64,000 bases of DNA from Salpingoeca rosetta (GCA_033442325.1 JAWQFM010000017.1:919125-983124), one strand, 5' to 3'. Numbered from the stretch's first letter, positions 1 to 64,000 are shown. Made by a program: numbers and translations. The notes: generated by a model not told the origin, from the letters alone.

Positions 1-24987: not shown

Positions 24988-27900
24988 ATGATGAGGTGTT
25001 GTGGTGGTGGTGGTGGTCGCAAACACCTCCTCACCATCAACATCAACAGCACCACTTGTTCTGCCATCATGACCGCTTGTTCTGCCATCCCCACCATGGT
25101 GTTGTTTGCGTTGCTGCTGCTGCTGTCGCCGGTGGCTGCGGCGTGTGAGTGCGATGCGGGTGCAAGGACGACGATGCTTGATTGCTCGAACCAAGGCCTG
25201 ACTGCGCTGCCCACAGGCGTTTTGCGGCAGTGCCCCAAGCTGCGCCAGCTGGACGTGAGCGACAACCAGCTGACCTCGCTTGACTGGACTGAGTTCCCTG
25301 CCGGGGAAGCGCAGTTGACCGCGCTGGAGACGCTCGTGCTTTCCAACAACAAGATCACGCGCGTGATTGGCACCGCAACACAAGTGGTCCTGCCCGCGCT
25401 CACGACAATGGACCTGAGCTACAACCAGCTGTCCGACATGGAGGCGGCCGCGTTTCAGCACGCCGTGCCCAAGCTGGCGTCCCTTGACCTCAGCAACAAC
25501 AACCTGCGAGCTGTCTCCGCCGCGTGGCTGCAGCACCTCCCAGATTTGGAAGGCTTGTCCCTGAGCGCAAACAACCTCACACACCTCAACGGCAACCCGT
25601 TTGTTCACCAGACGCGCCTGGCCCAGCTCGATCTGCGCCAAAACCGCATCAGCGTCCTCGCTGCAGGCTACTTCAAGGGCCTCTCCAGCTTGGACCAGCT
25701 CCTGCTCAGCGAGAACGCCATCGCTACCCTGCCGGCGGACGACGTGTTTGTGGGCATGCCCGTGCTGAAGGGCCTCAACCTTCGCGGCAACCTCCTGCAC
25801 TCCCTCAACGCGTCCACCTTCAGCGGCAGCCTGGCTGCATCGCTGCAGGAGCTCGACTTGTCACGGAACCGCTTTGCCACCACCGCCACCATCGTGGACG
25901 TCCTGCGCACGCTGACGCTGCTGTCCTCCATCGGCCTCGCTGGCAACCGCCTTGACGCCGTTACGGCCGCGTTTATCGGTGCCATGCCCGCGCTCACCGA
26001 CCTCTCCCTCAACAGCAACCGCATCACGGCGCTGCCTGCAAACGTGTTCGCTTCTGCAGGTCCGGGTCTGCGGTTTGTGGATCTCGCCAACAACGCCATC
26101 CCAGCGCTGCCGGAGAACGTGTTCAGGCCCGTGCGCCGCCTGACCAGCCTGCGTGTTGCAGGCAATCGTATCACCTCCGTCCCGCCAACCGTGTTCCGGG
26201 GGCTCACCCATCTCCAGGGCATCGACCTCAACTTCAACATGCTCACCTCCCTGCACGAGGAGACGTTTCGCGGGCTGTCGCAGCTTGTTGGACTGTACGT
26301 CAACAGCAACCGCCTGTCCGCCCTGCCGCCCACGGTCTTCCAGGGCCTGCCCAACCTCAAATGGCTGTTCATGAGCAACAACACCTTCACCACGATCGAC
26401 GCGTCCCTCTTCTTCAACTTGCCCGCCCTCAACATCATCCTGCTCAACCACAACGCGCTCACGGACATCACGGGGGACTGGCTGCGCATCACCAACCTCA
26501 CTACCATCGCCCTGCACAACAACAACTTTGCCACCGTCTCTGCTCCCCTCAGCGCACTCTTGCAGCACGAGCGCACACAGATGTTCAGCATGCTGCACAA
26601 CCCGTCCGTGTGTGTGCGCGGGCTCGACCCCGACACCCGCGCCGTCGTTCTGCGATGTGATTGCGCAGAGGGCTACTTTGGCACGAGCACGTGCACGCCG
26701 CTGAGCGATGTGGTTGTGTTCCGCACCATCTTCTCGGCACAGGCCGGTATCATCCTGGAGAACAAGCGACTGCAAGGTGGTGAGTTCACAGCAGACCTGA
26801 GCAACCTCCCATCCACCCCCGAGCAGGGGCCCAACCTGTTTCCCTTCAACCTCACCCTCGTCACCAGCAGCGGTGGCAGTGACACTGGTAGCGATGGTAG
26901 CGATGGTGGCAATGGTGGTGTTGATGGAGATGGTGGCAGCCAAGGACCTTCCTCGGCAACAACAACAACAACAACAACAACAACAGCAGCAGCGGTGACG
27001 ACCTCGCACGTGACCGTTGAGCTGCCTGTTGTGCTGTCTGCGTTTGCCGTGCAGGGCCAGGTGTTACCTGATGCTGTGGACTTCGACGCTCCCGTCCCCG
27101 CCCGCGATGTTGTCTTGGACACCTTGGCTGTGAACCAGCCGCTGCCCTTCGTGGACTTGGACGTGCAGCCAAACCCGTACATCCCCACCAATATCACCTT
27201 CGCCGTGCATGGAGAATTGCCTGCAGGCATCGCCAACACGACGCGCGCGGACGGCTGGCTGGAGGGCACGCTGCTTGAGGCGGGCCGGTTTGACTTCACC
27301 ATCGTCGGCACGGATCTGTTCACGCTGGAGAGCAAAGCTGTGGCGCACGTGACCCTTGCCGTGGCCAACTGCGGGCCCTCCACGTGCCTCAACGCAGGAA
27401 CGTGCGTGAACCACAACCCGGACACACCGGACGACAACGCCTTCCACTGCCAGTGCCGGTCTGCCTTTGCCGGCCGCTTCTGCGAGAAGGACCGCGCCGT
27501 TGTGTCGCGCGGTGTTGACCCGGCCCGCCTACGCGATGGTCTCATTGGCGCTGCGTTTGCCGCCGCTGCCGTCGTGCTGCTCGCCTGGTGGATCCAGCGC
27601 GAGCGCCTGAAGAAGTCGTACCACGTGTTTGTGAGTTATCGCCAGGCAACAGATGCGCCACTTGCTGAGCGGGTGGTGCGTGCGCTTCAGGCATGCACGG
27701 TGGACGGGCAGCCGCTGGTCGTGTTCTGGGACCGGCTCTCGATTGAGGTTGGCGACAACTGGCAGCTCAAGTTTCTCAGCGGAGTGCATCGATCGTGCAT
27801 GTTTGTGCCCATTGTCTCCAACGCCGGCGTGGCAAACATCGAGCGGGTGAGCGTGTTCGACAGCAAACCAGACAACGTGCTGCTTGAGTACGAGACGGCG

Positions 27901-28587
27901 CTCTCGCTGCATCGCAAGCGCCGAATTGGTATTTTCCCCCTCTTCGTGCAGGGTGGCGGTGGTGGTGGCGGTGGTGGTATGAGCAGTGATGTGGGTGCTG
28001 GTATGAGCAGTGATGTGGGTAGTCATCAGGTGGGTGGTGGTGGTGGCGGCGATGGTGGCGGGGCTATGAAGCGTGGGTGTGGTGCTGGTGGTGGTGAGCT
28101 GTTCAACTTTGACTATGACCGCTTTCCGAACGGGCCGAGCAAGACGAACAAGAACGTGCCGGTGTGCGAGACAATGAAGCAGCTGTTTGCCATCCAGGGC
28201 CTCTTTGTTGACAGCGAGCGGGGGCTGAGCGACAGCGACGTCACCACGGTCATGTCATACTTCACCAGCAAGGTGTGGAACGGGCGGGGACACAACAAGC
28301 AGCAGCCGCGCAAGGAGCAGGGGCTGGGACTGAAGCGCCACTGGCACAGCAACGCCAGCAGAAGCCGGCGGGCACGCGGTGTTGTGGGCGCACTCGTCAC
28401 GCCCCGTAACTGGCGCCGTGGCCATGGTGATGATGGTGGTAGTGCTGGTGATGGGGATGGTAGTGGTGACGCGTGGGTTGGTAAAGGTGTTGGTGTTGAT
28501 GATACTGTTCACACGACAACAGCACCAACAACAACAACGACGACGACGACGCTCACACAGCCACTTCTTGCTGACGAGAGGGTGTAA
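24988..28587 (+). CDS. Intronless Toll-like receptor-architecture protein: signal peptide, LRR-NT, ~17 LRRs, Cys cap, He_PIG/Ig-like domain, EGF, TM, SARM1-like TIR
   Basis: Single 1199-codon ORF; likely start at Met 25096 (MVLFALLLLLSPVAAA). LRR-NT CECDAGARTTMLDCSNQGLTALP is followed by repeated LxxLxLxxNxL. The Ig-like segment GELPAGI...GWLEGTLLEAGRFDFTIVGTD lies at ~27190-27365, the EGF CGPSTCLNAGTC...CQCRSAFAGRFCE at ~27370-27490, the TM at ~27538-27594, and the TIR YHVFVSYRQ...VFWDRLSIEVGDNW...FVPIVS...DNVLLEYETAL at ~27616-28270. Confidence 0.9.
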   Translation: MMRCCGGGGGRKHLLTININSTTCSAIMTACSAIPTMVLFALLLLLSPVAAACECDAGARTTMLDCSNQGLTALPTGVLRQCPKLRQLDVSDNQLTSLDWTEFPAGEAQLTALETLVLSNNKITRVIGTATQVVLPALTTMDLSYNQLSDMEAAAFQHAVPKLASLDLSNNNLRAVSAAWLQHLPDLEGLSLSANNLTHLNGNPFVHQTRLAQLDLRQNRISVLAAGYFKGLSSLDQLLLSENAIATLPADDVFVGMPVLKGLNLRGNLLHSLNASTFSGSLAASLQELDLSRNRFATTATIVDVLRTLTLLSSIGLAGNRLDAVTAAFIGAMPALTDLSLNSNRITALPANVFASAGPGLRFVDLANNAIPALPENVFRPVRRLTSLRVAGNRITSVPPTVFRGLTHLQGIDLNFNMLTSLHEETFRGLSQLVGLYVNSNRLSALPPTVFQGLPNLKWLFMSNNTFTTIDASLFFNLPALNIILLNHNALTDITGDWLRITNLTTIALHNNNFATVSAPLSALLQHERTQMFSMLHNPSVCVRGLDPDTRAVVLRCDCAEGYFGTSTCTPLSDVVVFRTIFSAQAGIILENKRLQGGEFTADLSNLPSTPEQGPNLFPFNLTLVTSSGGSDTGSDGSDGGNGGVDGDGGSQGPSSATTTTTTTTTAAAVTTSHVTVELPVVLSAFAVQGQVLPDAVDFDAPVPARDVVLDTLAVNQPLPFVDLDVQPNPYIPTNITFAVHGELPAGIANTTRADGWLEGTLLEAGRFDFTIVGTDLFTLESKAVAHVTLAVANCGPSTCLNAGTCVNHNPDTPDDNAFHCQCRSAFAGRFCEKDRAVVSRGVDPARLRDGLIGAAFAAAAVVLLAWWIQRERLKKSYHVFVSYRQATDAPLAERVVRALQACTVDGQPLVVFWDRLSIEVGDNWQLKFLSGVHRSCMFVPIVSNAGVANIERVSVFDSKPDNVLLEYETALSLHRKRRIGIFPLFVQGGGGGGGGGMSSDVGAGMSSDVGSHQVGGGGGGDGGGAMKRGCGAGGGELFNFDYDRFPNGPSKTNKNVPVCETMKQLFAIQGLFVDSERGLSDSDVTTVMSYFTSKVWNGRGHNKQQPRKEQGLGLKRHWHSNASRSRRARGVVGALVTPRNWRRGHGDDGGSAGDGDGSGDAWVGKGVGVDDTVHTTTAPTTTTTTTTLTQPLLADERV

Positions 28588-28589
28588 AT

Positions 28590-28656
<67 letters not shown>

Positions 28657-28786
28657 GTCGAGTGATTGAATTGCGTCTAGATTGTACTGCGACAGTTACA
28701 AACGAAATTGAACAGACCATAGCTGATGGGAAGGTTGGAACGGGCAGCATGGCTCAAGGAAGCGATGGCAAACATGCATGCACATG

Positions 28787-28854
<68 letters not shown>

Positions 28855-28868
28855 TGTGGTGTGGTGGT

Positions 28869-28956
28869 CTAGGAGAGGACTTGCATGGTGGTTGCACACA
28901 GGTCCATAATCTGCAGCTCTTCGTCCGCGCCGTCAACCAACCGCTTGTCCACCTGT

Positions 28957-29028
<72 letters not shown>

Positions 29029-29307
29029 TGTGTGTGTGTGTGTGTGTATGTGTGTCCAATGAGTGCCCACATGCTTGCACAAGAATTACCCATCCCACCT
29101 GCGCCAGTTTGTGTGCAATGTCCGCTTTTTGCGTGTCGGAAATATCGTCAGCTTCCACCACGAGCTGGAGCAGCTGGAGACCGCAAGTGCGATGATGATG
29201 ATGATGGTGGTGGTGGTGGTGGTGGTGGTGCACGTAGTTGGTGAGCACTCGAACCAAACGGGGAAGGGGGATGTGGCGTGGCGGTGGTAATACAAGGCAT
29301 GAAGACA

Positions 29308-29361
<54 letters not shown>

Positions 29362-29807
29362 GCACCTCCTCCACGATGGTGTCTGCAGAGAAGCCGTCAA
29401 GCAGAATCGACTGCACTGTTTCTTGCAGCTGTTGGTGACGAAGAATGCGTGACGGGTGGTGAGGATGGTGGGTGTGATAGTGAGAGCGATGCCATGAGAA
29501 GGTGGGTGGTGATGCCAGCACGAAAGCACACGCACATACACATACACAGAGTACGCAACAAGACAGCACGCTGACAACGCAAGGCACCCGATTCACACGG
29601 AAAATCACATGCACAATTCACACAGACGCAATACAGACAACCACGCACGTTTTCAAAGCTTCCTTGTCTGCATTTGTCAAGAAGATCTGTCATGACGGCA
29701 TTTGGAATTGCACCGGCAATTTCCTCCACATGGTGGACCTCAACGCCAGAAGACCCGCACAGCCTGTATGTAAAATATGTGCGTAATTTTGTGCATGTGT
29801 GTGGTTA

Positions 29808-29892
<85 letters not shown>

Positions 29893-30214
29893 TGCATAGT
29901 TCATGAGAGCCAGAACGATTCACATCACACCAAAGATACAAACACGCATACACATACAAACGCAAACGCAAACACACACATGTTCGGACCTGGATGCGCT
30001 CTGCAAGAATGTGATGGCCTGTCGCATGTCGCCGTCGACAAGATCAATGATGCGAGCGAGCACCTGCATCGCAAGAGGGATGGGTGAAGAGGGGGTGGGA
30101 TGGAAATTAATGCGCGTATGAACATGTGTGTGGGTGAGGATATGAGTGAGTGCCGCAGTGAGAGCAGTGGGAGCAGACAACGCACAACACGATGCGCCAC
30201 ACACACACACATAC

Positions 30215-30252
<38 letters not shown>

Positions 30253-31501
30253 ACTCACACACTCAAACACACACAACACATACACTCACACACACACTCA
30301 CACCCGCGGCTACCCTGCATGGCCCACCTCATCGGAGCACTGGACATCCTCCTTGTCGCGGATGTGCTGGAGACGGCCGACGAGCGTGTCGCGTGACAAG
30401 GGTTTGAAGCGGAACTTGGCGCAGCGCGAGGCAAGCGGCTCAATGATTCTGCAGCAGGGGCAGGTTGAGGTGGGACATGGTGGTGAGGGAGGGAGTGATT
30501 TGTGAAAGAGAGTGTGTGTCTGTGTGTGTGTGTGTATGTGTGGGTGTGGGTGTGGGTGTGTGTGTCTGTATCTGTATCTGTCTGTGCGTGTATATGTCTG
30601 TACGTGTATCCCATGCATTGATTCACATTGACGCCACTGTGCTCTCCGTTTCGCACCTGCTGATGTAATTGCAAATGAGACAAAACCGCGTCACGTTGCT
30701 GTATTTCTCCATTGTTCGCCTGTTCGAACCAATTCAAGTCAGAGCAGTGAGGTGAGATGGAGGGTGGAGAGGTAAAAGAAAAACCACGTGTACATGTGTA
30801 TGTGTGCATACATGTGTGCATGCATGTGTGTGTGTGCGTGAGTACGTGAAGCAACGCCACACGCACAAACTTTCGGCTTCTTCCTCCTCTCCACACACAC
30901 ACGCACACACACGCACACACACGCACGCACACCTGAGTGCTGACTGCGCTGCTGCGGTCATGGCATCGGCCTCATCCAAGATGATAATCTTGAACGCTGC
31001 GGTGTTGAGATGACACACGTGAGGACAGCAGCAGACACGTGGTGTGTATGAAGAAGTAGTCAACGTTCACATGACGCACGCGTGGATGATGTGTGTGTGT
31101 GTGTGTGTGTGTGTGTACGCATGCAGTGCGCAAACACACAAACCAACTCGAAATGCACACGTGCAAACCCCGTGTTCTTATGTGTGTGTATCCTTACGAG
31201 GGCAGGGGTAGCCGTCCACGCCTTTGCTCACGGATGTGGATGCAAATGTCTTAATCTGTAACAGGGTTCGACATACACACACACACACACATACGCACGA
31301 AGCAAGGCATGTGAGCAACGAACAAGGCGATGGTGGAGCCTTGGACATAAACGTGATGTCAAACAGCAGCTTACCTTCTCTCGGACAACGCTGATGCCAC
31401 GCTCGTCAGAGGCGTTCAGCTCAAGCACGCGCTCCTTCATCAGCTGCGGTCTGCCAGGGACCAAGCAAAGACGGCGATTCGCATCATGCATGCGTGCATG
31501 C

Positions 31502-31568
<67 letters not shown>

Positions 31569-32398
31569 CATGGGTGTGTGTGTGTGTGCATGGGTGGGTG
31601 AGTTGATGGTGACCAGGACGGAACGCTGGATGACATCACACTCAAAAAACGAGAACCATCACACGCGCACACACGCGCACGCACAGGCACCTCACCCAAA
31701 GAGCTCGCGTGAGAGCGCAAGGATGGTGGAGGTCTTGCCCGTGCCAGGAGGCCCGTAGAAGAGCAAGTGTGGCATCTACACCACAAAACAAAAACAACAT
31801 GGGTGAGGACTTGGGCGGGAACAGGTCAGTTCAGTGCAGGCTTGAGCCACACCAGTGTGGTAAAGCACCAATCGACTAAGAGCTCATGTAGCTGAGTCAG
31901 TCCACTGAGTCAGGGAGTTAGTCAGTCAGTTAATCCAGTCCGGTGAGCCAGTTCAGTAAATTAGCTCAGTGATTTAGCAAGCTCCCCTCCTCTTCCCCTC
32001 TTCTCGTCGTGCCACGTACGTCTGCGCCAGAGATGGTGGCACGAAGTGTGGCAATGACTTGGCTCTGGTGCGCGACATCGGCCGTTGTCCTCGGGCGACT
32101 GAGTGTGTTGAAAAGAGGGGGGGGGGGAAGGGGGGAGGGTTGCCATGCGTGGTTGTGAGTGTGAAGTTGAGTTGATGAGTTGATCGAGTTGAGACGGCAC
32201 AAAGAACTCACTCACATGCACATACATACACACATGCATGCGTACACATAGACACACACATGCATGCGTACACATAGACACACACATGCATGCACACACA
32301 CACACAACTCACTATTTCTCCACCCATGGCTTCTCTGCGAGGGTCGATCCTTTGCTGCGCTTCGAGGACGAAGCAGCACTCGCCATCAGCTTGTCCAT
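28869..32398 (-). CDS. RFC4: Replication factor C small subunit (human RFC4 / yeast Rfc2 type); multi-exon
   Basis: [104 protein letters not shown] and DKRLVDGADEELQ. Confidence 0.95.
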
Positions 32399-32696
32399 AT
32401 CGAAGTCGGTGCAGTGGTGGCGAGCGGTTTGGCGCGCTTGGAAATTTATGGTGTCGCTTTCCTCATCATCATCAACGCCACCGCGCAACGTTGCACTCCT
32501 CTTGCTTGTTGTTGTTGTGAGGAGCTGCGTCTTGTGACAGTGACGTGTCGGCAAGTAGTGCATTTCAACACTCCACCGATAGACCGACAGACACGCCCAC
32601 ACCTGATCACAACACACGCACCCATTTAGTGCTCGCACCTACAGACCCACACGTCGACACACAACACACAACACACACACGCACTGCACAGCCACC

Positions 32697-33707
32697 ATGA
32701 CGACGCCGCAGAAGATCTGTGCGATTGAGGAGGACGATGCGCGCGCCGCCGTGTGGGCCCTGCACTACTTTGAGAAGTGGCAGTCGTTCCCCATCAAGGA
32801 GATGAACGATGCCTTGGAAAAGCTCATGTCCGATGAGCACATCCAAAACATCAACAACCTCCTCAAAGGCCTCGACAAGGACGGCAAGCTGCCAATCCCG
32901 GGCGATGACAAGGTGAAGAAGCTCGTGCAGAAGGGTATCCAGGCCGGCGTCGACGAGGCCACCGTGGCCGCGCTGCGCTACGTCGTTGCACGAGAGGTTG
33001 TCAAGGCCTCCATCGGCGGCGCAGTGCAGCAGGGCGGCCGCCGCGGCGCTGTCATCATCATCGAGGAAACCGCGTCCCTCATGGCTGCGCGCGGCGGCTT
33101 TGTCGCGTTCGAGGCCCTCAGCAACCCGGCCGTGGGCATTGCCTCTGTCGTCGCAGAGTTTGCCGCCTCAGAGCTCACCAGCGCCCTCGGCGTCGAGGAT
33201 AAGCGCATCGTCACCGCTGCCGGCGCCGCCGGTGGCATTCTCACCGCCGTTGCAGCCGGCGCCATGGTCGGTGGACCAGCGGGGGCTGCGGGTGGCTTGG
33301 TCGTTGGCGCTGGCAGCTGGCTGGTCGGCCAAGGCGTGAGTGCCCTCTTCCGAGTCGGTCACGGCCCGGCAGACAACTGGTGCTACGTTGTCACCGGTGA
33401 CGTGGACGGCGAAATTTGCGTGGGCACATATGCCTCTGACGACGGCGTGTACGTGAAAACGTACGGCAACCAGTCGCTCGGCTCCAACGCCTCCGCCGTG
33501 ATCTCCGCTGGCCAAGCGCAGAAGGGCTCTTTCCAGCTGACCGTGTGGAACGGCACAGGCATGTTTGCCTCCTCCATCGCCCACTTCAACACCGTCAACT
33601 ACCGCGACACCATCTTCATCTCGCGCGTGGATGGCCACTACGTTGTCGTGCACTGCTGCGGTGGTTTCTCCGCAACCCCAGCCGTCACCAAGCGCATCGT
33701 CGCGTGA
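32697..33707 (+). CDS. Intronless hypothetical protein with central Gly/Ala glycine-zipper hydrophobic helices and a beta-rich C-terminal domain
   Basis: 336-codon ORF with good start context (gccaccATG) and strong coding-like GC3 bias. Contains AAGAAGGILTAVAAGAMVGGPAGAAGGLVVGAGSWLVGQGV. Confidence 0.8.
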   Translation: MTTPQKICAIEEDDARAAVWALHYFEKWQSFPIKEMNDALEKLMSDEHIQNINNLLKGLDKDGKLPIPGDDKVKKLVQKGIQAGVDEATVAALRYVVAREVVKASIGGAVQQGGRRGAVIIIEETASLMAARGGFVAFEALSNPAVGIASVVAEFAASELTSALGVEDKRIVTAAGAAGGILTAVAAGAMVGGPAGAAGGLVVGAGSWLVGQGVSALFRVGHGPADNWCYVVTGDVDGEICVGTYASDDGVYVKTYGNQSLGSNASAVISAGQAQKGSFQLTVWNGTGMFASSIAHFNTVNYRDTIFISRVDGHYVVVHCCGGFSATPAVTKRIVA

Positions 33708-33723
33708 CGCGTGAATTGTGTGG

Positions 33724-33793
<70 letters not shown>

Positions 33794-33927
33794 TGTCTGT
33801 GTGTGTGTGTGGGTGGGTGTGGGTGCCTGTGTGTGTGCATGTGTGTCTATGTGTGTGTGTGTGTGTGTCTCTGTGTCTGTGTGTCTGTGTGTCTGTGTGT
33901 GGATTGTGGGTGGGTGTTCGCGCGCGC

Positions 33928-33968
33928 TTGGCTTGCTGGATCGCTCGTGTTGATGTGCAGAGTGCCAC
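33928..33968 (-). pseudogene. Isolated fragment paralogous to the N-terminal GTLHINTSDPASQ motif of the neighbouring beta-propeller gene
   Basis: 35/39 nt identical to 35607-35645. No supporting ORF: there is an in-frame TGA shortly upstream and CA repeats downstream. Confidence 0.6.
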
Positions 33969-34457
33969 AACACGCCCTGGTTTTGACGTCTTTTGAATGG
34001 TCCTCGTCTGTCCAGGTGCTTACATTTCATCCACTGCACGATTACACAACAACAACCAACGGGTCCGTCAGAGATTGAACGCTCGTTGTCGTGTCAGTGG
34101 TGATGCAAGTAGATGTTATGCTGGTCGAGTTTATGATGACAAAGGCGGACCTTCACAGACAGGAGGTGACAAGAACCAACAGCAACACAGCGCGGCACGA
34201 GCTTTCGACTGACGAAAACAAGTCACGATGAAAGAAAGCGAATAGGCTGAACGCCGGAGAAGGAATTCATTCGAGGCCTCACAGAAACACCATCGGACAG
34301 CAAGCCATAGGCGAACGAAAGAAGCGCAGAGGAAGAGAACGCTGTGAGGGATTGAAGACCCACAAGACGAACCAAGAAACAAAGGGTGTGTGGGTGGCAT
34401 ATCAAACGTCACCACAAGAAGATGGAAGCAGGTGATGCTCTGGCGCCATCTCCTCAG

Positions 34458-35771
34458 TCAGCAGCCAGGATCGATGACGAGCACCGTATTTGCCTGGCTT
34501 GGAGCGCCATAGATGAGGCCATTGTTGGCCAGCACGCCACCATACCACTTGCTAGAACCAGCAAGATCTCTGACAGAGGTTGTGTCACTGGTGTTGGTGG
34601 TTGGATCAATGACGAGGACGGATGGTGAGCTGTATGGGACGCCAATCACATTGCCACTCGGAGCAAGCACGCCCCCGATCCACTTGCGTGAGCTTGTCGC
34701 TTCAGCGACAATGAGCATGTCTGTGGTGTTGGTTGCTGGATCGATGATGAGCGCCGTCGCAGTGTACGCGGGAATGGCGTAGATGAGGCCGTTGCCTGCA
34801 AGCACTCCGCCATACCACTTGGCGCCGGTACCGAGACCATTCAACGTGGTCAGATCCATCGTTAGGGACTCTGGATTGATGATGAGCACTGAGGAAGCTA
34901 TGTTGGGAATGCAGTAGATGAGGCCGTTGGGTGCCTGCACACCGCCATACCACTTCTCAATGTCGGAAGACAGGCTAGACATGCTGGTGACGTCGGCAGT
35001 GTTCGTCGTTGGGTCGATGAGAAGCACATCGGTGGCGTAGTATGGAACGCCAAAAACAAGGCCGTTGTCTGCTGTCACGCCGCTGAACCACTTGCCGTTG
35101 CCAGAGCCAAGCGATTGAATGCTAGTGGTGTCAACGGCGTTGGTGACCGGATCGATGATGAGCATGCTTGCTTTGTTTGCCGGGAACATATAGATGAGGC
35201 TGTTGAGCGCCTGAACGGCACCAGCCCAATTGCCTCCATTTGTCCCGAGGCCGCTGATGGTTGTGACGTCGACGGTATTGGTGCTGGGGTCGATGATGAG
35301 AACGGAATCTGCATTGTGTGGGGTAGCATAGAGCAGCCCATTGTTGGCCAGCACACCACCAACCCACTGAAATGTTGACGCACTGTGATGATAATGTCCA
35401 ATCTGCTGAGCCCTTGCTTGGCAAAGGTAGCCGACCTTACTCTGCAGTGCGGAGTTGATGTCATGCTGCGCATCAATTGTGCTCTGCTGAACACTGTTGA
35501 TGCTCTGCTGCGCCTGCACGGCTGCTTGATACTGCTCCAGCATGCTCTGCTGGGCTTTGACGGTCTCAAACAACGCGTCCACGTTCACCCCGTTCACCAG
35601 CACGGGCTGGCTCGCTGGATCGCTCGTGTTGATGTGGAGCGTGCCACTGCCATCCTCCACCAGCACCACCTCTGCCAAGCATCCGCAGTGTGGTCCCATC
35701 CATGCCACCACTGCCACCACCACCACCACCAGCAGCAACAACCAAGAATGGGCCGCACGAAACACCGCCAT
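34458..35771 (-). CDS. Intronless secreted protein: signal peptide, short beta-motif plus coiled coil, seven ~46-aa beta-propeller repeats
   Basis: 437-codon ORF with hydrophobic N-terminus and a Gln-rich heptad region. Seven copies of W-x-GGVLAxNGLIYxxPxxAxxVLIIDPxTNTxD. Confidence 0.88.
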   Translation of the reverse strand: MAVFRAAHSWLLLLVVVVVAVVAWMGPHCGCLAEVVLVEDGSGTLHINTSDPASQPVLVNGVNVDALFETVKAQQSMLEQYQAAVQAQQSINSVQQSTIDAQHDINSALQSKVGYLCQARAQQIGHYHHSASTFQWVGGVLANNGLLYATPHNADSVLIIDPSTNTVDVTTISGLGTNGGNWAGAVQALNSLIYMFPANKASMLIIDPVTNAVDTTSIQSLGSGNGKWFSGVTADNGLVFGVPYYATDVLLIDPTTNTADVTSMSSLSSDIEKWYGGVQAPNGLIYCIPNIASSVLIINPESLTMDLTTLNGLGTGAKWYGGVLAGNGLIYAIPAYTATALIIDPATNTTDMLIVAEATSSRKWIGGVLAPSGNVIGVPYSSPSVLVIDPTTNTSDTTSVRDLAGSSKWYGGVLANNGLIYGAPSQANTVLVIDPGC

Positions 35772-36350
35772 CGCTATCTTCTTCGTGCTTCTTGTGCTTG
35801 CAAGGCTGAAAGGAGCGTGATTTGAGATTTGAGGCGACAGTGCATTTTTTCATTTTCATGCTTGCTTCGCACCGCTTGCTTGGTAGTTTGTTTGTTTTTT
35901 CCTTCGCTTGCTTCCCCTGCTTGGCTTGTGTGCTTGGCTTGCTTTCGCTTGCTTGTGTGTGTTTCGTTCATTCAGTGCCATCCCATCCAGCGCATACACA
36001 CGCAACGCCATGGTGCTGCGGGAACAAGATCTATCGGAGAAAGAAGACAGGCATCACACTTGAACACCCGAAATAAAACAGCAACACGCGTTCTCTGATG
36101 AATGAAAGACATCTACAGAAGCAGGAGCAGAAGAACAATTCGTGCATGCATGTCATGTAATGTAATGTGATGTACAGACAGAGTCAATTAAAAATCAAAT
36201 CAAAGCAGAACAGCAAGTATCACCCACTGTCACGCACTACCATCAACAACCACCCAGCACCCATGACCACCACCACCACCACCACCACCACCATCCACCC
36301 GGTGAACACTCCCGTCTTTCGTCTCCCTAACTCAAGCCCCTGCGGCGACA

Positions 36351-37699
36351 TCACGCCTTTGAGTCCTTGCAGTCGACGCGATCCCATTCCCAGATGGCGC
36401 CCTGGTCCAGGAACTCATCATCGATGATGGCAACAGAGACGGCGCGCACGACGCCCGTCTGCTCTCCGTCCACCTCCACCACCGCGCCCTCCCCCTGCGC
36501 CTTCTTGTCGCCGTCCTTGTCCTTGTTGTCGTCGACGGCATTGCGGTTGCGCGAGACCCGCCACATCACCACCAGCACAATCAGCCCGCACACCATGAGG
36601 AACCCGGCAGCGCAGGCGATGATGATGAACGCGTCAGACTCAATGAACGTCGCGCTGCCGCCGGCCGTCAGGCCAGGCCGCGTGGTTGTTGCGGGCGCCG
36701 CCGTCGCCTCCGCTGTTGAAGTTCTTCCTGCCGTGGACGCACCACCACCCGTGCTCTGCGATGCTGCTGTGGTAGTGGTGGTGGTGAGGAGACCGCACAC
36801 GTCGACCTCGGTGGGCTGCAGCAGAAGGCCGTCCACAAGCACGTGGTTGCCGAGGAAGTTGTCTGTCTCAACGTGGGTGTTGGTGGTGGTGACGGCGACG
36901 ACGATGTGGGTGGAGACGTTGGTGAAGGTGCCCAGGTACGTGCCGCCCAGGTCTGGGTGCGACTGTGTGCGCTGGTCAACCTTGCGGTCCACGCCGACGG
37001 CGACGTCGTTGGCCTGGAAGCTGGTGATGCCGACGGGCACGGCGCTGGCAGCAACGTCGCTCGCCGGGTGCAGCAGGAAGACCTTGTAGGTGCCCGGCAG
37101 CGGCACGCGCATGGTAAAGGTGACGCTCTTCTCGCCCTTGTCCTGGTCCCTGTCGTCGAGGAAATAGCCGCCCAGATACGCAGAGGACGAGGTCACCTGC
37201 AGCGACGCACCATCATCCTCCACGTGCTGCCAGTCGCCCGCAATGCGCACGGAGGCGGTTGTTGGCGCGGCGTCAATGTACCAGTTCTCGTGCTGGCTGT
37301 CCAGCGCCGTGTCGCACGCGCTCAAATTGCCCTGCGGACACGTCCGGAAGCACGTGTAGTTGCCTGTCAAGTCGTGGTGTGCGTGTGTGCGTGCGTGCGT
37401 GAATGTGTGTGAATGTGTGTCTGTGTGAGTGACTTGCTTGATATGCGACACAGTGTCGCCTCACTACCTCACGTTTCACCACGGCATCATATTTCAGCAC
37501 ACCATGGCAGAAGCAGAGCCAATCACACGACGACGACGCACGACGACGCACGACAATGCACTCAAACACATGTTCTGAACATGCACACCGAATGCTGTGC
37601 GTTTGACTTACGAGCAGCGACGGAAGGAGCTATCAGCAATGCAATCAACACACTGGCGACAACGGCGGTGGTCGTGGTGAACAACCATACGCTTCGCAT
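36351..37699 (-). CDS. Type I membrane protein with Golvesin-C / xanthan-lyase CBM-like ectodomain, Thr-rich stalk, TM and short tail; one intron
   Basis: Exon 1 (37699-~37612) encodes the signal peptide MRSVWLFTTTTAVVASVLIALLIAPSVAA, then gtaagt...acag splices in phase to RNYTCFRTC. The ectodomain reads GYFLDDRDQDKGEKSVTFTMRVPLPGTYKVFLLHPAS...AVPVGI...VDQR...YLGTF...HVLVDGLLL. TM is AFIIIACAAGFLMVCGLIVLVVMW. Confidence 0.8.
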
Positions 37700-39164
37700 G
37701 TTTGTTTTGTGTTCTGTTGGTGCTGTCTGTTGTGGTTGCTTCAGCTGGCTTGCAGCTCTTGATGTGTCTGTCCGTCACACGTGCGCGTCTGTGAATGTGG
37801 CAAGCAAACGGGCTGGCTGGTGTGGACGTCAATGCCAATGCTGATGTCGATGAATGAATGGATGGATGGGTGGATGAATTGGTGGGTGGACGTTGATCGA
37901 TGGGATGTGGTGTGATGATGAATGGATGGTTTGGCGCGCTGGGTAACTGATGACTGTGTGTGTACGTGTTGAAAGAAAGGGGAAAAACCGTTGTCGGAGA
38001 TAGCTGTGTGGTGCTTTGTTGCATTGAAGGTTGGAGTGGTTGGATGAAATGAAGAAATGAAGAAGAAGGGGCAGCAGTGTGCAGATGTGTGCAGGGAGAG
38101 GTACAAGCAACCAGCAAGCGAGACAGAAAGAACAGTCAGCCAGCGAGACGGTTGGCTGGTTGGTGACGGATGAATGTCAGGAAAACGAGCACGTATTGGT
38201 GCTGGTTTCAAGTTGAAGCAACAATTGCTGTCAACCACACACACACACACATGCAAGCAAGAGGGATTGAGTGAGTGGGTGGGTGAGTGGGATGGGATGG
38301 TTCTCTCTGCTTTGTGGGCATTTGATGTGTGTTCGCGTGTGTGAATGTGTGGTGGCAACCACACGACCACCACCACAAGCAAGCAAGAAGCAAGCAGCAC
38401 TCATGTTGTTCGCTTTGCTTGTCTTGCTTGCAAGAAGGACTTGCTTTGCATTCAGGCATTCGCTCTTTCGCCACCAGGCAAACATTCCTTCTTGGCTGAC
38501 GAAACACACGAGAAAGCGAACAGTGGCGAATATTGGCGATGTTGGGTGGCGTTGTGATAGCGGAAAAATAACAGAAGATGACCATCGAAAATCGCACAGA
38601 CCAACGTGTGTGTGTGTTTGTGTGTTTGTGTGTTTGTGTGTGACGAGTGGCTGGTTGCTCAATCAGTGAGGCAAGTCGTCGTCGTCACGCTGCTTGGCGG
38701 CGATGGCGGCGGTGGCAAACAAGAAGCAGGGGAAGGAGAGAAGAACAGCAGAGAGAAAAGGAGAGAAGAAGGAAGCAATAGCAGGGAGGCAAGCATACCA
38801 CACAACACAACACAACCAGCAAGCAAACAAAACAACAACAAAAACAACAACAAACCCTGCATTCACCTCATCACCTCACAGTTATTCCACTCCTCCTCCT
38901 CCTCTTTCTTCATCTTCCTTCATCTTCCTTCATCTTCCTTCTGTCCTCTGTCACCCACGCGCTTGCTTGCTCGCTCGCACGGCGTGTCCTGCTGCCGATC
39001 CCTAATCCCAAAACCCCGATCCAACTCCCTCCACCACAATGCCACTGAAGACGCGCATCTTGCTTGTGCGCCACGGGGCCACTGCCACAAGACATGCCTC
39101 TTTGGCTCATCCAGACCGATGCTTCCTTGATCCACCCATTCATTCATTCACGCAAACACGCAAG

Positions 39165-42100
39165 TCACTTGCGAGGGGAGTATGTTGGTGGCTGTTGGTT
39201 GCGCAACACGAGCAGTGAGAGGATGGCGAGGATCCCATCAGGTGATGCGCCAACAGCCTGTGGCAAAATACAAAAAGTGCGAGTGTGGGCATGCCAGACA
39301 ATATGAGTGAGGAAAGTGAACATAATACAACGCTGCTCATGGCGAGCCCCTCGATCGCCTCCAGCCCACGACACAGCCCCACCTGCTGAAGAGAGGTGTG
39401 TCCAAGGGCGAATGCAACCCAGAGCACGACGACTGCGCTCAGGCGGGAGGCCACAGACAGCCACGCAAACCGCTGCATGCCATCAACTGCAGATAGAGGG
39501 AGACGGGGAGGTGAGGGCTTACATAACAAGGTGAGGCAAGAACAAAACAAAATCAACCTCACAACATGGCAAGTGGTTGGCAAAACCACGTGATGTGTTG
39601 GCAGCATGAAGTCAACGCATCAACTCCACCCCCCCCCCCACTCCGCTCGCCACCACAGCTCAGTCATCTCCGCTGTTCGCTGCACGCACCAAACGCGGAT
39701 GCGCTGTATGTCCAGGTCATCATGAACTCGGCCGCCCCCATCACGTGGCCCCATGCAACCGCAGCGTTGAAGCTGCAAACCGACAAAGAGGCGGAAACAC
39801 CGGTGGTGGCAGCAGGCGTGAGGAGAAAAGGCGGTGTGAGAGCGGCGGCACGAACGCAACTACACATGCATGCGCGAGTCGCGCGTGGGAAGCAAGCATG
39901 TGAGTGAATGACTCACTCATCCTTGTCTGCGCTTGCGTCCATGGCGATGACGTTTGGGAGGGCCAACAGCGGGCACACAGTCATGATCATCGCAAAGATG
40001 CCAGACGCTAGGCTGTGTGTGTGTGTGCACAGGTGCAAGTGATGCTGCAAGTGAGTTCACGAAAAAGCGTCCGAGACCGGGTTTCATTCATGCAACGTTG
40101 TGCTCCTTGCTATTCATGCACACATGGGCGCAGGCACGAATCAAGCGCATTGTGACATTACACACTCCCCGCAGTGCTGTCCACTTCTAAGCTGCGACCC
40201 CGCAACGTACGCATGGAACCCCTGTGTGAGGGTGAGGCCGTTGAAGAAGTAGGAAAGACGGACGTGGGGCCGCGAGAGCACGAGCGTAATCAGCCCAATC
40301 CACGTCTCCACAAACACAAACAGCCAAAACGGCGCCGGCAGCCGTCCAAGCAGCACCTGTCGAGCGGCACACAGGGTAGAAGGGGAAGGGGATTTAGGGG
40401 TACACAGCATAGGACGAGGATACAGGAGGGGGTAGAGGTGTACGTATGAGCGCAGTTGCTGTATCAAAGGAAGACAAAGCTTCCTCGCGTCCCGCCTTCC
40501 TTCACCACAGCCGTGCTTCAAGCTTCGCTCGGCTCCGCTTCGCAGTCATGAAGCTCTGTGCGTGTGTGTATGTGCGTGTGCGCGTGTGTATATGCATGTG
40601 CGCGTGTGTGTCTGCGCGTGTGTGTGTCTGTGTGCGTACCAGCACGGCAAAGAAGAACGCTGTCACGAGCTTGGGCGCCCATGTGACCTGGAAGTAAACC
40701 ATCGGCCACTTCAGCACAGCAGCGCACAGGCTGTAGCTTCCTGCGAAGAAGCCAACGTGCCAGTCAGTGACAGCAGGGAAAGCGTGTGAGACACAGTACA
40801 GCTACGAAGGAGCCGATAAAGAGGAGCGGTGTATGTGAAGAGAAGAGCCGTAATGCAATGCCGAGGGGAGACACAAGCCTCAGAAGAAGCTGATTCCAGC
40901 ACACACACATATCCACACAATCACAACACACAACAAGCAAACACACGCAACGTGCACAATCACTGCAGCAGGCGCCACGTAGCACGCACGCTCGATCGAT
41001 CGTGCCGCATGCATTCCACGACACCATCATGGTTCACGCACCGAGAACGGCGATGATGAGGCCGGCTGTCTGTGCAATGAATGCGCCGCTGCTGGGTAGC
41101 GCTGAGCACGGCACCCCAAAGTACTACCATACGTGTGGTGTTTGTTTGTTTGTTTGTTTGTTTGTTTGTTTGTTTGTTTGTGAGGGAAGTTGGAGCACGA
41201 GCGTGCACGGGGCACTCGGGCCATGAGTACGCATGTGCCAAGAAATGGCAATGCAGATGCGCTCAGTCCCCACCGCCACCTGACCGCCAGTAGCGAGCAC
41301 GGCACACACGTGTGAGAAGCGCTGCGGGTCAAGAAAGGCGAGCGTGCCCACGAGGGAGAGCAGGGCGCCGTAGAAGAAATGAAAGGCGTGCATTCGCTGC
41401 AGCTGTGGGCGGCGAGCATACTGCCATGTGCGGACATGTGCGGACAAGTGTATGTTGCGTAGTGGTTGTTAGTGCACACGATGAAGCCTTGTTGTGTGGG
41501 TCAAATGAAGATGAAAGGCTGCTGTCGTTTGCAGTCCCACACAGACACGCAATGCACACACACACACACACGCACACGCACACGCACAGTGTTCACATCC
41601 CACCTCGGTGTTGTATGGTGCGTCTGTCAGCGTGCGTGCCCACTCGCACGTGAGTTTCATGGCCGTGCTACGTGGGATGGGCGCTGTGTGCCAGAACACT
41701 TGCCGAGCTGAGAGCATGATGCGTACAGGTGGGTGTGCATGATTGGTTAGACGCACGAAAATGGCTCTACATTGAACACAATGTGCACCACGACGACCAC
41801 ACCGAGTAAATATGCATGGAGATTGAGATGCAGACGCAGAAACCAAACCACGGACACACACACGCGCGCGCGCACATACACACACGCACACACACATAAA
41901 CATACGATGACATGTGCGCACCCCTGGAAGCGTCGAAGTAGAGGTCGATTGCGACGGCGGCCATGATGTAACGTGTGAGATTTGGATGGACAGAGATGTG
42001 CGTGATGGCGTAGAAGACGCGGCAGAGGAACTAAAGAATTGGTTGCGCGTGGTGTGATGATGGCAATGAGGCAATCGTGTTCGCAACAGGTGTACGCGAT

Positions 42101-42390
42101 GCAGATGGGAGACAAACACGAAAGGTGAGCAGTGGAGGAAAGGTCGTTAAAGGTGAAGCAAACGCATGGCATGACGTGTCACGTCATGTCACGTCACTAT
42201 CAACACCAGCACCAACAGCGCCAACAGCAGTTGTAAGTCCAAACCACCACGCCATGCAACATCAGCAGGTCATTCACTCATCACCGCAACACATTTCTCT
42301 TCGCACTTCGTTGATTGTCGCGAGGAAGTACACAAGCGCAAACGGAACAGAAAGCGACGGTGGCTTCAGCCCCACGGTCTCCAGCATCGG

Positions 42391-42459
<69 letters not shown>

Positions 42460-42718
42460 CGTGCGTGCGTGTGTGTGTGCGTGCGTGTGTGTGTGTGTTT
42501 GCATGAGCGAAAGTGCGTGTGCGTGTGTTGCTGTTGTTGTGTGTTGTGTTTTGTGTAATCTCATGGGTGGTTGCCAAGGGAGGAAGACAAATGCCAGAGC
42601 GGCTGCTGTTGTACGCACCTGCATGTGCTCCCACATGGGTGCCTGGAAGTCGTTGATGAAGAACGGGCGCCCGCGAACTGTTCAAACATTGCGATGAACG
42701 AAATATGAACCGCGGGTG

Positions 42719-42784
<66 letters not shown>

Positions 42785-43050
42785 CGCACGCGCGCGCACA
42801 CATACACACACATACACATACACACACACACGTACCTTGGTTGCTGATGGCGCCGCCGCAGAGGGCGGTCATGCAGTCGATATGGGCGGTGACGCAGTTC
42901 TCCACGAAGATGTAGTCGTTGATGCCGCTGCCAAAGCGTGCAGGCACCTGCCCGCGTGCCACGCGGTGCGTGATCTCTGTGATCATCATATCACCTGGCC
43001 CGTAGATGTGCGCAGACCGCAGCGCACACGTGCGAAGGGCCTTTGCATGC

Positions 43051-43100
<50 letters not shown>

Positions 43101-43617
43101 TGAGCGTGGTGACATTGCAGCCATCAAATGACAAGTGCGACTTCATGCAAGAGACATACAGACACAGGCGCGCACCTGGCCGTCAGCGCGCAGCACGCGG
43201 CGCTCTGCTTCTCCTTTGGTCTCAATGTACGCGTTGAGGAAGCTACACAAGACAGGCGCGAGTGCGTGTTCAGTTAGTGGGCGTGAGCATTACAGTGAAC
43301 CACACGGACAAGCACAGCAATAGACGGGGGTGAGGTTGCGAGCAGTAGTTTAGAGGCACCCCACGTACGTTGTTGGGTATGGCAGGTCTTCGTTGCCGTT
43401 GCGAATGGGCTCTCCCGTCACACAGACGTCCATGGATCTGGAATGTGGTGGCGTGTCGTCGTGTGTGGACGCGGTCATGAGCTTTGAAGAGGAGATGGTG
43501 GGGAAGGGGGCGTTGGTGAAATGGGTTGCACGAACATGGCAGCAGAATAACCGCATGCAAGAGCAAACACAGTCACACACACAGTCGCACACACAGTCGC
43601 ACACACACACACACACA

Positions 43618-43662
<45 letters not shown>

Positions 43663-43955
43663 ACACACACACACACGTGTACACGTACGAGGTGTAAACG
43701 AGAGCAAGGACGGTGGGTGACGCCTGTGCAGCCTTGATGATGTTGGTGGTGCCGTCAACGTTGATCTCCGCCACCATATCCGTGGGTGCAGGAGACATGT
43801 CCACGATGGATGCCGTGTGAAACACCACATCGCAGCCTGTCACGGCATGGTGGAAAGAGGATAGACAAGGGAGAGGCAAGGAACGCATGGAGCAGCATTC
43901 CTTCAGCGTGGCGCGTTCACAGGCACACACACACACACACACACGCGCGCGCGCA

Positions 43956-44025
<70 letters not shown>

Positions 44026-44224
44026 CGCGACCTTGAAACGCGGCTGCGACGTCGTCATACTTGCGGATGTCCGTCTTGACGTACGTGACGGCCGGGTCGG
44101 CATCCGCGGGTGGCGCAGCAATGTCCGCAACGACCACGCCATGGCCCTGCGCCACCAGCCGTGCCACCAACCGCTGGCCAAGGTAGCCACACCCTCCCAC
44201 AACACACGCTCGCCACTGCTTCAT
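39165..44224 (-). CDS. 3-beta-hydroxysteroid dehydrogenase/NSDHL-like extended SDR with C-terminal ~8-TM (2x4-TM) extension; multi-exon
   Basis: GGCGYLG (NAD binding), [32 protein letters not shown] (YxxxK), [20 protein letters not shown] and GRPFFIND. After ...TDAPYNTE the frame continues through phase-compatible GT-AG introns into eight hydrophobic exons ending ...PPTYSPRK* at 39165. Confidence 0.8.
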
Positions 44225-44486
44225 CGCTGTTGTTGGTTCACTGGCTGGCTTGTTGCTTGCTTGCTTTGGTGTTTGTTGTTTGGATTTCGAGATGACGCGC
44301 GGATGACGAAACGTTTTGCTCACTGTCCTCCCTCCCCTCCTCCACGCGTTCTTCCATCCTCCTCTTCAACAGACATGCAGATAAGGCATATGTAATGTAA
44401 TAACGTTAACAGCGATGTTGTAACACACGTCCCAAGAGCACATGCACAGCTGACACCCAACAACTCACACCACCGGCTCAGTCATG

Positions 44487-44705
44487 TCACCGCCTCCTTC
44501 CATCACCATCACCATCACCATCACCATCAAAGCCATCGCCGCCCTCCTGCTGCATCAGCAGCATGTGTTCTCTGGCCACCCTGTCCTTGGTTGCCCTGAG
44601 CCACCACCGGAGCGGGCGTGTCTCGTGGAACGCCGGCACGGGCCGTAGCGCCTCGCAGCAGTTGCAGTACCGCTCCTGCTCGCCACGCGCAGCCTGTGTG
44701 ATGTG

Positions 44706-44747
<42 letters not shown>

Positions 44748-45068
44748 TTTGTGTGTGTGTGATTTGTGTGTGTGTTGTTAGAATTGGAAGTAATGTCAAG
44801 ACTGTGTCGCAAGCATACGAGAACGCACATGAAAACACGAATGCACCGCGCAAGACACGACACCACCCACGATCAACCATCGTCAACCTCTCCTCTGCTC
44901 TCGTGCTCTCACGCTCACCTCCATCCAGGGCCCGTCGAGGCGAAAGTGGTCCAGGCGCTCCGTGTGTGTCGGGTGCGTTGCCCACAGCCTGCAGATGACG
45001 GTGGTGGTGATAGCGATGGTGGTAATAGTGCGGTGTTGAGGTCGCAGCGAAAGAAGAGTCACAAGGAA

Positions 45069-45123
<55 letters not shown>

Positions 45124-46109
45124 CACGCACACACACACACACACACAACATCATACACTCACAAACATGAACATGAACATGTTGTCATGCGCACCTCTCT
45201 GCGAATGTCTCTGGCTCGATGGAGTCTTCGAGAAATGCGTTTGCCGACGATGTGAGGACAGATGACACCACTGCCCGCACATTTCCCACCAGTCCATCAC
45301 TGCTCTGGGCGCCACCGCTACTTCTGCTGCTGCTGCCGCTGACTCTGCCGTGCTGATCGTAGTAGTGGCCCCGCTGCTGCTGTTGCTGTTGCTGCGCGTT
45401 GTCTGACTCGCGTGCTTGCTCTGAGTGCCTTGCACTGTGCTCGCTACCTGTGTTCCACCGCTGCTGTACCTCCTGAGCATCACCATCATCACCATCACCA
45501 CCACCATGCCTTGCGCCACTGCCCCGCGCATATCTCCTGCTGCTGCTGCTGCGTGTGGATGTGTCCATGAGCCGCTGTGCCGCCTGCATTTCGGTCCGGT
45601 GCTCTTGCGTCTCCTCAAACTCGCGCTGCCTCTCTTCGAGGTGTCGCAGTTTGCTTGCATGCAACTTCTCCCACGCCTGCGGTGTGGTGGCGGAGCCAGT
45701 GAGGGGGAGGGTGTGTGAGTATTGTTTGTGTTGTGAGTGTGCACGTGTGCTTGCGGGTTGCGTGTCAGATGATGAGCAATGCATGCCAGCGTGTTCCTGA
45801 GGGCACAGAAACACAGATAGTGAGTGTGCAGCTGCGACGCGACGCTGCAATATCATCACTGCACACGCACACACACACACAACTACCTTTGGTGCTGCGT
45901 TGAGGTTGAAGCAGGCGCGTGCGAGGAGAATGAGGCCAATGTGGTCTGCCTCTCGCTCCACGCTGCGGGACTTTGGAAGCGTCAGCGCCATCGTCGACAC
46001 TTTGCTGCTCGTGGGATGAGGGGCAGGGGGAGTGGAATTATGGTGGGAGTGAGGTGAGGCAACTAGCACGAACACCAGCACATGCGTATTCGAGTACGCA
46101 GTACGCGCG

Positions 46110-46148
<39 letters not shown>

Positions 46149-46656
46149 TGCTGTGTCGGATCCGTCGAGGTCAAAGATTGCCTGCAAGCACGCCTTGAGC
46201 CAGTCAATGCCTGTTCGCTCGCTGCTGTGCCGCGCCACGTAGTGGCCGAGCTCGTGCGAGAGAACAACGGCAACCTCGTCCACGGAATCAAGCACGCGCA
46301 GCAGGCCCGTGTAGAAGATCACTTTCCCACCTGAGGGTTGATGTGTATGTGTGTGTGCATGTGTGCATTTGATGTTGGACTGTGAGGTTGGGCAATTGCA
46401 ACAGAATACCTGTGGTAAGGTCGCTGCAAGCAAAGTGAGCAAGAAGGCATTCATTTTTCAACGTCCACACGTCCACACGCATGCACGCACCTGCTGATAC
46501 GAAAGCGTTTTCTTCGTCGTCGTCAATGACAAAGTATTCCATGGGCGGGAGGCCGTTTGCTTTGCAGAGCTGATCGCCAATGCTCTGAATGCGCTGATGC
46601 TCCTGTGGACGTGTGTGTATGTGTGTGTATGTGTATGTGTGTACGTATGTGTGTAC

Positions 46657-46715
<59 letters not shown>

Positions 46716-46823
46716 GTGTGTGTGTGTGCGGTCGTCGCAGTCGGTAGGGACGACGTGAGCGTTCGTACCCTTCAGCCTCCAAGCAATTCAAGTGGACATA
46801 CACACACATACACGCACAGATTG

Positions 46824-46890
<67 letters not shown>

Positions 46891-47940
46891 GCGCACCATT
46901 GACTCGACGGGGAGGGCGCGTGTGGTGAGGGCGTTGACTATGGTTTGGTCGTAGTCCTCATCCATCCGTCGCTCAAGAAACTCCGGGACCAGACGCACGC
47001 GATACCGGTCTGGTCACAACCATAGATATGGCGGAGTGTTGGCGCGGTGTCAGAAGGCACGTATCTGTGTGAGTGCGGGCGATGAAGATTGTGGATTCAT
47101 GAATCAGAGCATCCCCTCCCCCCCCCCCCCCCTCTCATCACCAACGCGGTCACGGCAACACAGTCACGGCGTGTTTGAATTGACGCGGTCAGGTTACCTG
47201 TGATTGGCACTTGCTCTGTGTTGAGGACAACGTAGATGCCTGCAGTGGCGAAGAACCACAGCCACGGCCGCCCCCTATTCGCCCGGAACGAGTAGTCCCG
47301 CCCTTGAAAGCCTGCTCATACACACACACGCACACATGAGAGTTACCGTTGCGTATCGTGAGGTCACGAACATCAACACCATGATCCACACTGTCACAGC
47401 AAGGAAGCAAAGCCATTCATCACTCGGTATCCTTTCACCTCCTCTCCCTTCTCCTGCATCCCTTGGTTTGAGACTCACGCTGCATCATGATCTTGTTGCA
47501 TGGGAAGACGTGGCAGTTTGCGCATTTCTCTGGGCTGGCATCTCGACCATAACACGGGCGCTGAACGCTGCCTGGCGTTGACCCTGAAGACGGCGGTGGC
47601 TTTGGACATTGCGCTGCTCCTCCTCCTCGCAGCTTAAGCGCAGCACTCGTGCCTGTAGGTGTGTGTGTGTGGGTGATTGTGTGAGAGAGCATACGGTTGT
47701 GTGCGTGTGTGTGTGTGTGTACGATTGTGGCTGGGATCCTGCTGCTCTGCCATGTTCCTCAGCCAACTCGCGGTAAAACCTTTCCTCAAGCTAGCTCCCC
47801 AGCTCTCCAACGATCCTTCCCATCCTCTTCCTTCGCTCCTTGCCCAGGGCCAGCTCACCTGGCCGCACGAAGGTTGTCATGTGCCTGATGACGCGACGAG
47901 CAATTGGCGTCGCCGCCAGCCTCGACAGCACACCCGGCAT
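44487..47940 (-). CDS. OMA1: OMA1-like M48 zinc metallopeptidase; multi-exon
   Basis: Mitochondrial-like leader MPGVLSRLAATPIARRVIRH, then EQVPITGR, ENAFVS.GGKVIFYTGLL, VAVVLSHELGHYVARH (HEXXH), SRSVEREADHIGL and THPTHTERL. Confidence 0.82.
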
Positions 47941-48277
47941 CACCGACGCTAGTTGCACTCTCCTTGCGTGCTTATGTATGTGTTACGCCCTTTGTGTGGT
48001 GTCCAGCGTGCTCTGCGTGTGTGTTGGAAATGCTCTCCCCTGCCTCTCGCTCCCACAGCAACAGAAGAACGAACGTGAGTGTGCTTGGCTGTGACCGCGA
48101 TGGCTGATCGTCTTGCGTCCTCGAATCTTTGAGCGCTTGCATTTCATCAGCAAACCCAAACTGCCGAAATTTATTTGAAGATGCCAATAAATCGTCACAA
48201 CTTCGATCTGGTCCTGTCGTTCAGATGGCGTTGTCACGTGTGTGTGTGTGTGTGTATGTGTATGTGTGTGTGTGCGT

Positions 48278-48328
<51 letters not shown>

Positions 48329-48353
48329 TGTGTCTGTGATTCCTGCTGCACTG

Positions 48354-50623
<2,270 letters not shown>

Positions 50624-50673
50624 TGTTGAAGAGAAGAGAAGCGAAGCGAAGAAGAAAAAGGAGGACAACGAAG

Positions 50674-53985
<3,312 letters not shown>

Positions 53986-54445
53986 AAGCGTTGCACAAGC
54001 GCCTGCCTACTTACTCCCTAGTCCACCTCCCCCCTGTTTGCCTCTTGCCTCGTTGTTGTACACACCCAATACATAATCGTAGCTTGCCACCCTGACACCC
54101 CGCCTTCAAATCACCCTGACCGTCTCCAACCCAGCACCAGCTAGCACCAACAAAGAAAAGCCAACACCACCACCCAACACCTCGTGCCATCCTTCACCAC
54201 GCAACTGGCTCTCTCTCATAACCGTCAACGTTTTGTCTTCTTCTCTTCTTCTTCTTCTTCTGTGGTGCGTGTGAGGATCGTGGTGAGTGACACATGACAG
54301 GAGTTGTGGTGGTTCGGAACGTGGTGGCATGATCGCAGCCGCACTTGCGAGCGAGAGCACAGCGTGCGTGCGCCCCTTGTTGCCCCTTTGTCTTGTTGAG
54401 TGCTTCCGCCTTGTTGTAGTACTGACACGAGAACAAACAACGGCA

Positions 54446-56013
54446 ATGCCACCATCACCGCAATGCTCGGAAGCAGTTGCAGGTGCCGCAGACATGGATG
54501 TGGGCTCGCTCGCCGCTGCAGGCGGCATTGTCGCGCTCGGCATCTTGTTCCTTGGCGTCATGCACCCAGATATGGACTTCCCTTTCATTGGGACGGCGGT
54601 GATCCTGGCGGCGACGTCGGCGTACTTTGGGCTGCACGACGCCAAGACGCGCTCCCAGGACAAGAACCGGAGGAGAAAGGCAGAGAGCGCGTTCAAGGCC
54701 ATACGCGACAAGTACGCGTCCATTGAGGAGGTCTCTGACGCCATCCGCGAGTGCGGGTTGGAGTCGTGCAACCTCATCGTTGGCGTTGACTACACAAAGT
54801 CAAACGACTTCCAAGGGCGGCGGACGTTTGGTGGCAAAAGCCTACACCACGTCGATGTCACGGGGGAGATTGAGAACCCATACCAGCAGGTGTCTGTGTG
54901 TGTGTGTGTGCGTTCGTGCGTGTGTGTCTGTGTTTGTGTCTGCGTCTGAGTTCGTGTGTGTGAATGTGCCTTTGTGTGTGTTTGTGTCTGCGTCTGTGTG
55001 TGTGTGTTTGTGTGTCTGTGTATCTGTCTGTGTCTGTGTCTGTGTCTCTCTCTATCTGCGTTCGTGCGCGTGAATGCGTACTCTCCCCCTCTCCGGGCTC
55101 CTGCCTCACCACTTGCGTGCACTGCCTGCAGGTCATTCGGGTCATCTGTCAAACACTGTCGCAGTTTGATGAGGACCACCTAATCCCTGCCTTTGGCTTT
55201 GGCGACATCACAACACAGGGGCACAGCGTCTTTCCCTTCATCAAGGACAGGCCGTGCGAGACCTTCCATGAGGTGTGTGTGCATGTGGGCATGTGTGTGT
55301 GTGTGTGCCTGTGCGTGTGTGCCTGTGTGTGTGTGCCTGTGTGTGTGCCTGTATGTGTGCCTGTGTGTGCGCGCGCTTCTGTTCATTTGTGTTAGCTTGT
55401 GCATGCCTTGAAACATGCTGCCTATGCAATTGCATCACTCAGCATCAACGCGACGTCTCCACCCTTGCCCGCACCACATCACCACCACTGCCACCACGTG
55501 GCATGCACCAGGTATTGAAGGTGTACAAGCAGATCACTCCCATGATCACGCCGTCCGGGCCCACCAACTTTGCACCGCTCATTCGCAAGGCCATTGAGAT
55601 TGTGAAGGAGGCGCGGAACTTCCACGTGCTCCTCATCATCGCTGATGGCCAGGTCACCACCCCCAAGGACACCATCGCAGGTCTGCCGTGCATGTGTGTG
55701 TGTGTGTGTGTGTTTGCGTGTGTTTGTGTATCTGTGTTTGTATGTGTGTCTGTGTTTATGTCTGTGTGTGTGTGCCTGCGTCTGTGTCTGCGTATCTGTC
55801 CTGCGTGGCTTTAATCCACCATGCTACACAATGGCAGTGCCCTCTCCTCATCCCTCACGTTCCGTACCTCACACACCCCGCGCTCCATGTATCGCTGCCA
55901 CCGCTGCATCAGCTATCGTGGAGGCGAGCAACTACCCGCTGTCCATCGTCATGATCGGTGTTGGCGACGGACCCTGGGACATGATGAAGGAGTTTGGTGC
56001 GTACTTGTGTTCG

Positions 56014-56049
<36 letters not shown>

Positions 56050-56085
56050 TGGGTGTGTTTTCGTATTTGTGTGTGTGTGTGTGTG

Positions 56086-56146
<61 letters not shown>

Positions 56147-56714
56147 GCTTTGTGCCTTTGTGTCTGCCTGTTTGTCTGCCTGTCTGGCTGCCTTTGTGTC
56201 TGCCTGTTTGTCTGGCTGTCTGTCCGTCTGTCGATGTGTTTTTCAGTACGCCAATTGTCATCTCATTCACTGCTTCACATCTTCACATCTTCCTCACTGT
56301 ACACCGCTTCCCACCACCTCCCGCCACCACCACCATGTGGCGCAGATGATCGGTTACCGGAGCGGCGGTTCGACAACTTCCAATTTGTCAACTTCCACGA
56401 GGTGCGGGGAAGCCAGTGCTAGTTGGCGGTGGGGGAAAGGCGTCGCAAATGGATACACGCTGTACGGCATACGAACAACCGTCTCCCACTTGCAGCGCAC
56501 GTGTACACACGCACACACACATATGTTCACGCGAGCACACGCACACACACACATGTTTACGCGAGCACACGCACACACACACACATGTTCACGCGAGCAC
56601 ACACACACACAGGTGATGCGGTCAAGCGAGCGGTGTGAGGCGACGTTTGCGCTGCGGACGCTGATGGAGATACCAGACCAATTCAAGGAGATTCGACGAC
56701 TGAACCTTATCTGA
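54446..56714 (+). CDS. Copine/RGLG-type vWA-domain protein with N-terminal hydrophobic hairpin, no C2 or RING domain; multi-exon
   Basis: [21 protein letters not shown]...[68 protein letters not shown] and [11 protein letters not shown]...MEIPDQFK. Start is 54446 or 54494. Confidence 0.9.
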
Positions 56715-57351
56715 AGACACCCACACGCGCATACACACAGGCACACACATACGCGTACACACATACACACACATACACACACATACTCCCTGCCCTCTCA
56801 AAGTAGATGCACAAACACCTATCGCCAGCACGCTCACCACCACCTGTCGTCAATGACGTGTACGCTTTCATGTCAAATGTGGCGACGCCCACTTGCGCGT
56901 TTTGGTTTTTTACCTTCTCCTCCACTTCTGTCATCGCATGGTGATGTATGATCTCGACATATTCAGTCTCCCTCTGTGTATGTGTTACTGTCTCCGCTTC
57001 CCCTTTGTGTGCATTGTCATCTCATCTCATGCCCATGTTCTGGCACCTTCTCTTCTCTGGATAGCTGTTAGTCGCATTCTTTCCCTTCGTGCATTCAACA
57101 TACCTCACTGCTTGTTACAACGTTTGTTGTTGTAGTGCAAACAATGGCAGACACACAATCATGTTCCTTCACTCCTGCATGTCACAACACACCAGAACCG
57201 GCACACATGCGCACGCTTCTTGTGTGATTGGTTGTTTGTTTCTTTCGGCTTCGCTTTCGTTTATGATGGTCGGTTATCAGCGCTATGTGAATGAACGCTA
57301 CACGCACCATGCTCACTCGTAAACAGACGTGCGCACGCATACAGCCACAAC

Positions 57352-57400
<49 letters not shown>

Positions 57401-57433
57401 CATGACAGTACAACCCCTGCCCGCCCTCTCTCA

Positions 57434-59120
57434 TCACTTTGCCTTGGCAGGGTCGAGTCTTCTGAAGGTGAGGTTGATGCGCACACCCGGCACCTTTGCT
57501 GGTGCTCGCTTTGGAACGCTGTGGTACCAGTGGGTGTTGGTGGGCGGATCCATGGTCAGCAGCGTGCCGGAGGCGAGGGTCACGGTGACAGGCACCATTT
57601 TGGTGTGTTTGCCGCGCTTCTGCACAACGTGTGCATGATGCAAGACAAAGTCGCGGGTCTGCCCAAACGTCAGCGACGCAATTGGGCACGCGGCATCCAG
57701 CTCCCGCTCGTCGTCGCGGTGCTTGCCAATAAAATCGGCCCCATCCTGCCGTCCGTGTGCGTTGTGCAGCCGTGATACGCATGTGTGAGAAATCCATACG
57801 TTGGGCTAGGGGGTTGGAAAGAGCGAAGGAAGGCAGACAAGCAAACAGACAGGCAGGAGTTGGATTACTTGGACACACACGCACTCGCGCACACGCACAC
57901 GTACCTTGTAACGGTTGACGAGGACAAAGTTGAATGGCTTTGGTGGTTGGCACGCTGCTTCGGCTTGTGTCTTCAAATCCAACAAAAGCGGTGTCCACGG
58001 CTTACACGGCACTACAAGGAGAAGAAGGTACACAAGTACACAGAGCAAATGCCCATGCGGTAAGCGCTCTCGTGAACTAACCAGCAATGGAACCCCCCAC
58101 GCGCACCATGTGCATTGCTCGCAGCAACACAGTCGCAACAGTACAGTCCGACAACCAGTGCGGTCACTCACCGCGGCAGCCTGAGAAGCTGTACGCAAGC
58201 CCGGCATCGCCATAGGCAGTGGTGCGTCGGTGTGTTTCATGCCACTTGCCAAACACCTGAAGATTAAAGGTGACGGAAGTTTACATGTTGCGGGTGTCAT
58301 TCATTGTGAGCGTGAGTGCAGTCACAAGCCCACACAAGCCCACATACACACCAAAGTACACAACACCAACACACGCACATAAATACACACACACACACCA
58401 AAGTACACCAACACCAACACACACACACACACACACCAACACACACACACACAGGCACAACAAACCTGCACGCGTGTCATGGACTTTGGGTAGTAGTCCA
58501 CTTCACCGGAAGCCTCGAGCTTGGCAAAGAGACGAAAGGCCTCTGCTGTTCCCAGCACCCAAAACAAAACAAGCACAAGATCACGCTCACGAATGAGTGT
58601 TTGAGAGACATGCCGAGAAAGACGATCGACGCACGTGTTAACACAACGTGTAAGCCGTGCCAGTGCGCACGCGCCATCCTTCTGCAGTTCTGTGATCCAC
58701 TCACAACCACCCACGCATCACACCTTTGGAAAACAGCTTCCATTGGCGTAGCCTTAGCCCAGGCTTGGTGATCACAGTTGGGCGCTTCGCAGCCGTCAAC
58801 TTTGTGGACGCTGCGGACGAGGAGGACGAGGAGGAGCCAGCAAACACAGACTGTGCTTGTGGTGGCGCCACATCGTCATGCTCGGCACTGCTTGACTTGA
58901 GTGACTTGGGCTTCTTGGCCACATTCTCCTCTGCTTCCTCCTTTGTGCTGGTTTCATCCACACACGCACTGTCCCTCTTCGTCCCAAGACGAGCACTGTC
59001 GCCCTCGCCACCACTGCCATCACCGCCATCACCACCATCATCGTCCACGTCGTCGTCGTCATCCACAATCACAATCACCTCGTCCTCCTGGCTGCCACCG
59101 CCAGGGTGCTGCGTCGCCAT
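57434..59120 (-). CDS. ALKBH2: AlkB-family 2OG-Fe(II) DNA repair dioxygenase (ALKBH2-like); multi-exon
   Basis: FGKWHE...AYGDAGLAYSFSG, PWTPLL, FNFVLVNRY, IGKHRDDEREL (HxD), IASLTFGQTRDF and HWYHSVPKR...RINLTFR. Confidence 0.88.
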
Positions 59121-59557
59121 GCTGTTGTGGTTTTGCTTGTTGCTGTCCTACTTCTGGTTGTAGATAATTGATTGAAGATTTGGTAAAATATCTATCACAG
59201 GCCAACCCCTTGTGCCCATGTTAAAGGCGGTGCCTGTCGCAATAGTGCCTGACGACTGCTTCTCCTCTTTCGTGCGTTCCTTGTGTCATTCCTCGTTTAT
59301 TCTCAAGCTTGAAGGGTAAAATGATTGTGCGCTCACGAAGCAAAGAAGCAAAGTCCACAAGTTAGAAGCGGTGTCCCGTTGATGTTCAAATTACACAGGC
59401 CGATGGGTCAGAAAGAGATGGTCAAGGAAGCCGGAACACGAACGCTATAGCGTATTGCATGTCTGAATACATACATGAAAGCGGTGAAGACGTGGGAATA
59501 GAACACAGGAGAACATCGTACAACGAAGGTAAAGTCGCCGGCAGTGCCAGCAGGGCA

Positions 59558-62500
59558 TCACATGTAGGCATCAACAAAGCTGGCCACCACGACCACGGCC
59601 GGATCTGGCATGTCTGCGAGAAAGGAGAGAATGTCCAGCTGCCCCTGCGAAGACGAGAAGCACATGTCCAAGCACTGCTCAAACACAGCGTGCCTGGTTG
59701 TATCCAGCTTCGTGCTGCACCGGCGTGCGTCACTGCCATTGCGGTTGGCCCCAGCCTCTGTCTCCCGCAGGGCGTGAAGCACCCCCAGGGACAACTGCCG
59801 GAACGCAGCGCTGCAATCGCGTTGCGCAGAAGGCGCGCCTTCCTCCTCCTCCTCCTCCTCCTCCTCCTCCTCCTCCCCCTGCTGTTGCTGCTGTGCATGC
59901 TGTTGGAGGTGAGGTCCATCGTCACGCTTCTCCTTCGTCGCCGTCTTCTTCGTCGCCGCCTTCTCGCTGAGTGCAAAGCCGGCATGCAGAAGCCACTCTG
60001 CATATGTGTGATCGGCAACACGCTCGTCATCAAAGGCAAATCTGCTGCCACTGCCGCTGCTGTTGTGGCCACTGCCGCTGCTGTTGTTGCCACTGTTGCT
60101 GCTGGGGCTGTGGTGGCCCTCAAGTCGTGCATCACGACCACCCTTCGCCTCGCCAGCGTCACCATCTCTCGCCACACCATCATCAGCATCGCTATTGTGG
60201 CCAGATGAAGCGAGGGCAGCAGAGGCGGCCGCGTGCGGCAACAGCTCGTGCAGTGGGGCCGTGTCGATGTCAAACCCCGTCAGCGCCAGCACGGCCTGCA
60301 TGATGGCTGCGGTGATGAACTGCGCGCCAACAAAGACGCGTGCTCGTCGCAGGTTCCGCGCGGCGCTGTCCTGCAGCCGCTGGTGCTCGTCGTCCGTGCG
60401 CACGTCGCCGTAGCGCGGGAAGATGTGGTCTGGCTCTGCCAGCAGCGCGTCGAAGAAGTGGATGGTCTCTGCCATCGCCCGCAGCCATGCGTGGAGAAGC
60501 GTGCACGTGGCTGGCCCGCGCAGGGCGGCCCCCTGGTATGGCAGCTGCGCGTGTGCGTTGGTGAGGAACACGCGCGTGTCCTTGGCGGCAAAGTGGCCCA
60601 CCACCTTGGTGGCCAGCCGGCACGCGCTCTCCACCTTCTGCTTGATGGTGCGCTGCAGGACGGCGAGCGGCAGCGGCCTGAGGAAGGGCAGGTCCTCCAC
60701 GCAGATGCGCATGCACGTGTCGTACAGGGCAGCGAGGGTGCTGTTGTTGGTGGGCAGGAAGGGGGTGCATGCCCGGATGCAGGTACACACGTGCAGCAGG
60801 TGCACCTCGTCAAGCCAGGGCCCCAGGATGTCCATGGCGACAACGCAGGCGAGAAACTCGTTCAGGCCGGGTGTCTCTGCGTGGAAGGGCAGCACTGCAC
60901 CGGGCGCAAAGCCAAACAGGCGGTAACACAGCTGCTGCGCGATGGCCCGCTTCTCCTTGCGCACGGCCGGGGTGAGGGCGCCCGACCAGCCCCACACGTG
61001 CTCGCGGTGGCTGATGGTGCGCAGACCGTGCGTCTGCTCCACATCCTCCCGCCACCACAACATGACGCAGCCCACTGCCGTCATCACCTCGTCATCCTCA
61101 TCGCCGCCGCCGTCGCCTGAGCGGGGTGCAGGGGACAGGCTCGGTGTTCGCGTCGATGGCGGGGTCATCATGGCTGGCGACAGCAGCGTGTTGGCCAAGG
61201 GGAGGCTTGGCGTTGGATTTTTGTGCTTTGCGTCGGTCGCAGGCGTAGCCTTCTTGTGCGCTGCTGTTGAGTGGTTGGTGGCATGCATTGGTGTCGTCAG
61301 TGCTGCCATGGCGGGGCTGCTGATGCTGCGGTGGTAATGTTTGTGAGGGCCTGCGTCGTCGCTGCTGCGCTTGCCAGCAAACCTGCCAGATGTGCTCTTG
61401 AGGCGGCGCATGCGTCGGCTGTCCTGGCTGATGTCGTCGTGGCCGGGGAGCGGCACGCCGGCCATAAGGGCCAGGCCCCGCGGTCGACAAAGCGCGGCTT
61501 TGCGGGCCTCGTGGCATCCATGCAGTGGCATGAGCTGCGGCATTGCCTCGACACGCTGCACCGTGTAGTCCTGCAGCAAGCTCGCTCTCTCCTGCCGCCT
61601 GCGCCTCTGCCATCGCCGGAGGCTAGCCGTGTTCTTGCTTGAGTGAATGGATGATGAGTGAATGGATGATGAGTGGATGGATGATGAGCGCGTGTGCGAG
61701 CTGGTGTCGTCGTGCGTCTCGGCGCGTGCGTCACCCTCGATGGCTTTGCCAAAGCTCTCACAGCAGGGATGTTCTTGGGACTTGCCATCTTGTTCTTGGT
61801 GGTGGTGGTGGTGGTGGTGTCTGTAGCCATGTGCGTGTGATGATCCTGCTTCTCGCGCACCTCCTCCTTGTTGTCGTTCTGCTGCTGCTGTTGCTGTTGC
61901 TTCTTCTTCGTCCACCTCTTCCTGGTCTTGTGGGTCGTGGCGCGGTTCACCCCGTTGAAGATCGGCTGGCGACGGCAGTGGGATGAGGCGGGCCCGGTGC
62001 AGGAGCGGGAGGAGGAACGGCGCAATGTGCTCGTGCGTCTGCAGGAAGACTGTTTCCCGGAAGATGCTTGCGAGGAACACGGGCGCATCGGCGACAATGT
62101 CTTCTTGAGTGGCGTTGAAGATGTGAGGTGCTGGCTGAGCGCAGTGGTTGTTGTTGTTGTGGCTGCTGCTGTGGTGATTGCTGCGGTGGTGGCGACGGTG
62201 CGCTGATGCGCTTCCAACTAGTTGTGGTTGCTGGTGCTGGTGCTGTTGGTGCTGTTGGTGTTGGGTGGCGATGGCAACAACTGCAAGCTCCGCAATCTTG
62301 AAGATGACCTCTGGCGGAATGCTCAAGGCCATGGCTTGGAACGCGCACGCGACGTGGCCGGCAAGCGTGTGTACTTGGCGCTCCATGGCGGCGGTGAGCG
62401 TCAGCACGCTGGCATATGCAGGGGCCGTGAACATGACTTCGCGATGCTGGTTGAGCATGGCTGCATGTACGTTCATGTGTGCCGTGGCCTCGTGCCAGGA

Positions 62501-62662
62501 GGCAGGAAGGAAGGGCGTATTGGGGCAAGGGCTGGGGCAGGCAACGCGAAACTGAACACGCCGCCGCCCTCCTTCTTTCACACCTCCGACTCTCAGCAGG
62601 TGGCGTGTGTGCTCTGTGCTTCTTTGTAAGTGAGCGGTGGTTTGCATCAACACCCACAACAC
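59558..62662 (-). CDS. Long intronless hypothetical protein; real start may be downstream (~62476)
   Basis: 1034-codon uninterrupted ORF with coding-like composition and no microsatellite introns. No family recognised. Confidence 0.7.
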   Translation of the reverse strand: MLWVLMQTTAHLQRSTEHTRHLLRVGGVKEGGRRRVQFRVACPSPCPNTPFLPASWHEATAHMNVHAAMLNQHREVMFTAPAYASVLTLTAAMERQVHTLAGHVACAFQAMALSIPPEVIFKIAELAVVAIATQHQQHQQHQHQQPQLVGSASAHRRHHRSNHHSSSHNNNNHCAQPAPHIFNATQEDIVADAPVFLASIFRETVFLQTHEHIAPFLLPLLHRARLIPLPSPADLQRGEPRHDPQDQEEVDEEEATATAAAERQQGGGAREAGSSHAHGYRHHHHHHHQEQDGKSQEHPCCESFGKAIEGDARAETHDDTSSHTRSSSIHSSSIHSSSIHSSKNTASLRRWQRRRRQERASLLQDYTVQRVEAMPQLMPLHGCHEARKAALCRPRGLALMAGVPLPGHDDISQDSRRMRRLKSTSGRFAGKRSSDDAGPHKHYHRSISSPAMAALTTPMHATNHSTAAHKKATPATDAKHKNPTPSLPLANTLLSPAMMTPPSTRTPSLSPAPRSGDGGGDEDDEVMTAVGCVMLWWREDVEQTHGLRTISHREHVWGWSGALTPAVRKEKRAIAQQLCYRLFGFAPGAVLPFHAETPGLNEFLACVVAMDILGPWLDEVHLLHVCTCIRACTPFLPTNNSTLAALYDTCMRICVEDLPFLRPLPLAVLQRTIKQKVESACRLATKVVGHFAAKDTRVFLTNAHAQLPYQGAALRGPATCTLLHAWLRAMAETIHFFDALLAEPDHIFPRYGDVRTDDEHQRLQDSAARNLRRARVFVGAQFITAAIMQAVLALTGFDIDTAPLHELLPHAAASAALASSGHNSDADDGVARDGDAGEAKGGRDARLEGHHSPSSNSGNNSSGSGHNSSGSGSRFAFDDERVADHTYAEWLLHAGFALSEKAATKKTATKEKRDDGPHLQQHAQQQQQGEEEEEEEEEEEEGAPSAQRDCSAAFRQLSLGVLHALRETEAGANRNGSDARRCSTKLDTTRHAVFEQCLDMCFSSSQGQLDILSFLADMPDPAVVVVASFVDAYM

Positions 62663-63055
62663 CTCTTGTCTTCGTTCATGTCACATCCGTCGTCACAAGA
62701 CGCTTCTTTGTTGCGAAATGGGAACAGGGTGAAGTGTACTGGCAGGGTTCGTGAAGCTTTTGAAATGCATGGAATGTTCCTTTGCTTCACGTTGGGTGTC
62801 GTGGGGAAATGGAAACCATGCAGTTTGGGCACACCTGAGCATTCTGACCAAGGGGGGGGGGTTGTATGCAAGAACAAGTGATGGCGACATCATGTCCCCA
62901 AGACAACAGTGGCAATGACAACAACCAGCACCATGTCAATGCTACCCGTCACAACTTTAGGAATTCATAATGTAATGCAGGTAAGTGTGCATGAACACGC
63001 AAAGCGCAGACAAGAATACAGCGCAAGTCAACATAATCATCACGTCGCATTGTTG

Positions 63056-64000
<945 letters not shown>

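What the first reader, a model, noticed from the sequence alone, without database searches (positions are those of the whole stretch)
24988..28587. Toll-like receptor architecture (LRR-Ig-EGF-TM-TIR) whose TIR resembles a SARM1-type NADase with the catalytic Glu intact
Seen: one intronless ORF with signal peptide, ~17 LRRs, an Ig-like (He_PIG-type) domain, EGF, one TM and a cytoplasmic TIR. Its TIR (YHVFVSYRQ...VFWD...FVPIVSNAGV...KPDNVLLEYETALS...IFPL) aligns by eye with SARM1 TIR (DVFISYRR...VFID...FVLVLSPGAL...KDWVHKEIVTALS...IVPI) better than with animal TLR TIRs. The Glu in DNVLLE (codon 27886-27888, residue 967 of the ORF) sits at the position of SARM1 E642. Established: TIR NADases (SARM1, plant TNL, bacterial Thoeris/anti-phage TIRs) need this Glu and are activated by oligomerisation, whereas canonical TLR TIRs act as scaffolds. 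Inference: a cell-surface sensor that couples ligand (perhaps bacterial) binding directly to NAD+ cleavage or cADPR-like signal production, in a close unicellular relative of animals. From memory, LRR-TM-TIR proteins were reported in some choanoflagellates but not the model species; this needs checking.
Basis: partly seen in the sequence, partly recalled or inferred. Interest (0 to 1): 0.88.

Follow-up and report, generated by a model that had tools for sequence, protein, structure and literature searches.

The report
Choanoflagellate LRR receptor with SARM1-like TIR
This is a real, expressed gene of the choanoflagellate Salpingoeca rosetta for a Toll-like-looking surface receptor whose inner TIR domain is of the enzyme-type (SARM1-like, catalytic glutamate kept) rather than the animal TLR type, so it may signal by cleaving NAD+, but both the architecture and TIR catalysis in this species were already reported.

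Summary
The ORF 24988-28587(+) is real. It encodes 1199 aa: signal peptide, about 18 LRRs with Cys caps, a poorly defined middle region, a six-Cys EGF, one TM helix and a TIR_2 domain carrying a Gly-rich loop insert.

An 85-sequence profile of the TIR hits SARM1 first among solved structures (E 6.5e-10) and no TLR TIR at E<=1. It aligns E967 with SARM1 E642. An AlphaFold model (pLDDT 85) superposes on the SARM1 TIR (Z 17.6, 1.9 A over 138 residues). E967 is invariant in all 85 relatives.

The Trp of the WxxxE motif is Asn here (DNVLLEYE).

The genome is S. rosetta. A paralogue with the same NxxxE motif, UniProt F2UB80, was shown in 2026 to make cADPR in E. coli. LRR-TM-TIR proteins in choanoflagellates were reported in 2018.

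The TIR belongs to a protist-wide clade. In choanoflagellates that clade is joined to swapped ectodomains (LRR, Kelch, TNFR, furin-like) and to kinases.

Verdict: observation confirmed, NADase coupling plausible (about 0.5) but untested, a new member of known kinds, moderate interest.

The parts
24988..28587 (+). Complete ORF, 1199 aa plus stop. In-frame alternative starts lie at 25069 (M28) and 25096 (M37, context CACCATGG).
   Evidence: the identical 1199-aa protein is on record; low-level RNA reads of the orientation expected for a + strand transcript run along the ORF
25069..25143 (+). Signal-peptide hydrophobic core (residues about 28-52), ending AAA just before the first Cys cluster
   Evidence: hydropathy scan
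25144..25233 (+). N-terminal Cys cap of the LRR domain (C53, C55, C66, C82)
25240..26568 (+). About 18 leucine-rich repeats (residues 85-527), period about 24
   Evidence: Pfam LRR_8 E 7e-76; regex scan
26599..26694 (+). C-terminal Cys cap (NPSVC...C.C...C, residues 538-569), conserved in the Hartaetosiga and metagenomic orthologues
26695..27357 (+). Middle ectodomain region with a Gly/Ser/Thr-rich mucin-like stretch. There is only a weak He_PIG-like signal at 27178-27354.
   Evidence: He_PIG E 0.016, below cut-off
27370..27483 (+). Juxtamembrane EGF-like domain, six Cys (residues 795-832), conserved in the orthologues
27538..27594 (+). Single transmembrane helix (residues 851-869)
27616..28278 (+). 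TIR domain (residues about 877-1097) of the TIR_2 / NxxxE clade
   Evidence: Pfam TIR_2; AlphaFold model at pLDDT 85; SARM1 TIR Z 17.6; profile hit to SARM1 at 6.5e-10
27751..27753 (+). BB-loop Gly922, aligned with SARM1 G601. Asp915 aligns with D594.
27874..27876 (+). Asn963 at the position of the WxxxE tryptophan (SARM1 W638). It is Asn in nearly the whole family.
27886..27888 (+). Glu967, the putative catalytic glutamate on helix alpha-C. It aligns with SARM1 E642 and is invariant in 85 of 85 relatives.
27955..28110 (+). Gly-rich low-complexity insert (residues about 990-1041) in the loop after strand beta-D. It is disordered in the model. Paralogue L002 carries a much longer insert at the same point.
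28279..28584 (+). Low-complexity C-terminal tail ending in a conserved LTxxLL(acidic) motif

Best explanation
The gene encodes a type I membrane receptor of Salpingoeca rosetta. From outside to inside it has a signal peptide, a Cys-capped LRR ectodomain, a mucin-like or uncertain middle region, an EGF, one TM helix and a cytoplasmic TIR.

It is the S. rosetta member of the choanoflagellate 'TLR-like' LRR-TM-TIR receptors. Its TIR is not of the animal TLR/IL-1R/MyD88 type. It belongs to a protist-wide TIR_2 clade marked by an invariant D-N-x-L-L-E motif on helix alpha-C, and the closest solved relative of that clade is the SARM1 NADase TIR.

Most likely mechanism (inferred, not shown):
1. A ligand, plausibly bacterial or other particulate material, clusters the ectodomains.
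2. Clustering brings the TIR domains together.
3. The assembled TIRs use Glu967 to cleave or cyclise NAD+ into ADPR or cADPR.
4. These products act as second messengers, for example on the ADPR- and Ca2+-gated TRPM2 channel that S. rosetta is known to have.

Identity and architecture are close to certain (about 0.95). Catalytic signalling stands at about 0.5.
For: Architecture.

Genome identity: locus L022 encodes six of six peptides of the UniProt F2UB80 TIR of S. rosetta.

Orthologues:
- The ectodomain aligns end to end, through the LRR-CT Cys motif and the juxtamembrane EGF, with a Hartaetosiga balthica protein and a metagenomic protein. Both have the same LRR-TM-TIR order.

TIR class:
- All 85 family members hit Pfam TIR_2 and only 13 hit TIR PF01582.
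- The window TIR has no PF01582 hit even at E<=10.
- The family profile hits SARM1 at 6.5e-10, then TIR-1, plant TIRs, Cat1 and bacterial TIRs. No TLR TIR appears at E<=1.
- The model (pLDDT 85, core above 95) gives SARM1 Z 17.6 and rmsd 1.9 A over 138 of 139 residues. No TLR is among the top 50 entries.

Active-site residues:
- E967 aligns with E642 and is invariant.
- D962, Y884, R885, D915 (= D594) and G922 (= G601) are invariant or nearly so.

Precedent:
- F2UB80, a paralogue in the same genome, has the same DNVLLEW motif and about 31% identity. It produced cADPR in E. coli (Table S4 of 10.64898/2026.04.20.719644).
- A Guillardia TIR with D-H-V-L-M-E-W was also active.

Possible downstream sensor:
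- srTRPM2 is ADPR- and Ca2+-gated (PMC6461439).
- At least six TRPM-type LSDAT loci are in the genome.

Expression: low but real RNA-seq coverage along the ORF, including the TIR.
Against: - No activity data exist for this protein.
- The Trp of WxxxE stacks on NAD+ mimetics in SARM1 and is needed for cyclisation in bacterial TIRs (10.1101/2022.05.07.491051). It is Asn here.
- The tested relative whose motif is closest to this one (Aphanomyces invadans, DNLLLEYE) showed no activity in the 2026 screen. Its construct stopped just after strand beta-D.
- A conserved Glu does not prove catalysis: the TLR2 TIR has one and was inactive.
- The ligand, the oligomerisation and the link to TRPM2 are pure inference.
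- A homodimer prediction gave no verdict.
- A 52-residue Gly-rich insert sits inside the TIR.
Confidence: 0.5

Rival explanations
1. Scaffold receptor. The TIR does not cleave NAD+. After clustering it recruits cytosolic TIR proteins by homotypic TIR-TIR assembly, as TLRs recruit MyD88. The obvious candidate in S. rosetta is the kinase-TIR protein, whose TIR is of the same subfamily, giving a short receptor-to-kinase pathway.
For: - Locus L003 (C26) encodes a kinase followed by a TIR with DNVLLEYE. It is among the closest paralogues of the window TIR in the genome.
- Richter et al. proposed exactly such a 'Kinase TIR' route.
- About 40 TIR_2 loci are available as partners.
- The BB-loop Gly and Asp also serve assembly in SARM1 (PMC8266388).
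- The Asn in place of the WxxxE Trp could mean lost catalysis.
- The Aphanomyces relative was inactive.
Against: - The alpha-C Glu is invariant in 85 of 85 relatives, across receptors, kinase fusions, and chytrid and protist proteins.
- An NxxxE paralogue from the same genome is catalytically active.
- Assembly and catalysis are not exclusive, because active TIR sites form between assembled TIRs.
Confidence: 0.3
2. True orthologue of animal Toll-like receptors. It descends from the same ancestral LRR-TM-TIR gene and works as an ancestral TLR. Its TIR merely kept the ancestral SARM1-like sequence, which animal TLRs later lost.
For: - The order of domains is the same as in TLRs.
- The architecture is said to be unique to choanoflagellates plus animals (PMC6040629) and is widely cited as evidence that TLRs predate animals.
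- TLR4 keeps a catalytic Glu in a similar E-Y-E context and makes cADPR.
Against: - The TIR shows no specific affinity to TLR TIRs by Pfam model, PDB profile search or fold ranking.
- In the TIR tree the window protein sits in a clade with 99% SH-aLRT support (quick tree, no bootstrap) among Kelch-ectodomain receptors. Other LRR-TM-TIRs fall in other clades with TNFR-type receptors, so ectodomains were swapped on one TM-TIR chassis.
- No Death domain or Rel homology domain was found in the genome. That search had no positive control.
- The published tree was unresolved.
Confidence: 0.12
3. Decaying or non-functional gene: a chance-preserved ORF or lineage-specific relic with no role.
For: - Expression is low.
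- Low-complexity inserts lie in the ectodomain, the TIR loop and the tail.
Against: - The frame is open for 3.6 kb.
- All domains are intact, with conserved Cys patterns and conserved TIR core residues.
- Colinear orthologues exist in other choanoflagellates at 24-46% identity.
- RNA reads cover the body of the gene.
Confidence: 0.03

Closest known systems
Choanoflagellate 'TLRs' (LRR-TM-TIR proteins of Richter et al. 2018, eLife, PMC6040629)
   Same: Signal peptide, LRRs, one TM helix and a C-terminal TIR. The ectodomain is colinear with a Hartaetosiga balthica transcriptome protein from the same kind of data set, including the LRR-CT Cys motif and the EGF.
   Different: That paper defined the group by domain order only and did not separate TIR from TIR_2. 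Here the TIR is shown to be of a non-TLR, SARM1-like NxxxE clade shared with Kelch-, TNFR- and furin-type receptors. I could not establish whether S. rosetta was among the 14 positive species.
SARM1 / TIR-1 TIR domain (NAD+ hydrolase and cyclase)
   Same: - It is the best solved match by sequence profile (6.5e-10) and by fold (Z 17.6, 1.9 A over 138 residues).
- Glu967 aligns with E642.
- The SYR box, BB-loop Asp and Gly, and a long beta-C to alpha-C loop of SARM1-like length are kept.
   Different: - Identity is only about 20%.
- There are no ARM or SAM domains and no octamer ring.
- W638 is Asn and R570 is Gln.
- A Gly-rich insert follows beta-D.
- The domain is tethered to the membrane behind an LRR ectodomain.
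S. rosetta F2UB80 TIR (cADPR producer; Hurieva et al. 2026, bioRxiv 10.64898/2026.04.20.719644)
   Same: - Same genome (L022).
- Same TIR_2 clade.
- Same D-N-V-L-L-E motif with Asn in place of the WxxxE Trp.
- Same extended C-terminal part.
   Different: - Identity is about 31% over the core.
- It sits in a different subclade, a multigene family of 30 or more loci with an intron inside the TIR.
- Its TIR lies at the C-terminus of a 1352-aa protein whose other domains I did not examine here.
- Its activity was measured; this protein's was not.
Animal TLR4 (LRR-TM-TIR whose TIR makes cADPR in E. coli)
   Same: A surface LRR receptor with a TIR that keeps the alpha-C Glu, and even a similar E-Y-E-x-A context.
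   Different: TLR4 has a PF01582-type TIR with WxxxE and signals through MyD88 and TRIF. The window TIR matches only TIR_2, and no Death-domain adaptor was found in the genome.

Membership tests
Animal Toll-like receptors | Signal peptide and Cys-capped LRR ectodomain | tested here: met
   LRR_8 at E 7e-76; 18 repeats; Cys clusters on both sides
Animal Toll-like receptors | Single TM helix followed by a cytoplasmic TIR | tested here: met
   TM at 851-869; TIR_2 from residue 880
Animal Toll-like receptors | TIR of the TLR/IL-1R/MyD88 type (Pfam PF01582; nearest relatives are TLR TIRs) | tested here: not met
   No PF01582 hit at E<=10. The family profile finds SARM1, plant and bacterial TIRs but no TLR TIR at E<=1. 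No TLR is among the 50 best structural matches. 85 of 85 relatives match TIR_2 and 13 of 85 match TIR.
Animal Toll-like receptors | Signalling through Death-domain adaptors or kinases (MyD88, IRAK) to NF-kB | tested here: inconclusive
   No Death (PF00531) or RHD (PF00554) match in the six-frame genome search, but the controls could not ring. Richter et al. report no MyD88 or IRAK in choanoflagellates.
Animal Toll-like receptors | Common descent of the whole gene with animal TLRs | not tested
   No tool-supplied animal TLR TIR sequences were available for a joint tree. The evidence is indirect only.
Choanoflagellate LRR-TM-TIR receptors (Richter 2018) | LRR, TM and TIR in that order in a choanoflagellate protein | tested here: met
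   genome identified as S. rosetta
Choanoflagellate LRR-TM-TIR receptors (Richter 2018) | Colinear relatives in other choanoflagellates | tested here: met
   P0020 (Hartaetosiga balthica) and P0029 align across the LRRs, the LRR-CT, the EGF and the TIR
SARM1 | ARM-SAM-SAM-TIR architecture | tested here: not met
   Pfam finds no ARM or SAM; the protein is a membrane receptor
SARM1 | TIR with the catalytic Glu at the E642 position | tested here: met
   The HMM alignment places E967 on E642. The helix spans model residues 92-105. Z 17.6.
SARM1 | WxxxE tryptophan (W638) | tested here: not met
   Asn963, and Asn in nearly all relatives
Catalytic (NAD+-cleaving) TIR domains | TIR fold with a Glu projecting from helix alpha-C | tested here: met
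   The side-chain orientation could not be inspected.
Catalytic (NAD+-cleaving) TIR domains | Intact BB loop (Asp and Gly equivalent to SARM1 D594 and G601) | tested here: met
   D915 and G922 are nearly invariant in the family and align with D594 and G601
Catalytic (NAD+-cleaving) TIR domains | Aromatic residue four positions before the Glu | tested here: not met
   The residue is Asn963. However, F2UB80 has the same Asn and made cADPR.
Catalytic (NAD+-cleaving) TIR domains | Measured Glu-dependent NAD+ cleavage or cADPR production | not testable with these tools
   The only precedents are a paralogue (F2UB80, active) and an oomycete relative (inactive, truncated construct)

The most novel reading that the evidence does not exclude
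Choanoflagellate 'TLRs' are not ancestors of animal TLRs. They are receptor NAD+ cyclases or hydrolases built on a modular EGF-TM-TIR chassis, on which LRR, Kelch, TNFR and furin-like ectodomains were swapped. Ligand-driven clustering turns on a Trp-less (NxxxE) TIR active site, and the ADPR or cADPR produced opens the ADPR-gated TRPM2 channel. That would be a direct surface-to-Ca2+ pathway in the closest unicellular relatives of animals, and it would make the TLR-like architecture convergent.
Probability: 0.22. Interest if true: 0.8.

Novelty: new member of a known kind. Interest (0 to 1): 0.5.

Why it matters
Reviews cite the choanoflagellate LRR-TM-TIR proteins as evidence that Toll-like receptors predate animals.

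Here the S. rosetta representative carries a TIR of a different, enzyme-type clade. That clade is shared with receptors bearing other ectodomains, with kinase-TIR proteins, and with chytrid and protist proteins. The 'pre-animal TLR' inference therefore rests on domain order alone and should be re-tested.

S. rosetta is genetically tractable. A paralogous TIR from it has just been shown to make cADPR, and it has a characterised ADPR-gated TRPM2 channel. Whether a surface receptor signals directly by NAD+ chemistry in a close relative of animals is thus testable with existing tools.

Tried and rejected
- **Single-sequence phmmer against PDB.** It returned only Gly-rich artefacts (nanobodies, linkers). 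I replaced it with profile searches.
- **First AlphaFold run on a 3-sequence alignment.** The model was poor (pLDDT 60) and Foldseek gave only E about 2e-3. It was superseded by the 85-sequence run.
- **Complex prediction on two copies of the TIR.** No verdict (score 0.00). This is not evidence either way.
- **RNA-read 'joints' 25019->27954 and 27977->25032.** Rejected as splicing. They link two GGN-repeat stretches, carry 14-29 foreign letters between the sides, lack GT..AG ends, and come with loose ends typical of reads from other loci.
- **The search of earlier findings near the locus.** Nothing returned.
- **Pfam on nine neighbouring ORFs.** Nothing informative, so there is no functional link from gene neighbourhood.
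- **Species table of Richter et al.** I could not tell from the text or the held supplements whether S. rosetta was scored TLR-positive.
- **Tables of Hurieva et al.** I could not tell whether this protein itself is included, because S1 and S2 are cut.
- **ESM Atlas feature search.** It gave only generic TIR_2 clusters from bacteria and protists.
- **Joint tree with animal TLR, MyD88 and SARM1 TIRs.** Not built, because no tool-supplied sequences of those were at hand and long sequences may not be typed in.
- **The best TIR_2 locus of the genome (C14, L016).** It is a SAM-TIR protein with a YxxxE motif and is not closely related. I used it only as an outgroup, on a very long branch.


Full report
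**The sequence feature**

The window holds one uninterrupted ORF at 24988..28587 on the + strand. It is 1199 aa, the longest ORF in the 64 kb. A protein of exactly this sequence is already on record in public collections, on a 1.39-Mb contig.

Pfam results and other sequence features:
- LRR_8 scores E 7e-76, and TIR_2 scores 31.7 bits, above the curated 28-bit cut-off, at residues 880-988.
- A simple motif scan finds 18 LRRs of period about 24 between residues 85 and 527.
- Cys clusters flank the LRRs: C53/55/66/82 and C542/557/559/569.
- Hydropathy shows a signal-peptide core at residues about 28-52 and one TM helix at 851-869.
- A six-Cys EGF lies at 795-832. It scores just under Pfam's cut-off when scanned alone (19.8 against 21.5 bits).
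It gives only E 0.016 and 16 bits on an isolated piece. The region also holds a Gly/Ser/Thr-rich mucin-like stretch.
- Codon 27886-27888 is Glu967 in D-N-V-L-L-E-Y-E-T-A-L.
- Three in-frame ATGs could start the protein: 24988, 25069 and 25096. The last has the context CACCATGG.

**Expression and gene model**

Three 2026 RNA-seq runs of the same species give thin coverage (0-5x, about a quarter of each run read). It is spread along the ORF, including the TIR, with the first mate on the - strand. In most stranded libraries that orientation means a + strand RNA.

No real splice joint was seen. The reported 'joints' link two GGN-repeat stretches, carry foreign letters between the two sides and lack GT..AG ends, so I read them as cross-mapping. 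One assembled contig covers 27004-28478 without gap or mismatch, that is EGF, TM, TIR and Gly-rich insert together. Whether that run is RNA is only a guess.

Reads of the opposite orientation at 24700-24959 belong to a divergent neighbour gene on the - strand.

**Which organism**

The genome has 55.4 Mb in 68 contigs. Locus L022 (C13:1705500-1707300) encodes six of six peptides, taken from Table S4 of Hurieva et al., of the TIR of UniProt F2UB80 of Salpingoeca rosetta ATCC 50818. So the window is from S. rosetta or a near-identical strain.

**What kind of TIR**

The closest relatives of the cytoplasmic part are choanoflagellate transcriptome proteins. They are 40-46% identical and carry Kelch plus ephrin-receptor-like ectodomains in front of a TM helix and this TIR.

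A three-sequence profile finds 1741 cluster representatives at E<=0.001 and 638 at E<=1e-10. Nearly all carry D-N-[VL]-L-L-E-[YW].

In an 85-sequence alignment:
- D962, E967 and P984 are invariant.
- F881, Y884, R885, D915, G922, S944 and N963 are nearly invariant.

All 85 match Pfam TIR_2 and only 13 also match TIR PF01582. The window TIR has no PF01582 match even at E<=10.

Searched against all PDB sequences, the family profile gives:
- human SARM1 TIR first (6.5e-10);
- then C. elegans TIR-1, Arabidopsis AT1G72930, Cat1, L6, Roq1, PdTIR, TIR-STING, AbTir and TcpB;
- no TLR, IL-1R or MyD88 TIR at E<=1; only MAL appears, at about 0.8.

That alignment places E967 on E642, N963 on W638, D962 on D637, D915 on D594, G922 on G601 and Y884-R885 on Y568-R569. 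The beta-C to alpha-C loop differs from SARM1's by only two residues in length.

With the 85-sequence alignment, AlphaFold gives pLDDT 85 overall and above 95 in the core. E967 lies on the third main helix, model residues 92-105.

VIA-align then ranks the structural matches as follows:

| Match | Z |
|---|---|
| SARM1 TIR (rmsd 1.9 A, 138 of 139 residues, 20% identity) | 17.6 |
| TIR-1 | 16.6 |
| plant TIRs | about 15 |
| SPARTA | 14.9 |
| IL-18R-beta | 14.2 |
| MAL | 13.9 |
| Hydra TRR-2 | 13.8 |

No TLR is among the 50 best entries.

The refuting outcomes 'does not fold as a TIR' and 'E967 does not fall on the catalytic Glu' did not occur. I could not inspect side-chain orientation.

**How SARM1-like is it**

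Only in class. There are no ARM or SAM domains and identity is about 20%. The Trp of the WxxxE motif is Asn in this whole clade. That Trp stacks on NAD+ mimetics in SARM1, and W638A lowers activity. The equivalent Trp is needed for cyclisation in bacterial TIRs.

A 52-residue Gly-rich, disordered insert follows strand beta-D. Paralogue L002 has a far longer low-complexity insert at the same point, so this loop tolerates insertions.

**The family and its architectures**

Pfam on representative hits shows the same TIR behind several ectodomains:
- Kelch plus ephrin-receptor-like;
- LRR (Hartaetosiga balthica P0020, Salpingoeca infusionum P0038, metagenomic P0029);
- TNFR Cys-rich, one with a C-terminal SH2;
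- furin-like repeats.

It also stands at the N-terminus of long proteins of chytrid fungi (Polychytrium, Physocladia, Zopfochytrium, Rhizophlyctis, Cladochytrium, Blyttiomyces) and occurs in Paulinella, Picozoa and MMETSP protists. No animal protein was among those sampled.

The window's ectodomain aligns end to end with P0020 and P0029, including the N-P-S-V-C ... C-x-C LRR-CT motif and the juxtamembrane EGF. The whole LRR-EGF-TM-TIR gene therefore has relatives in other choanoflagellates.

In a TIR tree of 91 rows (quick IQ-TREE, SH-aLRT support only), the window TIR sits in a 99%-supported clade of 11. Every other member of that clade whose ectodomain was identified (7 of the other 10) has a Kelch ectodomain. 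The other LRR-TM-TIRs fall at the unresolved base of the tree or in a 96%-supported clade with TNFR-type receptors.

The simplest reading is a modular EGF-TM-TIR chassis on which distal ectodomains were exchanged. The tree is short, and many branches are unresolved.

**The S. rosetta genome**

- About 40 TIR_2 loci are present.
- The nearest paralogues of the window TIR are a furin-like-TM-TIR (C20, L002) and a kinase-TIR (C26, L003). The latter is the 'Kinase TIR' type of Richter et al..
- Thirty or so loci form a nearly identical F2UB80-type family, with an intron inside the TIR.
- None of the other TIR loci I fetched has LRRs in the same ORF.
- PF01582 gives only two marginal hits elsewhere in the genome.
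- Death and Rel-homology domains were not found, with the caveat that the controls could not ring.

**What is already known**

- Richter et al. 2018 (PMC6040629) reported LRR-TM-TIR 'TLRs' in 14 of 21 choanoflagellates, Kinase TLRs and Kinase TIRs, no MyD88 or IRAK, and an unresolved TIR tree. They deliberately did not separate TIR from TIR_2. Later TLR papers cite this as evidence that TLRs predate animals. I could not find which species were positive.
- Hurieva et al. 2026 (bioRxiv 10.64898/2026.04.20.719644) found the alpha-C Glu in most non-TLR eukaryotic TIRs. They also showed cADPR production in E. coli by human and mouse TLR4 TIR and by TIRs of unicellular eukaryotes, including S. rosetta F2UB80.
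- F2UB80 has the same D-N-V-L-L-E-W motif, so the Asn does not preclude catalysis. It is about 31% identical to the window TIR over the core.
- A Guillardia TIR with D-H-V-L-M-E-W was active and depleted NAD+.
- An Aphanomyces TIR with D-N-L-L-L-E-Y-E, the motif closest to ours, was not active. Its construct ended right after strand beta-D.
- The TLR2 TIR, which also has a Glu, was inactive.

**Mechanism**

Shown:
- the domain order and topology;
- a TIR fold nearest to SARM1;
- an invariant Glu, SYR box and BB-loop Asp and Gly;
- an active paralogue in the same species;
- transcription.

Inferred:
- ligand binding by the LRRs clusters the receptor;
- TIR self-association forms the active site;
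- Glu967 cleaves or cyclises NAD+.

A plausible sensor for the product exists. srTRPM2 of S. rosetta is gated by ADPR plus Ca2+ and is itself an ADPRase (PMC6461439), and the genome has at least six TRPM-type LSDAT loci. The link to TRPM2 is speculation.

The main rival is scaffold signalling to the kinase-TIR of the same TIR subfamily. The two are not exclusive. I put catalysis at about 0.5, scaffold-only at about 0.3, a true TLR orthologue working as an ancestral TLR at about 0.12, and a dead gene at about 0.03.

**Verdict**

It is plausible and now has a close precedent, but it is untested for this protein, and two of its premises are out of date.

This is a new member of known kinds: the choanoflagellate LRR-TM-TIR receptors and the Glu-bearing eukaryotic TIR_2 domains.

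The part that seems not to have been said is that the TIR of this 'pre-animal TLR' is of a non-TLR, Trp-less clade shared with receptors of other ectodomains. That weakens the architecture-only argument for TLR ancestry and makes a receptor-coupled NAD+ enzyme testable in a tractable organism.

Noticed in passing
G000 loci L004, L006-L012, L017-L024 (e.g. C36:41063-44395, C13:1705500-1707300): S. rosetta carries 30 or more nearly identical TIR loci of the F2UB80 type (DNVLLEWMAM). All have an intron at the same place inside the TIR, just after the first strand. L022 is F2UB80 itself, the TIR shown to make cADPR.
   Followed up: partly
L002 (G000:C20:1165098-1168460, - strand ORF 169..3288): This is a paralogous receptor with furin-like Cys-rich repeats, a TM helix and a TIR of the same subfamily (DNFLTEMELA). 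A low-complexity insert of about 250 aa (Ser/Asp/Gln/Thr-rich) sits at the same loop where the window protein has its Gly-rich insert.
   Followed up: partly
L003 (G000:C26:707296-710811, + strand ORF 103..2070): The ORF reads as a kinase followed by a TIR ('Kinase TIR' of Richter et al.). Its TIR (DNVLLEYEMA) is among the closest paralogues of the window TIR, which makes it a candidate cytosolic partner. The kinase call is from reading the translation; I did not run Pfam on it.
   Followed up: partly
window 28534-28584 (C-terminal residues about 1183-1199): The tail ends in L-T-x-x-L-L followed by acidic residues and a hydrophobic last residue. Similar endings occur in the Kelch-TM-TIR relatives P0002, P0003, P0006, P0009 and P0013. 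This could be a dileucine sorting or PDZ-type signal.
   Followed up: no
window 23665-24880 (- strand): A divergently oriented neighbour gene starts about 110-270 bp upstream of the receptor's candidate start codons. Its exons have hydrophobic, transporter-like translations, and RNA reads of the opposite orientation cover 24700-24959. Pfam gave no hit at E<=0.001 on the one ORF of it that I scanned (24326-24877). GT/CA microsatellites flank the receptor gene on both sides (about 24330-24400 and from 28596).
   Followed up: partly
window 59558-62662 (- strand): This is the second-longest ORF of the window (1034 aa), in a 64% GC stretch. It has no Pfam match at E<=0.001.
   Followed up: partly
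window 20001-22000: GC drops locally to 0.41, against about 0.55 elsewhere. Overlapping ORFs of 258-308 aa lie on both strands at 21367-22336, which suggests a repeat or low-complexity block.
   Followed up: no
window 28052: All or most reads covering this place in the three RNA runs show G where the window has A, and some contigs of the fourth run do too. It lies inside the Gly-rich low-complexity stretch, where reads from other loci cross-map, so it may not be a true variant.
   Followed up: no
L016 (G000:C14:844500-849500, + strand ORF 2132..3343): The strongest TIR_2 match of the genome is a SAM-TIR protein with a Y-x-x-x-E motif. It runs into a TG microsatellite within the ORF. I did not establish whether it is the SARM1 homologue reported for choanoflagellates.
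   Followed up: partly
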